64,000 bases of DNA from Brevundimonas sp. (lineage in GTDB: Bacteria > Pseudomonadota > Alphaproteobacteria > Caulobacterales > Caulobacteraceae), in the NCBI RefSeq assembly GCF_036676055.1, contig NZ_JAKFDS010000004.1, forward strand, positions 6,094 through 70,093. The letters run 5' to 3'. Every line of letters starts with the position of its first letter. Position 1 is the stretch's first letter. Below the pieces are notes generated by a model. That model did no database searches and was not told the origin of the DNA. It saw nothing but the letters and a program-made list of their open reading frames with translations. This document shows positions 1 through 64,000 of the stretch, piece by piece. Position numbers and translations under genes: made by a program.

Positions 1-1
1 C

Positions 2-1552
2 AACCTCGATTTGTTCAACGCCTCGGTCGAAGGCCTCACCGCAGCCCGGGTGAACCAGGCCCTGCAGCCAGTGTTCGAAGGCGGCGGCCCTCTGGCCCTC
101 GTCGTCACGCCGGTTGAAATCGAGGGCGGCGAAGCCGCCGTCACGGCGGCGCTCGAAGCCTCGCGTCAGGTTCAGGTGACCGCCCCCGCGGCGCAGGCCG
201 CGCTCGACTGGCCCTATGCCAGCTTCGGCCCGGCCGGCGCTGTCGAGGATCGCCGCGAAATCCCGGAACTGGGCGCGACTGTCATCACCTTCGGCAACGG
301 CGTCCGCCTGACCGTCAAGCCGACCGACTTCCGCGACGAGCAGATCCTCGTCAGCGTCCGTACCGGCATCGGCGAACTTGGCCTGCCCGTTGACCGGTCG
401 GACCCGCAGTCGCTGGCGCCGCTGGTCTTCACCCAAGGCGGTCTCGGCAAGCTGACGGCGGACGAAGTCAGCCGCGTGCTGAACGGCCGCATCTATTCGG
501 CGGACTTTGGGGTCGATAGCGACACCTACAGCCTGTCCGGCGCGACCCGGCCGCAGGACTTCGGGCTCGAGATGCAGGTTCTGACCGCCTACCTGACCGA
601 TCCTGGTCTGCGGCCCGCGCCGTTCCAACAGATCAAGGCCTTCTTCCCGCAGATCATCGCCCAGCAGATGGCCACGCCGGGCGGCGCCTTCCAGCTGCAG
701 GCGTCTGGTCTGCTGGCCCGCGGCGACAAGCGCCAGTCCTTCCCCGGCGCCGAGGATGTCGCGGCCTGGACCATCGAGGACATGCGCGCCGGCGTGACCC
801 GGGGCCTCGCCTCGGGTCCGATCGATGTCATTGTCGTCGGTGACGTCACCGTAGAAGACGCCATCGCCGCCGTCGCCCCGACCTTCGGCGCGCTGCCCCC
901 CCGGGGGCCGGACGCCCCGCCGGCGCCCGGCGCAACCGAATTGCGATTCCCCGCCGGCGTGGCGGAGCCCGTTCGCCTGACCCACACCGGCCCAGCCGAA
1001 CAGGCCCTTGCCTATATCGCCTGGCCGACCACCGACGCCGTCGACGACCGGACCGAAGCGCGTCAGGTCTCGATCCTGTCCGAGGTGCTCAAGCTCCGCG
1101 TGCTTGAGGAAATCCGCGAGAAACAGGCCCTAGCCTACTCGCCCGGCGTCGGCGCCAGCGCCTCGGACGTGTTCGAGGGCTACGGCTCAATCTCGATCAC
1201 GGCCCAGACCGCTGCGGACACGCTGCCGGCTTTCTACGCGGCGGTCGATTCGATCGTGACCGGTCTGAGGGACGCGCCGGTCGAGGAGGATGAGCTGAAC
1301 CGCGCCCGCCTTCCGGTGATCGAATCGCTTCGCCGCAACCAGGCGGGCAACGAATACTGGCTGGGCCAACTCGCCGACGTCGCGACGAGGCCGGAAGACG
1401 TCGAACAAACGTTGACCCACATCTCCGACCTTGAGGCGATCACTCCGGCCGACATCCAGCGTCTGGCGCGCCAGTACCTGCGTGCAGATACAGCCTGGCG
1501 CGCAACGGTCATGTCCTCGCAGTCGACCGACGCCGCCGCAGCGGCCCAATAA
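2..1552 (+). CDS. M16 (insulinase/pitrilysin) family peptidase, C-terminal part; the 5' end lies upstream of the window
   Basis: The frame is open from the window edge to the stop at 1550-1552 and has high GC3. The translation resembles the tandem M16 domains of secreted alphaproteobacterial insulinase-like proteases (family recalled from memory). Confidence 0.6.
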   Translation, partial: NLDLFNASVEGLTAARVNQALQPVFEGGGPLALVVTPVEIEGGEAAVTAALEASRQVQVTAPAAQAALDWPYASFGPAGAVEDRREIPELGATVITFGNGVRLTVKPTDFRDEQILVSVRTGIGELGLPVDRSDPQSLAPLVFTQGGLGKLTADEVSRVLNGRIYSADFGVDSDTYSLSGATRPQDFGLEMQVLTAYLTDPGLRPAPFQQIKAFFPQIIAQQMATPGGAFQLQASGLLARGDKRQSFPGAEDVAAWTIEDMRAGVTRGLASGPIDVIVVGDVTVEDAIAAVAPTFGALPPRGPDAPPAPGATELRFPAGVAEPVRLTHTGPAEQALAYIAWPTTDAVDDRTEARQVSILSEVLKLRVLEEIREKQALAYSPGVGASASDVFEGYGSISITAQTAADTLPAFYAAVDSIVTGLRDAPVEEDELNRARLPVIESLRRNQAGNEYWLGQLADVATRPEDVEQTLTHISDLEAITPADIQRLARQYLRADTAWRATVMSSQSTDAAAAAQ

Positions 1553-1559
1553 GAGGACG

Positions 1560-1591
1560 AAAAAAGGCCCCGGTCCTTGCGGATCGGGGCC
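1560..1591 (-). terminator. Intrinsic terminator downstream of the 1683-2558 gene
   Basis: A 7-bp GC stem, GGCCCCG (1566-1572) / CGGGGCC (1585-1591), is followed on the minus strand by a T6 run (plus-strand A run 1560-1565). Confidence 0.55.
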
Positions 1592-1682
1592 AGTCGCTTC
1601 TCAGGATCGTCGACAGAGCCGACGAAGACACCCTACCGATGGCGGGATGACGCCGGGCTGAATGCCGGTGTCGGGTTCCGCG

Positions 1683-2558
1683 TCAGAATACCCGTCCGCC
1701 GACGCCGCCATCCAGGGTCATGGACGCGCCCGACACGGCGACGCCGGCCTCTTCGACCACTTCCTCGCGGTACTCGGTGTAGATCTCCTCCCGGACCATG
1801 GTCAGGATCTTCACGCCGGCGCCGTAGCGGCGCAGCAGCGAACGCTCGTTGCATTCGCGCTCGGCCCTCTGGGCGCGGCATTCAACCTGGCCTCCACGGC
1901 CGTGCCACAGGGCCTCGCCCTTGCGACAGTCCATGGTCTCGCCATGCCCGAATTCCGCATCGCCGGTGTACTCGGCCCAGGAATACTGAAGCCGGGTTCC
2001 GGCAAGGCACCGGTACAGTTCGCCCTCATAGTCGCCATGGACGTCCCGGTCCGGCCTTACCTGCGAGGCCGGGTGCGGTACGTTACGATCATCAATGCAG
2101 AAGGCGCGGATAACCACCCGCTTCTCCCAGCGTCGACGCGCCTCATAGGGCACCCGGATGATCTGGCGGACACGGGCGCCCTCGACCGTCAGGCCGTTGA
2201 TCGTGGTGGGATAGGGTTGGTCGACCGTCACATAGGCGGAGCCGCCGCCGGAAACCCAAACGCTGCCTCCGGCACGGGCGTTAAGGCCGGCCCGGCTGCG
2301 GGCGCCGGCCTCGGCGCTGGCGTTGACGTTCACATTGACATTGAAGTCGCCGCCGCCGCCGCAGCACGGCGGCGCCGGCGGTTGCTCGCAGCACGGCGGC
2401 GGAGGCGGGGGCGGCGGAGGCGGGGGCGGAGGCTCGCAGCAGGGCGGCGGCGGCGGCGGGCACACCGGCCCGCATTGCGCCGCGGCGGTTCCGGCGATCG
2501 CCGTCACGACGACGAAGGTCGCCACGCCCGGCGTCCAGTTCATGATCCGCACCCGCAT
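1683..2558 (-). CDS. Secreted Cys/Pro-rich protein of unknown function
   Basis: There is an N-terminal signal peptide (..VVVTAIAGTAAA/QC). Three CC-flanked proline runs follow (CPPPPPPCCEPPPPPPPPPPPPPCCEQPPAPPCC), then an NVNVNV tract, then a ~200-aa Cys-containing globular part. GC3 is high. Confidence 0.7.
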   Translation of the reverse strand: MRVRIMNWTPGVATFVVVTAIAGTAAAQCGPVCPPPPPPCCEPPPPPPPPPPPPPCCEQPPAPPCCGGGGDFNVNVNVNASAEAGARSRAGLNARAGGSVWVSGGGSAYVTVDQPYPTTINGLTVEGARVRQIIRVPYEARRRWEKRVVIRAFCIDDRNVPHPASQVRPDRDVHGDYEGELYRCLAGTRLQYSWAEYTGDAEFGHGETMDCRKGEALWHGRGGQVECRAQRAERECNERSLLRRYGAGVKILTMVREEIYTEYREEVVEEAGVAVSGASMTLDGGVGGRVF

Positions 2559-2699
2559 GGGCCGACCTCCAGGTCAATTCGCTCGCGCCCGCGCAATTCG
2601 CAGGCCGCTCCAGCCCGCATCTCACCGCAAAAGCCTTTCGTTTCCGTTGCTTTTCGCCCGGCCCGCTCCTTGCGGGCAGAGCGGCCAGAGGCCCAGGCG

Positions 2700-3239
2700 A
2701 TGTTTCACCCTGATACGCAATTCCTGATCGACCACTGGACGTCCCTGGCGGGGCGCCCCGAGTCGCGTGGAGGAATCCCAAATCGCGCGGATGTGGAACC
2801 TGACGCCCTGGGCCTGCGCCTGCCGCGCGCTTTCGTCGCCCGTCGGACGGGTGAAGACGCCATCATCCGGTTGGCAGGAAGCTGGATCGAAGGTTTTCAC
2901 GGCGAGGCCCTGAAGGGTCACTCCCTGCTGTCGCTCTGGCGCGCCGCGTCCCGGCCTCTGGTGTCCACTGCCCTGACCCAGACGGTCCGCGAGGGGCGGC
3001 CGGTCGTGGTCGTGGCCCTCGCCGGCGCCATCGCCACCCAGATCGAGGTCACCCTGCTGCCGCTGCGCGGCCCCTCCGGCGAACCGGACAGGCTGCTGGG
3101 GCTCTATGCCCCCGCCGCGACCCTGACCCTGGCGACGGATGAGCCACGACTTCTGACCGCCCGGGTGTCGATCGGCGTGGGCGAGGCCGCGCGGGCGCCG
3201 CTTAGCCTCGCCGCGCTGCATGGCCGTCGGATCGCCTGA
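2700..3239 (+). CDS. PAS domain-containing protein (PAS_5/DUF1457-like)
   Basis: An internal ATG at 2700 of the long ORF 1662-3239 gives 179 aa (MFHPDTQFLIDHW...). This matches small stand-alone PAS_5 proteins common in alphaproteobacteria. The upstream part of that ORF is antisense to the 1683-2558 gene. Confidence 0.6.
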   Translation: MFHPDTQFLIDHWTSLAGRPESRGGIPNRADVEPDALGLRLPRAFVARRTGEDAIIRLAGSWIEGFHGEALKGHSLLSLWRAASRPLVSTALTQTVREGRPVVVVALAGAIATQIEVTLLPLRGPSGEPDRLLGLYAPAATLTLATDEPRLLTARVSIGVGEAARAPLSLAALHGRRIA

Positions 3240-3302
3240 CCAGCCCTGTTACATGATGTCAGCCCCGACAGAGGGCTGATCCCTTCCCTCCCCTCACCGG
3301 CC

Positions 3303-4553
3303 ATGCATAGCCTCATCCTCAGCCTTTGGCCGGGGGGGACGCCAATGCACATGACCATCACTGAGGTCTTCCTGATCGCCATGCTGATCATATTCAGCGT
3401 GCCGTATCTCGTCTGGCGGGTGTTCAGAACCGACTATTGGGCTCCGCTGGTCGTGGTGCAGATCATCGGCGGCATCCTGCTGGGGCCCGGCGTTCTCGGT
3501 GCGGCCTTCCCCGACTATTACGGCTTCGTCTTCACCAAGGAGGTCGTCACGGCTCTGAACGGGATCGCGTGGTGGGCGGTGATGATCTTCGTCTGGATCG
3601 CCGGAATCGAGCTGGACCTCAAACAGGCGTGGAAGCACAGGGGCGAGACCGGCGTCACCGCGGGTCTGGCGCTGGCCGTACCCCTCGGTTTCGGCGCCAT
3701 GGCCGCCATGACCATGCTGGCCACGAGCCCGGGCTGGGCCGGGCCGGCGGGTCAGACCTGGCAGGTAGTGCTGGGCATCGGCATGGCCTGCGCCGTCACC
3801 GCGCTGCCGATCCTCGTCCTCCTGATGGAAAAGCTCGACATCCTGCGGCAGCCGCTGGGCCAGCGGATCCTCCGCTACGCCAGCCTGGACGACGTCGCCA
3901 TCTGGGGCGTGCTGGCGCTCATCCTCCTCGACTGGGAGCGCATCGGCCGGCAGGGAGCCTTCCTCGTCGGCTTCGCCGCCGCGACCATCGCCATCCGCAT
4001 GATCATGCGGCGGATCCCACGGCCGGACCGGTGGTACGTATCGCTGATCTGGCTGGCCGCCTGCGGCTTCGCCGCCGACTGGGCGGGCCTGCATTACATG
4101 GTCGGCGCCTTCCTGTCCGGCGCCGTGCTGGATTCGGACTGGTTCGACCAGAAGCAGATGGACCAGTTCCGCCACAACATCCTGCTGGCCGTAATGCCGG
4201 TGTTCTTCCTGTCCACCGGCTTGCGCACCCAGTGGGACGTGGGCGGCCTGATGGTCTTCGGCGCGGCCGCGCTGCTGCTGGTCGCCTCGGTGGCCGGCAA
4301 GCTGCTGGGCATCCGGATCGCCGGCAGGATTCTCAAATGGGAGAAGGGCGAGGCCTCGATCATCGGCTGGTTGTTGCAGACCAAAGCCCTGATCATGATC
4401 ATCTTCGTCAACATCCTGCTCGACAAGCAGATCATCACCAATGAGACCTTCACCGCCCTGCTGCTGATGGCGCTGGCCTCGACGATGCTGACCATTCCGG
4501 TGGTTGCGCCCAAGCTCCGGCGCCTGTCCGGGCTGCTGACGAAAACCAGTTAG
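3303..4553 (+). CDS. Cation:proton antiporter (CPA2 / Na+/H+ exchanger family)
   Basis: The protein is polytopic (about 12 hydrophobic segments) with CPA2-like motifs ([14 protein letters not shown]). The start could instead be the ATG at 3345 (MHMTITEV). Confidence 0.75.
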
Positions 4554-5083
4554 CCAGCCGGCGTCAGATCGCTGACATAGCGCTTCCAGTTCTGCACATA
4601 GTGGGCGGCCGAGGCCCTGAGCGCCTCGATCTGTCCCGACTCCAGCGTCCGCACCACCTTGCCCGGCTGACCCATGACCAGCGAACCGTCGGGGATGACC
4701 TTACCCTCGGTGATCAGGGTGTTCGCGCCGATCAGGCAGTTCTTGCCGATCCTGGCGCGACCCAGCACCACTGATCCGATGCCGATCAGGGTGTTGTCGC
4801 CGATCTCGCAGCTGTGGAGCATGACCATATGCCCCACGGTCACGCCGTCGCCGATGGTCAGCGGTTCGCCGGGATCCGAATGCAGTACGCTTCCGTCCTG
4901 GATATTGGTGTCTCGCCCGATCGTGATCGGATCGTTGTCGCCCCGAACCGTCGCGCCGAACCAGACGCTGGCGCCCGGCTTGAGAATCACGTCTCCTATG
5001 ACGGTCGCAGTCGGCGCGATCCAGTATTCGCCCTGAGGCGGTAGCTGCGGTTGCTTGTCACCGAGACCGTAAACATTCATCAC
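4550..5083 (-). CDS. Gamma carbonic anhydrase family protein (left-handed beta-helix)
   Basis: Hexapeptide repeats and the motif [28 protein letters not shown] are typical of the gamma-CA/YrdA family. Confidence 0.85.
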
Positions 5084-5146
5084 AACACCGTCATTTCTAA
5101 AGAAAACAAGGGCTTTAAGCTCTCGTAAACCACGCTAGCATCAGAG

Positions 5147-5364
5147 TGTAGATGCGATTCGGGGTCGCCATTTCGGTCCCGAGTCCGAAGCCGGATCAAG
5201 CCCGGTCCGGCCAGACCCAGGAGAGCGCGCGTGACGCGTTCTGGTCGGCGGGTATTCCCGCTGGAAGTTGGACCTTCCTCCGACCCGGGCGGGTGCGTTG
5301 CATCCTCTGTCTCCCTCCTCCCCACCTTCGTTCGAGGCGATGCTTTTACGGCGTCGCCTTTTTT
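5147..5364 (+). ncRNA. Candidate small RNA or 5' leader with CCUCCUCCC anti-SD motif
   Basis: A weak promoter-like pair (TTTAAGC 5114-5120, N13, GCTAGCAT 5134-5141) lies upstream. A CU-rich unpaired tract contains CCTCCTCCC (5314-5322), and a second CCTTCCTCC sits at 5273-5281. A strong intrinsic terminator ends the unit. No plus-strand gene lies upstream. The 5' end is a guess. Confidence 0.35.
5335..5364 (+). terminator. Intrinsic terminator 19 nt upstream of the phoH start codon
   Basis: A 9-bp stem, AGGCGATGC (5335-5343) / GCGTCGCCT (5351-5359, one G-U pair), has a 7-nt loop. It is followed by a T6 run (5359-5364). There is no U-tract on the opposite strand. Confidence 0.7.
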
Positions 5365-5382
5365 CATGCCCTGGAGGCGTCC

Positions 5383-6162
5383 ATGACCAAGCGTGCGGCA
5401 ATCAAGCGTCAGACCCGTGAAATGTCCCGTGAACACGGCGTTCTGGATTCGCGACAATTCATCGAGGACGCCAAGGTGCGGCGCCTTCCGACCCACGCCG
5501 GCTGGTCGCCCTATCCCTCCAATGACGATCGGGACCAGGCCTATCTGAAAACACTCAAGCCGAAGTCCGACGGCCAGGCCGAGCTGATGACCGCCATCGA
5601 CCATCACAACATGGTCCTGGCCCTCGGGCCCGCAGGCACGGGCAAGACCTATCTGGCCGTCGCCAAGGCCGTCGAGGCGCTCGAGGCGGGCAAGGTCGGG
5701 CGAATCGTCCTGTCCCGCCCGGCGGTTGAGGCCGGCGAATCGATCGGGTTCCTGCCGGGCGACATGGAAGACAAGCTCGCGCCCTATCTGCGCCCCCTCT
5801 ACGACGCGCTGTCGGACCGGTTGTCGATGAAGCGGGTCAAGGCGCTGATGGCCGAGGGCCTGATCGAAATCGCGCCGATCGGCTATATGCGCGGCCGCAC
5901 TCTGAACAACGCCTTCATCGTCGTCGACGAGGCCCAGAACTGCACCTACGTCCAGCTGAAGATGCTGCTGACGCGGCTGGGCTGGCACTCGACCATGGTG
6001 GTGACCGGCGATCCGCAACAGTCGGACCTGCTGCCCGGCATCTCCGGCCTCTCGGACATCGCAGAACGGCTCGGGCCGGTGCCGGACATCGCGGTGGTGC
6101 GCCTGGCCGAACAGGACATCGTTCGCCACCCGCTGGTGGCCAGCATGATCGGCGTGCTCTGA
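5383..6162 (+). CDS. phoH: PhoH family ATPase
   Basis: It has a Walker A motif (GPAGTGKTYLAV) and a PhoH core (RIVLSRPAVEAGESIGFLPGD...VVDEAQN...TGDPQQSDL). The ATG at 5383 is preceded by GGAGG at 5372-5376. The in-frame upstream extension from 5152 is rejected. Confidence 0.85.
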   Translation: MTKRAAIKRQTREMSREHGVLDSRQFIEDAKVRRLPTHAGWSPYPSNDDRDQAYLKTLKPKSDGQAELMTAIDHHNMVLALGPAGTGKTYLAVAKAVEALEAGKVGRIVLSRPAVEAGESIGFLPGDMEDKLAPYLRPLYDALSDRLSMKRVKALMAEGLIEIAPIGYMRGRTLNNAFIVVDEAQNCTYVQLKMLLTRLGWHSTMVVTGDPQQSDLLPGISGLSDIAERLGPVPDIAVVRLAEQDIVRHPLVASMIGVL

Positions 6163-6174
6163 CGGATCAGGAGA

Positions 6175-7431
6175 TCAGGCCGTCGCGGGATTCGGCGCGG
6201 CGGCCTCTTCCTTCGCCAGGGCGATCCCCTCCGGAGACCCGCTCGCCGGCGGCCGGGGCCGGGCCCCGATCCGGTCGATGAAGGCGAATACAAAGGGATT
6301 GAGCGAGATCGACAGCAGGGCCGCGGCGAGTATCAGGTCGCGCGTTTCCGAACTGATGCCGCCGAGACTGACCCCCAGAGCCGCGAGAATGAAGGAGAAC
6401 TCCCCGATTTGGGCGAGGGCGGCGGCGACGGTGAGGCTGGTCGCGCGGTCCAGCTTGAAGATGGCCGTGATGGCCAGGGCGGCAAGGGACTTGCCCACGA
6501 TGACGATCCCGAGCACGCCAAGCACCGCCAGCGGCTCGCGCACGAGGATGGTGGGGTCGAACAGCATGCCCACCGAGACGAAGAACAGCACCGCGAAGGC
6601 GTCGCGCAGGGGCAAGGACCGCTCGGCCGCATTGTGCCCCAGCGGCGAACTGTTCAGCACAAGCCCGGCGAGGAACGCCCCCAGCGCAAACGAGTGGAAC
6701 AACTGATAGGCGGCCCAGGCGATGCCGAGGGCGATGGCCAGTACGCCCAGGGTGAACAGTTCGCGCGACCGCGTGTGGGCGATCCGGATCAACAGCCACG
6801 GCAGGACCCGGGTCCCAACGACCAGCATGAAGGTCACAAAGCCGGCCACCTTCAGCAAGGTCCATCCGATCGACTGCGCCAGCGCAAGGGCGCTCACGGT
6901 CTCGCCCGTACCCGCGACCAGCAAAGGCAGGATGACGAGAGCGAGGACGATCACGAGATCCTCGACGATCAGCCAGCCCATGGCGATACGGCCGACCTCG
7001 GCCTTGACCTGTTTTCGCTCCTCGAGTGCGCGCAACAGCACAACCGTGGAGGCCACCGACAGGGCGAACCCCATCAGCACGGCTTCCAGATCGCCCATGC
7101 CCATCAACCGGCCCATGCCCCAGCCGAGGCCCGTGGCCGCGCCGATCTGAACGAGAGCGCCCGGGATAGCGATCTTGCGGACCTTCATGAGGTCGACCAA
7201 CGAGAAATGCAGCCCGACGCCGAACATCAGCAGGATGACGCCGACTTCCGCCAGTTGCGGCGCCAATTCCGTGTCCGCGACAAACCCCGCCGTGTACGGC
7301 CCGACGACGACGCCCGCGACCAGATAGCCGACGAGCGGTGAAAGCTTCAGCCGGTTGGCCAGCATCCCGAACACGAAGGCCAGCACAAAGCCGCCGACCA
7401 GGGTGAGAATCAGGCTGTCGGCATGCGGCAT
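6175..7431 (-). CDS. Cation:proton antiporter (CPA2, KefB/YbaL-like membrane domain, no TrkA-N domain)
   Basis: The protein is polytopic, and its N-terminus (LTLVGGFVLAFVFGMLANRLKLSPLVGYLVAGVVVGP) is typical of Kef-type CPA2 transporters. Confidence 0.8.
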   Translation of the reverse strand: MPHADSLILTLVGGFVLAFVFGMLANRLKLSPLVGYLVAGVVVGPYTAGFVADTELAPQLAEVGVILLMFGVGLHFSLVDLMKVRKIAIPGALVQIGAATGLGWGMGRLMGMGDLEAVLMGFALSVASTVVLLRALEERKQVKAEVGRIAMGWLIVEDLVIVLALVILPLLVAGTGETVSALALAQSIGWTLLKVAGFVTFMLVVGTRVLPWLLIRIAHTRSRELFTLGVLAIALGIAWAAYQLFHSFALGAFLAGLVLNSSPLGHNAAERSLPLRDAFAVLFFVSVGMLFDPTILVREPLAVLGVLGIVIVGKSLAALAITAIFKLDRATSLTVAAALAQIGEFSFILAALGVSLGGISSETRDLILAAALLSISLNPFVFAFIDRIGARPRPPASGSPEGIALAKEEAAAPNPATA

Positions 7432-7598
7432 CGGCGCTCCTTGCAGCGGCGGGGGGTCTCGGCGGGGAGACCGGACATTTGAGGGCTGCCGCGCTCCGGC
7501 GCAAGCATCGTCGCCTGATGCAACCGCGCGACACGATTGCCCCTTCGCGCCCGCCGCCTAGGCTGCTAACCGGACGGTCTCACCTTTCAGCGACCCGA

Positions 7599-8105
7599 AT
7601 GAAAATCCCACGCATCGCCCTGGCCGCCTACGGCTTCGCCATCCTGATCGTCGTCGTCGACCAACTGACCAAGGCCTGGGTGCTCTCCGGCCTCGACCTG
7701 CGCGAGATGGGCCGCGTGGCGGTCTGGCCGCCCCTCTTCAACTTCACCTGGGTCGAGAACCGGGGCGTCAGCTTCGGCCTGTTCGGCGACGGTTCGGCGC
7801 GGTGGATGCTCAGCGCCTTCTCCATCGTCGTGGCGGGGATTCTGGGCTGGTGGGCGCTAAAGGCCGACCGCCGCCTGCTGGTGACCGCCATTGGCCTGAT
7901 CATGGGCGGCGCGGTCGGCAATGTGATCGACCGCATCCGCTTCGGTTTCGTGGTCGACTTCCTCGACTTCTCGGGGACCGGCTTCTTTCCGTGGGTCTTC
8001 AACGTCGCCGACAGCGCCATCACCATCGGCGTCGTCCTGCTCATCCTTGACAGCGTCCTTTCCGAAAGGGCCGCCAAGGTTGGCGTGGCCGCTGAAAAGT
8101 CGTAA
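7599..8105 (+). CDS. lspA: Signal peptidase II (lipoprotein signal peptidase)
   Basis: LspA motifs are present: DQLTK, VENRGVSFG, GGAVGNVIDR, FNVADSAI. The ATG at 7599 (MKIPR) is chosen over the longer ORF start. Confidence 0.9.
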   Translation: MKIPRIALAAYGFAILIVVVDQLTKAWVLSGLDLREMGRVAVWPPLFNFTWVENRGVSFGLFGDGSARWMLSAFSIVVAGILGWWALKADRRLLVTAIGLIMGGAVGNVIDRIRFGFVVDFLDFSGTGFFPWVFNVADSAITIGVVLLILDSVLSERAAKVGVAAEKS

Positions 8106-8165
8106 TCAGCCGCTTCCTCTAGGGTTTACGCGCGCGCCTTCTGGCGCGCCCAGCCGAGATTGACC

Positions 8166-8729
8166 ATGCGCCTTACCCGCACCGCCGTCCTGACCCTCGC
8201 CGCATCGGCCCTCGTGCTGGGCGGGTGCAACTCGGTGCGCAACAGCATCGGCCTGACCAAGGTCACTCCGGATGAATTCCTGACGGTCTCCACCGCCCCC
8301 CTGACCGTGCCGCCGGAATACGGCCTGCGCCCGCCGGCGCCGGGTCAACCGCGTCCGCAGGAACTGGCGCCGGAGTCGGCCGCCCGTCAAATCCTCCTCG
8401 GTCAGCGGCAGGCCGTGACCCGTTCGCCCGGCGAGCAGATCCTGGTCGCCCAGGCCGGCGGCGACCGCGCCGATCCCCTCGCCCGCTATGTGGTCGACGA
8501 CGAGTTCGGCGATCTGGCTCACAAGGAAGAAGGCTGGGCCAACCGCATTCTGTTCTGGCGCCGCGACGACGCCGCCTCCCAGGCGCCGACCACCAGCCAG
8601 ACCGCCAACGGCGCGGTGACCATCGACGCCGCCAGCGAGTACGCCCGGCTTCAGGCCCTGACCGGCGGCCGGGCCGGCATCGTCATCGCGCCGCGCCGCG
8701 ACACCGGCTTCAAGCTGCCTGGTCTGTAG
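8166..8729 (+). CDS. DUF3035-type lipoprotein (BamF-like)
   Basis: It has a lipobox (LVLGGC) and the motif KVTPDEFLTVSTAPLTVPPEYGLRPP, typical of the alphaproteobacterial DUF3035 family. The BamF link is from memory. Confidence 0.6.
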   Translation: MRLTRTAVLTLAASALVLGGCNSVRNSIGLTKVTPDEFLTVSTAPLTVPPEYGLRPPAPGQPRPQELAPESAARQILLGQRQAVTRSPGEQILVAQAGGDRADPLARYVVDDEFGDLAHKEEGWANRILFWRRDDAASQAPTTSQTANGAVTIDAASEYARLQALTGGRAGIVIAPRRDTGFKLPGL

Positions 8730-8733
8730 GATC

Positions 8734-9639
8734 TCAGGCCTTTGCGGCCCCGGCCCTGAGGCCCCGCTCCGCAAGGGCCACGACGGCGACTCCGCCGATG
8801 GTGAGGGTCGCCCCGGCGAGGATCTGGGCCGTGAGCACATCGCCCATGAACAGCCAGCCGATCAGGATTGAGACTACCGGCGTGGCCAGCAGATAGGGCG
8901 TGACTCGCCCGGCTTCGCGCTTCTGGACCAGCCAGAAGACCAGTGTGGTGGCCAGCACCGACGACACCAGACCCGCCCAGATGACGCAGGCCCAGACGAG
9001 GGCGTCGGCGTCGCGGATCGCCTGCATCTGCCCCTCTTCGAAGACAGCCGAACCGAAGGCCAGACCAGGCAGGGCCACGAGCGCCAGCAGGCCCTGCATC
9101 TTCAGCGGAGGAATCGAGGTCGTCCGTCGGGCAATCACCGTCGTCATCGCCCAAGCGGCGCTGGCCGCGATCCCGACGAGGATGGCCTTCCAGTCCGCGA
9201 TGGCGTGAGGATCCAGCGTCATCCAGGCCACGCCGAGGAAGGCGACACCCATGCCGATCAGAGCGAAGCGCGATAGCCGCTCCCCGAGGAGCAGAAAGGC
9301 GAACAGGGCGGTGAACGGCACCCACAATTGCGCTGCAACCGAGACCGGGCTCACGTCCTGCGCCAGCCAGAAGGCCAGGTAGATCAGGCCATAGTGGATC
9401 GGTCCGCCGAGCCCGACGATGATCAGCAGGCTCTTCCAGTTCGGAAACGGCGGCCGCACAAACGGAATCAGGCAGGCGGCGGCGATGCCAAAGCGGAGCG
9501 CGCCGGTCAGCAGCGGCGGCAGGGTCTCGGTCGCCTGTTTGGCCGCCGCATTATTGACCCCCCAGATCACGACCACCGCAATAATGGCGGCGATCTCGAC
9601 GAGGGAGAGCGGACTGTGCGGCTTGTCGGGCGTGATCAC
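8734..9639 (-). CDS. DMT superfamily (EamA-like) transporter
   Basis: It has ten hydrophobic segments arranged as two EamA-like halves. Confidence 0.8.
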   Translation of the reverse strand: MITPDKPHSPLSLVEIAAIIAVVVIWGVNNAAAKQATETLPPLLTGALRFGIAAACLIPFVRPPFPNWKSLLIIVGLGGPIHYGLIYLAFWLAQDVSPVSVAAQLWVPFTALFAFLLLGERLSRFALIGMGVAFLGVAWMTLDPHAIADWKAILVGIAASAAWAMTTVIARRTTSIPPLKMQGLLALVALPGLAFGSAVFEEGQMQAIRDADALVWACVIWAGLVSSVLATTLVFWLVQKREAGRVTPYLLATPVVSILIGWLFMGDVLTAQILAGATLTIGGVAVVALAERGLRAGAAKA

Positions 9640-9799
9640 CCGGATCGATTAGCCCGCGGCGCGGCTTGAGGCGATGACGCGAGGCCACACTTTGCATTTC
9701 CGAATGTGGCTCAACCAACAAATCGACTGGCGCGTCCGGGCGGGGCGCGGAGGCCTGACCATCCACGCCCTTCCATCGGGACGCCCTGCCTCCTTGTCG

Positions 9800-10276
9800 T
9801 CAGAACGGGATGTCGTCGTTCAGGTCGTAGCTTTCCTTCGGGCCGCTCGGCTTGTTGGCGCCGCCGGTCGAGAAGCCGGACGAATAGTCGTCGTCGCCGC
9901 CCCGCGAGGCGCCGCCGCCGTCGCCACGACCGCCCAGCATGGTCAGTTCGCCCCGGAACTTCTGCAGCACGATCTCGGTGGTGTATTTCTCGACGCCGTT
10001 CTGCTCGTATTTACGGGTCTGCAGTGAGCCCTCGACGTACACGGTCGAGCCCTTCTTCAGATAGTTCTCGGCCACCTTGACGATGTTCTCGTTGAAGATG
10101 ACCACGCGGTGCCACTCGGTCTTCTCCTTGCGCTCGCCAGTGGCCTTGTCGCGCCACTGCTCGGACGTCGCGAGCGACAGGTTCGCGACGCGTTCGCCCG
10201 AGTTGAGCGTGCGGATCTCCGGGTCCTTCCCCAGGTTGCCGACCAGAATGACCTTGTTGACGCTGCCCGCCATCAT
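9800..10276 (-). CDS. ssb: Single-stranded DNA-binding protein
   Basis: It has an OB-fold N-terminus ([17 protein letters not shown]), a Gly-rich linker and the acidic tail DDIPF. Confidence 0.95.
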
Positions 10277-10358
10277 CGAATTCCTTTTCTGGGCCTGACG
10301 TGCATCGCCCTAGGCCGGTTGATTTTCCTGTCCGCAACCTAGCCGATTGCGGACGAAT

Positions 10359-10373
10359 GTTCCAGTTTTGTTC
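10359..10373. promoter_or_regulatory. Putative LexA (SOS) operator GTTC-N7-GTTC upstream of ssb
   Basis: GTTCCAGTTTTGTTC is an exact match to the alphaproteobacterial SOS box. It lies 83-97 nt upstream of the ssb start codon. Confidence 0.55.
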
Positions 10374-10374
10374 G

Positions 10375-10827
10375 CTATTGGCCCGTGGCCGGCGCGGGCG
10401 CCGGTTCGACCGGGGCCGCCACGCCGATCGGCCGACCGGACTCATCCCTGACGATCGCCCCGGGCACCGCCAGCCGTCCGTCGCCGGTCCGGGCCATCAG
10501 GATGAAGCGCGACCCGTCCAGGGACTTGCCGATCCACACCCCTTCCTGGTCGAGGAAGATGAATTGGCCCTGGTAGGCGCCCGTGATCTCTTGCCGGCTG
10601 CCGCCTTGGCGCAGGAAGTGCAACCGCATCTCCTCCAGCCGCGCCGCGCAGTGTTCGATCTGCGGTTGGTCCTCGGCCAGCTTGTTGAACGCCGGGGCCT
10701 CACCTTCGGCGCCGCGCTCCACGGCGAAGCAGACGCCGGGTTCGAACGGAGCCTCTACCGCCCCGCTGCAGGCCGCGAGGGCCAGCACGCCAGCGCCGAT
10801 TGATAGAACAAGGGGTGCGCGGGTCAT
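10375..10827 (-). CDS. Lipoprotein of unknown function
   Basis: Starting at the ATG at 10827 gives MTRAPLVLSIGAGVLALAAC (lipobox). This start overlaps the stop of the upstream gene (ATGA). Confidence 0.6.
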   Translation of the reverse strand: MTRAPLVLSIGAGVLALAACSGAVEAPFEPGVCFAVERGAEGEAPAFNKLAEDQPQIEHCAARLEEMRLHFLRQGGSRQEITGAYQGQFIFLDQEGVWIGKSLDGSRFILMARTGDGRLAVPGAIVRDESGRPIGVAAPVEPAPAPATGQ

Positions 10828-11537
10828 CAACGGAGGTCCGGAAATTGGCAGCTGCGGTCCTGTTCGACCAAGGTGCGGAAACGGCTGTTGTCGGACGATT
10901 GCTCGACGCGGCGGGGCACCAGCCGCAGGGTCGTGTTGCCCCAACGACCGTACTGGGCGTCCCCGGGGCGAACGCAGGTGCCCGAATACAGGGCCTGGAC
11001 GCAGGCGTTCAGGCTCATGTTCGAGGAAAGAGCGCGCCAGTCGGAACCGGTATGACGCAGGCATTGGGCGCCTGCTGCGGACTCGACCGCCGGCTGCTCC
11101 GCCTGGCTGGGCTCCGGGAGTCCCGGATCCGTCTGGGGCTCGGCCACGGCCATCTCGACAGGTGGTTCAATCACCGGTGCGGCCGGAAGGGCGACCAGCG
11201 CCCCCGTCTCATCGACGCCCACGTCCAGCGCATCCGTGGCCAGGCCATTGCGTCGCGCACAGTCCGCGAGGGTGGCCATGCCGGCGAACTGGCCGTCGAC
11301 ATAGCAGCGCAACTCGCGGGTCGTGTTCAACTCCGGGGCGTCGGAGACGTCGACCGTCAGCCCGCCCTGGGCCGCCGGCGGCGGTGCAGGGTCGCGCTCG
11401 CGCCCGGCGGAAAACAGCAACGCGATCACCACGGCGGCGACAACCGCCACGCCGGCGCCTATGGCGATAAGGATGCGATTGTCCTGGGGCATGAAGGGCT
11501 CGCGCGGCTGGGGAGTCCAATAACCCCGCCGGGCCAT
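10827..11537 (-). CDS. Single-pass membrane protein of unknown function with a Cys-containing C-terminal domain
   Basis: It has a TM segment (ILIAIGAGVAVVAAVVIALLF), a Pro/Ala linker and a C-terminal domain with 4 Cys. The start may be the internal ATG at 11492. Confidence 0.55.
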   Translation of the reverse strand: MARRGYWTPQPREPFMPQDNRILIAIGAGVAVVAAVVIALLFSAGRERDPAPPPAAQGGLTVDVSDAPELNTTRELRCYVDGQFAGMATLADCARRNGLATDALDVGVDETGALVALPAAPVIEPPVEMAVAEPQTDPGLPEPSQAEQPAVESAAGAQCLRHTGSDWRALSSNMSLNACVQALYSGTCVRPGDAQYGRWGNTTLRLVPRRVEQSSDNSRFRTLVEQDRSCQFPDLR

Positions 11538-11569
11538 GCCGCGTCAACGGCCTTCGTCCGTGATCAGGG

Positions 11570-14326
11570 CTAGCCGCCCAACCGCGCGAGGGCGGCCTGG
11601 TAGTTGGCCAGCTGGTTGGTCAGATAGGCCGGGACCGGGCCGTTCGCCGCCGTTGACGCTGCGGTGGCGGGGTCCAGCGAGCGGTAGGCGTCGCGAACCG
11701 CCTTCATCGCCGCCTGGAGCCGCTCACCAGCCGTCTTGACTGCGGCGGGATCGCCGAGGTGGAGGTTCCCGGGCAGGTCGAGCCCGAAGGTCTTGCGGAC
11801 GTCATCACCGCTTGTGGCGCCGATATAGCCCGACGACAGCCCCAGCCCCGCGAGCGCATCCCGCCCGGTCTCGCCCGCGGTGAGAACAGCCCCCGACTTT
11901 CCGTCGCGGGCCGAAATGGACAGGCGCTGAAAGCCGCCGGTGGTGGTGGTGATCTCGCCGTCCTTGCCCGTTATGGAGCCGCCTTCCGAGGCCACCGTGA
12001 CCTTGAGTTTGCTGTTGGAGGCGATCTCGATCTTGCGGGCCAGGGAGGCCAAGGTGTCCTTGGCGGCGATCGTAACCGCCACCGGGCGCCCGCCATCGGC
12101 GGGGCTGACGTAGAACCGGTCGCCGACCCGGAGCGAGGTGGCGTCCACGAGGCGTTTCGAATCGCTCTGGTCGATCTCGCCCTGGGGGAAGCCGAGCCGG
12201 TCCAGAACGCTGGCGCCGCCGGTCGCCACGGCGAGGGTCAGAGGACGCGCCTGATCGCCTTCGCCGGACCAGCTCCGCTCGTATTCGACTGCTCCGCTCG
12301 CCGGATCGAGACGGACCAGATAGCCGGTCGCGGGATCGGTCTCGTCCGCGGCGGGATCGCGGTCGGCGACCCCGGTGATCCAGACCTTGCCGTTGTGGAT
12401 CTTGACGTCGGCGGCGCTGTCATCGCCCGCTCCTCCGTACCAGGTCATCCGGTCACCGCCCGCCGGGGTCAGATCGGCCGACAGGGTGGCGACGAAGACG
12501 TCCTTGCCACCGGAGTGGGTGGTGGTGGTGGTGGTTCCGGCGGACAAACCGCTATCGCGGCTCGTGCCGGTCAGGATCACCTGCCCCCCCGAAACCGATA
12601 CCCCGGCGATATCGCCGCTGATCGTCCCGAGGTCCCGGGTCGAGGCGAGAGTCGGAACACCCGCGGCGTCGAGGGTGAAGCGGCGCACGACGGCGCGGCC
12701 ATTCTCGACCCCGGCCGTGTAGAGGTTGGAACCGTCGATCGTCATGGCGTCGACGGCGTCGTCCCCGCTGGTTCCGAACTGGCTGGCGGCCGTCGCTTTC
12801 GAGACGATGCCCGCCGTGGGATAGGGTTCGCCGGCCTTGAAGGCCTGGACGTAGCCGTCCCAGCCGCCCACCGCGGCGGCGCCGGTTACGGCCGATTTGG
12901 CGCGACCGCCGATATAGACGGTCCCGTCAGCGCCGAAGCTGACCGACGTCGCCTCGTCGGCGGCGCGGGCGCCCCGCCGCTGGGTCCAGATCTCCTGCCC
13001 GTCCTTGTCGAACACAGTGACGAAGCTGTCAGCGACGCCGGCCACATCGCCCGTCTTCCCCGCATCCGTGGCCTTGGTGCTGAGCGCGCCCGTGACGGAT
13101 CCAGCCACCGCCACCTGGCCATTGGCGTCGATGGCGATGGCGTAGCCGCTGGCGGTCGAGGCGGCGCCGAGGGTGCGTGTGGCGACCAGCCGGCCGGCCG
13201 GATCGTATTTCATCAGAGCGACGTCCTGGACGCCCTTGATCGGCTGGGTGTCCGGGCCCGCCGTCACATCGGCGACGATCCACAGCGAGCCGTCGGGACC
13301 GACGGCGCTGGCGCGGACGGTCTCGACGCCGTCAGGCAAGTCGTCCTGCGACAGCCGGCCCGGGACCCAGTGGGTCTCGCCGACGCCAGGGGCGGTTGGC
13401 GCCGCCGCCGCGCCGCCATCGCTCTGGAATTTCAGCAGCTGCGCGTCGCCGGCGACCCCCGAAGACTGCACGACATAGACTGCGTCGGAGGTTTCCGCCG
13501 CCGTGAAGCCGACCGTCTCGGTCGATGAGCCGCGGATCACGAGGGCCCATCGGTCGGCGCCCGCCGGCAGGGTCACGGGCTTGCCGTTAACCTGCATGGT
13601 TCGGGGCTCGGCCTTGATCTGCTCGCGGCCAAAGCGGGTTGCGAAGCCGGCCGCCTCAAGCTTGCCGTTGATGTGGTTGACGACGTTGTCGAGGGTCCGG
13701 GGCGTAGCCCCCATGTCAGCCAGATCGATCGGCACCGCTGTCGTCTGGTAGCTGGAGACTCCCACGGGCACCTTGATGGTGATGCTGAAACGGGTGTCGC
13801 CCTGAAATGCGGCGACCGGAGTATCGGCGGACCCCTCGTGGATCGGCCCGATGATCGAACGGGCGCTGTCTCTTGGCACAGCGGCGGTGGTCTTGCTGGT
13901 GGTCTTCGACGTTCCCTGCACCATTCGCACCGCGTCGAATTCCGACGAGGACATCCAGGAGCCGATTTCCGCCAGGCCGGAACTGAAGCGCCTGCCCAGC
14001 TGGGCAAGCTCCAGGCTGCTGACGCCCTTGGTCGCCGACCGATTGGCGAGAGCGCTCAGAGTATTCAGCCCCTGATACAGAGCGAACAGCTTTCGGTAGT
14101 CGGCCGACGCGGATTTCACATCCAGCTGGGCCCCGTCCTCATTGATGAGTCTCCGCCCGGCGAGAGCCGAGCGGACCAGAGCGTCCTGCTTCGGCGCTTC
14201 AGCGTCCGGCGACCACGGGGGCGTTGGCTGCCTGCGGCTCGCCCGATTCAGGGAGGCGGCCGTCGTGTCCAGCGCGAGCGGGGCCGTGCCGCCGAAAAGT
14301 CCCAGAAGATGGCTGTTGTTGATCAC
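11570..14326 (-). CDS. Large FlaEY-like flagellar-locus protein with beta-propeller-type repeats
   Basis: The 918-aa ORF has high GC3. It contains repeated G-x-DG-x-V/I-x-V/I-x-G units (for example DANGQVAVAGS, ADGTVYIGGR, DGSNLYTAGV, SGGQVILTGT, HNGKVWITGV). It sits next to flagellin and flaG, as flaEY does in Caulobacter (from memory). Confidence 0.5.
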   Translation of the reverse strand: MINNSHLLGLFGGTAPLALDTTAASLNRASRRQPTPPWSPDAEAPKQDALVRSALAGRRLINEDGAQLDVKSASADYRKLFALYQGLNTLSALANRSATKGVSSLELAQLGRRFSSGLAEIGSWMSSSEFDAVRMVQGTSKTTSKTTAAVPRDSARSIIGPIHEGSADTPVAAFQGDTRFSITIKVPVGVSSYQTTAVPIDLADMGATPRTLDNVVNHINGKLEAAGFATRFGREQIKAEPRTMQVNGKPVTLPAGADRWALVIRGSSTETVGFTAAETSDAVYVVQSSGVAGDAQLLKFQSDGGAAAAPTAPGVGETHWVPGRLSQDDLPDGVETVRASAVGPDGSLWIVADVTAGPDTQPIKGVQDVALMKYDPAGRLVATRTLGAASTASGYAIAIDANGQVAVAGSVTGALSTKATDAGKTGDVAGVADSFVTVFDKDGQEIWTQRRGARAADEATSVSFGADGTVYIGGRAKSAVTGAAAVGGWDGYVQAFKAGEPYPTAGIVSKATAASQFGTSGDDAVDAMTIDGSNLYTAGVENGRAVVRRFTLDAAGVPTLASTRDLGTISGDIAGVSVSGGQVILTGTSRDSGLSAGTTTTTTHSGGKDVFVATLSADLTPAGGDRMTWYGGAGDDSAADVKIHNGKVWITGVADRDPAADETDPATGYLVRLDPASGAVEYERSWSGEGDQARPLTLAVATGGASVLDRLGFPQGEIDQSDSKRLVDATSLRVGDRFYVSPADGGRPVAVTIAAKDTLASLARKIEIASNSKLKVTVASEGGSITGKDGEITTTTGGFQRLSISARDGKSGAVLTAGETGRDALAGLGLSSGYIGATSGDDVRKTFGLDLPGNLHLGDPAAVKTAGERLQAAMKAVRDAYRSLDPATAASTAANGPVPAYLTNQLANYQAALARLGG

Positions 14327-14585
14327 GGCGCGCTCCCGGCCGCCAGTCTGACGCGGTGGGCGTAATGAGGTCTTAAGATCCGCCCGCGAAGCGACTCCGA
14401 ACGCGACTCAGGGAACAATGGCACGCGACGACCGTTAGCCGGTCGCCGTTGAAGCAGGAGACGTGCGTCATGTCTGCCTTCCTGGAAACCCTGAGATCGT
14501 TGCTCGCGCTGTATGGCTTCGGACCCCGCGCCCAGCGGCGGCGACCCGCGCCGGTCTATATCGGCCGCCCGGGGGCCGGGCGGGC

Positions 14586-15422
14586 CTAGCCGCCCCTGAA
14601 CAGCGACAGAATGATCTGCGGCGCCTGGTTCGCGATCGACAGCGATTGCGCTCCGAGTTGCTGCTGCACCTGCAAGGACTGAAGCCGTGCGCTTTCCTTG
14701 GCGAGGTCAGCGTCCACAAGATTGCCGATTCCCGACTCCAGAGTGTCGACCAGCCTGGTCACAAAACCGGTGTGGGCCGCGATCTGCTTGGCTTGGGCGC
14801 CGAGCCCGCCGAGTGCGGCGTTCAACTGGGTGATCGAATCGTCCAGCCGGGTCAGGGCCTGGGTGGCGCCGGTCAGGCTCAGCAGACTGTCCGATGTCGA
14901 AAGCTCGATGATGGTCCCGCCGAGGCTCAGGTCGATGGCGGTCAGGGTGACGAAGGATGTGGCGTCGGCGTTGGCGAGGAAGGTGATGCCGCTCGTCAGG
15001 GAACCGTTGAGGATATTGCCGCCGTCGAAGGCCGCATTGTCCACGGCCGAGGCTATCGCCTTCAGCAACGCCTGGAAGTCGGCGTTCAGCAGCTCACGCG
15101 ACTGCGTCTTCAGCGACGAATCCTTCGCCGCGACGACCTTTTCCTTGAGCTGGTTGAGGAGATCGGAGACCGATTCGCCGGCCGAAAGGGCCACATCGGC
15201 GATGGACGTCGCCCGGTCGAGGCTCTGTTTGACTGCGCTGAGCGCCCCCACATCCGCCCGCTGCTGCTGGGCGATGGCCCAGACGGCCGCATTATCCTTG
15301 GCGCCCTGGACCTTCAGTCCGGTCGAGATGCGGCTCTGCACATCGCCCAGGCGCTCGTTGGTGCGCGTCAGGTTCTGCAGCGCGATCGCGGCGGAAGTGT
15401 TGGTGTGGACGCTGTTCGTCAT
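14586..15422 (-). CDS. Flagellin (Caulobacter-type, about 28 kDa)
   Basis: It has conserved flagellin N- and C-terminal helices (MTNSVHTNTSAAIALQNL...; ...QQQLGAQSLSIANQAPQIILSLFRGG). The internal ATG at 15422 is chosen. Confidence 0.9.
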   Translation of the reverse strand: MTNSVHTNTSAAIALQNLTRTNERLGDVQSRISTGLKVQGAKDNAAVWAIAQQQRADVGALSAVKQSLDRATSIADVALSAGESVSDLLNQLKEKVVAAKDSSLKTQSRELLNADFQALLKAIASAVDNAAFDGGNILNGSLTSGITFLANADATSFVTLTAIDLSLGGTIIELSTSDSLLSLTGATQALTRLDDSITQLNAALGGLGAQAKQIAAHTGFVTRLVDTLESGIGNLVDADLAKESARLQSLQVQQQLGAQSLSIANQAPQIILSLFRGG

Positions 15423-15551
15423 CCGACTCGGCCTTTCAGGTTTGGCCAAGGCTAGGAGAGGAACCGTGCACACATGGTTAACGGCCGCTAACCACGCGCT
15501 TTAACCGCGCGGATCGCTCCTGCGCGGCGGGTCTTGCGGATACGCTGGGCG

Positions 15552-15839
15552 TCAGGCCTTGGTGTCGATCACCGAGCCGGCGCTATACCGGGCCGCCTGC
15601 ATCAGGTTGACGACCTGCTCTCGAGGCAGCTGTTTGATGACTTCGCCGGTAACCCGGTCGAGCGTCTTGTAGATGAAGGACCCGGACTGCGGCCCTTCCT
15701 CGATCACCAGCCTGTAGCGCGCGGCGCGTTCGGCCTCCTGCGCGAACCTGGAATCGTGGAAGTCGCCGCTCGCGGTTGACGCGGCGGCGGGCTGAACGGC
15801 GACGGCGCCGATCGGGTCTATGCTGGCCTTGCTCTGCAT
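15552..15839 (-). CDS. flaG: FlaG family flagellar protein
   Basis: This 95-aa protein carries the FlaG-like core RLVIEEGPQSGSFIYKTLDRVTGEVIKQLPREQV and lies between two flagellin genes. Confidence 0.8.
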   Translation of the reverse strand: MQSKASIDPIGAVAVQPAAASTASGDFHDSRFAQEAERAARYRLVIEEGPQSGSFIYKTLDRVTGEVIKQLPREQVVNLMQAARYSAGSVIDTKA

Positions 15840-15893
15840 CTCTCCCTACGCCGACGTTCAGTCGACGTCTCCGTTGGGCGGCCCGGATCGGTC

Positions 15894-15915
15894 GGGCGGG
15901 GCCGAAGCCCCGCCC
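15894..15915 (-). terminator. GC-rich hairpin just downstream of the upstream flagellin gene
   Basis: A 9-bp stem, GGGCGGGGC / GCCCCGCCC, has a CGAA loop. It lies 14 nt after the flagellin stop codon. There is no clear U-tract. Confidence 0.4.
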
Positions 15916-15928
15916 TCCCGGTCGATCC

Positions 15929-16753
15929 TTAGCGGAACAGTCCGAGCAGCATCGAGGTCGAGGAGTTGGCGATCGACAGAGCCTGCACGCCAAGCTGTTG
16001 CTTGGTCTGCAGCGCTTGCAGTCGGGCGCTTTCCTTGGCCAGATCGGCGTCCACCAGGTTGCCGATGCCGGATTCCAGGGCGTCCTGGAGTTTGCCGACG
16101 AAGGTCAGTTGGGTGCCGAAGGCCTTGGAGCCGGTGCCGAGCTTGGCGAGCTTGGACGAGACGTCCGCGATCGCGCTGTCTACGGCGGTGAGCGCCGTTC
16201 CAGCGAGCGTCGCGGTGGACAACGTGCTGGCGGTGATCGCCAGAGCGGCCAGAGTCATCGTCTGGGACGCCACGTCGATGGTGGAGGAACCCGCCGCATT
16301 GGCCAAGGCCTTGAAGCCGTTGGTCGCGGTGCCGTCCAGCAGGTTCACGCCGTTGAACTTGGCGTTCGCCACCACGGTTCCGATCTGGTCGCGGATCGAG
16401 TCGAAGTCCGAAGCCAGAGCCGCACGCGCGTCAGTGGACAGAGAGGTGTCCTTGGCGGCGAGGGCCTTCTCTTTCAGCTGGATGAGCAGGTCGGAGACCG
16501 ACTCGCCGGCGGAAAGCGCGACGTCCACGGCCGACTGGCCCCGGTTCAGGCTGTCCTTGACGGCGTTCAGCGCACCCATCTCGGCGCGTTGCCCCTGGGC
16601 GATGGCCCAGATGGCGCCGTTGTCCTTGGCGGACGCGACGGCCTTGCCGGTGCTGATGCGGTTTTGAACCGTGGACAGGTCCTTGTTGGTGACCTGCAGG
16701 TTCTGGAGGGCGATCATTGCGCCCACGTTCGTGTTTACGCTGTTCAGCGCCAT
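15929..16753 (-). CDS. Flagellin (Caulobacter-type, about 27 kDa)
   Basis: The sequence runs MALNSVNTNVGAMIALQNLQ... to ...QQLGVQALSIANSSTSMLLGLFR. The ATG at 16753 is chosen. It is roughly 55% identical by eye to the 14586-15422 paralog. Confidence 0.9.
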   Translation of the reverse strand: MALNSVNTNVGAMIALQNLQVTNKDLSTVQNRISTGKAVASAKDNGAIWAIAQGQRAEMGALNAVKDSLNRGQSAVDVALSAGESVSDLLIQLKEKALAAKDTSLSTDARAALASDFDSIRDQIGTVVANAKFNGVNLLDGTATNGFKALANAAGSSTIDVASQTMTLAALAITASTLSTATLAGTALTAVDSAIADVSSKLAKLGTGSKAFGTQLTFVGKLQDALESGIGNLVDADLAKESARLQALQTKQQLGVQALSIANSSTSMLLGLFR

Positions 16754-16824
16754 GACACGTAGTCCTTCTTCAAGGTGTCCGACGCCATTTTGGCTGCCGG
16801 GAGCATTCTGCTCGGCGGTGTAGC

Positions 16825-16840
16825 AGCAAGGACGGGACCA
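16825..16840 (-). promoter_or_regulatory. Sigma-54 (-24/-12) promoter for the flagellin gene at 15929-16753
   Basis: The minus strand reads TGGTCC-CGTCC-TTGCT, an exact fit to TGG-N9-TTGC spacing. The -12 GC is about 73 nt upstream of the ATG. Confidence 0.65.
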
Positions 16841-16914
16841 TCGGCAGATCCGGCGTGCCATGGTCCCTTCCGTTGAATTCCCTGCGTTAGTTCCTGTTAA
16901 GCACGTCACCGGGG

Positions 16915-16972
16915 CGGCAGTATTTGCCGGGCGCCCGGCAGGATTTGCCGTCTCACCCGGCAGTTCTTGCTG
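16915..16972. promoter_or_regulatory. Three phased dyad sites CGGCA-N5-TGCCG (ftr/enhancer-like, FlbD-type activator candidate)
   Basis: The sites are CGGCAGTATTTGCCG (16915-16929), CGGCAGGATTTGCCG (16936-16950) and CGGCAGTTCTTGCTG (16958-16972). Their centres are 21 and 22 bp apart, and they lie about 75-130 bp upstream of the sigma-54 promoter. Confidence 0.5.
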
Positions 16973-17029
16973 CGGAGCCCCGTGGCGGATTCAAGACTAC
17001 CCTCCCGGATCGCGTCCCGGCCCCAGCGC

Positions 17030-17350
17030 TCAGGGCCGGAGGCGGGGGCGGGGCCCCTGCCCCTCGCGCCAGCGATCCTGCATGGCCCGCTCGGCGAGCA
17101 GCGTCCCGACCGCCAATTCGCGGGCGGTCTCGCACGCCACAAGGGCCGCGCCGCGGGCGACATAGGCGACCTCGAGATCGCCCAGGGTCGGCGCCTCAGG
17201 CAGGCGCTCGAGGACGCACGGTCGGATCGCCGCCTCCGGCAGCGCCAGTCGCGGCGGGATCACAGACGGAGGGGGCGAGGCGGCACAACTCGCCATCATG
17301 GCGAAGGAGGCGGTCGGCGCGAGCCGGATCCAGAGGTGTCGAGGCATCAT
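17030..17350 (-). CDS. o-spanin (Rz1-like outer-membrane lipoprotein), overlapped with the i-spanin gene
   Basis: Starting at ATGATG (17345-17350), preceded by GGAG, gives MMPRHLWIRLAPTASFAMMASC (lipobox-like). A Pro-rich mature part with further Cys follows. The gene starts inside the i-spanin gene in another frame and extends 166 nt beyond its stop. Confidence 0.6.
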   Translation of the reverse strand: MMPRHLWIRLAPTASFAMMASCAASPPPSVIPPRLALPEAAIRPCVLERLPEAPTLGDLEVAYVARGAALVACETARELAVGTLLAERAMQDRWREGQGPRPRLRP

Positions 17351-17651
17351 GGGCGCTCCGGGCCTGGGCCGTGGACTGCGCGGTCGCCTGGACGACCGCC
17401 ACGGACTGTCTGTGATAATGTTCAAGGCGGCGGGCCTGGCCCGCGCTTCCTTCGGTTTCGAGCCGGCGGGCGTCAGCGTCCGCCTGCGCCGTCGACGCCC
17501 GCGTCTCCGCCGCCCTGAGACGCCGCCCGGAAAGGTCGAAAGGGTCCCAACGCAGGCCGAGCCCCCTTCCGAGGATCGCCGTCACGAGGACCGCCGCCAG
17601 CACCAGCGCCATCCAGCCGAGGGGGGGCGGCAGGCGAAGCAGGGCCTTCAC
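17196..17651 (-). CDS. i-spanin (Rz-like, N-terminal TM plus coiled-coil periplasmic domain)
   Basis: The GTG start at 17651 overlaps the endolysin stop (GTGA). The protein has a TM segment (WMALVLAAVLVTAIL) followed by an Ala/Arg/Gln-rich helical region. Confidence 0.6.
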   Translation of the reverse strand: MKALLRLPPPLGWMALVLAAVLVTAILGRGLGLRWDPFDLSGRRLRAAETRASTAQADADARRLETEGSAGQARRLEHYHRQSVAVVQATAQSTAQARSAHDASTPLDPARADRLLRHDGELCRLAPSVCDPAATGAAGGGDPTVRPRAPA

Positions 17652-18031
17652 GGGAACACCTTTCTGTCGAGCTCGAAATGCGGGCCATCCCGCAGGGTCG
17701 GCCAGTCGCCGCCCCACACGATGGCCGTCCCCTGGCGAACTGCGGCCGCCTTGAAGGCCGCCGCGATGCGAGGATAGAGCGGCCAGTCCCAACGCACCTG
17801 GCCGTCGACCAGCGCCGCTACATCGATGGCGTGTCCGGTCAGGTGCCGCGAGCGCCTCGTGCGGCTGGCGCCGGCGCGCACCAGGGCGGCCTGCCGCTGT
17901 GGCATGCGAAGCCCCTCGGTGATCATGAAGTCGACCGGGCTCAGCGCGATGGCCTCGTGCGCCAGGGCCGCCAGCCGCGGGTGCACGCCGGCGAGGCGCC
18001 TCAGCGACCGTTCCGAGAGACGGAAGGCCAT
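17648..18031 (-). CDS. Peptidase M15 (VanY/L-alanyl-D-glutamate peptidase-like) endolysin
   Basis: The 127-aa protein carries the zinc motif SRHLTGHAID (SxHxxGxAxD) and a C-terminal DGPHFE. Its start overlaps the holin stop (ATGA). Confidence 0.8.
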   Translation of the reverse strand: MAFRLSERSLRRLAGVHPRLAALAHEAIALSPVDFMITEGLRMPQRQAALVRAGASRTRRSRHLTGHAIDVAALVDGQVRWDWPLYPRIAAAFKAAAVRQGTAIVWGGDWPTLRDGPHFELDRKVFP

Positions 18032-18309
18032 CAGCCGCCCTCCCCGTCCAGCGGCGGCCGCAGCGAGCGCAGGCTGGCGATCAACTGCTGGGCCGTCGGG
18101 GCCACCAGGTACAGGATCATGGTCAGGGCCAGCAGCGACATCAGCCCCTTGGCCAGCGGCAGCGCCGCATCCGGCGGGGTCAGGTGGAGCAGCCGATCCA
18201 GCAGCAGCCAGGCCGCGCCGGTGCTGGCGAAGACATACAGCCGACGCCAGAGCCAGCGGCCTTCCGCCAGCGGCGACGGCGCAACCGGGGATTCGGTGTC
18301 CTTGATCAT
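18031..18309 (-). CDS. Holin-like small membrane protein (two TM segments)
   Basis: The 92-aa protein has hydrophobic segments LYVFASTGAAWLLLDRLL and GLMSLLALTMILYLVAP and a charged C-terminus. It lies immediately upstream of the endolysin. Confidence 0.55.
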   Translation of the reverse strand: MIKDTESPVAPSPLAEGRWLWRRLYVFASTGAAWLLLDRLLHLTPPDAALPLAKGLMSLLALTMILYLVAPTAQQLIASLRSLRPPLDGEGG

Positions 18310-18470
18310 CGGTCGTCCTCCTGATCGTCGGGAGGACGGCCGCCGGCGCGGCGATCCGCGCCCGCCTCGAGGTAGAGGTCGTCAGCGGACAGCCGGAACG
18401 GGACGTCCCAGGTCTCGAGTTCAAGCAGCGCGGGCGCAGCTTCGTCGCGGAGTCGGGTCATCGCGGTCAT
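18306..18470 (-). CDS. Small acidic protein (54 aa) of unknown function
   Basis: The sequence is MTAMTRLRDEAAPALLELETWDVPFRLSADDLYLEAGADRRAGGRPPDDQEDDR. It is bracketed by ATGA overlaps with the tail-fibre stop and the holin start. Confidence 0.45.
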   Translation of the reverse strand: MTAMTRLRDEAAPALLELETWDVPFRLSADDLYLEAGADRRAGGRPPDDQEDDR

Positions 18471-19948
18471 CCTTGGGCGATCAGCCAGACGCGGCCGTTC
18501 GCGCCGGCCCCGCCCGCCCCGCCGGCCGTCTCCCCGGCCCCGCCTCCGCCGCCGCCGCCGCCCGCGGCCCCTCCATCGCCGCCGTCGTGGCCCCCGCCGG
18601 ACGCCGACGCGCCCCCGCCGCCGCCGCCTCCTCCGGACCAATGGAGCGTCGGATGTGGCGCATTCACCCCGGAATCCCCGGCGGTGCCTGATCCACCCGG
18701 GCCGCCCACCGCTTTGAGCGTCAGCGCGCCGCCGTCTCCGCCGGCTCCGCCGGCGCGCGCCATCCCGGAGCCGTCGAGCCCGCCGCCGCCACCGCCCCCG
18801 CCCGGCGCTTCCGGGTGGTCGAGGGTCCCGCCCTCGCCCCCGGCGGCGGTGACGCTGGACCCGCCTCCGCCGTTGGAGTGTTGCGTCCCCGCGCCCGCCA
18901 CGCCCGCCACGCCGCTGACGGCGTCACCCGGACTACCCCCGCCGCCGCCCCTGGCGACAAGGAGGGCGGTCGTGCCCAGATGGACCGTCGAATCCCCGCC
19001 CGGGGCTCCCGTCCCGGCGACGCCGCCCGTCCCGCCGGCGCCGATGCTTACAGCGAGCCCGACGGCCAGGTCGTCAGCCGGCCAGATCGCCCGACTGACG
19101 CCGCCCGCGCCGCCGCCGCCGCCTCCGAAGCGGGACCCGGAAGCACCGAAAGCTCCTGCTCCGCCACCTCCGCCGCCGCCGACGACCACGGCTTCGATGG
19201 TCCTTGCCCACGCCGGAACGGCGTAGCTTCCGCTCTCCGTCATGGCCGTCACCGTCCGTCGGCCGGCGCCCCGATCGAAACTGATCCGTCCCGACGCGCG
19301 ATCGACGGACCAGACATCGCGCCAAGCCGAGCCGTCGGCGCTGACCTTCAGCCTCAGATCATCGTCGCCGATCAGCCCGAGCTCGGCCCGACCGCCCCAG
19401 CCGCTCTGGAACAGCAGCGACAGGACGTCGGCCGGCCCCTCCTTGTTGAAGGTCAGGCGCAGGTCGCCGTCGCCGCCCTCGCCCGCCCCGAGCGCTGTCC
19501 ACAGCGCCTTGTTGAGCCGCGCCGCGAACGGATTGGTCGCATCCGCCGTCGTGCCGACGCCGAGTCGGGTCAGGTTCTGGATCGCCTCCAGACGTTCCCC
19601 GAGCGGGACCCAGACGCCGCCGTGGCGCACCACAAGCTCGCCGGAGTCGAGCACAAGGGCGACAAGGCCATCCCCGGTCTGGATCTCGCTCCAGCCGCTG
19701 CCTTCGGCGCGGAGCAGCGCCCCCTCGGATCGACCGGACCAGGCGGGGCCGACCGCGCCGGCGGGCAGAATAAACAGCACCCCGTCTGTCGGCGTGACCG
19801 GCTGGGTCGCCTCCGTGCGGCTGACGACGGCGGTCTGGACCAAAGCGTCCAGCCGGGTCAGGGCCTCGTTCAAGGTCACATGCTTCTGCATCTGGCCGGC
19901 TGCCAGATAGGGAAGGCCGAGGCGGGCGCTGTGGTCGTCGCTCATCAC
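18467..19948 (-). CDS. DUF2793 domain protein with C-terminal glycine-rich domain (phage tail-fibre-like)
   Basis: The N-terminus ARLGLPYLAAGQMQKHVTLNEALTRLDALV matches the DUF2793 signature as I recall it. The C-terminus has YAVPAWARTIEAVVVGGGGGGGAG followed by long Gly runs, typical of phage glycine-rich tail-fibre domains. Confidence 0.7.
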   Translation of the reverse strand: MMSDDHSARLGLPYLAAGQMQKHVTLNEALTRLDALVQTAVVSRTEATQPVTPTDGVLFILPAGAVGPAWSGRSEGALLRAEGSGWSEIQTGDGLVALVLDSGELVVRHGGVWVPLGERLEAIQNLTRLGVGTTADATNPFAARLNKALWTALGAGEGGDGDLRLTFNKEGPADVLSLLFQSGWGGRAELGLIGDDDLRLKVSADGSAWRDVWSVDRASGRISFDRGAGRRTVTAMTESGSYAVPAWARTIEAVVVGGGGGGGAGAFGASGSRFGGGGGGAGGVSRAIWPADDLAVGLAVSIGAGGTGGVAGTGAPGGDSTVHLGTTALLVARGGGGGSPGDAVSGVAGVAGAGTQHSNGGGGSSVTAAGGEGGTLDHPEAPGGGGGGGGLDGSGMARAGGAGGDGGALTLKAVGGPGGSGTAGDSGVNAPHPTLHWSGGGGGGGGASASGGGHDGGDGGAAGGGGGGGGAGETAGGAGGAGANGRVWLIAQG

Positions 19949-19950
19949 AA

Positions 19951-19973
19951 ATCTCCGGAAAACTGTCGGAGAT
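19951..19973 (-). promoter_or_regulatory. Hairpin sequestering the Shine-Dalgarno sequence of the tail-fibre-like gene
   Basis: A 7-bp stem, ATCTCCG (19951-19957) / CGGAGAT (19967-19973), has a 9-nt loop. On the mRNA, the arm proximal to the ATG (19948) contains GGAG. Confidence 0.35.
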
Positions 19974-20102
19974 CAGTGTGCGGCTGTCCGGCCCTACGGC
20001 GCGCTCAGGACGCTGACCGGAGCACGATGTCGTTGTGGATCATGATGTTAGTCGGAAAAATTAGGATGGCGGCACATTAACTGCCAGCAGTCGGAAACAC
20101 CG

Positions 20103-20588
20103 TTAGTCGTGCAGATAGACGACGCGACGCAGCCCGCCCTTGCTTCGCATTTCGGCGACATGACGCTCGTGATCGCCCGAGGCGCGCGCTTCCCGCTCGC
20201 TGGCTTCGACCCAGTGAGTGGTCTCGATGTCCTTCTGCAGCGCCTTGGCCGCCATCAGGTGGCCCGGGAACAGCACATCGACGACGCTGGGCACGAAATC
20301 GAGGAACGGAACCTCACCGACAAGGGTGGTGACGCTGTCGAGACCCAGATAGGCCGCCATTCGCGCCAGCGTGCCGGGCGACGCCTTCACCCTTGTAGCC
20401 TGCACGAGCAGCCAGGCCGCCGCGCCTACCGAGTAGGCCGTGCCGACGACCGGAATCCAGGTCAGCAGCCCGTCCAGTCCGATGCCGAAGGGACCTATCC
20501 CGATAGTCCGGTCGGAGAGCTTTTTCACGCCCTCGACATTGGTCCAGATTTTCTCGATATCGCCGATGGTCCGTCTGGCCATGCCCAC
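20103..20588 (-). CDS. DUF4112 domain-containing membrane protein
   Basis: The motif GIGPFGIGLDGLLTWIPVVGTAYS...VPFLDFVPSVVDVLFPGH is typical of DUF4112 (from memory). Confidence 0.7.
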   Translation of the reverse strand: MGMARRTIGDIEKIWTNVEGVKKLSDRTIGIGPFGIGLDGLLTWIPVVGTAYSVGAAAWLLVQATRVKASPGTLARMAAYLGLDSVTTLVGEVPFLDFVPSVVDVLFPGHLMAAKALQKDIETTHWVEASEREARASGDHERHVAEMRSKGGLRRVVYLHD

Positions 20589-20614
20589 CCTCCAAAGCGA
20601 GACAGTAACGCGCC

Positions 20615-21613
20615 ATGACGCCCCCCGTTCACCCGATAAGGCAAGGCCAGCGCTTACGGCCGGCGCAGTGGGCGCCGAGCGGCCCGCTGGACGCCCTGAT
20701 CCGACTGGCCCTGACCGCGCCGTTGGGCCTGGCGCTCGTCGCCCTGAGCGGAATCGGGCACCGGTGGTTCGACATCCTGGCCCAGTTCACCGTCCCCGCA
20801 CTGGCGGCGACGGCGGCCGCAACAGCCGTGCTGGCTCTGACGCGGTTGAGGATGGCGGCGCTGCACGGACTGGCGGCCTGCGCCGCCCTGCTGATCGCCG
20901 TGGCCCCCCAATGGTTTCCGGACGGACCTCCACCCGAACCGGGCGCGCCGACCGTGCGGCTCTACTCCGCCAATCTCTACTATCTGAACAACGACGTCGC
21001 CGCGATCCGGGCCTCAATAGAAGCGGCCGACGCGGACGTGGTGGTGCTGATCGAGCTCGGGCATGCCGCCACCGCCCGGATCGACGAGGTGCTGGAAGGC
21101 TACCCCCATCGCGCCACCTCGATGCGAATGGACCAGACGCGCGGCCCGTCACGGTCGGTGATCGGCTCGCGTTTTCCCCTGACGGCCCTGGACGACCCGC
21201 CGGACGGCCTGCACGCCGTCGCGGCCGTGGCCAGGACTCCGTTGGGCCGGCTGAATATCGTCGGCGTCCACCTGACCCGGCCGTGGCCCTTCCAGGAACA
21301 GTGGGGGCAGATCAGCCAGACCATGGCTCTGCAGGAGGTGGTCGAAAACCTGGACGGTCCGGTCGTCGTGTCGGGGGACTTCAACAGCGTGTCGAGCGCC
21401 CGGATCGGAAAACAGATTCGGCGGGAGCTCGGCCTGCACCCGGCGCCCGGCTTCCCCGGGACATGGCCCGCAAAGGCGCCCGCGCCTGTCAGCCTGACCA
21501 TCGATCAGGTCTACGCCTCCCCCGGACTCGCATTCGAGAGCCGACGGCTGGGCCAGCCGACCGGCTCGGACCATCGCCCGGTGGTCACGGAGTTCACCCG
21601 CGCCGCGCGCTGA
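20615..21613 (+). CDS. Endonuclease/exonuclease/phosphatase (EEP) family protein with N-terminal membrane segments
   Basis: It has N-terminal hydrophobic helices followed by EEP motifs (VVVLIELG..., VSGDFNS..., GSDHRPV). Confidence 0.75.
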   Translation: MTPPVHPIRQGQRLRPAQWAPSGPLDALIRLALTAPLGLALVALSGIGHRWFDILAQFTVPALAATAAATAVLALTRLRMAALHGLAACAALLIAVAPQWFPDGPPPEPGAPTVRLYSANLYYLNNDVAAIRASIEAADADVVVLIELGHAATARIDEVLEGYPHRATSMRMDQTRGPSRSVIGSRFPLTALDDPPDGLHAVAAVARTPLGRLNIVGVHLTRPWPFQEQWGQISQTMALQEVVENLDGPVVVSGDFNSVSSARIGKQIRRELGLHPAPGFPGTWPAKAPAPVSLTIDQVYASPGLAFESRRLGQPTGSDHRPVVTEFTRAAR

Positions 21614-22814
21614 CGAGGGCGGCCAGCCGCTCGGCGTGACCGGCGACGGGGAAGTCTTCGGCGATCCAGCCGGCCTCGAAGGCCTTCAGCAGGCGGCCGG
21701 TCTCCGGGCCGGGCGCGACCCCGAGGCGCGCCAGATCGCGGCCCCCGACCGGCAGCGAGGGACGGGTCCATCCATCAGCCAGCTTCAGCAGGTGGCGGGC
21801 CTCATCCGCTTGGTCAGGCGCCTCGGCCCAGCGCCAGCGGATCGCGTCAGAAACGGCTTGGGCGTTGTGACGATAGAGCGCCGCGCGGGCCTCTCTGTCA
21901 CCCATCCCCAAGCCGACGCCCGGGAGGGCCTGGACCGCGAAGGCGAGCCGGTCGCGGACGGCGTTGGAGAGACGCAGCCGCGCCGCCGCCTGCCGGATTA
22001 CCGCCTCGTCGGGCGGAAGCAGCACCATCAGCCGCGCCACAGGATCAGCCCCCTGCTCAACAGCGGCGTCGAACAGTGAGCTCAGCCGCCCCTCCGGAAG
22101 CACCCGGGACAGGACGCCGGCCGCGTCCATGGCGGCCACGGCGGCGCGGGGGTCCGGGGCGGACAGCAACTTCATCAGCTCGCTGGAGACCCGTTCGGCC
22201 GACAGGCGCGTCATGCCGTCGGCAAGGGCCCTGCAGGCAGCGAGCGCCGCCGCGTCGGGCGCGCCGCGTCCGTACCAGGCGTGGAATCGGAAAAAGCGCA
22301 GGATGCGCAGGAAATCCTCGCGAATGCGGGTCTCAGGGTCGCCGACGAAGACGATCCGACCCGCCAGCGCGTCGGCGATCCCTTCGCCGGTGGGATCGAA
22401 GACCTGACCGTCCGCGTCGGCGTAGAGGGCGTTGAGGCGGAAGTCGCGGCGCGCGGCGTCCTCGGCCCAGTCGTCGGTGAAGGCCACCGTGGCGTTTCGG
22501 CCGTCGGTCGAGACGTCGCGCCGCAGGGTGGTGATCTCGAACGGCCTGCGCTCGGCGACGGCGGTGACGGTGCCGTGGGCGATGCCGGTCGGAACCGACT
22601 TCAGGCCGGCGGCGCGGATGGCCCCGTCTGTCTGTTCCGGCGTCAGGGTGGTGGCGATGTCGATGTCGGCGACCGGCTGGCCGATCAGGGCGTTGCGGAC
22701 GCAGCCGCCGACGAAGCGGGCGCAGCCGGGGCCGCCGAAGGCCTCCAGGGCGGCCATCACCGCGCGGGTCGAGGATGCGGTCAACCAAGGCTGCTCGGGG
22801 ATGCGGACCGTCAT
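21594..22814 (-). CDS. cca: CCA tRNA nucleotidyltransferase
   Basis: The PolyA_pol head motif GGCVRNALIG..DIDIAT and RRDFRLNALY are present. Confidence 0.85.
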   Translation of the reverse strand: MTVRIPEQPWLTASSTRAVMAALEAFGGPGCARFVGGCVRNALIGQPVADIDIATTLTPEQTDGAIRAAGLKSVPTGIAHGTVTAVAERRPFEITTLRRDVSTDGRNATVAFTDDWAEDAARRDFRLNALYADADGQVFDPTGEGIADALAGRIVFVGDPETRIREDFLRILRFFRFHAWYGRGAPDAAALAACRALADGMTRLSAERVSSELMKLLSAPDPRAAVAAMDAAGVLSRVLPEGRLSSLFDAAVEQGADPVARLMVLLPPDEAVIRQAAARLRLSNAVRDRLAFAVQALPGVGLGMGDREARAALYRHNAQAVSDAIRWRWAEAPDQADEARHLLKLADGWTRPSLPVGGRDLARLGVAPGPETGRLLKAFEAGWIAEDFPVAGHAERLAALVSARRG

Positions 22815-23473
22815 GCGGCGTCCTCATCGACGGCGGCGGCCGCCTCCGCCTCGTCGCCATACAGCCGCACGCGCAGGGCCCGGACGATGGCGGCGGTGGC
22901 GCCCCAGATGTAGCGTTCGCGGTACGGCATGGCCCAGAACCAGCGTCGCGGACCGGCGTCGGGATCATGGAAGTCCCGGCGATGGTTGGCCGGGTCCATC
23001 AGGAAGTCCCACGGAGCCTCGAACACCTCGGCGACCTCGTCGGGAGATGGGGACACCACCGGCGGCTCCGCCAGCCAGCCCACCACCGGCGTGACCATGA
23101 AGCCTGTGACCGTCTCATAGCCGTCGCCGACACCCAGCACCTCAACGGCGCCGGGATCCAGCGACACTTCCTCCCAAGCCTCGCGCACGGCGGCCTGGGC
23201 GGCGGTTTCGCCGGGGTCGAGCCGCCCGCCGGGGAAGGCGATCTGGCCTGTATGGCTGGCGAGGCTGTCAGAGCGGCGGGTCAGCAGCACGGTCGCCCCC
23301 CCGGGCCGGGCGATGACCGGCACCAGCACAGCCGCGGGGCGCAGCGTCCGTCCCGGGCGCGGCGCGTCGGGATTGAGGTCGTAGTCCGACCGCCGGGGCG
23401 GGCTCCCCGGCGTCCACTCGGACACGGGCGCCAGCCTTTCGAGCAGCCGCTCTCGCAGGGAGACCAGACTCAT
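22811..23473 (-). CDS. CoA pyrophosphatase (NUDIX hydrolase)
   Basis: It has a NUDIX box (GQIAFPGGRLDPGETAAQAAVREAWEEV). ATGA coupling links it to cca. Confidence 0.8.
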   Translation of the reverse strand: MSLVSLRERLLERLAPVSEWTPGSPPRRSDYDLNPDAPRPGRTLRPAAVLVPVIARPGGATVLLTRRSDSLASHTGQIAFPGGRLDPGETAAQAAVREAWEEVSLDPGAVEVLGVGDGYETVTGFMVTPVVGWLAEPPVVSPSPDEVAEVFEAPWDFLMDPANHRRDFHDPDAGPRRWFWAMPYRERYIWGATAAIVRALRVRLYGDEAEAAAAVDEDAA

Positions 23474-24051
23474 TAGACGCCGGCTCCTGCCGGGCCGAGG
23501 GCGAATGCCGCATCACCGGAGCGGACCACCAGCCGGCTGTCCCGGACCTCCGCCTGCTCGACCAGCTCATAGAACACCGGCCGGACGATACGGGCCCACA
23601 GATCGGCGCGGACATGCAGGGCGGGCGCAGGTTCGCCGCTGACGGGATCTGTCTCGACCCGGATCGGGTGCCCGGAACCGGCTTCGACCACGTCGCCGAC
23701 GTCGGTCGTGAACGACAGCACGCCATCCGCCTCCATCACGGCCACGGCCCGGAACGGCAGATCCTCCACCTTGATCGAGAGCTTCTCGACCGGGGTCACC
23801 AGACAATAGCCGTCAGGGTCCTTGCGCAGCACCGTCGAGAACAGCCGCACCAGCTCCGGCCGGCCGATCGGCGAGTTCTCGTGCAGCCAGGTTCCGTCGC
23901 GTCGGATGACGATGTCGATGTCGCCGCAGTGGGCCGGGTTCCACAGGTGGACCGGCGGCAGGCCGCGCCCGCCCTCGCCGGATTCCGGGCCTCGGGTCGC
24001 CGCCTCGGCGATCGAGGCCAGTCCGGTCTTGCTGTCGGCGGGGACGGACAT
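23473..24051 (-). CDS. DUF1285 domain-containing protein
   Basis: The motif DIDIVIRRDGTWLHENSPIGRPELVRLFSTVLR is characteristic of DUF1285. Its stop overlaps the NUDIX start. Confidence 0.75.
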   Translation of the reverse strand: MSVPADSKTGLASIAEAATRGPESGEGGRGLPPVHLWNPAHCGDIDIVIRRDGTWLHENSPIGRPELVRLFSTVLRKDPDGYCLVTPVEKLSIKVEDLPFRAVAVMEADGVLSFTTDVGDVVEAGSGHPIRVETDPVSGEPAPALHVRADLWARIVRPVFYELVEQAEVRDSRLVVRSGDAAFALGPAGAGV

Positions 24052-24109
24052 GGATGCAGACTTAAGGCGCCCTGCGGCGCTGGCAATCCTCTATCCAGCC
24101 GGACTGCGC

Positions 24110-24607
24110 TCAGATGGCGGGCAGAACCATGCCGGCCGGCGGCGCTTCGCCCCGCCACAGGACCCGCCGCGCATCGACCGGACCGGGCAGGCGCACGTCG
24201 GGCGCGGCCACGAAGCCGAAGCGGCCGAAATACGGGGCGTCGCCGACCAGCAGCACGCCCTGTCCCTTCTCCACCGCCCAGGTCAGGCAGGCCTGCACCA
24301 GCTCGGCCCCCAGACCGGTCCGGCGATAATCGGCGGCGACGGCGATCGGGCCGAGGAACAGGGCGGGCGCTCCCCCGATGGTGATGGACCACAGGCGGAC
24401 GCAGCCGAGCACATCTCCCCCATCCCGCGCCACGAAGCCGGCCGCCACCGCCGCGCCTTCGCGCAGGCGTTCGGCCGTCTTCGCGAAGCGGCCCGGCCCG
24501 AAGGCGGCCAGCACCAGAGCCTCGACCGCATCGGCGTCGGCGGCGGTCTCCGCATCGATGTGCGGAGGAGGAGAAAGGACGGGCGTGGCGGTCATGGGCG
24601 CGCGCAC
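24110..24607 (-). CDS. GNAT family N-acetyltransferase
   Basis: It has an acetyl-CoA binding region (IAVAADYRRTGLGAELV). Confidence 0.7.
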   Translation of the reverse strand: MRAPMTATPVLSPPPHIDAETAADADAVEALVLAAFGPGRFAKTAERLREGAAVAAGFVARDGGDVLGCVRLWSITIGGAPALFLGPIAVAADYRRTGLGAELVQACLTWAVEKGQGVLLVGDAPYFGRFGFVAAPDVRLPGPVDARRVLWRGEAPPAGMVLPAI

Positions 24608-24629
24608 CTAAGGACCGCGCGCGAGGGAA

Positions 24630-25403
24630 TCAACCGGATTTCGAGAAATCGGGCGCGCGCTTCTGGCTGAAGGCCATGAAGGCCTCCATCGCCTCGGGGC
24701 TCTTCATCTGGCTGCCGAAGGCCTCGCCCTCCCGCTGCATCAGCCCCCACAGCGCCTCGGCGTCCCGCATCAGCCGCTTGGTCTTGCGGATCGAATTAGG
24801 CGCGCGGGCCGCCAGCTTCGCCGCCAGCTCCGCCGCGGTCGCCTCGACCTGCTCGGCGGGAACCGCCCGGTTGGCCAGACCCCAGGCGACGGCGGTGCGC
24901 CCGTCGATCGGCTCGCCGAGGGCGAACATCTCGAAGGCCCGCTGGTGTCCCAACACTGCCGGCAACAGCATCGACGACGCCGCCTCGGGCGCGAGGGCGA
25001 GGTTGATGAATGGCACGGACAACAGGGCGTCCTCGGCCACCACCACCATGTCGCAGTGAAGCAGCAGGGTCAGACCGATGCCGACCGCCCGGCCCCGCAC
25101 CGCCGCCACCGCCGGCTTGTCCAGCTCGGCCAGCGCCTTGAGGAAGCGGAACACCGACATGTCGAACGGCTGTTCCGTCTGGGAGCCGATAGCGATGAAG
25201 TCCGCGATGTCGTTGCCGGCTGAAAAGCTGTCGCCCTCGCTGCGGAACAGAAGCACGCGCACGGCGTCGTCAGTGCGAGCCTGTTCGGTCGCGTCCGACA
25301 GGGCGGCGTACATGGCCTGGGTGATGGCGTTCTTCTTCTCCGGCCGCGCCAGCGTCACGGTCAGCACGCCGTCGGCCAGCCCTGTCTTGATATGTTCGGT
25401 CAC
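24630..25403 (-). CDS. Enoyl-CoA hydratase/isomerase family protein
   Basis: The GTG start at 25403 overlaps the upstream stop (GTGA). Crotonase motifs are present (LTVTLARPEKKNAIT, FSAGNDIADF, VAAVRGRAVGIGLT). Confidence 0.8.
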   Translation of the reverse strand: MTEHIKTGLADGVLTVTLARPEKKNAITQAMYAALSDATEQARTDDAVRVLLFRSEGDSFSAGNDIADFIAIGSQTEQPFDMSVFRFLKALAELDKPAVAAVRGRAVGIGLTLLLHCDMVVVAEDALLSVPFINLALAPEAASSMLLPAVLGHQRAFEMFALGEPIDGRTAVAWGLANRAVPAEQVEATAAELAAKLAARAPNSIRKTKRLMRDAEALWGLMQREGEAFGSQMKSPEAMEAFMAFSQKRAPDFSKSG

Positions 25404-26503
25404 GCCTCTGAGTCCTGTCTGATAAGGGTCCACCAGTCCACGCCGTCCGCATCGCGCCTGCGCGAGACCCGGCCCCGGTGGAGCAGATAATTTAGGTGAG
25501 CCAGGCTTTCGCCCGTCGCCATGCCGCGGACGCCGTCGCCGACCGGTCGCGCGAACAGGGCGGGAAAGACGTCCACAGCCCGGCAGGGCTCGCGCAGGGT
25601 CCGCTCCAGACGCTTCAACGCCGTCCGGTGCCCCCGGATCAGGCCTTCCAATCGCGCCTGAACGCCGCGGAACGGCTCGCCGTGTGAGGGCAGGATCAGG
25701 ACATTGTCCGGAAACACGACCTTCATCCGATCCAGCGAGTCCAGCCAGTCGCCCAGCGGATCGGCGTCCGGCTCGGTCGGCCACACCGACACATTCGATG
25801 ATATTTTCGGCAGGATCTGGTCGCCGCCCAGCACGACCCCGTCGCTCTCGCGCCACAGGCAGGCGTGCTCCGGGCTGTGGCCTTCGCCTATGACCACGCG
25901 CCAGCCCTGGCCGCCGATCGACAACCGGTCGCCCTCGCGCATCCGCACGAAGCCGGGCGGCATCGGCGCAACCATCCGCCCGAACTGGCCATAGCTGGTC
26001 CGGTAGCCCTCGACCTGGGCTTCATCCCATCCGGCTGCCCGGTAGAAGACCGCTCCCGCTTCCGGGGCGGGCTGTCCGGTGTCAGCCAGCAGCATGCGGG
26101 CGGTGACGTACTCGAGCCGCGTCATCACCAGCGGCGCCGCGACACGCGCACACAGCCAGCCGGCCAGTCCGATGTGATCGGGATGCATATGGGTGCAGAT
26201 CACCCGGCTGATAGGGCGGCCGCCCAGCGGCCCGTCCAGCAGTTGCGCCCATTCCTTGCGGGTGGCGGACATATCGAGGCCGGTGTCCACGAGGACCCAG
26301 CCGTCGCCGTCCCGGACGGCGTAGACGTTGATGTGATCCAGGGCCATGGGCATGGCCAGCCGCATCCACAGTACGCCGGCCGCCACTTCCACGGCCTGGC
26401 CGGGTCCCGGCGGAGCGCCGAACGGATACGACAGGCCGCGCTCCTCGCGCCCGGTCAGAGTTCCGTCCCTCAGGATGACGCCGCCCGCCAAGTCCGTCTC
26501 CAA
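25400..26503 (-). CDS. MBL-fold metallo-hydrolase
   Basis: It has the HxHxDH motif (THMHPDHIG). Confidence 0.8.
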   Translation of the reverse strand: METDLAGGVILRDGTLTGREERGLSYPFGAPPGPGQAVEVAAGVLWMRLAMPMALDHINVYAVRDGDGWVLVDTGLDMSATRKEWAQLLDGPLGGRPISRVICTHMHPDHIGLAGWLCARVAAPLVMTRLEYVTARMLLADTGQPAPEAGAVFYRAAGWDEAQVEGYRTSYGQFGRMVAPMPPGFVRMREGDRLSIGGQGWRVVIGEGHSPEHACLWRESDGVVLGGDQILPKISSNVSVWPTEPDADPLGDWLDSLDRMKVVFPDNVLILPSHGEPFRGVQARLEGLIRGHRTALKRLERTLREPCRAVDVFPALFARPVGDGVRGMATGESLAHLNYLLHRGRVSRRRDADGVDWWTLIRQDSEA

Positions 26504-26624
26504 TCAAAACTTAGGGCAAGATAGGCTCAAGCCGGGAGGTGCGTCCAGATCGGCAATCGCCTTGACCCCGCCACAACCGGCCGCCAAGGGTTTCGCCGAC
26601 CATTTTCCCTTCCGGAGTTTGACC

Positions 26625-27611
26625 GTGTTCCATAAGAAGTTGTTCGCGCTGGCCGGCGGCGCGATGGCGCTGGTCCTGATTACAGCACAGCCCGCGATGG
26701 CCCAGTACGGTCCGCCCGAAGGTCGGACGGCTTCGGAAGAAGCCGGTGGCGCCGTCAGCGGCGAGCGGATTCTGCCGGGTCGCATCGGGGGAGACAGGAA
26801 CGATCGCCAGCGTCAGCGGGAGCGCGCCAACCGGAACCAGGAGCGTGCGCCCGCCGCACCCACGCCGGAAGAGAACAAGGCCGCAGCCCAGGCCGTGCTG
26901 ACCGCCGCCGGCGTGGGTTGCCAGGTGACGGAAGCGACCCTGCTGGGCGTCACACTCGAGCAGCATTCGACCTTCGAGGCGATCTGCGCCGAAGGCCCCG
27001 GCTATCTCGCCGTCAGTTCGACGCCGCCCCAGACCTTCAACTGTCTGGAGCTGGCCGGACAGGCTGAGACCAGCCGTTTGCGTGACCCGGCCGCCGACGT
27101 CGGCCAGCAGTGCACCCTGCCCGTGAATCTGAACCCGGTTCCGGTTCTTTCGGCCTACGCCCGCGCCGCCAGCATCGACTGCACGGTCGACCAGGGCGCC
27201 GCCATCGGCAAGAGCACCGCCGGCAACATCATCTATGAAATTGGCTGCGCCGACCGCGACGGCTACTGGCTCGAGAACGCCGAAGGCGCCTGGAAGGCCA
27301 CGCCCTGCTGGGACCTCGCCCTGGAGCAGGAGACCTGCCGCTATTCCACCGCCGCCGAGACCCTCGGCGCCTGGAAGACCGTGCTGGCCGGAACCGACGC
27401 CGCCGCCTGCGACGTGCAGGAGGCCCGTCGTGTCGGACGCGACGCGCAAGGCCTGACGGTCTACGAAGTGAAGTGCGGCGCCGGCGGCGGCTATTTCGCC
27501 CGCGTCGGGACAACCTTTACGGCCCAGCGGGTTCACACCTGCATCGAGGCGGCGACCATCGCCGGCGGCTGCACCCTGACTGCCGCTGCTCCGGCGACCA
27601 GCGAACAGTAA
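26625..27611 (+). CDS. Secreted protein with three internal 4-Cys repeats, unknown function
   Basis: The GTG start at 26625 gives a signal peptide (FHKKLFALAGGAMALVLITAQPAMA/Q). Three ~70-aa repeats follow, each with the pattern C..[TV][DEQ]....[YF]E[AIV].C...GY[LWF]...C...C. Confidence 0.65.
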   Translation: MFHKKLFALAGGAMALVLITAQPAMAQYGPPEGRTASEEAGGAVSGERILPGRIGGDRNDRQRQRERANRNQERAPAAPTPEENKAAAQAVLTAAGVGCQVTEATLLGVTLEQHSTFEAICAEGPGYLAVSSTPPQTFNCLELAGQAETSRLRDPAADVGQQCTLPVNLNPVPVLSAYARAASIDCTVDQGAAIGKSTAGNIIYEIGCADRDGYWLENAEGAWKATPCWDLALEQETCRYSTAAETLGAWKTVLAGTDAAACDVQEARRVGRDAQGLTVYEVKCGAGGGYFARVGTTFTAQRVHTCIEAATIAGGCTLTAAAPATSEQ

Positions 27612-27636
27612 GATCATCCCCATTGATCGACGACCG

Positions 27637-27669
27637 CGCCCCGGAGTTCGCTCCGGGGCGTTTTCGTTT
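27637..27669 (+). terminator. Intrinsic terminator
   Basis: A 10-bp stem, CGCCCCGGAG / CTCCGGGGCG, has a TTCG loop and is followed by TTTTCGTTT. Confidence 0.7.
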
Positions 27670-27718
27670 GGGCGATCAGCGCTTCACAGAAGGCCCCGAC
27701 GCGCCGTAATCATGGCCG

Positions 27719-28516
27719 ATGCGCATCGCCACCTGGAATGTGAACTCGGTCAACGCCCGCCTGCCGACCGTGTTGGCTTGGCTGGAGGCGGCGAAACCGG
27801 ACGTCGCCTGCCTGCAGGAAATCAAATGCGTCGACGAGAAATTCCCTCGCGAGCCGCTTGAGTCCCTCGGCTACAACGTCGAGGTCCACGGCCAGAAGAG
27901 CTACAATGGCGTCGCCCTGCTGTCGAAGCATCCGCTGTCCGACGTGCGACGCGGCCTGCCCGGGGCGGATAGCTCGGGCTATGAGGCCGAGGCCGAACAG
28001 TCCCGCTACATCGAGGCGGTGATCGAGGCGCCCCGCCCGGTCAGGGTCGGCTGCATCTATCTGCCCAACGGCAATCCGCTCGGGACGGAGAAGTTCGCCT
28101 ACAAGCTGGCTTGGTTCGAGCGCCTGTACGCTCATGCGCGCGACCTGCTGGCGCTGGAAGAGCCGTTCACCCTGTGTGGCGACTTCAACGTCATCCCCAC
28201 GCCCGACGATGCCCGGAACCCGTCAGCCTGGGTTGGCGACGCCCTGTTCCAGCCAGAGAGTCAGGCCGCCTTCCGCGCCCTGCGCCACCTGGGGCTGTTG
28301 GACGCCGGAGAACTGGGCGGTCAGCCGCCGGGGACCTACACCTTCTGGGACTATCAGGCGGGCGCCTGGCAACGGGACCACGGCATCCGCATCGACTTCC
28401 ACCTGTTGTCGCCGCAGGCCGCCGACCGATTTCAGTCTATCGAAACCCACCGCGACGCCCGCGATATGGACAAGCCCTCGGATCACGTCCCGGTCGTGGT
28501 CGAGCTGGAGGACTAG
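27719..28516 (+). CDS. xthA: Exodeoxyribonuclease III
   Basis: The sequence MRIATWNVNSVNARL...CLQEIK...SDHVPV is typical of Xth/APE1. Confidence 0.9.
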   Translation: MRIATWNVNSVNARLPTVLAWLEAAKPDVACLQEIKCVDEKFPREPLESLGYNVEVHGQKSYNGVALLSKHPLSDVRRGLPGADSSGYEAEAEQSRYIEAVIEAPRPVRVGCIYLPNGNPLGTEKFAYKLAWFERLYAHARDLLALEEPFTLCGDFNVIPTPDDARNPSAWVGDALFQPESQAAFRALRHLGLLDAGELGGQPPGTYTFWDYQAGAWQRDHGIRIDFHLLSPQAADRFQSIETHRDARDMDKPSDHVPVVVELED

Positions 28517-28518
28517 CC

Positions 28519-29034
28519 GTGGCCGAGGCGCTCCGGGTCATTCTGCTCGTGGCGCTGGCGGCGGCGGCTCTGACTACCGGCGCCCTGATCCTCGCCTGGT
28601 GGATGGAGCCCGTACGGCGGATGCGCCGGGCCCTGCTCAAGTCGCTGGGCGCCTCACCGGAGGCGGAGGCCCTGTCGCCCGCGGAGGGACGCGCCGCCGG
28701 TCTGGACTTCGACGGCGCCCAGATCGCCGTGCTCTGGAACCGGGGCGCAACCGGGCTGGTGTACGCCTTCGAGGAGATCGACGGCGGAGAGATCATCGTC
28801 GACGGCCATGTGGTCGCCCGGGTCCGCCGCGGGGAGGCCCGCAAGTCGCTCGACATCCTCGCCCCGGACGCAGAACAGGTGGTGCTGCGGCTGATGTTCG
28901 CCGACGCCCGCCACCCGGAGTTCGAACTGGCCCTCTGGGACGCCACCCTCCCGGTTCAAACCAGCTCGCCGGGCGAAGCTCTGCGGCTCGGACGCCGCTG
29001 GTTGTCGCACCTCGAGGCACTGCTGAAAGGCTGA
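28519..29034 (+). CDS. Membrane-anchored protein of unknown function
   Basis: The GTG start lies 2 nt after the xthA stop. The protein has an N-terminal TM segment (ILLVALAAAALTTGALILAWW) and high GC3. Confidence 0.5.
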   Translation: MAEALRVILLVALAAAALTTGALILAWWMEPVRRMRRALLKSLGASPEAEALSPAEGRAAGLDFDGAQIAVLWNRGATGLVYAFEEIDGGEIIVDGHVVARVRRGEARKSLDILAPDAEQVVLRLMFADARHPEFELALWDATLPVQTSSPGEALRLGRRWLSHLEALLKG

Positions 29035-29108
29035 TCGCCCTTCCTCCCCGGCGACCGGGGGGCTAGAAGCCCCCGATCCCTTCCGCCTGAGTATCCGGAG
29101 CGCCCCCT

Positions 29109-30014
29109 GTGGCCCGCCTGTTTGACGCCTATATCATCGCCGACTGGACCGCCGCCGAAGGCAAGAAGCTGGGCGACCAGTCGGTCTGGATCGGCGTGGC
29201 CAAGCGCGACGTCCGCTTCCGCCTGTATACCGAGACGCACAATGTCGCGACGCGGGCCGAGGGTGAAGCGTTGCTCGCCACCCTGCTGGCGGATCACCGA
29301 AAGCGCGGCGACCGGGTCCTCGTCGGCTTCGACTTCAACTTCGGCTATCCGGCGGGCACGGCCGAGCGGCTGAAGCTGACGGGGACACCGTGGCAGGCGA
29401 TGTGGAAATTCATCGCCTCGAACGTCGTCGACAAGCCGGACAATACCAACAACCGTTATCAGGTGGCCGCCAAGATCAACCGGCTGATGACCGACAACCC
29501 GTGGCCGATGTGGGGCGCGCCGGCCAAGCAGGCCCAGCGCTGGCTGACCACGACCAAACCTCCTGCCGGCGCAGGCGCCGACATACCCGAGTTCCGCGCT
29601 ACCGAGGACGCCGTCCGCAAGGGCCGGCTCCAGCCCAAGAGCGTCTGGCAGATGCATGGAGCCGGCGCGGTCGGCGGTCAGACCCTGGTCGGGGTTCCGG
29701 TGGTTCGTCGCCTGCTTGAAAAGCTGGGCCCCTCCGGCGCTGTCTGGCCGTTCGGAACCGGCTGGCGGGTGCTGGACGCTGCGGACGTGGAGCCGCTGTC
29801 AGCCCTGGTGGTCGAAGTCTGGCCGTCGATGTTCGACGCCCGGCCGAACCCCGGCGAGTTCAAGGATCAGGCCCAGGTCCGCGCCACCGCCGAGGCGCTG
29901 GCGAAGATGGACGAGGCCGACGACCTCTCGAAGGCCTTCGCCCCGCCCAAGGGTGCGGACGAGGCGCTGATCGCGCGCGTCGAGCAGGAAGAGGGCTGGA
30001 TCCTGGGAGCCTAG
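29109..30014 (+). CDS. Conserved hypothetical protein (family not recognised with confidence)
   Basis: The 301-aa ORF has high GC3. The N-terminal motif AYIIADWTAAEG...SVWIGV is reminiscent of RNase H-fold or DUF429-like proteins, but I cannot confirm this. Confidence 0.5.
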   Translation: MARLFDAYIIADWTAAEGKKLGDQSVWIGVAKRDVRFRLYTETHNVATRAEGEALLATLLADHRKRGDRVLVGFDFNFGYPAGTAERLKLTGTPWQAMWKFIASNVVDKPDNTNNRYQVAAKINRLMTDNPWPMWGAPAKQAQRWLTTTKPPAGAGADIPEFRATEDAVRKGRLQPKSVWQMHGAGAVGGQTLVGVPVVRRLLEKLGPSGAVWPFGTGWRVLDAADVEPLSALVVEVWPSMFDARPNPGEFKDQAQVRATAEALAKMDEADDLSKAFAPPKGADEALIARVEQEEGWILGA

Positions 30015-31711
30015 CCTATGAGGGCCCGTGCCGCGGCGCGGGCTTCGTCGGTGATGACAGCGCCGGACAGCATACGGGCGATCTCCTCGCGGCGGGCCTG
30101 ATCATCCAGCGCGTCGACCGTCGTGGTGGTCACCCCGCCGCCGTCCGCCTTGCGCACCTTCCAGTGGACATCGCCCCGAGCCGCGACTTGCGGACTGTGG
30201 GTCACCACCAACACCTGGGCGCCCTGGGACAGACGCTGGAGTCTCGCGCCGACCGCCGAGGCCACGGCCCCGCCGACGCCTTGGTCGACCTCGTCGAAGA
30301 TCATAACCGGCTGGCGCTGATCCTCGCGCCCGGCCAGCGCCGCCTTCATGGCCAGAGCGAAGCGGGCCAACTCCCCGCCGGACGCAATGGCGTCCAGCGG
30401 CCCGAATTCCGTGCCGGCGTTGGTGGCGATCTCGAACCGCACCGTCTCGACGCCCAGCGGTCCGCGGCGACCGTCGGCGACCGGCTCAAACGCCACGCGG
30501 AAGCGCGCCCGATCCAGCTTCAGCGGCCCAAGCTCGTCCATCACCGCGGCGGTCAGGCGCTCTGCAGCCGCCTCGCGCGCAGAGGTGAGCAGCAGGGCGG
30601 CGATGTCATAACCTTCGCGGGCAGCCGAGGCAGCCCGCTCGGCGGCCGTGATGCCCTCGGCGCTGTCCTCGATCAGCCTTAGCTGCTCTCGGAAGCGGAC
30701 CCGCAGGATCGGCAAGAGTTCGACAGAGGCGTTCAGCTTGCGAGCGGCCGCACGCAGGGCGAAAAGCCGCTCCTCGGCCTTGTCGAGGCGACCGGGCTCG
30801 AAGTCGAAGGCGTCCGCGGCCGCGTCGACGCAGGCGATGGCCTCCTCGGCCTCGACCAGGGTGCGGTCGATGGCTTCGGCCGCGGTCGTGAGCTTCTGCA
30901 GCAAGGGATGCTCGGGGTCGGTCCCCGCCTGCCCGGCCCGCTGGCGCGCGTGTTCGACCGCGCGCAGTGCGGCCGAGAGGTTGCGCGACAACTTGTCTCC
31001 GCCCAGCGAGGCTCGGGCGTCCGCGAGGTCGGCGATGGCCTTTTCTGCTGCCCCGAGGAGCGCCCGCTCGCCGGCCAGCTCCGTTTCCTCGTCGGCGCGA
31101 GGATCCAGTGCATCGAGGTCGGCGAGGTTCTGTTCCAGCTCTTCCCGATGAGCCGCCGCCTCTGCGGCGGCTGCCCTGAGATCGGACACGGCGCGTTCGG
31201 CGGCCTTGAGCCGGTCGGCGGCGGCGGCGACCCCGGCCAGCTGCGGCTGCAGCCCGCCATAGTTGTCCAGCAGGGCGCGGTGGGTCTTCCAGTCCAGGAG
31301 GCCGACGGTCTCATGCTGGCCGTGCACCTCGACCAAAGCCTGACCGATCTCCCGCAGCGCCGTAACGCCCGCGGGCTGATCGTTGACGAAGGCCCGGCTG
31401 CGGCCGTCCGCGGCCAGGGTGCGGCGCAGGATCAGCTCCTCGCCCGGGACGACCTCGAATCCGCGCGCCGCGATCATCTCGATCAGGTCCGGGTCGTCGG
31501 GGGCCGTGAAGACGGCGGTGGCCGACGCCTGTTTCGCGCCGCTTCGCACCAGGCCGGCATCGGCGCGCGCGCCAAGGGCCAGGCCCAAGGCGTCGAGAAT
31601 GATCGACTTGCCCGCCCCGGTCTCGCCGGTCAGCACCGTCAGGCCGGCGTCGACGTCGAGGTCGAGCACGTCCACCAGCACGATGTCGCGGATGGAGAGG
31701 GCGGTCAGCAT
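30011..31711 (-). CDS. recN: DNA repair protein RecN
   Basis: It has an N-terminal Walker A motif (TGETGAGKSII), a long coiled coil, and a C-terminal signature/Walker B region (ASGGELARFALA...MIFDEVD). Confidence 0.95.
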   Translation of the reverse strand: MLTALSIRDIVLVDVLDLDVDAGLTVLTGETGAGKSIILDALGLALGARADAGLVRSGAKQASATAVFTAPDDPDLIEMIAARGFEVVPGEELILRRTLAADGRSRAFVNDQPAGVTALREIGQALVEVHGQHETVGLLDWKTHRALLDNYGGLQPQLAGVAAAADRLKAAERAVSDLRAAAAEAAAHREELEQNLADLDALDPRADEETELAGERALLGAAEKAIADLADARASLGGDKLSRNLSAALRAVEHARQRAGQAGTDPEHPLLQKLTTAAEAIDRTLVEAEEAIACVDAAADAFDFEPGRLDKAEERLFALRAAARKLNASVELLPILRVRFREQLRLIEDSAEGITAAERAASAAREGYDIAALLLTSAREAAAERLTAAVMDELGPLKLDRARFRVAFEPVADGRRGPLGVETVRFEIATNAGTEFGPLDAIASGGELARFALAMKAALAGREDQRQPVMIFDEVDQGVGGAVASAVGARLQRLSQGAQVLVVTHSPQVAARGDVHWKVRKADGGGVTTTTVDALDDQARREEIARMLSGAVITDEARAAARALIG

Positions 31712-31801
31712 GAGGGCGCGGTGGTCCGGATCTGATTCGCCATGGGGCTCAGTCTAGCGATGATCGCCCGTCATGACCGCCCCATACGTCAGAAGCGGAC
31801 G

Positions 31802-32662
31802 TCAGCCCGGGATGATGCGGCGCAGCCAGCTTTCGCGCCGACCCTCGGGGGCGACGTCGGGCTGTTGGCCTTCCTCGGTCAGCAGGGCGTAGGCCTCGGC
31901 ATACCAGGGGCTGCCGGGATAGTTGTGGCCCAGCACCGCGCCATTGCGGGTCGCCTCTTCCTTCAGACCGAGCTGCAGATTGACCTCGACCAGCCGGTAC
32001 AGGGCCTCGGGCGCGTGCGAGGTGCGCTGATAGGCTTCGTTGTCGATGACGGTCTTGTAGCGGTTGATCGCCGCCAGCGGCTGGCCGGCGCGCTGGTAGT
32101 AGCGCCCGATGGCCATCTCCTTGCCGGCCAGTTGGTCGTTGACCATGTCGATCTTGACCGTGGCGTCGATCGCATAGGAAGTCCCGGGATAGCGGCGAGC
32201 CACGTCACGCAGCCCGTCCAACGCGGCCTGGGCGTAGCCCTGGTCGCGGCCCACGTCAGTGATCTGCTCGAAATTGCACAACGCCTTCATGTAGAAGGCG
32301 TAGGGCGCGCTGGGATTGCCGGGGAACAGCTGGATGAAGCGGTCCGAGGCGGCGATCGCCTCGGCGTAATCATTGCTCTGATAGTGGGCGTAGATCTGCA
32401 TCAGGATCGCGCGCCGCGACCACTCCGAATACGGATGCTGGCGCTCGACCTCCTGGAAGTAGTCGATCGCGTCGCCCCAGCGCCGGCTCTCGAGGCGCTG
32501 GTAGCCGGTGTTGTAGAGCGCCTCGACCGGACGTTCCTCATAGGCGAGCTTCGGCCGGGCGCCGCGAGTGCCGCAGGCGGAAATCGTCAGGGCCGAGACG
32601 GCCACGGCCGACAGGATCAGACCGGCGCGAAACTTGGAAGCAGGCAAGGACGACCTCAACAT
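31802..32662 (-). CDS. bamD: Outer membrane protein assembly factor BamD
   Basis: It has a lipobox (LTISAC) and TPR-like repeats (YNTGYQRLESRRWGDAIDYFQEV). The ATG at 32662 is chosen. Confidence 0.85.
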   Translation of the reverse strand: MLRSSLPASKFRAGLILSAVAVSALTISACGTRGARPKLAYEERPVEALYNTGYQRLESRRWGDAIDYFQEVERQHPYSEWSRRAILMQIYAHYQSNDYAEAIAASDRFIQLFPGNPSAPYAFYMKALCNFEQITDVGRDQGYAQAALDGLRDVARRYPGTSYAIDATVKIDMVNDQLAGKEMAIGRYYQRAGQPLAAINRYKTVIDNEAYQRTSHAPEALYRLVEVNLQLGLKEEATRNGAVLGHNYPGSPWYAEAYALLTEEGQQPDVAPEGRRESWLRRIIPG

Positions 32663-32865
32663 GACAGGCCGGCGGGCATCCACCCGTCGGCGCCCCCGGA
32701 AACGTGACGCGATCTCTACACCAGCGAACAACCCCGCGCCAATGCGGGAAGAAGTCCGCCAAAAAGACTCTCGGCGCTTGTGGCTGAGCCGTCCCCTGAT
32801 ATGAAGCGCGCCAGCGCGACGGCGGCATTCTGAGCCGGGCGATGACGGCGAAAGGATGACCGGAC

Positions 32866-33801
32866 ATGAAGCTGCTCTCTGGCAACTCCAACCGGACCCT
32901 GTCCCAGGCGATCGCGGCCCACCTCGACATGCCCCTGACCAAGGCCCAGGTGAAGCGATTCGCCGACAACGAAGTCTTCGCGGTCATCGAGGAGAACGTC
33001 CGCGGCGAAGATGTCTTCATCCTGCAATCGACCAGCTACCCCGCCAACGACAATCTGATGGAGTTGCTGATCATGACCGATGCGCTGGTCCGCGCGTCGG
33101 CCAAGCGGATCACGGCCGTCATGCCCTATTTCGGCTACGCCCGGCAGGATCGGAAGACCGGAGGCCGCACGCCGATCTCGGCCAAGCTGGTGGCCAATCT
33201 CATCACCCGCGCCGGGGCCGACCGCGTCCTTACGATGGATCTGCACGCCGGACAGATCCAGGGCTTCTTCGACATCCCGACCGACAACCTGGTGGCGACG
33301 CCGGTGCTGGCCCAGGACATCAAGGACCACTATCCGCGAGGTGACGACCTGATGATCGTCTCGCCCGACGTCGGCGGCGTGGTGCGGGCGCGCTCGCTGG
33401 CCAGTCGGCTCAGCGCGGATCTCGCCATCGTCGACAAGCGCCGGGCCAAGCCCGGCGAAAGCGAGGTCATGAACATCATCGGCGACGTCGAGGGACGGCG
33501 CTGCATCCTGTTCGACGACATCGTCGATTCCGGCGGCACGCTGGTGAACGCCGCCCAAGCCCTGATCGACAAGGGCGCGACAGAGGTTTCGGCCTACATC
33601 AGCCATGGCGTCCTGTCCGGCCCTGCCGTGCAGCGCGTGTCCGACGGGCCGCTGAAGGAGCTGGTCATCACCGACTCCATCGAACAGCCTCACGAGGTCC
33701 TGACCTGCCCGAAAATCCGCACCGTTTCGGTCGCCCCCCTGATCGGCGAGGCCATCCGGCGGATCGCCAATGAGGAATCCGTCTCCAAGCTGTTCGACTA
33801 G
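32866..33801 (+). CDS. prs: Ribose-phosphate pyrophosphokinase
   Basis: The sequence runs [17 protein letters not shown]... and contains [10 protein letters not shown] and [11 protein letters not shown]. Confidence 0.95.
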
Positions 33802-33883
33802 AATCTCGGAACCCGATCGGGCCCCGCCCCATTTGCGCCCTCAGATTGGGCGTTGCTGGACGCCGGTAACCCGAGGAGTCCTG

Positions 33884-35059
33884 ATGCGCCCGATTACCCC
33901 GCGCCGCGGTCTTTCCATCGCCGTCCTCGCCGCCGCCGCCGTTCTGGCGGGCTGCGCCTCCGAAAACGCCGCCGCCGAAGCGGAGGCCGCCCGCGTGGCG
34001 GCCGAGATCGCCGCCCGGACCCCGCCCCCCATCGCCCTCAACCAAAGCGTCGCCGACGCCGCGGCCGTCTATGTCGCCTTCACCCGCGACATGGCGGCGG
34101 TGGAAGGCGGCTTCACCGATCCTGATCAGATCCAGGCGATCCTGCGCCGCGGCTCAGCCTACGACCCGGGGCAAATTTCCCGCGGGCTGGTGGCCTATGG
34201 CTCGATCATCGCCCTGCAGTCGCCCGAGTTCGTCGCCGGGGTGCGCGGCCTCGCCGGCGACGCCGCCACGCGCGAGCGGCTGGTGGGCGACATCGTCGCC
34301 GATCCGGCTTTCGCCTCGACGCTCCCGGGCGCCCAGGCCGCCGCCGGCCTGGTCATGGCGACGCTGGCCGCGGATATCAACGCACTCAGCCGCGCCGCGA
34401 ACGCAGTTGAGAACGACGCCTACGCGATCCAGGCCCGGTACGATCCCCGTCGGTCCTGGGGGGTCGCCGAGGTCAGCGATCGGGAGGGCCGGCTGGAAGC
34501 GGCCAAGGCGCGCTCGGCCCAGACCATGCTGCCTTCCGCCGAAGAGGCCTCAAGGCTGTTCGCCGCCGCCCACAGCGGCGGGGGCGCGCTTCCGGTCAGC
34601 GGCGAAGCTCGCAAGCCGCCCTATCCGCCCGCCGTCCAGAACGCTCTTGCCCTCGCGGCGCTGGCCGCTCTCGGCTACGCGGGCGAGAACGCCCGGGCCA
34701 ATACCGACGCTCTGCAGTTCGACCGGGTCAGCCACGGCTGCCTCACCATGTCCAAGCTGAACCTGTTCCAGTGCCTCGCCGCCTCGCGTCCGAACTATGA
34801 GGACATGTTCTGCCTCGGCCGCCACGTCGTCCGCGATCTCGCCACCTGCTCCCGCGGGGTCGCCATGCCGGCGCCGATCGTCACGGTCTCCGATGTCACT
34901 CCGGCCGATCCGGCGCCGCCCCCGGCCGTCACGCCGATCATCATAACGCCCGAAGCGCCGCCGGTCGTGACGCGGCCGCCCACGCCCACCCCTCCGCGGC
35001 CGGCGCCCTCGATAACGGAAAGATTGAACACCGGGCCGGACCGCGCCCCCGCTCAATAG
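33884..35059 (+). CDS. Lipoprotein of unknown function, paralog A (4 conserved Cys, Pro-rich tail)
   Basis: It has a lipobox (AAVLAGC) and is about 50% identical by eye to the next gene. Both share the motif C..MSKL.LFQCLAASRP.YED.FC.GRHV.RDLATC. Confidence 0.65.
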   Translation: MRPITPRRGLSIAVLAAAAVLAGCASENAAAEAEAARVAAEIAARTPPPIALNQSVADAAAVYVAFTRDMAAVEGGFTDPDQIQAILRRGSAYDPGQISRGLVAYGSIIALQSPEFVAGVRGLAGDAATRERLVGDIVADPAFASTLPGAQAAAGLVMATLAADINALSRAANAVENDAYAIQARYDPRRSWGVAEVSDREGRLEAAKARSAQTMLPSAEEASRLFAAAHSGGGALPVSGEARKPPYPPAVQNALALAALAALGYAGENARANTDALQFDRVSHGCLTMSKLNLFQCLAASRPNYEDMFCLGRHVVRDLATCSRGVAMPAPIVTVSDVTPADPAPPPAVTPIIITPEAPPVVTRPPTPTPPRPAPSITERLNTGPDRAPAQ

Positions 35060-35190
35060 TCGCCCCCACGCCGCCGCGCCCGATCGGTCCGGCGCGCATT
35101 AACGCTCGTGGAACCGTTTGGGTCGCGTTATAAGCTGGTCTGAGGTTCCGGCGCCTGCGGAAGGCGCCGGGCGTCACGTGGGGATTTCGT

Positions 35191-36273
35191 ATGCTTGAGG
35201 CTCGTTTTCGACGCGGATTGTCGCTGGCCGCTATCGCCGCGATGTCCGTTCTCGCCGCTTGCGCCACGCCCGAGCCCGAGCCTGAGCCCGCGCCGCCCCC
35301 GCCGCCGCCGCCGGCCGTCAGCCTGAACGAAGGCGTGGCGCAGGCCGCGGCCATCTACGTGGCGTTCATGCGCGACGCCGGCTCGATTGAAGCGGGCTTC
35401 GAGAGCGCGGAATCGATCCAGGCGGCGATCCGCAAGGGGGCCTCCTACGAACCCGCCCAGCTGTCGCGCGGCATGATCGCCTACGGCTCGATCCTCGCGC
35501 TTCAGTCGCCCGAATTCGTGCAGGGCGTCCGCACCTATGCTGTGGATCCGGCCATCCGGCAGGAAATGGTCGCCCGCATCATCGCGGATCCGGCGTATGC
35601 CGCCACTCTGCCCGGCGCCGACGCCGCGGCGGGCCTGATCGTCGAGGCCATCGGACGCGATTCTGCCGTCATGCTGGCGATCGCGGACGCCGTCGAGGAA
35701 GACGCCTACACGATCCAGGGCCGCTCCGACCCGCGGCGCCGCTGGGCCGTCGTGAACATCACTGACCGCGACACCCGCCTGCAGGGCGCCAAGGCGCTTT
35801 CCGCCGTCCAGATGCTGCCGTCGGCCGAGGAGTCGGCGCGGCTATTCGCGGCGGCGAATACAGGCTCCGGTCTGGAGGTGACGCCGGCCCGCTCGGGTCC
35901 GCCCTATACGCCTGCGGTCGTGCGTTCGCTGGCCTTGGCCGCGCTGGCGGCGCTGGGGGCCGGCGGCGAGGACGCCCGCGCCAACACCGAGGCCCTGACC
36001 GTCGAGCAGAACAGCGAATTCTGCCTGAACATGTCCAAGTTGATGCTGTTCCAGTGCCTCGCCGCATCTCGCCCCAGCTATGAGGACATCTTCTGCGTCG
36101 GCCGCCACGTGGCGCGCGACCTCGCAACCTGTACGGCCCAGAACATCAAGGCCGCGCCGCTCCCGGCCCCCTCGACCGAGGTGGCCGGCTCGGAGCCGGT
36201 TCAGACGCCGGTGGCGGCCGGAGCCGTGGCGGCCTCAGTGTCCGCAACCACGGCGCTGAACAGCGACGGCTGA
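35191..36273 (+). CDS. Lipoprotein of unknown function, paralog B
   Basis: It has a lipobox (SVLAAC) and is collinear with paralog A along its whole length. Confidence 0.65.
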   Translation: MLEARFRRGLSLAAIAAMSVLAACATPEPEPEPAPPPPPPPAVSLNEGVAQAAAIYVAFMRDAGSIEAGFESAESIQAAIRKGASYEPAQLSRGMIAYGSILALQSPEFVQGVRTYAVDPAIRQEMVARIIADPAYAATLPGADAAAGLIVEAIGRDSAVMLAIADAVEEDAYTIQGRSDPRRRWAVVNITDRDTRLQGAKALSAVQMLPSAEESARLFAAANTGSGLEVTPARSGPPYTPAVVRSLALAALAALGAGGEDARANTEALTVEQNSEFCLNMSKLMLFQCLAASRPSYEDIFCVGRHVARDLATCTAQNIKAAPLPAPSTEVAGSEPVQTPVAAGAVAASVSATTALNSDG

Positions 36274-36414
36274 CCCGCGGCGCAATCCGCGCGCCAGACG
36301 GTTGCGTCGCCGGGCGTGTGCGTGTAATAGCCCGCGCTCTTGAATTCGAGGGTTTGAACCCCGCCGCGCGGGCGATTACGCAGCGCGGCGTTTCTGTTTG
36401 TTGAGGCGAGCCAG

Positions 36415-37104
36415 ATGGCCGAGATCATTCTGAACGTTGATGTCCGTGACGGCGTCGGCACCGGCGGCGCCCGCGCCGCGCGTCGTGCGGGCATGGTCCC
36501 GGGCGTGCTGTACGGCGGCGACAAGGCCCCCGTGGCCATCTCGGTGAACGAGCGTGACTTCCGCAAGTCGCTCTACACCGGCAAGCTGCTGGGCCACCTG
36601 GTCACGCTGAAGTACGGCGACGAGACCCAACCGGTCATCGCCCGCGACGTGCAGTTCGACCCCGTGTCGGACCGTCCGCTGCACTTCGACCTGATGCGGG
36701 TCGACGAAAAGCAGACCATCAAGATCGACATTCCGGTTCACTTCATCAACCAGGACCAGTGCGAAGCCTTCCGTCAGGGCGGTTCGCTGGAGGTCGTGCG
36801 TCACTCGGTCGAGGTGAAGGTCCGCGCGGATCACATCCCGGAAGACCTGATCGTCGATCTGGCCGGCCACAAGCTGGGCGACACCATCCGCTGGACCGAC
36901 CTGAAGGGCACGAAGGACGTCGAGCCGACCATCACCGACCGTGACTTCGTGATCGCCTCGATCAAGACGTCTTCGGCCGCCATCTCGGCCGCCGCCGACG
37001 AGGCCCACGACGCCGAAGTCGCCGCCGAAGCCGCCGAGGTCGAAGCGACCGAACAGGGCGCCGCCGAAGAGGCCGCGGCCGCGGAAGACACCGCCGAGGG
37101 CTGA
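36415..37104 (+). CDS. rplY: 50S ribosomal protein L25 / general stress protein Ctc
   Basis: The N-terminus is L25-like (GTGGARAARRAGMVPGVLYGG) and the C-terminal tail is acidic and Ala-rich. Confidence 0.9.
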   Translation: MAEIILNVDVRDGVGTGGARAARRAGMVPGVLYGGDKAPVAISVNERDFRKSLYTGKLLGHLVTLKYGDETQPVIARDVQFDPVSDRPLHFDLMRVDEKQTIKIDIPVHFINQDQCEAFRQGGSLEVVRHSVEVKVRADHIPEDLIVDLAGHKLGDTIRWTDLKGTKDVEPTITDRDFVIASIKTSSAAISAAADEAHDAEVAAEAAEVEATEQGAAEEAAAAEDTAEG

Positions 37105-37131
37105 TCCCCTCGCGACAAGCTGCTACTGGAA

Positions 37132-37170
37132 CGGCCCCATCCGGCGACGGACGGGGCCGTTTCCTTTTCC
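37132..37170 (+). terminator. Intrinsic terminator between rplY and pth
   Basis: The stem CGGCCCCATCC / GGACGGGGCCG has one mismatch and is followed by TTTCCTTTTCC. Confidence 0.6.
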
Positions 37171-37180
37171 GGAACCCGCC

Positions 37181-37801
37181 ATGATCATCATCGCCGGCCT
37201 GGGCAATCCGGGTCCGAAATACCAGGGCAACCGCCACAACATCGGCTTCATGGCCGCAGACGAAATCGCGCGGCGCTGGTCGTTCGGTCCCGAGCGCGCC
37301 AAATTTCAGTCGGTGATCCGCGAGGGCGAGATTCCCACCGCCGCCGGGCCCGTGCGCGTCCTGCTGATGAAGCCCCAGACGTTCATGAATGAGAGCGGCC
37401 GGGCGGTCGGAGAGGCGGCGCGCTTTTACAAGGTCGCCCCGTCGGAGGTCATCGTTTTCCATGACGAGATCGACCTGGCTCCGGGTCGGTTCCGTATGAA
37501 GACGGGCGGCGGCGCGGCCGGCCAGAACGGCGTGCGTTCGCTGATCAGCCAACTGGGCCCCGACTTCCGCCGCGCGCGCATGGGCGTCGGCCACCCGGGC
37601 GAGCCGCAACTGGTGCACGGCCATGTCCTCAGCGATTTCCACAAGGCCGACCGTGCCTGGCTTGATCCGATGCTGGATGCGGTGGCGGCCGCCCTGCCCT
37701 TCGCCCTAGCGGGCGATGACGACCGTTATCAGGCCGAGGTCATGCGTCTGGCCCCGGCTCCCAAATACAGTCCCCGGCAAGCGGCGCGCGGCGAAAGCTG
37801 A
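37181..37801 (+). CDS. pth: Peptidyl-tRNA hydrolase
   Basis: The sequence contains GLGNPGPKYQGNRHNIGF and QTFMNESG. Confidence 0.95.
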   Translation: MIIIAGLGNPGPKYQGNRHNIGFMAADEIARRWSFGPERAKFQSVIREGEIPTAAGPVRVLLMKPQTFMNESGRAVGEAARFYKVAPSEVIVFHDEIDLAPGRFRMKTGGGAAGQNGVRSLISQLGPDFRRARMGVGHPGEPQLVHGHVLSDFHKADRAWLDPMLDAVAAALPFALAGDDDRYQAEVMRLAPAPKYSPRQAARGES

Positions 37802-37876
37802 ACCGTGACAGCAGGCCGCCTTGCCGGGCAGCGTGGCGGGCGATAGACCGCCGCGATCTCTCAGAAAGCTCCCCGC

Positions 37877-38353
37877 ATGTCCCGCGCTCTCCTCCCCTTC
37901 CTCCTGCTCGCTTCCGCCGGACTTGCGGCCTGTACGCCCGGGGAAAAGGCGGCGCCGGGCGCCGCCGCCGTTCAGGTCTCCGCGGCCCTGTGCCGTCCGA
38001 CCCCTGTCGGGCGCCAGACGACCGGCTGCTACCTGACTCTCACCGCCGCTGCGGATGACCGGCTCGTCGCCGTCTCCAGCCCGGTCGCCGGCCGCGCCCA
38101 GATCCACGAGAGCCGGATGGAGAGCAATATGATGATGATGCGCGAGCTCAAGGACGGGCTCACCCTCCCCGCCGGCCAAGCCGTCGAACTTAAGCCCGGC
38201 GGCAACCACATCATGCTGCTGGCGGTCGAGGAGCCGCTGAGGGCCGGGGACACGGTCGCCCTTACCCTGACCTTCGCCTCAGCTCCGCCGCTCGAGATCA
38301 CGGCCGAAGTCGGCCAGCCCACGCTCACCGACTCCGGCCACGCCGAGCACTGA
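37877..38353 (+). CDS. Copper chaperone PCu(A)C (DUF461)
   Basis: It has a lipobox-like signal (LLLASAGLAAC) and an H(M)x10Mx21HxM-type region (IHESRMESNMMMMRELK...GGNHIMLL). Confidence 0.8.
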   Translation: MSRALLPFLLLASAGLAACTPGEKAAPGAAAVQVSAALCRPTPVGRQTTGCYLTLTAAADDRLVAVSSPVAGRAQIHESRMESNMMMMRELKDGLTLPAGQAVELKPGGNHIMLLAVEEPLRAGDTVALTLTFASAPPLEITAEVGQPTLTDSGHAEH

Positions 38354-38424
38354 CGCGCCGCCTGCCTGACAAATCGGCCGCGACCCGTTAAAGGCTCGCG
38401 CTCACCTAGGAAAATCCCGCCCCC

Positions 38425-39522
38425 ATGGCCCTGAAAGTCGCGATCGTCGGCCTGCCCAACGTCGGCAAGTCCACCCTGTTCAACGCCCTCACGAAGACGG
38501 CGGCGGCCCAGGCGGCCAACTATCCCTTCTGCACCATCGAGCCGAACACCGGCGATGTCGCGGTGCCCGAACCGCGGCTGGAGCAACTGGCCGCCATCGC
38601 CGGCTCGAAGGAGATCATTCCCTCGCGCATCACCTTCGTCGACATCGCCGGCCTGGTGCGCGGTGCGTCCAAGGGCGAGGGGCTCGGAAACCAGTTCCTG
38701 GCCAATATCCGCGACTGCGACGCCGTGGCCTTCGTCGCCCGCTGTTTCGTCGACGACGACATCACCCACGTCGAGAACCGCATCGATCCGGTCTCTGACC
38801 TCGAGATCATCGAGACCGAGCTGATGCTTGCCGACCTCGAAAGCCTCGAGAAGCGGGTCGTCAACGTCGAGAAGAAGGCCAAGGGCGGCGACAAGGAGGC
38901 ACAGCAGACCCTGCGCCTGATCAATATGGCCCTGACGCCGCTGCGCGCCGGTAAGCCGGCTCGCGTGGTCCAGGTCGACAAGGAGGACGAGAAGGCGTGG
39001 CACATGCTGCAGCTGCTGACCTCCCTGCCGGCGCTCTATGTCGCCAACGTCGACGAAGGGTCGGCCGACAAGGGCAACGAGCTGTCGGACCTGGTGGCGA
39101 AGCGCGCGGCCGCCGACAACGCCAAGGCGGTGGTCATCTCGGCCAAGATCGACTCCGAACTGGCCGTGCTCGATCCGGCGGAACAGGCGGAGTTCCTTGA
39201 AAGCATGGGGCTGGAGGAGCCGGGCCTGAACCGCCTGATCCGCGAAGCCTACGCGCTGCTGGGCCTGCAGACCTATTTCACGGTTGGCCCCAAGGAAGCA
39301 CGCGCCTGGACGATTCCGATCGGGGCCACGGCGCCGCAGGCGGCGGGCGTGATCCATACCGATTTCGAGAAGGGCTTCATCCGCGCTGAAACCATCGCCT
39401 TCCCCGACTTCGTCGCCCTGAAGGGCGAGCAGGGAGCGAAGGAAGCCGGCAAGATGCGGGCCGAGGGCAAGGGCTATGTCGTCAAGGACGGCGACGTGAT
39501 GCACTTCCTGTTCAACGGCTGA
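38425..39522 (+). CDS. ychF: Redox-regulated ATPase YchF
   Basis: The sequence contains GLPNVGKSTLFNALT and ends in a C-terminal TGS/YchF domain (VVKDGDVMHFLFN). Confidence 0.95.
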   Translation: MALKVAIVGLPNVGKSTLFNALTKTAAAQAANYPFCTIEPNTGDVAVPEPRLEQLAAIAGSKEIIPSRITFVDIAGLVRGASKGEGLGNQFLANIRDCDAVAFVARCFVDDDITHVENRIDPVSDLEIIETELMLADLESLEKRVVNVEKKAKGGDKEAQQTLRLINMALTPLRAGKPARVVQVDKEDEKAWHMLQLLTSLPALYVANVDEGSADKGNELSDLVAKRAAADNAKAVVISAKIDSELAVLDPAEQAEFLESMGLEEPGLNRLIREAYALLGLQTYFTVGPKEARAWTIPIGATAPQAAGVIHTDFEKGFIRAETIAFPDFVALKGEQGAKEAGKMRAEGKGYVVKDGDVMHFLFNG

Positions 39523-39524
39523 GC

Positions 39525-40004
39525 CTAGCCGGCCGGCGTATCCTCAAGCGTCGTGCATTTCGTCAGGGCGACGACCGCGTTGTCGCGGTTCAGCCACGTG
39601 AGCCGCAGGGTCTGGCCGGAGACCGCCATCCTCACGCGCTCATTCGTGACCGCCCCTTCCGCGGTGCAGGTCAGGGCGGCCTCGTAGCCATCCGCGACTT
39701 GGTCGACCGCGGCGATGGCGCAGCTGTTCTCATAACCCTCGAAACGGGTCGTGGTGATCTCGATAGGCCGCTCAGGCCCGGTGACATTCGGGCACCAGGA
39801 GACGTCGGCGGCCCAGCGACCGACAAAACTGCGGGGCCCCGACCCCGGCAGGACCGAGCCCGTGCCGGGAGGCGGCGGGCCCGGGGGCGCTTCGGCCTCG
39901 GGCGTGTCGATCGGCTCGGCCGGTTCGGTGGGCGGGTTCGGCTCGCCCGGACCGCAGGCGGCGAGAGCGAGGGCGGCGAAAAGACTGAGGGTTGCACGGG
40001 TCAT
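39525..40004 (-). CDS. Lipoprotein of unknown function
   Basis: It has a lipobox (ALALAAC), a Pro-rich linker and a 4-Cys globular domain. Confidence 0.55.
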   Translation of the reverse strand: MTRATLSLFAALALAACGPGEPNPPTEPAEPIDTPEAEAPPGPPPPGTGSVLPGSGPRSFVGRWAADVSWCPNVTGPERPIEITTTRFEGYENSCAIAAVDQVADGYEAALTCTAEGAVTNERVRMAVSGQTLRLTWLNRDNAVVALTKCTTLEDTPAG

Positions 40005-40135
40005 GGCGTCTCAACGCAAACGCGCCCAACCGGCTCCGAATCACTCGCCCCGATCACGAATTCGCGGTCACGCTTGCATCCTCTGCCAGTATTTGCGACC
40101 GGTTCCGCAGTGTCGAGAACAAGGGGGTGTCCCGA

Positions 40136-40399
40136 ATGACTCAGAACACCAATCCGTGGGCAGCGCAGATCGATCCCCTGGCCCAGGACATCGCCGCGGT
40201 CCTCAAGCGAATGGGCGGATCCGCCCATCAGAAGGACGTGGTCCAGTGCGTCGCGGCGATGAAGCGACAGCGCGGCGAGACCGTCGCCCAGGATCTGGCC
40301 AACCGCATCGTTGAGGTGTTCGAGCGTTATCGCGACCTGTTTTTCAAGCCGTTCGGCGAAGGCTCGATGCGCTGGGCGTTGCAGCCCGGCGTGGCCTGA
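40136..40399 (+). CDS. Small hypothetical protein (87 aa)
   Basis: The ATG at 40136 gives a codon-biased ORF that is followed by a perfect palindromic terminator. Confidence 0.4.
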   Translation: MTQNTNPWAAQIDPLAQDIAAVLKRMGGSAHQKDVVQCVAAMKRQRGETVAQDLANRIVEVFERYRDLFFKPFGEGSMRWALQPGVA

Positions 40400-40420
40400 C
40401 CCACCCGCCATCAACGGAAA

Positions 40421-40444
40421 GGCCCGCGGCGATCGCCGCGGGCC
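40421..40444. terminator. Bidirectional terminator (24-nt perfect palindrome)
   Basis: GGCCCGCGGCGATCGCCGCGGGCC lies between convergent genes and has T-rich flanks on both strands. Confidence 0.6.
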
Positions 40445-40460
40445 TTCGTCGTTTCTGGTC

Positions 40461-40991
40461 CTAGAAGCGGCGAACGAAGCTGAGACCATAGGTGTCGATC
40501 TCGCCGCCGGCGTCGTCAGTGAAGTCCCGGCGGGTCCAGTCGGCGCGGACGCCGTTCTGGCCGTCGAAGAAGTAGTTGGCGCCAGCTCCGTAGTTGATGC
40601 TCTCACCATCTTCGGTGGCGGTGACCCCGGCCACATCGGCCTTGAGCGAGGTCGTGCCGTAGCCGACGCGGCCGAACAGTTCGAGGTTCGGGTTCACGGG
40701 CACAGAGCCGACCGCATAGACGGCGGCGTCGTACTCGTGCTCGATCGTGCCGTCGACGCCGGCGATGGTCACATCCTCGTCCTTGACGCCGAACGAGCCT
40801 TCCGCCTCGACGCCGATGTAGCGCGAGACCTTGGCGCCGACGCGTCCGGTGATGGCCCCGAGGCTCTCGTCGCCGCTGTCGAGATGGGTGTAGCCGACCG
40901 AGCCGGTCCATTGCGGATCCGAGAAGCTCTGGGCCATGGCCGGTCCAGCCAGGAGAGTAAGAGCGGCAGTCGCGAGAAGAACGTTACGCAT
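40461..40991 (-). CDS. Outer-membrane beta-barrel protein (small OMP/porin family)
   Basis: It has a signal peptide (LLAGPAMA/Q), alternating beta-strand patterning and a C-terminal aromatic residue (...SFVRRF). Confidence 0.75.
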   Translation of the reverse strand: MRNVLLATAALTLLAGPAMAQSFSDPQWTGSVGYTHLDSGDESLGAITGRVGAKVSRYIGVEAEGSFGVKDEDVTIAGVDGTIEHEYDAAVYAVGSVPVNPNLELFGRVGYGTTSLKADVAGVTATEDGESINYGAGANYFFDGQNGVRADWTRRDFTDDAGGEIDTYGLSFVRRF

Positions 40992-41177
40992 TGTTTCTGT
41001 ATCCTCTAGATGTGGTCACTTCTGCGGTGACCAGCCCCATCCAGCAGGGTACAAATGGGTCGACGTTTGGGGCGTTCCAGAGGCCGGAAACAACTTGAAG
41101 CCAACTGTGCATCGCATGGCACAGACGGCGATATCCCAACCGTGACCTTCTCGTGACTTTATATCGACGTTCGGTTT

Positions 41178-43868
41178 CTAGCGGTCCTTTTCCCGTTCTG
41201 TCCCGGCGCGGGCGTTCAGCGCAGCCTGGGCGGCGGCGAGGCGGGCGATCGGCACCCGGTAGGGCGAGCAGCTGACGTAGCTGAGGCCGACCCGCTCGCA
41301 GAAGTCGATCGACGACGGGTCGCCGCCGTGCTCGCCGCAGATGCCCATCTTGATGTCCGGGCGGACCGCCCCGCCCCGCTCGGCGGCGATGCGGATCAGG
41401 TCGCCGACGCCGTCCTGGTCAAGGCGGACGAAAGGATCGGTCTCGAAGATGCCCTCGTCCATATAGGCTTGCAGGAAACGGCCGGAGTCATCGCGGCTGA
41501 TGCCGAAGGTGGTCTGGGTCAGGTCATTGGTGCCGAAAGAGAAGAACTCGGCGTACTCAGCCAGGTCGCCGGCGCGCAGGGCCGCGCGCGGCAGTTCGAT
41601 CATGGTGCCGACCAGATAGGCGATAGACTGGCCGGTCTCGGCAAAGACCTCGCGGGCGACCCGGTCGGTCAGTTCGCGCAGGTATTTCATCTCAAGGCCG
41701 AGGGCGACCAGCGGGTGCATGATCTCGGGCAGCGGAGCCGCGCCTGACGTGGCCTGAACCTCCAGCGCCGCCTCGAGGATGGCGCGGACCTGCATCTCGT
41801 AGATCTCGGGATAGGCGACGCCGAGGCGGCAGCCGCGGTGGCCCAGCATGGGGTTGGTCTCGTGCAGCTCCTTGGCCCGGCGCTTCAGCTTGGCGGCGTC
41901 GAGGCCCTGGGTTTCGGCCAGGGCCTCAATCTCGGCGTCGGTGTGGGGGATGAACTCGTGCAGCGGCGGATCGAGCAGGCGCACGGTCACCGGCAGACCG
42001 GCCATGATCTGGAACAGTTCGACGAAGTCCGACTTCTGGAACGGCGCGATCTTCGCCAGGGCGGCGCGACGACCGCCCTCGTCGTCGGCGAGGATCATCT
42101 CGCGCACGGCGGCGATGCGGGCGTCATCGAAGAACATATGCTCGGTGCGGCACAGGCCGATGCCTTCGGCCCCGAAGCCGCGCGCGGTTTTGGCGTCGAG
42201 CGGCGTCTCGGCGTTGGCGCGGACCCGCAGGCGGCGGACCTTGTCGGCCCAGGCCATCAGGGTCTGGAAGTCGCCGGTCAGCTCGGGCTCGATCATCCCG
42301 ACCGCACCGTCCAGCACCTCGCCCTTCGAGCCGTCGATGGTGATGATCTCGCCGGCCTTGAAGACGCGACCGCGGGCGGTGAAGGTCCCGGCCTTCTCGT
42401 CGATGTGGATCTCGCCGGCGCCCGAGACGCAGGGACGGCCCATGCCGCGGGCGACCACCGCCGCGTGGCTGGTCATGCCGCCACGGGCGGTGACGATGCC
42501 GCGCGCGGCGTGCATGCCGTGGATGTCCTCGGGGCTGGTCTCCTCGCGCACCAGGATGACGGCGTCGCCGAGCTGGGACAGGCGTTCGGCCTCGTCAGCG
42601 TCGAACACCACCTTGCCAGTGGCCGCGCCCGGAGAGGCGGGAAGACCGGCGGCGACGACCTTGCGCTCGGCCTTCGGGTCGAGCGTCGGGTGCAGCAGTT
42701 GATCCAGCGCCGCCGGTTCGACCCGGCCGATGGCCTCCTCCTGCGAGATCACACCCTCGGCGGCGAGGTCGACGGCGACCTTCAGCGCCGCCTTGGCTGT
42801 GCGCTTGCCGTTGCGGGTCTGCAGCATCCACAGCCGGCCCTGCTCGACCGTGAACTCGATGTCCTGCATGTCGCGGTAGTGGGTTTCGAGTTTGCCGACG
42901 GTCTCGACGAACCGGGCGAAGACCTCGGGCATGGCCTCCTCCATCGAGGGGGCCGTCTCGCCCATCTCCTCGCGGCCCGCCTTCGTCAGCGACTGCGGCG
43001 TCCGAATGCCGGCGACGACGTCCTCGCCCTGGGCGTTGATCAGGAACTCGCCGTAGAGCTTCGCCTCGCCGGTCGAGGGGTTGCGGGTGAAGGCTACGCC
43101 GGTCGCCGAGGTGTCGCCCATGTTGCCGAACACCATCGACTGCACATTGACGGCCGTGCCCCAGCTCTCGGGGATGTCGTGCATGCGGCGATAGAATTTG
43201 GCCCGGTCGTTCATCCAGCTGGCGAAGACGGCCGAGACGGCGCCCCACAGCTGGTCGTTGGGATCCTGCGGGAAGGGTTGACCCAGACGGTCCTCGACCA
43301 CCTGCTTGTATTCGGCGACCACCTTTTCCCAGTCGGAGGCGGACAGGTCGGTATCGATGGTGACGCCCAGCCGGTCCTTGTGGTCGTCCAGCACCTCTTC
43401 AAAGTCGTCGTGGCTGAGGCCCAGCACGACATTCGAGTACATGGTGATGAAGCGGCGGTAGCTGTCGAAGGCGAAACGGCGGTCGCCGCTGAGCGCCGCC
43501 AATCCCTCGACCGTCTCGTCGTTGAGGCCGAGATTGAGGACCGTATCCATCATGCCCGGCATCGAGGCGCGGGCGCCCGACCGGACCGAGACCAGCAGCG
43601 GGTTCTTCGGATCGCCGAAGGTCTTGCCGACGACCTGCTCCACCTTCCGCAGGCCGGCCTCAACCTGCTGAGCGAGGTCTGCCGGATAGCTCTGGCCGTT
43701 GGAATAGTAGTGGACGCAGGCCTCGGTGGTGATCGTGAAGCCCGGCGGAACGGGCAGGCCCAGCGACGACATCTCGGCCAGGTTCGCGCCCTTGCCGCCG
43801 AGAAGGTTCTTCATCGACGCATCGCCGTCAGCGGACCCGCCGCCGAAGCCGTACACCCACTGAGTCAT
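41178..43868 (-). CDS. ppdK: Pyruvate, phosphate dikinase
   Basis: The 896-aa protein has an N-terminus KNLLGGKGANLAEM, a phospho-His region GGMTSHAAVVARG and a C-terminal PEP-utilising domain. Confidence 0.95.
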   Translation of the reverse strand: MTQWVYGFGGGSADGDASMKNLLGGKGANLAEMSSLGLPVPPGFTITTEACVHYYSNGQSYPADLAQQVEAGLRKVEQVVGKTFGDPKNPLLVSVRSGARASMPGMMDTVLNLGLNDETVEGLAALSGDRRFAFDSYRRFITMYSNVVLGLSHDDFEEVLDDHKDRLGVTIDTDLSASDWEKVVAEYKQVVEDRLGQPFPQDPNDQLWGAVSAVFASWMNDRAKFYRRMHDIPESWGTAVNVQSMVFGNMGDTSATGVAFTRNPSTGEAKLYGEFLINAQGEDVVAGIRTPQSLTKAGREEMGETAPSMEEAMPEVFARFVETVGKLETHYRDMQDIEFTVEQGRLWMLQTRNGKRTAKAALKVAVDLAAEGVISQEEAIGRVEPAALDQLLHPTLDPKAERKVVAAGLPASPGAATGKVVFDADEAERLSQLGDAVILVREETSPEDIHGMHAARGIVTARGGMTSHAAVVARGMGRPCVSGAGEIHIDEKAGTFTARGRVFKAGEIITIDGSKGEVLDGAVGMIEPELTGDFQTLMAWADKVRRLRVRANAETPLDAKTARGFGAEGIGLCRTEHMFFDDARIAAVREMILADDEGGRRAALAKIAPFQKSDFVELFQIMAGLPVTVRLLDPPLHEFIPHTDAEIEALAETQGLDAAKLKRRAKELHETNPMLGHRGCRLGVAYPEIYEMQVRAILEAALEVQATSGAAPLPEIMHPLVALGLEMKYLRELTDRVAREVFAETGQSIAYLVGTMIELPRAALRAGDLAEYAEFFSFGTNDLTQTTFGISRDDSGRFLQAYMDEGIFETDPFVRLDQDGVGDLIRIAAERGGAVRPDIKMGICGEHGGDPSSIDFCERVGLSYVSCSPYRVPIARLAAAQAALNARAGTEREKDR

Positions 43869-44039
43869 TTATCAGCCTCTGAGCCGTGATCGAACGCGGG
43901 GACTCGTATCCCTCGCGGTGCATGGCCCCGCTTACCGCGCGAGGGGCGGCAAGGCGAGGCTGAGGGTGTAACAAAACGTGAGCAGCTGTGACGATTCCGG
44001 CTGCGGCCGGGGCGCCCTGTCCGCCCAAAAATAGCAAAG

Positions 44040-44285
44040 CCCTGTCATCCCGACACTCCCGCACATCCCTCTCTTCTCCCTCGCCCGGGCGCGGCCCGCC
44101 ATCCGCGGGACCAAATGCACGGCCAGCGCGGACTTCGTCCCTGCCCGGCCATGAAAGCACGCGCCTGCGTCAGAAGCGGACGCAGCGGCTTCCGGGCCCG
44201 CGCCGACGAACGACGCCCGGGCTCCGGGATGGCAGGGAATGACCGGGTTCGGCCGGGATGACAGGGTATGGGTTGGCAGGGGGAC
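44040..44285. repeat. Short inverted/direct repeat element (MITE- or REP-like)
   Basis: A 13-bp inverted repeat pairs CCCTGTCATCCCG (44040-44052) with CGGGATGACAGGG (44254-44266). There is also an 18-nt direct repeat, CCGGGATGGCAGGGAATG (44224-44241) / CCGGGATGACAGGGTATG (44253-44270), and a third GGTTGGCAGGG. Confidence 0.45.
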
Positions 44286-44300
44286 CCGGCCGCACGGGCC

Positions 44301-45563
44301 TTAGATCGGGCGAACCGTCGGGTGGACGACGAGCGCCGGATCGCCACGTTCGCCCGGTTCCCCGGCCGGTGACGCCTGCGGCGCGAGATCAGCGTCGGGC
44401 GACAGGAAGGAACGACGCGCGGCCGTGGGAGCGCGGCTGCGCAGCAGGCGGACGAACTCCGCGAAATCGCCGATCTGCTCGTTGTAAAAAGCGGCCTTCT
44501 CGACCGGGCCCATGTGGCCGGCGTCCTCGACCCGAACCAGCCGGGCCTGCGGCAGGGCGGCGGCGATGGCCTCGCCGGCATGGTCTTTGGTGATCAGGTC
44601 ACGACCGCCCACGAAGACCAGGGCCGGAACGTTAATCCCGGGAAGACGGTCGGTGACAGACCAGTGCAGCATGGCGAGGTTGCCTCGGGCCTGCACCGCC
44701 GGCGAGTTCTTGGTGATCAGTCGGACGGTGCGGTCCAGTCGCTCCCGGGTGGGACGCGCGCCAAACGCGATGAAGCGGGCGGCCAGGTGGGTCGAGCCGC
44801 TGAGCCAGGCTTGCCAGTTCATCACCCACAGGGCGGGCGACAGGAGCATGTCCAGCTTCAGGGCGAGTTCGATCACCGGCTGCAGCGGCCTGACCAAGCG
44901 CGAGAAGGCCATCGTCTCCAGCGGATTCGTATGGGTGGTGTTCTCCAGCACGACGGCGGCCACTCGCCGGTTGAGCAGTTCGGGATGGCGCAGGCAGAAG
45001 GTCAGCAGCGTCATGCCGCCGATGCTGTGGCCGACAAGGATGATCGGCCGGTCCTCGGGCAGGCTGTCGATCACCGCGTACAGATCCTCGGCGAACCCTT
45101 CGATCGAATAGCCAGCGGGCGGACGCCCGGACCGGCCCAGCCCCGGAAGATCCCAGAAGACGAGGCCGAAGCGGTCGGCCAGATCCGCCCGCGCCTCCGC
45201 CCATATGCGCGACGAGAGCGCCCACCCGTGGGTGAAGAGCAGGATCGGCCCCTCGGCCGCGCCCTCGATCTCGACGTGCAGAACCGCCCCGTCGGCGCCC
45301 GCGACCTCGACCCCGACGGCCCGGCGGGCGGGGGACGCTGCCCCCGCCTGCCCAAGCAGCATCAGGACCGGAAAGCGGCCCAGCAGGCTGAAGGCCAGCA
45401 AACCCACGCCCAACCAAAGGGCGGCGGTCGATGGTTCCGCGAGATCGAGCGTCGTGGCCACATGCTGCGCGTCGTACCAACCCCACAGCAGCCAGACGGC
45501 CACGGCGAATACGCCCAGCGAGGCGAAGGCCAGAAGGCGCTGGAGAAAGGCGAACAGGATCAT
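44301..45563 (-). CDS. Alpha/beta hydrolase with N-terminal membrane segments
   Basis: It has a nucleophile elbow (GHSIGG), an HGW motif and N-terminal TM helices. Confidence 0.75.
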   Translation of the reverse strand: MILFAFLQRLLAFASLGVFAVAVWLLWGWYDAQHVATTLDLAEPSTAALWLGVGLLAFSLLGRFPVLMLLGQAGAASPARRAVGVEVAGADGAVLHVEIEGAAEGPILLFTHGWALSSRIWAEARADLADRFGLVFWDLPGLGRSGRPPAGYSIEGFAEDLYAVIDSLPEDRPIILVGHSIGGMTLLTFCLRHPELLNRRVAAVVLENTTHTNPLETMAFSRLVRPLQPVIELALKLDMLLSPALWVMNWQAWLSGSTHLAARFIAFGARPTRERLDRTVRLITKNSPAVQARGNLAMLHWSVTDRLPGINVPALVFVGGRDLITKDHAGEAIAAALPQARLVRVEDAGHMGPVEKAAFYNEQIGDFAEFVRLLRSRAPTAARRSFLSPDADLAPQASPAGEPGERGDPALVVHPTVRPI

Positions 45564-45630
45564 CGGGAAACTTTTCCTTGGTCCGCTCCAACACCAACCG
45601 CGTCCCGATCGTTCCGCGAATTCGCCGGGG

Positions 45631-46773
<1,143 letters not shown>

Positions 46774-46901
46774 CCGCCAGCGGACCATTGTAACGCGGTA
46801 ACCCTCGCAGTTTGCAGGGTAAAAACGCCGTTCCGGGAACTTCGCACCTGCGAGATGGTTGAGGTTTGACGCCCCTCCCCGGGACGTCGGGAGCCATCGC
46901 C

Positions 46902-48014
46902 ATGAAAATCGCGCAAGTCACGCCGCTGTATGAAGCCGTGCCGCCGAAGCTGTATGGCGGCACCGAGCGGGTGGTGGCGCACCTGACCGATGCGCTGGTC
47001 GATCTGGGTCACGAGGTGACCCTGTTCGCCGCCGCCGACGCGGAGACGCGGGCGCGGCTGATTCCGGTTCGGGATCAGGCGATCCGGCTGGATCCGAGCC
47101 CGCTGAAGTCCGATCTGGCGGCGCATATGACCATGCTGTCCGAGGTGTTGAAACGCGTCGACGAGTTCGACGTGATCCACTTCCACACGGACATGATCCA
47201 CTTTCCCTTTTTCACCCGGTACGCCAACAGGACCATCACCACCTTGCACGGGCGTCTGGACCTGAAGGACCTGGCTGGCGTCTATGAACGCTGGACCGAA
47301 TTCGGACTCGTCTCGATCTCCGACGATCAACGGCGGCCGCTGCCGCTGGCCAACTGGAAGGCGACGGTGCATCACGGCATGCCCGGCGAGCTGTACCGGT
47401 TCTCGCCGAAGCCGGACGGCTATCTGGCCTTCCTCGGTCGCATCTCGCCCGAGAAAAGGCCTGACCGGGCCATCGAGATCGCTGTGAAGCTGAACAAGCC
47501 GCTGAAGATGGCGGCCAAGGTCGACGCACAGGACAAGGTCTACTGGGAGACGGTGATCCGGCCGATGGTCGAGACCAATCCGCTGGTAGAGTTCATCGGC
47601 GAGATCGGCGACCACCAGAAGTCGGCCTTCCTCGGCGGGGCGGAGGCGCTGCTGTTCCCGATCGACTGGCCCGAGCCGTTTGGCCTGGTGATGATCGAGG
47701 CCATGGCGTGCGGCACGCCGGTGGTGGCCTTCCGCTGCGGCTCCACGCCGGAGATCATCGAGGACGGCGCCACGGGCTATCTGGTCGACACGGTCGAGCA
47801 GGCGATCGCGGCGGCCGGGCGGGCGCACCTGCTGGATCGCGAGGCGATCCGGGCGCGCTTCGAGCTGCGCTTTTCAGCCACGGCCATGGCCCGGCGCTAT
47901 CTTGACGTCTATGGTGACCTCCTGGCCCGTCGCCCGTTCGCCGAAGAGCCGCTGGGGGAGGTGGTGACCCCGCTGCGCCCGCTGGAAGAGCGGGTCTTCG
48001 CCAACCAGGTCTGA
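46902..48014 (+). CDS. Glycosyltransferase family 4
   Basis: The sequence contains MKIAQVTPLYEAVPPKLYGGTERVV and the GT-B E-x7-E region PEPFGLVMIEAMACGTPVV. Confidence 0.8.
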   Translation: MKIAQVTPLYEAVPPKLYGGTERVVAHLTDALVDLGHEVTLFAAADAETRARLIPVRDQAIRLDPSPLKSDLAAHMTMLSEVLKRVDEFDVIHFHTDMIHFPFFTRYANRTITTLHGRLDLKDLAGVYERWTEFGLVSISDDQRRPLPLANWKATVHHGMPGELYRFSPKPDGYLAFLGRISPEKRPDRAIEIAVKLNKPLKMAAKVDAQDKVYWETVIRPMVETNPLVEFIGEIGDHQKSAFLGGAEALLFPIDWPEPFGLVMIEAMACGTPVVAFRCGSTPEIIEDGATGYLVDTVEQAIAAAGRAHLLDREAIRARFELRFSATAMARRYLDVYGDLLARRPFAEEPLGEVVTPLRPLEERVFANQV

Positions 48015-48129
48015 CGTCGGGACTGAACCTTAGGGCTGCCTCGTCCATTAGCGTACCAATGCGGTCATCAAGGGTCCGCATTCCGCCGCGACCCTATCAG
48101 GCTCACCAGCAACCCGTCAGAGGCTCCGC

Positions 48130-50277
48130 ATGGACGACGCCTATAGTGTTCAGGTCAACGCCGCCGAGTCGCAGGATGCGGACGGTCTGGAGCAGTTGAT
48201 GGCGCTGAAGGACGCGGACACCTTCGTCGTCGCCGATGTCTGGGGTGACATGAAGGGCGGCGCCGACGGCCTGTTCGACAAGGACACCCGGCTGTTGTCG
48301 CGATTCGTGCTGACGGCGGGTCTGGCCCGGCCGTCGCGGCTGAGTTCGGGCGTCAGCCAGGACAACGTCTTCTTCACCGCCCATTCGACCAATCGGCCGC
48401 TGCCGCCGATGGGGGGCCGCTCGGCCCCGGCGGGCGTGATCCATATCGAGCGGCGGCGGTTCGTCCGCGACCGGCGGATGTTCGAACGGGTCCGGATGGT
48501 CAATCATGGCGTCGAGGATGTGCTGCTGCCGCTGGCGTTCGATTTCGCCGCCGACTTCGCCGACATCTTCCAGGTGCGCGGGTCGCCGCGGGCGAAGCGG
48601 GGAACGCAGGAGACCCCGACCGCGGACGGGCGACGGGTGCTGTTCCGCTACCTCGGCGTCGACGGAGTGCAGCGCAGCAGCTGTCTGGCCTTTTCGGAGC
48701 CGCCGGCCCGGCTGACCGCCTCGCGCGCCGAGTTCATGTTCAGTCTGCCCAAGGGGCGGCGGATGGACCTCTATGTCGAATGCGGCATCGGAGCCTGCGA
48801 GGCCCCCGACGAGACCCGCTTCCGCGTCCACGCCCTGCAGGCGCGGGTGGCGATGCGCACGCGCCGGCGGCGGGGAGCCTCGATCCGCGGGCCGCAGAGT
48901 CCCCGCTTCAACGACTGGCTGGATCAGTCGCGGGCCGATGTGGCCCTGTTGACCACCGACCTGCCGACCGGGCCCTACCCCTATGCCGGGGTGCCGTGGT
49001 TCTCGACGCCGTTCGGGCGCGACGGGATCCTCACGGCCTGGCAGATGCTGTGGCTGGACCCCAGCCTGGCCAAGGGAGTGCTGACCTATCTGGCCATGCG
49101 GCAGGCGACCGAGTTCTCGGCCTTCCAGGACTCGGCTCCGGGCAAGATCATGCACGAGACGCGCGCCGGCGAGATGTCGGCCCTGGGAGAGGTGCCGTTC
49201 GGCCTCTACTACGGCGGGGTCGACACCACCTGCCTGTTCGTGGCCTTGGCCGGGGCCTATCTGAAGCGCACCGCCGACCTGGAGACGATCCGCTCCCTGT
49301 GGCCCAATCTGCTGGCCGCCGTCGGCTGGATGAAGGACCACGGCGACATCAGCGGCGACGGCCTGATCAGCTATCAGCGCGCCGCCGACTCCGGGTTGTC
49401 GAACCAGGGCTGGAAGGACTCGGAGGACTCGATCTTCCATCGCGACGGGCGCTTTCCGAAGGGCCCGATCGCGCTGCTGGAGGTGCAGGGCTACGCCTTT
49501 GCGGCCTGGGAGGCGATGGCGGACATGGCGCGGCTGGTCGGCGATGACCGTCAGGCCGAATGGGCGGCCCGGGCCGGAGGGGTGCGCACGCTGGTCGAGG
49601 AACGGTTCTGGATGGAAGACGAGCAGTTCTACGCCATCGCCCTGGACGGGGACGGCGAACAGTGCCGCTCGATCGGGTCGAACGCCGGACACCTGCTGTT
49701 CACGGGTCTGCCGTCGCTTGAGCGGGCCAAGGCGGTGACCAGACGGATGCTGGGCGCCGAGTTCCGCTCGGGCTGGGGCTTGCGGACGCTGGCGACCGGC
49801 CAGGCGCGGTTCAATCCGATGAGCTACCACAACGGCTCGGTCTGGCCCCACGACACCGCCATGGCGGCGGCGGGCATGGCGCAGTACGGCGAGCGCCGTG
49901 CAGTGGCCCTGTTGCTGGGCGAGATCTACGCCGCCGCCACCCATTTCCAGATGCGCCTGCCCGAGTTGTTCTGCGGCTTCGAGCGGATGACCGGCGAACC
50001 GCCGATCGCCTATCCGGTCGCCTGCCTGCCCCAGGCGTGGGCGGCGGGGTCGGTGTTCCTGATGTTGCAGGCGGCGCTGGGCGTCCGCATCGACGCCATC
50101 GAAGGGGCTGTCGAGATCACGCGACCGATGCTGCCGGCGGGGATCGACCGGTTGAACGTCAGCCGGTTGCAGGTCGGCGAGGGCATGGTCGACCTGACAT
50201 TCCAGCGCATGGGAAGTCACACGGTCGCCATTCCAAGACGCAACGGGGGCGAGGTGATTGTGCGGACGCTGGGTTAA
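48130..50277 (+). CDS. Amylo-alpha-1,6-glucosidase family protein (glycogen debranching enzyme N- and C-terminal domains)
   Basis: The 715-aa protein has a GDE_C-like (alpha/alpha)6 region (GVPWFSTPFGRDG..., WKDSEDS, YHNGSVWPHD). Confidence 0.75.
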   Translation: MDDAYSVQVNAAESQDADGLEQLMALKDADTFVVADVWGDMKGGADGLFDKDTRLLSRFVLTAGLARPSRLSSGVSQDNVFFTAHSTNRPLPPMGGRSAPAGVIHIERRRFVRDRRMFERVRMVNHGVEDVLLPLAFDFAADFADIFQVRGSPRAKRGTQETPTADGRRVLFRYLGVDGVQRSSCLAFSEPPARLTASRAEFMFSLPKGRRMDLYVECGIGACEAPDETRFRVHALQARVAMRTRRRRGASIRGPQSPRFNDWLDQSRADVALLTTDLPTGPYPYAGVPWFSTPFGRDGILTAWQMLWLDPSLAKGVLTYLAMRQATEFSAFQDSAPGKIMHETRAGEMSALGEVPFGLYYGGVDTTCLFVALAGAYLKRTADLETIRSLWPNLLAAVGWMKDHGDISGDGLISYQRAADSGLSNQGWKDSEDSIFHRDGRFPKGPIALLEVQGYAFAAWEAMADMARLVGDDRQAEWAARAGGVRTLVEERFWMEDEQFYAIALDGDGEQCRSIGSNAGHLLFTGLPSLERAKAVTRRMLGAEFRSGWGLRTLATGQARFNPMSYHNGSVWPHDTAMAAAGMAQYGERRAVALLLGEIYAAATHFQMRLPELFCGFERMTGEPPIAYPVACLPQAWAAGSVFLMLQAALGVRIDAIEGAVEITRPMLPAGIDRLNVSRLQVGEGMVDLTFQRMGSHTVAIPRRNGGEVIVRTLG

Positions 50278-51326
50278 CCCAGGCCGCGCTCCAGCGCCTT
50301 GCGAAAGACCGTGGGCAGGGCGGCGAGCGCCTCATCCACCGGCGTCCAGACAAAATCGCCGCCGCCTTCGCCCGAGCGGACATCAAGCGTCAGGGAGAAG
50401 TGGGTGAAAACGTGCTCGACCGCGCCCGCGTCGCGCCAGTCCGCCGGAGCCGGAGGCGGGCCCTCGATGGTGGCGGAGGACCATTCCGAGGTCGGCAGAC
50501 CCAGCATCCCCCCCAGCAACCCCTTGTCGGGCCGCCGGACCAGGGCGACGCGGCCCCGGGCGTCGCGGAGCACCCAGGCCACGCCGCGGCGGCGCGGACG
50601 CTGGACCTTCGGTGACTTCAGCGGATAGCGCTCAGGCCTGCCCGCCTGGAACCCGGCGCACCAAGCAGTCAGGGGACAGCGCTCACAGAGCGGCTGGCCA
50701 GGCCGGCACACGGTCGCGCCGAGATCCATCAGCGCCTGGGCCCAGTCGCCGGGTCGCTCGTCCCCGACCAGCGACCCGGCCAGCCGCTTCAGTTCCGGTC
50801 GGGCGGCGGGAAGCGGCGTCTCGACAGCGAAGAGACGAGCCATAACGCGTTCGACATTGCCATCGACGACATTGGCGGGGCGGCCGAAGGCGATGGCGGC
50901 GACAGCCGCGGCGGTGTAAGCGCCGACGCCCGGCAGGGCCAGCAGGCCGACCTCGGTATTGGGGAAGACGCCGCCATGCTCGCCGCTCACCGCGCGCGCG
51001 CAGGCCAGCAGGTTTCGCGCGCGGGCGTAGTAACCGAGCCCCGCCCAGGCCGCCATGACGTCCGAGTCCGCCGCCGCGGCAAGGTCATCCACGGTGGGCC
51101 AGCGTTGGGTGAAGGCGAGGAAATAGGGGGTCGCATGCGCCGTCGTCGTCTGCTGCAGCATCACCTCTGACAACCAGACACGGTAGGGGTCCGGCCGGGA
51201 AGCTCCGGGGCCAACCCGCCACGCGAGCGTCCGGCCGTGGGCGTCGTACCAATCCAGCAGCGCTGCACGGACGGCAGGGGCGTCGGTAGCGGCCTGCGTG
51301 AAAACCTGGATCGGGACGGGGGCCAT
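50274..51326 (-). CDS. mutY: A/G-specific adenine glycosylase
   Basis: The sequence contains WLSEVMLQQT and GLGYYARARNL, a 4Fe-4S cluster loop (CxxxxxxCxxCPLxxxC) and a C-terminal NUDIX-like domain. The ATG at 51326 is chosen. Confidence 0.9.
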   Translation of the reverse strand: MAPVPIQVFTQAATDAPAVRAALLDWYDAHGRTLAWRVGPGASRPDPYRVWLSEVMLQQTTTAHATPYFLAFTQRWPTVDDLAAAADSDVMAAWAGLGYYARARNLLACARAVSGEHGGVFPNTEVGLLALPGVGAYTAAAVAAIAFGRPANVVDGNVERVMARLFAVETPLPAARPELKRLAGSLVGDERPGDWAQALMDLGATVCRPGQPLCERCPLTAWCAGFQAGRPERYPLKSPKVQRPRRRGVAWVLRDARGRVALVRRPDKGLLGGMLGLPTSEWSSATIEGPPPAPADWRDAGAVEHVFTHFSLTLDVRSGEGGGDFVWTPVDEALAALPTVFRKALERGLG

Positions 51327-51347
51327 TCCCCGCGCTATAAACCGGAA

Positions 51348-51914
51348 ATGCGCCGCACGCTGCCCACCGACGCCGAAGCCCGCGAAATCCTGTCGCGACG
51401 GCGCACGCGCCCGGCTCCGCGCCCGGCGCCCAAGGCCGGTCGGGCGCTGCAGGGGCTGATCCGGGAGCTGGATGCGAAATTCGGCCGGGGCGCCTCGGCG
51501 CTGGAGCCCCGCTGGACGGAAATCGTCGGGGAACGGATCGCCCGTGTCACGCGACCCCAGAAGCTTAGCAAGGGCCGCGGCGGCGCGGGCGGGACGCTGG
51601 AGCTGCGCGTCGCTGGCCCCGCGGCCCTGCTGGTGCAGCACCAGTCCGAGGAAATCCTGCAGCGGGTCAATCTGTTTCTCGGGGCCGGCAGCGTCGAGAA
51701 GTTGAGGATCGCCCAAGGCCCCGTGAAGCCGCCGACTGGCCTGCCGCCTCCGGTCCACGCCCGCACCATCCAACGTCCCCTGCCCGCGCATCAGGAGGCC
51801 GAACTGAAGGCCTCCGTGGCCGAGGCCCCCGATCCGCTGAAGGGCCCGCTGGAGCGGCTGGGACGCGCGGTGCTGGGCGATCCGCAGAAGGGCCGCGACC
51901 GGGCCCGCGACTAG
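51348..51914 (+). CDS. DUF721 domain-containing protein (DciA family)
   Basis: The core WTEIVGERIARVTRPQKL...GTLELRVAGPAALLVQHQSEEILQRVN is typical of DUF721. It is divergent from mutY. Confidence 0.65.
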   Translation: MRRTLPTDAEAREILSRRRTRPAPRPAPKAGRALQGLIRELDAKFGRGASALEPRWTEIVGERIARVTRPQKLSKGRGGAGGTLELRVAGPAALLVQHQSEEILQRVNLFLGAGSVEKLRIAQGPVKPPTGLPPPVHARTIQRPLPAHQEAELKASVAEAPDPLKGPLERLGRAVLGDPQKGRDRARD

Positions 51915-52085
51915 GCGGCGGCGTTGTTCGACACATGACCCGCTGGCGCCGCCGGTCTCCCTTGGCTAGATCGGCTGTTGAGCGATAGACTGGCCAGAAC
52001 CGGCCTGTCGCCGGAGATCCAGACGCGCGCATTTTCGGGGAATCGCGCGATGCTCCCACATCCCCGTGCCAGTGAGGACGACCCC

Positions 52086-52736
52086 ATGAGCGCCACGACC
52101 CGATACGCCGCCATGAGCCGCCGTGCGGCTATGACCGCCGCCGCCTTGACCGCCATGGTCGCCTTGGCCGGCTGCAACAGCGGCGGGGCCGGGGCGCCGG
52201 CGGAAGGCGATATGGCCTTGGGCGCGGCCGAGGGCGCGAAGGTCACGGTGGTCGAATACGCCTCGGTGACCTGCCATGTCTGCGAAGCTTGGCAGAAGGA
52301 GAACTGGGAGGCGTTCAAGGCCGCCTATGTAGACACCAACAAGGTCCGCTACGTGTTCCGCGAGATTCCGACGCCGCCGGCCGAGATCGCCGTGGCCGGC
52401 TTCCTGGTCGCCCGCTGCGCCGGCAGCGACAAGTATTTCGACGTCATCCATGAACTGCTGGCGAGCCGCGAGGAGTTCGTGACCGATCCGCGGTCGACCC
52501 TGTTCCGGGTCGGCAACGGCGCCGGCCTGAGCAATGAGCGGGTCCAGCAGTGCATCACCGACGAGGCCGCCATGGCCGCCGCCGAGAAGCGCGCCGAGGC
52601 GGCCCGCGCCGCCGGGGTCGACAGCACGCCGACCTTCATCGTCAACGGGACCAAGGTGATTACGCCGGGCTCCCCCTCGGGCCCGAGCATGGCCGACCTG
52701 TCCAAGGCGATCGACGCCGAACTGGCCAAGAGCTGA
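52086..52736 (+). CDS. DsbA-family thioredoxin-fold lipoprotein
   Basis: It has a lipobox (VALAGC) and a CxxC active site (CHVC). Confidence 0.8.
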   Translation: MSATTRYAAMSRRAAMTAAALTAMVALAGCNSGGAGAPAEGDMALGAAEGAKVTVVEYASVTCHVCEAWQKENWEAFKAAYVDTNKVRYVFREIPTPPAEIAVAGFLVARCAGSDKYFDVIHELLASREEFVTDPRSTLFRVGNGAGLSNERVQQCITDEAAMAAAEKRAEAARAAGVDSTPTFIVNGTKVITPGSPSGPSMADLSKAIDAELAKS

Positions 52737-52743
52737 TCGTCCA

Positions 52744-53388
52744 GTGGCGCGGCTTTCACGATTCCTGCTGACGCTTCTGGTCGTGATCGCCGCGCCGGCG
52801 ACTGCGCTCGCCCAGACCGTCGAGCCGGTGCGCCCGGGCGACCGGACGGTGGGTTCTCCCGCCGCCCCGGTGACGCTGACCGTTTACCTGTCGACGACCT
52901 GCGGCCACTGCGCCGATTGGCACACCAATGATTTCCCGGCGTTCAAGGCGCGGTGGGTCGACACCGGCAAGGTCCGGGTGGCCTTCCGCGACCTGCCGAC
53001 TCCGCCGCAGCAGATCGCAGTCGCCGGGGCGGTCATGGCTCGCTGCGCCCCCGAGGAAAAATACGACGTGGTTCTGGATACGCTGTTCCGCAGCCAGGCC
53101 CAGCTTCACGCCGTACCCGGCCCGCCGGCGCAGGAAACCGTGGTTCGGTGGCTGGCCGCCGCCGGCGCCGCGGGCGGTTTGACCCGCGACCAGATGAACG
53201 CCTGTTTTTCAAGCGAGGCCTCGTTCATGGAGATCGACGCCCGGGCCCGGCAATCAAACGCGGATGGCGTCAACAGCACGCCCAGCTTCCTCGTCAACGG
53301 TGAGAGGGTGCCGGATGAAGCGATCATGACCTCGCGTGGCGTGGACGCTTTCGAACCCTTGATCCAGCCGCTGCTCGACGGCCGGTGA
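52744..53388 (+). CDS. DsbA-family thioredoxin-fold protein (tandem paralog)
   Basis: It has a signal peptide and a CxxC active site (CGHC), and is collinear with the preceding gene. Confidence 0.8.
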   Translation: MARLSRFLLTLLVVIAAPATALAQTVEPVRPGDRTVGSPAAPVTLTVYLSTTCGHCADWHTNDFPAFKARWVDTGKVRVAFRDLPTPPQQIAVAGAVMARCAPEEKYDVVLDTLFRSQAQLHAVPGPPAQETVVRWLAAAGAAGGLTRDQMNACFSSEASFMEIDARARQSNADGVNSTPSFLVNGERVPDEAIMTSRGVDAFEPLIQPLLDGR

Positions 53389-53400
53389 CCTGCTAGCAGG

Positions 53401-56400
53401 ATGCAGTTTCAGCGCCTTCGGCTCGTCGGTTTCAAGTCCTTCGTCGATCCCGCCGAGGTGCATATCGAGCCGGGCCTGACCGGCGTGGTCGGCCCCAACG
53501 GCTGCGGCAAGTCCAATGTGCTGGAGAGCCTCCGCTGGGTCATGGGGGCGAATTCGGCCAAGGCCATGCGGGGTCAGGGCATGGACGACGTCATCTTCGC
53601 CGGCGCCGCCAACCGCCCGCCGCGAAGTCACGCCGAAGTCTCGCTGACCATCGACAACGCCCAGCGCAGGGCGCCGCAGCCCTTCACCGACAGCGCTATC
53701 ATCGAGGTCTCGCGCCGCATCGACCGGGGCCAGGGCTCGACCTACCGGATCAACGGCAAGGAGGTGCGGGCGCGGGACGTGCAGCTGCTGTTCGCCGACG
53801 CCTCGACCGGCGCCAACTCCCCGGCCCTCGTCCGTCAGGGACAGATCAGCGAGCTGATCGCCGCCAAGCCCCAGAACCGCCGCCGCATCCTCGAGGAGGC
53901 GGGCGGCGTCGCCGGCCTGCACACCCGGCGGCACGAGGCCGAACTGAGGCTAAAGGCGGCCGAGACCAATCTGGAGCGGCTGGACGACATCGGCCGCGAG
54001 CTGGAGACGACGCTGACGCGGCTGAAGCGCGAGGCGCGGCAGGCAGAGAAGTACAAGAAAATCTCGGCCGAGATCCGCGCCCTGCAGGCGGCCCTGCTGT
54101 TCGTGCGCTGGAACGACGCCCGGGCGGCGGCGGCGGCGGCGGCGAAGGAGTTGGCCGAGGCCGACCGGGCGGTGCTGGAGGCGACGACCGCCTCCGGTCG
54201 GGCCCAGACGGCCTCATTGAACGCCCAGGACGCGCTCAAACCCGCGCGCGAGGAAGACGCCGTGGCCGGGGCCTTGCTGCACCGCGCCTCGCTGGAACGC
54301 GATCGGCTGGACATGGCGGAGCAGGCGGCGCGGGCCGAGGTCGAGCGACTGACGGCCGAGGCCGCGCGCATCGCCGCCGACATCGAACGCGAGATCGCCA
54401 TGGCCGGGGACGCCGAAAGCGAGCTCACGCGGCTGGGCGAGGCGCTGGAGGCCGTACAGGCCGAAATGGCCGCCGCCCCCGCGCGCGGACCGGAGCTGGA
54501 GACGGCTTTGGCCGCCGCAGAGGACGCCCGCAAGGCGGCCGACGCCGAAGTTGAACGGGTCGCCGGAGCGGTGGCCGCCGTAGAGGCGCGGGTTTCCGCC
54601 GAGACCGCCCGCAAACGCGACGCCGAGGCGCGGGTCGCCCGGGCGGAGGCGCAGCTCTCCTCCGCGAAAGGGGAGCGCGACGCCCTGGGGCCGCTGGAAT
54701 CGCCGGAAATCGAGGCCGCGAAGGCGGCGCTGAACCAGGCGGAGGCGCAGCTGGCGGCGGCGCGAGCGGGCGTCGAGGCGGCGGAGACGGAGCGCGGCGA
54801 CACGGCCCGCGCCGAGCAAGAGGCGCGGCAGGCGGCGCGGTTGGCCGAGGATCGGCTGGGCCGGCTCCAGACGGAAGCGCGCGGCCTCGCCCAGTTGCTG
54901 GTGCAAGGCAAGCGCGAGCATCCGCCGGCGCTGGACCGGGTCCAGGCCGAAAAGGGCTATGAGGCCGCGCTGGCAGCGGCGCTGGGCGACGATCTGGACG
55001 CGGCGCTTGACGCCCGGGCGGCGGCCTACTGGTCGGGGGCGAAGGTCCCCTCTCCGTCATGGCCGGACGGAGTGGAGCCGCTGATCGACCATGTCTCGGC
55101 CCCCGAACAGCTGGAAGCCCGTCTGGCGCTGTGCGGCGTGGCGGGACGCAGCGGGATCGAGGCCTTGGCGGGCGCATTGCCCGTCGGGGCGAGGCTGGTC
55201 ACCCGGGAAGGCGACCTGTGGCGCTGGGACGGTTTTGTGCAAAGGGCCGAGGCCCCGCGCCCGGCGGCGGTGCGGCTGGCCCAGCGAACCCGGCTGGCGG
55301 AGCTGGAAGCGGAGATCGACGAGGGCAAGCCGGCGCTGGAGGCGGCGCAGGCCGCACTGAAGGCGGCGACCGAGGCCTTCCGCGCCTCGGAAGAGGCCGT
55401 GAAGGCCGCGCGCGCCGCGCCCTTCCCGCTGGACAAGGCCGTGACGGCGGCGCGCGACGAGGTCGAGGCCCTGGGTCGTGAGCAGGCGCGCCGGGAGGCC
55501 CGGGCCCAGGCGCTGGACGAAAGTCTGGCGCGACTGACAGCCGAGGTCGAGGCGGCGCGGGAGGCGCTGACCGAAGCCGAAGGGGTCGAGGCGCCGTCCG
55601 AGACGCTTGAGGCCCTGCGCGCCGAACTGACGGCGGCGCGGTCGGCGGCGGACGCAGCGCGCGGCGGGGCGGCGACGGCCCGGGTGGAGCGCGACGCCGA
55701 GGCTCGGGAGGTCGCCGGACGGCAGGTTCGACTGGACGGGTTGAATCGGGAACGCGACGGCTGGACCGCACGGGCGAAGGACTCGAAGGCGCGGATCGGG
55801 GCGCTGGGGAAGGACGCGGAGAAGACGGCCGCGCGGCTGAAGGCGGCCTCGGACGCGCCGGAGCAGCTGGCGGCCCAGCGGTCATCGCTGCTGGACGCCC
55901 TGACGGCTGCCGAGACCCGGCGCAAAGCGGCGGCCGACGCCCTGGCGATGGCCGAGGGTCAGGCGGCCGAGGCCGACCGGGCCGCGCGGGCGGCGGAGGC
56001 GGCGGCCTCTTCGGCGCGCGAGGCCCGGGCCGGACTGGCGGCGAGGGCGGAGGCGGCGACCGAGAAGATGGCGGAGACCGAGGCCAATCTCCGCGAGACG
56101 GCCCAGATGTCGCCGGAGGAGCTGGGCCAGAAGCTGACCGACGACGCCATCGCCCGCCCGCCTGACGCCGCCGGCGCCGAGAGCCTGCTGTACGGTCTGG
56201 AGCGCGAACGCGAGGCGCTGGGCGCGGTCAATCTGCTGGCCGAGGAAGAGGCCAATGAGTACGGCGACCGGCTGCAGACCATGAAGGTCGAGCGCTCCGA
56301 CCTGACGAACGCCATCGCCCGGCTTAGGGACGGCATCGACGAACTGAACGCGGAAGGCCGCGAGCGGCTGCTGGCGGCGTTCGACATCATCAACGACAAC

Positions 56401-56841
56401 TTCAAGACCCTGTTCGAGGCGCTCTTCGGCGGCGGCCAGGCGGAGCTGAAGCTGGTCGAGAGCGATGATCCGCTGGAGGCGGGCCTCGAGATCTACGCCT
56501 GCCCGCCCGGCAAGCGTCTGTCGGTGATGAGCCTGATGTCGGGCGGCGAGCAGGCGCTGACGGCGGCGGCGCTGATCTTCGCCGTCTTCCTCGCCAATCC
56601 GGCGCCGGTCTGTGTGCTCGACGAGGTCGACGCGCCGCTGGACGACGCCAACGTCGACCGTTTCTGCCGCATGCTGGATGAGATGCGAAAGCGTACCGAC
56701 ACCCGCTTCATTGTCATCACCCATAACCCGGTGACCATGAGCCGGATGGACCGGCTGTACGGCGTCACCATGCCGGAACGGGGGGTGAGCCAGCTGGTCA
56801 GCGTCGACCTGAGCCAGGCCGAAGAGATCGTGGCGGCCTAG
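53401..56841 (+). CDS. smc: Chromosome segregation protein SMC
   Basis: The 1146-aa protein has a Walker A motif (GPNGCGKSN), long Ala/Glu/Arg-rich coiled coils, a signature motif ([10 protein letters not shown]) and Walker B ([10 protein letters not shown]). Confidence 0.95.
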
Positions 56842-57305
56842 GCGGCGCCCGACTTGCGGCTGAAGTGGAAGCCCATGATGTGGAAGCCCTCGCGGAAATA
56901 GAAGCGGTGGGCGCGGTCGCGGTGTACGGCGGAGTGCAGGGTGGTGGTCGGGCAGCCGAGCGCCAGGGCTCGGGCGTCGAACCAGCTCAGCAGGGTCGCG
57001 CCATAGCCGCGCGACCGGTGGGCCTCGCTGGAAACCAGATCCTCGATCTCGAGACGGCGACCGCAATAGGTCGTCTCGAAAACCCGCCACAGGCCGATGG
57101 CCCGCACCTCGTCCTCGTCGACCAGCTGAACCAGACGCGCGCCCTCGGCGAACATCCGCTCGATCTGGGCCGGATAGTCGGCGTCCAGCGCGGGACGCAG
57201 CTGACGATGCAGGGCTTCGCCTTCCAGCAGCAGCGGCCGGCGAACGACGGGGTCATCCACGGACAGAGGGTGAGAGGTGCGGAAGTCGAGGCGGTCGAAG
57301 GACAT
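56838..57305 (-). CDS. GNAT family N-acetyltransferase
   Basis: It has an acetyl-CoA site ([11 protein letters not shown]). Confidence 0.7.
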
Positions 57306-57336
57306 CGGCCAAGCTTGAGGCGGACCCGCGCCGCTT

Positions 57337-58059
57337 TCAACCCTGCCCCAGCACCTCGTGCCGGACGAACAGGCCGAAGATTGCGGGGCCCTCGATGACG
57401 TAGCGGCGGAACATGCGGCGGGGCTGGGTCATCAGCCGGTGCAGCCATTCCAGCGACAGGGCCTGATACAGGCGTGGCGCACGCTGCTGGCGGCCGGTCA
57501 GGAAGTCGACGGAGGCGCCGACGCACAGGGCCGCGCCGGTCTTGCGGCCTGCGGCGCGCAGGGCGTGGGCGAAGCGCTCCTGTTTCGGGAAGGAGACGCA
57601 GGCCAGCAGCACATCCCACTCGGCCCGGGCCGCCTCATCCACGGCCGAGACCCAGACGCCGGTTCCGGGCGTCAGGCCCATCGGGGCGTCGATGAAGGTG
57701 AAGCGTCGGCGCGGAAAGCGGGCCGTGAGATCGTCGAAGGCGGCGCGGTCGGGGCCGAACACCCCGATGGTCAGATCGTGGTCCGAGGCCAGCAGATCGG
57801 CGGTCATGTCCGAGCCGGGATAAACCGCCAGCGCCTTGCCGCGCAGCCGCGCCAGATGGGCGAGGATGCGGCTGTCGCAGATCTTGAGGTCTGCGCCCTC
57901 ATAGACCGCGGCCTCGACACGACCGTCCATCAGCTTGATGACATGATCGACGTTGGGCGTAACCACGTAGCCGTAGGGCCCGCGCGCCATCGCCGCCACG
58001 CGAGCCAGCAGGGCCGGGCGATCGCCGTCGGCGAAGTCGAGCGTCATGAAGCGCGTCAT
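57337..58059 (-). CDS. WecB/TagA/CpsF family glycosyltransferase
   Basis: The core VVTPNVDHVI...CDSRIL...FPKQERF is typical of the Glyco_tran_WecG family. Confidence 0.75.
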   Translation of the reverse strand: MTRFMTLDFADGDRPALLARVAAMARGPYGYVVTPNVDHVIKLMDGRVEAAVYEGADLKICDSRILAHLARLRGKALAVYPGSDMTADLLASDHDLTIGVFGPDRAAFDDLTARFPRRRFTFIDAPMGLTPGTGVWVSAVDEAARAEWDVLLACVSFPKQERFAHALRAAGRKTGAALCVGASVDFLTGRQQRAPRLYQALSLEWLHRLMTQPRRMFRRYVIEGPAIFGLFVRHEVLGQG

Positions 58060-58093
58060 GGCGGCAGCCTAGACGCGGCCCGTCAACACCCGG

Positions 58094-59212
58094 TTACGAT
58101 CTGTCCGACGATCGGGCCGGTTCGAGCGAGGCGTTGAGCTGCCGGTCCCGCGGCAGGGCCTCAGGGCATTCGTCCCGCATGAAGGCCAGCATCTTTTCGC
58201 GGATTTCGCAGCGCAGGTCGAAGGCCGCCGGGGCATTACGGGCGCTCGCCAGGCAGCGCACCTGGACGACCCGGTCGGTGATGTCTGTGACCTGCAGGCT
58301 GACCACATCGCCGTCCCACAGCGGGCTGTCGCGGCATATGCGCTCAAGCTCGGCCCGCAGCCGCTCCATCGGGGCGGCGTAGTCGACATACAGAAAGGCC
58401 GTGCCGATCAGCCGCGCCGTCTCTCGCGTCCAGTTCTGGAACGGCTTCTGGATGAAATAGGTCAGCGGCAGAATCATCCGCCGCCAGTCCCACAGCTTGA
58501 CCACCACATAGGTCGAGGTGATCTCCTCGATCACGCCCCACTCGCCCTCGACGATGACGGCGTCGTCCAGCCGGATTGGCTGGTCGGTGGCGATCTGCAC
58601 GCCGGCGATCATATTGGTCAGCAAGGGCTGCAGGGCGAAACCGGCGATGATGCCGACGACGCCGGCCGAGGCCAGCAGGCTCATGCCCCACTGCCGCACT
58701 TCCGCAATGGTCAGCAGCGCCAGCCCGAGGGTGATCACGGCGATCAGCAACGCCGCCACCCGCTGCAGGATGCGCGTCTGGGTGATGTGTTTGCGGGCGA
58801 CCAGGTTGTCTTCCGCCTCCATGTTGAAGCGGCGCAGATAGACGATCGCCCACATGTCAGAGGCGCCGATCAGCATCCAGCCGAGGGTCAGGATCAACAG
58901 GAAGACCAGCGCCTGCCGGATGAACTCCGAGGGCGCGGGGTCGAGCGGCGAAACTGTGACGGCCAAGGCCAAGGCGACGATCATGACCGCGATCCGAACC
59001 TTCAGGCGCGCGCGCCCCACCACCCCGCGCCAGAACACGTCGCGTTTCCGCACCGCCAGCTTGAGCAGGGCGAAAATGATCTGGTTCGCCGCCCATCCCG
59101 CGAAGACGAAGCCGACCACAAGGATGGCCACCACCGCCCATTCCGGCAGCCACCAGAACTCGCGCCAGAGGCGGAAGATTTCACGGGTCATGTCGGTGAC
59201 GAAGGGGGGCAT
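58094..59212 (-). CDS. Mechanosensitive ion channel (MscS family)
   Basis: It has N-terminal TM helices and an MscS beta-domain motif (GVQIATDQPIRLDDAVIVEGEWGVIEEI). Confidence 0.8.
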   Translation of the reverse strand: MPPFVTDMTREIFRLWREFWWLPEWAVVAILVVGFVFAGWAANQIIFALLKLAVRKRDVFWRGVVGRARLKVRIAVMIVALALAVTVSPLDPAPSEFIRQALVFLLILTLGWMLIGASDMWAIVYLRRFNMEAEDNLVARKHITQTRILQRVAALLIAVITLGLALLTIAEVRQWGMSLLASAGVVGIIAGFALQPLLTNMIAGVQIATDQPIRLDDAVIVEGEWGVIEEITSTYVVVKLWDWRRMILPLTYFIQKPFQNWTRETARLIGTAFLYVDYAAPMERLRAELERICRDSPLWDGDVVSLQVTDITDRVVQVRCLASARNAPAAFDLRCEIREKMLAFMRDECPEALPRDRQLNASLEPARSSDRS

Positions 59213-59322
59213 GGATCCTATCAGGCGCGACGGGCCGTCCTGACCATAATCAAATTGGCGACTGAGGTTTGCATAACGGCGCTTTCCGCGGATAGTGCGT
59301 CGGGAATCGGAGGGATTGTTCC

Positions 59323-59811
59323 GTGAATACAGTACTTAAGATTGCAGCCGTGAGTGCGCTCCTGTTTGCCGCGACGCCGGCTCCAGCGCAGGAGGCCGTG
59401 GCGGGGCTGGACGGTCCGATGCGACAGGTGTTCGCCGCCCCGGCGGTCGCCGGCTACATGACCGCGCCGACCGACGACGGCGCGTTGAGGCGAACCTGGA
59501 CCTGGCTGTTCCTGAAGGACGCCATTCCCAGCGGCGCCGACACCCTGGCGCTGGAGTGGGAGATCGACTGCGCCGCACGGACGGCGCGGACCGTCCACAC
59601 CGTCCTCTATACGGGCGACACCCACCTGAAGACCGACGGGGGGCCCGCCGATCGATCAGCGCCGCCCGCAGGCTCGCCGGGCGCGATCACCTTGGAAGCC
59701 GCCTGCGCTCCGGCCGAGCGGGCCCGCACCATGCCGGTCGCCAACGCCGCCGCCGCGCGCGCCGCCGCCAATGCCCTGTTCGCCAACCCCGCGCCAGCGG
59801 CGCGACGATAA
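59323..59811 (+). CDS. Secreted hypothetical protein
   Basis: It has a signal peptide (ALLFAATPAPA/QE) and codon bias, but I recognise no family. Confidence 0.5.
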   Translation: MNTVLKIAAVSALLFAATPAPAQEAVAGLDGPMRQVFAAPAVAGYMTAPTDDGALRRTWTWLFLKDAIPSGADTLALEWEIDCAARTARTVHTVLYTGDTHLKTDGGPADRSAPPAGSPGAITLEAACAPAERARTMPVANAAAARAAANALFANPAPAARR

Positions 59812-59813
59812 GT

Positions 59814-60908
59814 TCAGACGGCAGGGCGGGCCGCCGCCTCGACCATGTCAGCCAGCGAGCCGGTCGCGTCGGGCAGGGCCGCCGCCCGGGCGCCCCGGCT
59901 CATGGCCTCCAGCCGCGCCGGGTCGCCCAGGATGGCCGCCAGGCGAGCCGTCAGTCGGTCGACGGTAACATCGTCCTCGCGCATCACCTCGGCGCCCCCC
60001 GCATCGGCGAGGGCGGCGGCGTTGAAGGTCTGGTGATTGTCCATGGCGATCTTCAGAGGGATCAGCAGCGACGGCAGGCCGGCGACGGCCAGTTCGGAAC
60101 AGGTCGAGGCCCCGGCCCGACCGATGACCAGATGCGCCGCCGATAGCCGCTGCGCCATGTCGCGGAAGAAGGGGGCGACCTCGGCGTCGATAGCCGCGTC
60201 CAGATAGATCTGGCGCGCCGCTTCCAGCGTCTCGGGCCGCGACTGCTGCTGCACCTTCAGCCGCGACCGGATCGCCTCCGGCAGGGCCGCCAGCGCCCGC
60301 GGCGCGGTTTCGGACAGGATGCGTGCGCCTTGGCTGCCGCCGGTGACGAGGACGCGGATCGGTTCGCCGGACGCCGGGGCCTTGAACGGCCGGTCGTACA
60401 GGGCGCGGATGTCGGGGCGGACCGGATTGCCGATCAGGGTCACGCGGGCCCCGACGCCCTGTGGGACCTTCTGCAAGTTGGGAAAGGACGAGGCGACCGC
60501 CCCGACGTAGGGAGCGAGCCAGCGGTTGGTGCGGCCCAGCACTGCGTTCTGCTCGTGCAGCAGGGTCGGGCAGCCCTGGCTCAACGCCGCCAGCAGGGCC
60601 GGCGCGGAAGGGTAGCCGCCGAAACCGACCACCACTGCCGCGTCCAGCCGCTTCAGCGCCCGGCGGGCCTGGGTCACGCCGCGCACGATAGTCAGCCCGG
60701 CCCTTGCCAGCCCGATCGGGCCGCGCCCGGTGGCGGCGTCCAGCGCGATCCGCTCCTCGGCCGGGAAGGCGTGGGCGTACTGCTCGCCACGATGATCGGT
60801 GGCCAGAACGATACGCCAGCCGCGCGAGGCCAGTTCCCGGGCCAGGGCCTCGGCGGGGAACATGTGCCCGCCGGTGCCCCCGGCGGCGACGACACAGACT
60901 TTGGACAT
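59814..60908 (-). CDS. murG: UDP-N-acetylglucosamine--N-acetylmuramyl-(pentapeptide) pyrophosphoryl-undecaprenol GlcNAc transferase
   Basis: It has AAGGTGGHMFPA and lies in dcw-cluster context. Confidence 0.95.
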   Translation of the reverse strand: MSKVCVVAAGGTGGHMFPAEALARELASRGWRIVLATDHRGEQYAHAFPAEERIALDAATGRGPIGLARAGLTIVRGVTQARRALKRLDAAVVVGFGGYPSAPALLAALSQGCPTLLHEQNAVLGRTNRWLAPYVGAVASSFPNLQKVPQGVGARVTLIGNPVRPDIRALYDRPFKAPASGEPIRVLVTGGSQGARILSETAPRALAALPEAIRSRLKVQQQSRPETLEAARQIYLDAAIDAEVAPFFRDMAQRLSAAHLVIGRAGASTCSELAVAGLPSLLIPLKIAMDNHQTFNAAALADAGGAEVMREDDVTVDRLTARLAAILGDPARLEAMSRGARAAALPDATGSLADMVEAAARPAV

Positions 60909-60917
60909 GGCGCGCTC

Positions 60918-62096
60918 CTAGGGAAGGATTCGCCGCCGCTGCGGCAGGCTGGCGCCCGGCTCATAGGCGCCCGGACGGCGGCGGGTCAGGGCCAGGGCGA
61001 GCCCCATGGTCAGCCCCATGGCCAGCATCGACGATCCGCCGTAGCTGATGAAGGGCAGGGTCATCCCCTTGGTCGGGATCAGGTTCAGGTTGACCGCGAT
61101 ATTGATGCAGGCCTGAAGGCCGATCAGCATGAACAGGCCGGCGGCGGCGGTCTGCTCGTAGGGGTCGTTCAGCTTCATCGCCCGCTTCATGCCGCGCACG
61201 ACGATGAAGGCGTAGAGGCCGATCATGGCCAGCGACAGGATCAGGCCGAACTCCTCGGCCCCGACGGAATAGATGAAGTCGGTGTGCAGGTCGGGGACGT
61301 GGCGTTTCATCACCCCTTCGCCCACCCCGCGTCCGACCAGGCCGCCGGCGCGGATGGCCTCGGAGGCGCGGTCGATCTGGTGGGTGTCGGTGTTCTCGGG
61401 CGAAAGGAAGCGGCTGAGGCGGTCGCGCATGTGGCCGAAGGCGAAATACAGCGAAACCAGCCCGGCCATGCCGGCGGCGGCGATCACCGCCACCCATTTT
61501 AGCGGCACGCCCGCCATGAAGAAGACGGCCATGAAGGTGGTGGTGACCAGCAGCGTCTGGCCGATGTCCGGCTGGATCAGCAGCAGGCCGACGGTCAGCG
61601 CCCAGAATCCGAAGGCGATGCTGACGCCCGGCACCCCCTGCCCTTTCTGCGCCTCGGCGAACATCCAGGCGGCGAAAACGATCAGGCCGGGCTTGGCGAA
61701 CTCCGACGGCTGCAGACTGAAGGGCCCGAGGTTGATCCAGCGGGCGGCCCCCTTCACCTCATCGCCGATGAACGGCAGGGCCATCATGGCGACGATGGCC
61801 CCAAGCAGGGCCAGCACCGCGATGCGCCTGACCCCCCGGGGGGACAGCAGCGAGCTGGCCAGCATCATCACCAGCGCCATCGAAGCCCAGACCAGCATCC
61901 GCCACGAATAGTGGAAGGGGTCCGAGATCGACTGGTCGGCATTGATGGCCGCCGGGCTGGAGGCGAAGCTCAGGGCCACGCCCAGCGCCATCAGCGTCAG
62001 CGCCGCCGCCAGCAGGCCGCGGTCGACCGTCCAGAACCATTTGGCGATCGGGCTCTGGTCGTTGCGGGAAAAGGCGGGGCTGTAGCTGTCGGTCAT
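60918..62096 (-). CDS. ftsW: Cell division protein FtsW (SEDS family)
   Basis: The protein is polytopic, has the SEDS motifs PSEFAKP and TDFIYSVGAEEFG, and lies between murD and murG. Confidence 0.9.
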   Translation of the reverse strand: MTDSYSPAFSRNDQSPIAKWFWTVDRGLLAAALTLMALGVALSFASSPAAINADQSISDPFHYSWRMLVWASMALVMMLASSLLSPRGVRRIAVLALLGAIVAMMALPFIGDEVKGAARWINLGPFSLQPSEFAKPGLIVFAAWMFAEAQKGQGVPGVSIAFGFWALTVGLLLIQPDIGQTLLVTTTFMAVFFMAGVPLKWVAVIAAAGMAGLVSLYFAFGHMRDRLSRFLSPENTDTHQIDRASEAIRAGGLVGRGVGEGVMKRHVPDLHTDFIYSVGAEEFGLILSLAMIGLYAFIVVRGMKRAMKLNDPYEQTAAAGLFMLIGLQACINIAVNLNLIPTKGMTLPFISYGGSSMLAMGLTMGLALALTRRRPGAYEPGASLPQRRRILP

Positions 62097-63517
62097 GACG
62101 CGTTCGCCGGGGTGGCGCCGAGAGCGAGGACGGCGGCGCGGAAGGCCTCTCCGCGCGCCTCGAAGTCGGGATACTGGTCGAAGCTGGCGGCGGCGGGCGA
62201 CAGCAGCACCACCTCGTCCCGTCCCGTGGCGGCGGCGGCCTCGGCGGCGGCCTTCACGGCGCCGGCCATGTCGCCGCTGATCCTGTGCGGCGTGTCGCCC
62301 AGGCGCGCGGCGAACGGCCCCGCCGCCTCGCCAATCAGGAAGGCCTCGGCCACCCGGGGGAACAGGTCCTCGAGGTCATCGATGCCGCCCGCCTTGGCCC
62401 GGCCGCCGACGATCCAGTAGCTGCGCTCATAGGACGACAGGGCCTGCCGCGCGGCGTCGGCGTTGGTCGCCTTTGAGTCATTGATGAAACGCACCCGGCC
62501 GAGCGTTCCGACGTGCTCCATCCGGTGGGCGAGGCCGGGGAAGGTGAGGAGGCCTTGGATCGCCGCATCCCGGGAAACGCCGAGGGCGCGGGCGGCGGCA
62601 TAGGCGAAAGCAGCATTCTGGGCGTTGTGGCGGCCCGGAAGCGAGCGTGCGCGCGACAGGTCGCAGATATATTCGCCACGACTGGCCAAGACGCCGTCTA
62701 TCGCGGTGACGGCGCCGGCCTTCTCGAACCCGACCCGCCAGTCGTCCCAGTGATGGTGCTTGTGAGTCGTGATCAGGATCAGGCGATCTTCCCGCCCGAC
62801 CAGGTCTTCGGCGATGTTGAGCCCGAAGGGGTCGTCGATGCCGACCAATGCCATCGCTCCGGGACCCTGCGACTGGAAGATCCGCATCTTGGCGGCGGCG
62901 TAGCCCTCCATGCCGCCATGGCGGTCGAGGTGATCCGGGCTGAGGTTGGTCAGGATGGCCACGTCCGGGGCGAAGGTCGTCGTCAGGTCCAGCTGGTAAC
63001 TCGACACCTCGATCACATAGTTCGCGCCGGGCGTCGGCGCCGGAAGCGCCAGCACGCCGATGCCGATGTTGCCGCCGACATGAACCGTCATGCCCGCCTG
63101 CTTCAGCACCCAGCCGATCAGGGCGGTGGTGGTGGACTTGCCGTTGGTGCCGGTGATGGCCACGATCTTCGGCCGGTCTCCCTCCGGCAGGGCCGCGGCG
63201 ACGCGGGCGAACAGCTCGATGTCGCCGAGGATTTCGATCCCGGCGTCCCGGGCCTTGCCGACCGTCCAGTGCGGCTTCGGATGGGTCAGGGGCGCGCCCG
63301 GGGACAACACCAGCGCCGCGAAACCCGACCAGTCCGCCGATGTCAGGTCTTCGACCGTGAACCCCTCGGCCTCGGCCTGCATGCGGCTGGAGACGCTGTC
63401 GTCCCACAGCACCGGCAAGGCCCCGCCGGCCTTCAGGGCGCGCGCGGCCGTCAGTCCCGACCTGCCGAGGCCGAAGACCGCGATCCGCCGTCCTTCGAAG
63501 CCGGGGACAGGGATCAT
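62093..63517 (-). CDS. murD: UDP-N-acetylmuramoylalanine--D-glutamate ligase
   Basis: It has a Mur ligase P-loop (GTNGKSTT). ATGA coupling links it to ftsW. Confidence 0.95.
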   Translation of the reverse strand: MIPVPGFEGRRIAVFGLGRSGLTAARALKAGGALPVLWDDSVSSRMQAEAEGFTVEDLTSADWSGFAALVLSPGAPLTHPKPHWTVGKARDAGIEILGDIELFARVAAALPEGDRPKIVAITGTNGKSTTTALIGWVLKQAGMTVHVGGNIGIGVLALPAPTPGANYVIEVSSYQLDLTTTFAPDVAILTNLSPDHLDRHGGMEGYAAAKMRIFQSQGPGAMALVGIDDPFGLNIAEDLVGREDRLILITTHKHHHWDDWRVGFEKAGAVTAIDGVLASRGEYICDLSRARSLPGRHNAQNAAFAYAAARALGVSRDAAIQGLLTFPGLAHRMEHVGTLGRVRFINDSKATNADAARQALSSYERSYWIVGGRAKAGGIDDLEDLFPRVAEAFLIGEAAGPFAARLGDTPHRISGDMAGAVKAAAEAAAATGRDEVVLLSPAAASFDQYPDFEARGEAFRAAVLALGATPANAS

Positions 63518-63521
63518 CGCC

Positions 63522-64000
63522 CTATCGCAGCTTCAGGGTGGCAAGGCCGGCCAGGGCCAGCATGGCCGAGACGATCCAGAAGCGGATCACGACGGTCGAT
63601 TCCGGCCAGCCCATCTTCTCGAAATGGTGGTGGATCGGGGCCATCAGGAAGATGCGCTTCCTGGTGGCCTTGAAGTAGGCGACCTGGATCATCACCGAAG
63701 CCGCCTCGATCACGAACAGGCCGCCGACGATGCCCAGCACCAGCTCGTGTTTGGTGGCCACGGCGATGGCGCCGAGCGCGCCGCCGAGGGCCAGCGAGCC
63801 GGTGTCGCCCATGAAGATCTTGGCCGGCGGGGCGTTGTACCAGAGGAAGCCTACGCCCCCGCCGATGATGGCGGCGCAGAAGATCGCCAGCTCGCCCGCG
63901 CCCGGCACATGGTGGACGCCCAGATAGTTCGAGAAGATGAAGTTGCCGACCAGGTAGGTGATGAGACCGAAGGCCGCCGCCGCCATCATCACCGGCACGA
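63522..64000 (-). CDS. mraY: Phospho-N-acetylmuramoyl-pentapeptide transferase, C-terminal part (the 5' end lies beyond the window)
   Basis: The sequence contains [12 protein letters not shown] and PIHHHFE. The frame is open to the window edge. Confidence 0.9.

Follow-up and report, generated by a model that had tools for sequence, protein, structure and literature searches.

The six-gene operon described here lies on the minus strand of a 64,000-nucleotide stretch of Brevundimonas sp. DNA (the window) and is probably the detached 3′-terminal fibre-and-release module of the RcGTA-like GTA of Brevundimonas. A first-pass annotation had proposed a GTA accessory locus, and this reading was supported by every check that we ran, namely domains, synteny, intactness, selection, and fibre family. 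The six intact minus-strand genes that it listed were all found whole and in that orientation (Table 1).

Table 1. Features of the operon and its upstream region (coordinates are positions in the window)
Feature	Position	Strand	Basis
Tail fibre gene, 492 aa	18467-19945	-	DUF2793 and Gly_rich_2 HMM matches
p54 gene, 54-aa acidic protein	18306-18470	-	Conserved ORF; HMMs gave no match
Holin-like gene, 92 aa, two TM	18031-18309	-	P2-like prophage homologues, TM segments
M15 (LAS-type) L-alanyl-D-glutamate endopeptidase endolysin gene (predicted), 127 aa	17648-18031	-	Peptidase_M15_4, phrog_465, ChiX
i-spanin-like gene, 151 aa	17196-17651	-	P2-like prophage homologues, TM and Cys features
o-spanin lipoprotein gene (predicted), 106 aa	17030-17350	-	LysC, phrog_456, lipobox
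Operon 5′ intergenic region, DUF4112 stop to fibre ATG	19946..20102	-	Cross-species comparison
Inverted repeat ATCTCCG-N9-CGGAGAT, 3′ arm = Shine-Dalgarno	19951..19973	-	Conservation and folding

Of the 4-nt stop/start overlaps described earlier, those at 18467-18470, 18306-18309, and 17648-17651 were found, the last joining the GTG start of the i-spanin gene to the M15 stop codon, whereas the holin/M15 junction is not ATGA: it reads TGATG, with one nucleotide shared between the stop (18033-18031) and the start (18031-18029). The o-spanin is encoded in another reading frame, and the 5′ part of its gene overlaps the 3′ end of the i-spanin gene. These stop/start junctions are conserved in the comparison loci. 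The end coordinate given previously, 19973, turned out to be an upstream in-frame stop codon; the fibre starts at the ATG at 19945, which is kept across species.

The tail-fibre assignment was borne out by HMM searches (DUF2793, 7.9e-21; Gly_rich_2, 1.2e-9). DUF2793 makes up the attachment/knob region at the N-terminus (~residues 1-235), and the C-terminal domain is rich in glycine; the protein matches 8gtc_S in the PDB, from the baseplate complex of roseophage R4C (3e-10), and Foldseek returned the Bxb1 tail tip, the Pam3 fibre, and R4C. Residues 1-45 are 90% conserved and the C-terminal non-Gly positions 44%, and this conserved N-terminus with a variable C-terminus is a pattern like that of receptor-binding fibres. 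Residues 4-219 share 55% identity with a fibre encoded after g15 in a GTA cluster of Methylobacterium, and relatives of the fibre come after g12-g15 in RcGTA-like phages. The nearest relatives outside the genus are directly preceded by the g15 ("megatron") gene, with endolysin and holin genes coming next in some cases. Among 80 GTA-like loci of IMG/VR, ~55 have a relative of the window fibre (defined by tblastn, E <= 1e-3) just downstream of g15. Of the seven closest IMG/VR relatives, five come directly after g15; those g15-adjacent sources that could be named were Methylobacterium, Lutibaculum, and Nitratireductor. The RcGTA tail fibre is Rcc00171, a DUF2793 protein (PMC5026251, PMC7296036), DUF2793 co-evolves with GTA genes (225/293 genomes; PMC10883770), and complete g2-g15 clusters are present in eight Brevundimonas genomes (PMC10883770, Table S3). 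Judged by its sequence, the window fibre is a member of this Rcc00171/DUF2793 GTA fibre family.

An ORF of 48-60 aa with the motif LLD-E-WD-P-RL...DDPEDDR fills the gap between fibre and holin in almost every one of the 55 comparison loci. With the window counted, 55 of 56 loci have a start codon that overlaps the stop of the fibre gene, as ATGA or GTGA. The corresponding protein, p54, may be a fibre chaperone or a lysis regulator. HMM searches of Pfam and PHROG gave no match for p54, the holin, or the i-spanin; the two latter assignments are instead backed by homologous cassettes in P2-like prophages and by features (TM, lipobox, Cys) that are conserved. The holin-like protein has hydrophobic segments at ~residues 20-41 and 52-71, strongly conserved across species, and a charged C-terminus, and it shares 35-41% identity with the ORF that immediately precedes the M15 endolysin gene in the contigs L087-L092, from P2-like prophages. 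The M15 assignment held (Peptidase_M15_4, 5.1e-12; PHROG endolysin phrog_465, 6.8e-55), the motifs SRHLTGHAxD and DGPHFE are kept in 52 species, and the PDB relatives include phage L-Ala-D-Glu peptidases in addition to ChiX, discussed below. The i-spanin-like protein has a TM segment at its N-terminus and then a periplasmic domain that is rich in Ala and Arg and has C-terminal cysteines, and its conserved stretches are RGLGFRWDP and ELCRLAP-VC. It is 38-44% identical to the post-endolysin ORF of the P2-like contigs, which in L092 matches the Rz-like spanin phrog_214 (7.8e-5). For the o-spanin, matches to LysC (5.7e-5, under the Pfam cut-off) and the Rz-like spanin phrog_456 (3.9e-4) were obtained; its lipobox Cys (..ASC) and two more Cys are near-invariant (n = 49 sequences), and it is 43-47% identical to its P2-like homologues. 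The cassette is predicted to be lytic, and its kin are the cassettes of P2-like prophages, not the RcGTA lysozyme and holin (rcc00555/556). By ancestry, the module is a mosaic in which a fibre of GTA type is combined with a lysis cassette of P2 type.

All 80 species-level genomes that were recovered (Brevundimonas/Caulobacteraceae) have the fibre gene in one and the same place, flanked by DUF4112 and the flagellin cluster. The order is CCA-adding enzyme, EEP, DUF4112, and fibre, followed by the lysis genes and then flagellins wherever the contig reaches far enough. Of the 55 loci recovered in full between fibre and flagellin, 53 have an intact fibre gene, 54 a holin, 52 the endolysin, and 47 the spanin pair. 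Spanins are absent from 8 of the 55 species, and 3 lack an intact endolysin and retain the fibre; these losses indicate that the lysis half is dispensable in some lineages. NG86 dN/dS was 0.32 for the fibre, 0.52 for p54, 0.41 for the holin, 0.19-0.21 for M15, and 0.45-0.51 for the spanins, against 0.26-0.46 for the flanking genes, values that are comparative only, dS being probably near saturation. The module is under purifying selection comparable to that on flanking housekeeping genes. The synteny of the module was thus confirmed: the site is shared by 80/80 genomes, and in the 55 complete loci intact, translationally coupled genes are the rule with few exceptions.

The module is broadly host-like in composition, as claimed, with a GC content of 0.70-0.75 (~0.69 for the window) and a GC3 of 0.77-0.91 (0.80-0.90 in neighbouring genes). 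The flank that had been called a flagellin enhancer is actually a flagellin gene (Flagellin_N/C in the HMM search). The stated lack of other phage genes, tRNAs, and att-like repeats also stood: we found no tRNA in the whole window, no direct repeats flanking the module, and no further phage genes by Pfam searches of ORFs to ~48 kb, beyond which only SMC (53401-56841) was identified, by its translation. With no other phage gene found in the window, the fibre must rely on a particle whose genes lie in another place. In the operon 5′ intergenic region, no sigma-70 consensus was found. Its proximal block, CAGACTGATCTCCGAC...CGGAGA, is almost invariant between species, and the distal part is conserved within clades only. 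The sequence ATCTCCG-N9-CGGAGAT has its sole site in ~1.5 Mb of fetched loci directly upstream of the fibre ATG. Among 47 distinct species, 91.8% of cells in this inverted repeat are paired, with weak covariation, and the region folds with an MFE of -17.1 kcal/mol (z = -2.1). It is possibly an SD-sequestering hairpin or a palindromic operator.

The module resembles RcGTA of Rhodobacter capsulatus in its fibre, since rcc00171 shares the DUF2793 family, and in that fibre and lysis functions have a chromosomal location away from the head-tail cluster, without integrase or replication genes. However, in RcGTA the fibre (rcc00171) and the endolysin/holin (rcc00555/rcc00556) form two separate loci, whereas Brevundimonas has one coupled operon; the RcGTA endolysin has been called a putative lysozyme and spanins are unmentioned in the RcGTA literature examined, whereas the Brevundimonas operon has an M15 endopeptidase, a different holin, and an i-/o-spanin pair. 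The glycine-rich C-terminal domain of the window fibre is a further difference. An anecdotal remark in Shakya et al. 2017 places homologues of rcc00171 and rcc00555 next to each other at the 3′ terminus of some GTA clusters. The Methylobacterium nonmethylotrophicum cluster (L193) has the order g15, fibre, GH108 endolysin, holin, and the Lutibaculum cluster (L229) has a GH108 homologue downstream of the fibre. Both share with Brevundimonas a fibre followed by lysis genes on one strand and a fibre N-terminal region that is 54-55% identical. Their unit is attached to g15 and carries GH108 and Phage_holin_10, with spanins undetected, whereas that of Brevundimonas is detached at the DUF4112-flagellin site, and its lysis genes, of P2 type, are not homologous to theirs. 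Caulobacter crescentus, also of the Caulobacteraceae, has a DUF2793 fibre homologue, CCNA_02456, distant from its GTA cluster; this distal gene rises from 21 to 20,545 RPKM upon gafYZ induction (PMC9632790). Unlike Brevundimonas, with its complete canonical cassette beside the fibre, C. crescentus has no holin/endolysin homologues anywhere, and its lysis depends on LypABC, a CARD-NLR-like system with an effector of unknown identity. GTA and lypABC occur together in only four Caulobacter species.

The operon could instead be a domesticated lysis cassette with a non-GTA job, releasing or secreting proteins, DNA, or vesicles from a subpopulation, on the model of Serratia ChiWXYZ or of explosive-lysis endolysins, with the DUF2793/Gly-rich protein as cargo or a leftover passenger. 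The best solved relative of the endolysin, and a close homologue, is indeed ChiX of the ChiWXYZ secretion cassette of Serratia marcescens (1.2e-35), both loci are chromosomal, domesticated holin/endopeptidase/spanin sets, and that of Brevundimonas is under selection with no structural genes nearby and has lysis genes of P2-like prophage rather than GTA origin. We nevertheless consider this reading unlikely. Brevundimonas has no adjacent chitinase or other cargo genes. Its cassette is coupled to a genuine siphophage/GTA fibre, encoded by the gene that leads the operon and shows the tightest coupling; relatives of this fibre follow g15, and its conserved 45-residue N-terminus is hard to explain without a baseplate for docking. 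The fibre also stays in species that lost lysis genes.

Use of the module in trans by another phage-derived particle (a tailocin) or a resident or helper phage is more doubtful still. Phages in general have fibre and lysis genes among their late functions, and P2-like (Peduovirinae-type) prophages circulating in similar high-GC hosts have a homologous cassette with the same order (holin, endolysin, LysB/LysC), the same overlapped spanin architecture, and an M15 identity of 72-76%. However, in the prophages, which are full elements of 30-48 kb with their own H-type fibre, the cassette lies between head-completion/tail X and tail completion genes, whereas that of Brevundimonas stands alone behind a siphophage/GTA-type fibre and p54. 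DUF2793 fibres were tied to g15-type baseplates in all the contexts examined, and genus-wide vertical inheritance at one site fits a core-genome partner, the GTA, and not sporadic prophages.

An inert prophage remnant whose decay is still to come would account for a short phage-derived island without integrase and for occasional frameshifts and deletions (L062, L073, L056, L038), yet it is highly improbable given one site in 80 species at 58-77% protein identity, dN/dS well under 1 and near that of the neighbours, conserved catalytic, TM, and lipobox residues and overlapping junctions, and the absence of an att site and tRNA; intactness, shared site, and purifying selection exclude a decaying prophage, a reading that the first-pass annotation had also disfavoured. 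Equally hard to credit is a flagellum-associated peptidoglycan-remodelling unit, suggested by the position of the module, which lies immediately ahead of the flagellin cluster and in the same orientation (flagellin, flaG, and flaEY adjoin it in all genomes with downstream sequence recovered), because flagellar peptidoglycan hydrolases come without holin, spanins, or a DUF2793 fibre, the cassette has direct P2-like prophage homologues, and in several species ~2-7 kb of other genes precede the nearest detected flagellin.

Returning to the GTA module, we infer that the operon belongs to the GTA regulon and that its fibre docks to the GTA baseplate; linkage alone suggests recruitment of the lysis cassette to the GTA. 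The regulon would fire in a subpopulation of cells and give one transcript from upstream of 19945, translated as a coupled chain through the stop/start overlaps, and the conserved stem, which would occlude the fibre Shine-Dalgarno, may add a translational check. The particles themselves would come from genes at another place in the genome, and the fibre, perhaps aided by p54, would attach to their megatron (g15) baseplate through the conserved segment at its N-terminus. The holin would permeabilise the inner membrane, the M15 endopeptidase would cut the L-Ala-D-Glu bond in the peptidoglycan stem peptide, and the spanin pair would disrupt the outer membrane. The first-pass annotation had regarded a combined fibre and lysis unit as undescribed; attached units are known, as cited above, and it is the detached, genus-wide fibre unit with a P2-type M15/holin/spanin cassette that appears to be undescribed. 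In Brevundimonas, a single operon would supply both the receptor-binding fibre and the particle-release machinery for the producer cell.

The six minus-strand genes of the module are all intact, as the first-pass annotation had stated, and encode a tail fibre, a 54-aa acidic protein (p54), a holin-like protein, an M15 endolysin, an i-spanin-like protein and an o-spanin, in this order. The end of the unit had been placed at 19973, which is the upstream in-frame stop; the fibre ATG lies at 19945 and is conserved in all relatives. The 4-nt stop/start overlaps claimed at 18467–18470 (ATGA), 18306–18309 (ATGA) and 17648–17651 (GTGA) were found in place, but the holin/endolysin junction, described as a further ATGA, reads TGATG with a 1-nt overlap. 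The o-spanin gene starts inside the i-spanin gene.

Features of the module and other elements located in the window
Feature	Position	Strand	Description
Tail fibre	18467-19945	-	492 aa, intact ORF
p54	18306-18470	-	54 aa, intact ORF
Holin-like protein	18031-18309	-	92 aa, intact ORF
M15 endolysin	17648-18031	-	127 aa, intact ORF
i-spanin-like protein	17196-17651	-	151 aa, intact ORF
o-spanin	17030-17350	-	106 aa, intact ORF
Inverted repeat before the fibre gene	19951-19973	-	ATCTCCG-N7-11-CGGAGAT
CcrM-type DNA methyltransferase	45694-46773	+	N6_N4_Mtase and RAMA domains

The module is flanked on one side by a DUF4112 gene, as annotated, and on the other by a flagellin gene rather than the "flagellin enhancer" named at first. 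Housekeeping genes (PhoH, LspA, SSB, RecN, BamD, Prs, CcrM and SMC) surround it. In agreement with the first description, the window contains no tRNA and the module has no flanking direct repeats; neither an integrase nor other phage genes were found by Pfam searches of the ORFs to ~48 kb, beyond which SMC was recognized from its translation. A high-GC stretch at 54–56 kb, suspected to be a second Gly-rich phage gene, belongs to SMC. The composition of the module is broadly host-like, as had been proposed, with a GC3 of 0.77–0.91 vs 0.80–0.90 in the neighbours, and its overall GC content is slightly elevated because of Gly/Ala/Arg codons. The CcrM-type methyltransferase is typical of Caulobacterales and thus consistent with the taxonomic assignment. 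A 29-nt stretch of the fibre gene (19838–19866) is 90% identical to one in a flagellin gene (14832–14860), and both encode ALTRLD; this likeness is probably due to chance and codon bias.

Nearly all named homologues of the fibre at 67–91% identity come from Brevundimonas. When GTDB was scanned with one genome for each species, 80 loci were recovered, all from Brevundimonas or Caulobacteraceae, with a best fibre identity to the window of 77% among these representatives. The synteny across relatives that the first-pass annotation had wanted checked was borne out: the fibre gene follows the genes for the CCA-adding enzyme, EEP and DUF4112 in 80/80 species recovered, with the lysis genes and then the flagellin cluster after it wherever the contig runs on. 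Among the 55 loci in which the stretch from fibre to flagellin is complete, the fibre is intact in 53, and the holin, the endolysin and the spanin pair are present in 54, 52 and 47, respectively; a p54-like ORF fills the gap between fibre and holin in nearly all. The overlaps are also kept. Counting the window, fibre and p54 overlap by ATGA or GTGA in 55/56 loci, the p54/holin overlap is retained in 50/55, and holin and endolysin overlap by 4 nt in 36 loci and by 1 nt in 15. Rough NG86 dN/dS ratios are 0.32 for the N-terminal half of the fibre, 0.52 for p54, 0.41 for the holin, 0.19–0.21 for the endolysin and 0.45–0.51 for the spanins, as compared with 0.26–0.46 for four flanking chromosomal genes (CCA enzyme, EEP, DUF4112 and flagellin). 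The location of the fibre at one site in 80/80 species, the kept overlaps, dN/dS values near those of the flanking genes, the rarity of damage and the lack of an integrase, att site or tRNA rule out a decaying or cryptic prophage. Judged from these comparisons, the module is an old unit, inherited vertically at a stable chromosomal site and under purifying selection.

Damage is rare among the fetched Brevundimonas/Caulobacteraceae loci (L002–L086). The spanin pair is absent from eight of the 55 (L002 from B. alba, L031, L043, L050, L056, L057, L069 from B. intermedia, and L074), and L038, L056 and L062 lack the endolysin gene or have a broken copy but keep that of the fibre, which is itself frameshifted in L062. 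A longer, divergent form of M15 (~155 aa, 38% identity) occurs in L031 and L050. The contigs of 22 among the 82 loci fetched (e.g., L013, L014, L019, L020 and L030) end within the glycine-rich half of the fibre gene. The breaks fall in GGC-rich repeats and affect about one-quarter of the assemblies, so that in drafts and MAGs the operon is often fragmented or overlooked.

The region upstream of the fibre gene is conserved as well. An inverted repeat that takes in the fibre Shine-Dalgarno (SD) sequence occupies the same place in the window and in L002–L086. The block, CAGACTGATCTCCGAC followed by a loop and CGGAGA, lies 4–8 nt before the fibre ATG and hardly varies among 47 distinct species despite its intergenic position; ACTGATCTCCGAC is conserved in this region. 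The SD can pair within this block into a stem of 6–7 bp. Covariation in the hairpin is weak, the sequence being too invariant to be informative. The CAGACTGATCTCCGAC block has no other occurrence in 1.5 Mb of related loci, and a search of IMG/VR for ACTGATCTCCG-N5-12-CGGAGA gave 31 matches, about the chance estimate, the most similar of which (locus L212) precedes an unrelated 111-aa ORF. Inspection by eye and with a scanner for CtrA, IHF and sigma-70 sites upstream revealed nothing consistent across clades. The repeat may serve as a translational gate, in the form of an SD-occluding hairpin, or as a palindromic operator. In ~38–40 of 82 related loci, an insert of ~1.45 kb separates DUF4112 from the fibre; the window lacks it and has a gap of 158 nt. 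In the related locus L004 (8433–9718), the insert carries genes for an ECF sigma factor and for an anti-sigma factor of the RskA type, both oriented like the fibre gene; they could be a regulator of the operon specific to this clade.

The proposed DUF2793 identity of the fibre held up in HMM searches (PF10983, 7.9e-21, above the cut-off, at the N-terminus), and a Gly_rich_2 match (1.2e-9) was also obtained. Residues 9–139 align with PDB 8gtc_S (3e-10), a chain from the baseplate-tail complex of roseophage R4C. The AlphaFold model has a pLDDT of only 65; a Foldseek search with it returned phage tail-tip and fibre proteins only (Bxb1 9d93, 1e-6; the Pam3 fibre, 8e-4; and R4C). Residues 1–45 are 90% identical across 54 species, as against 44% for the non-Gly positions of the C-terminal part, as is usual where an attachment end is conserved and a receptor-binding end variable.

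Outside the genus, relatives of the fibre stand directly after homologues of g12–g15 of RcGTA-like siphophages. A scan of IMG/VR with the fibre yielded seven loci, those named being from Rhizobiales; these closest relatives, among them Methylobacterium, Lutibaculum and Nitratireductor, are 44–55% identical to the window fibre, and five of the seven directly follow g15, the "megatron" baseplate gene of the RcGTA-like cluster. An alignment scan of IMG/VR with g15 gave 80 GTA-like or phage loci, with Rhizobiales again the source of those named; none looked like Brevundimonas, and fibre identity to the window was at most 58%. About 55 of the 80 have a relative of the window fibre encoded just after g15. 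In the window, the fibre does not adjoin a g15 gene. In the GTA locus of Methylobacterium nonmethylotrophicum (L193, 13893–16716), g15, with GTA_TIM, Phage-tail_3 and Rcc01698_C domains, is followed by a DUF2793 fibre, a 117-aa ORF, a GH108 endolysin and Phage_holin_10. At least 7 of the 80 loci have a GH108 homologue beyond the fibre, as does Lutibaculum baratangense (L229). L193 and L229 are intact examples of an attached fibre-plus-lysis arrangement. Such adjacency of fibre and endolysin in GTA clusters has been remarked anecdotally (Shakya et al. 2017). Because its fibre relatives occur in these g15 and lysis-gene contexts, the Brevundimonas unit is most readily interpreted as the 3'-terminal part of an RcGTA-like element that would have been split from the head-tail cluster, with lysis genes of P2-prophage type. 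In R. capsulatus and C. crescentus, the fibre gene is likewise detached from the head-tail cluster.

As regards the lysis genes, the M15 assignment of the endolysin was confirmed: it matches Peptidase M15_4 and the PHROG endolysin family (6.8e-55) and is close to L-Ala-D-Glu endopeptidases in the PDB, and its zinc-site motifs, SxHxxGxAxD and PHFE, are kept across ~50 Brevundimonas species. Of the holin and spanin families that had also been listed for HMM confirmation, only those of the o-spanin were recovered, as weak LysC and Rz-like matches; the holin-like protein and the i-spanin, as well as p54, have no match in Pfam or PHROG, and NCBIfam returned nothing for any of the six proteins. The holin-like protein has two hydrophobic segments (by inspection), which are kept across ~50 species, a charged C-terminus and a gene next to the endolysin gene; given the lack of a holin HMM match, its family is assigned by context alone. 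The N-terminal TM segment and C-terminal cysteines of the i-spanin and the lipobox Cys of the o-spanin are conserved over a similar range (~50 Brevundimonas species). By gene set and motifs, the cassette is of the canonical Gram-negative phage type, with a predicted lytic function. p54 has a genus-wide consensus (..LLD.E.WD.P.RL...DDPEDDR), and no homologue or family was detected for it.

The closest relatives of the cassette are in P2-like prophages of high-GC alphaproteobacteria. Six IMG/VR contigs (L087–L092; 29–48 kb, GC 0.65–0.67) carry a holin, M15, i-spanin and o-spanin block in the same order, with identities to the window of 35–41, 72–76, 38–44 and 43–47%, respectively. L092, a P2-like prophage, encodes a portal, terminases, a scaffold, a major head protein and proteins for head completion, tail X and an H-like fibre; its i-spanin homologue matches the Rz-like spanin PHROG. 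Prophages of this type are a plausible donor lineage of the chromosomal cassette. The RcGTA genes rcc00555/556, in contrast, are not homologous to the Brevundimonas lysis genes.

The tail fibre of RcGTA is Rcc00171, a DUF2793 protein that binds the megatron (PMC5026251, PMC7296036), and DUF2793 co-evolves with GTA genes (PMC10883770). According to Kogay et al. (2024, Table S3, PMC10883770), eight genomes of Brevundimonas, B. vesicularis among them, have complete g2–g15 clusters, and Brevundimonas GTA clusters were also reported by Tomasch et al. (2022); the B. vesicularis genomes L066 and L084 carry the module. Complete genomes with the module include those of B. vesicularis ADH2-360 (NZ_CP085234) and B. 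intermedia (NZ_CP169067). The distal fibre homologue of C. crescentus, CCNA_02456, is induced ~1000-fold by GafYZ (PMC9632790). With C. crescentus GafZ as the query, all named sequences among the best 120 matches were from Caulobacter, and the literature searched offered no GafY consensus motif with which to scan. A fibre that stands alone and yet has a docking end under strong conservation would need a particle encoded elsewhere, for which a GTA is the obvious core-genome candidate, and we infer that the module probably belongs to the Brevundimonas GTA.

A single transcript would start upstream of 19945, and its genes would be translated with coupling from one to the next. The fibre, perhaps assisted by p54 as a chaperone, would complete the particles. 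The holin would then breach the inner membrane, followed by the L-Ala-D-Glu endopeptidase for the murein and the spanins for the outer membrane. That Brevundimonas GTA particles are released by a holin–endolysin–spanin cassette from a P2-like prophage, welded by stop/start overlaps onto the GTA fibre gene, has in our estimate an even chance of being correct. The similarity of the endopeptidase to Serratia ChiX (1.2e-35) would fit a domesticated lysis or secretion cassette like ChiWXYZ, with no part in a GTA, but such a cassette leaves the conserved docking end of the fibre unexplained and accords poorly with the retention of the fibre where lysis genes are lost; no secreted-cargo genes adjoin the module, and we consider this explanation unlikely. 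That the conserved fibre and its lysis genes serve another particle or phage seems quite improbable. An inert remnant and, beside the flagellin cluster, a unit for flagellar peptidoglycan remodelling are both scarcely credible.

The way in which GTA-producing cells lyse is under active study. In R. capsulatus, a holin and an endolysin release the GTA. C. crescentus has neither and lyses via the CARD-NLR-like LypABC, whose final effector is unknown, and GTA and lypABC occur together in only four Caulobacter species. GTA accessory loci and occasional fibre-endolysin adjacency are already known; no description of the Brevundimonas operon, or of any GTA with spanins, was found in the literature searched. 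If the GTA fibre has indeed captured a prophage cassette, the last assembly step and producer lysis would be joined in a single expression unit, for which the SD hairpin may act as a gate, as a natural case of translational coupling between a host-range determinant and lysis, and the use of spanins by a GTA would be demonstrated for the first time. GTA lysis would then be a swappable plug-in, provided by a lysozyme and holin in Rhodobacter, by LypABC in C. crescentus and by a P2-type cassette in Brevundimonas, which suggests that GTA lysis modules were replaced non-orthologously during domestication. A fibre-plus-lysis operon under selection throughout the genus beside Caulobacter thus offers a concrete and directly testable candidate for a release system in Caulobacterales.
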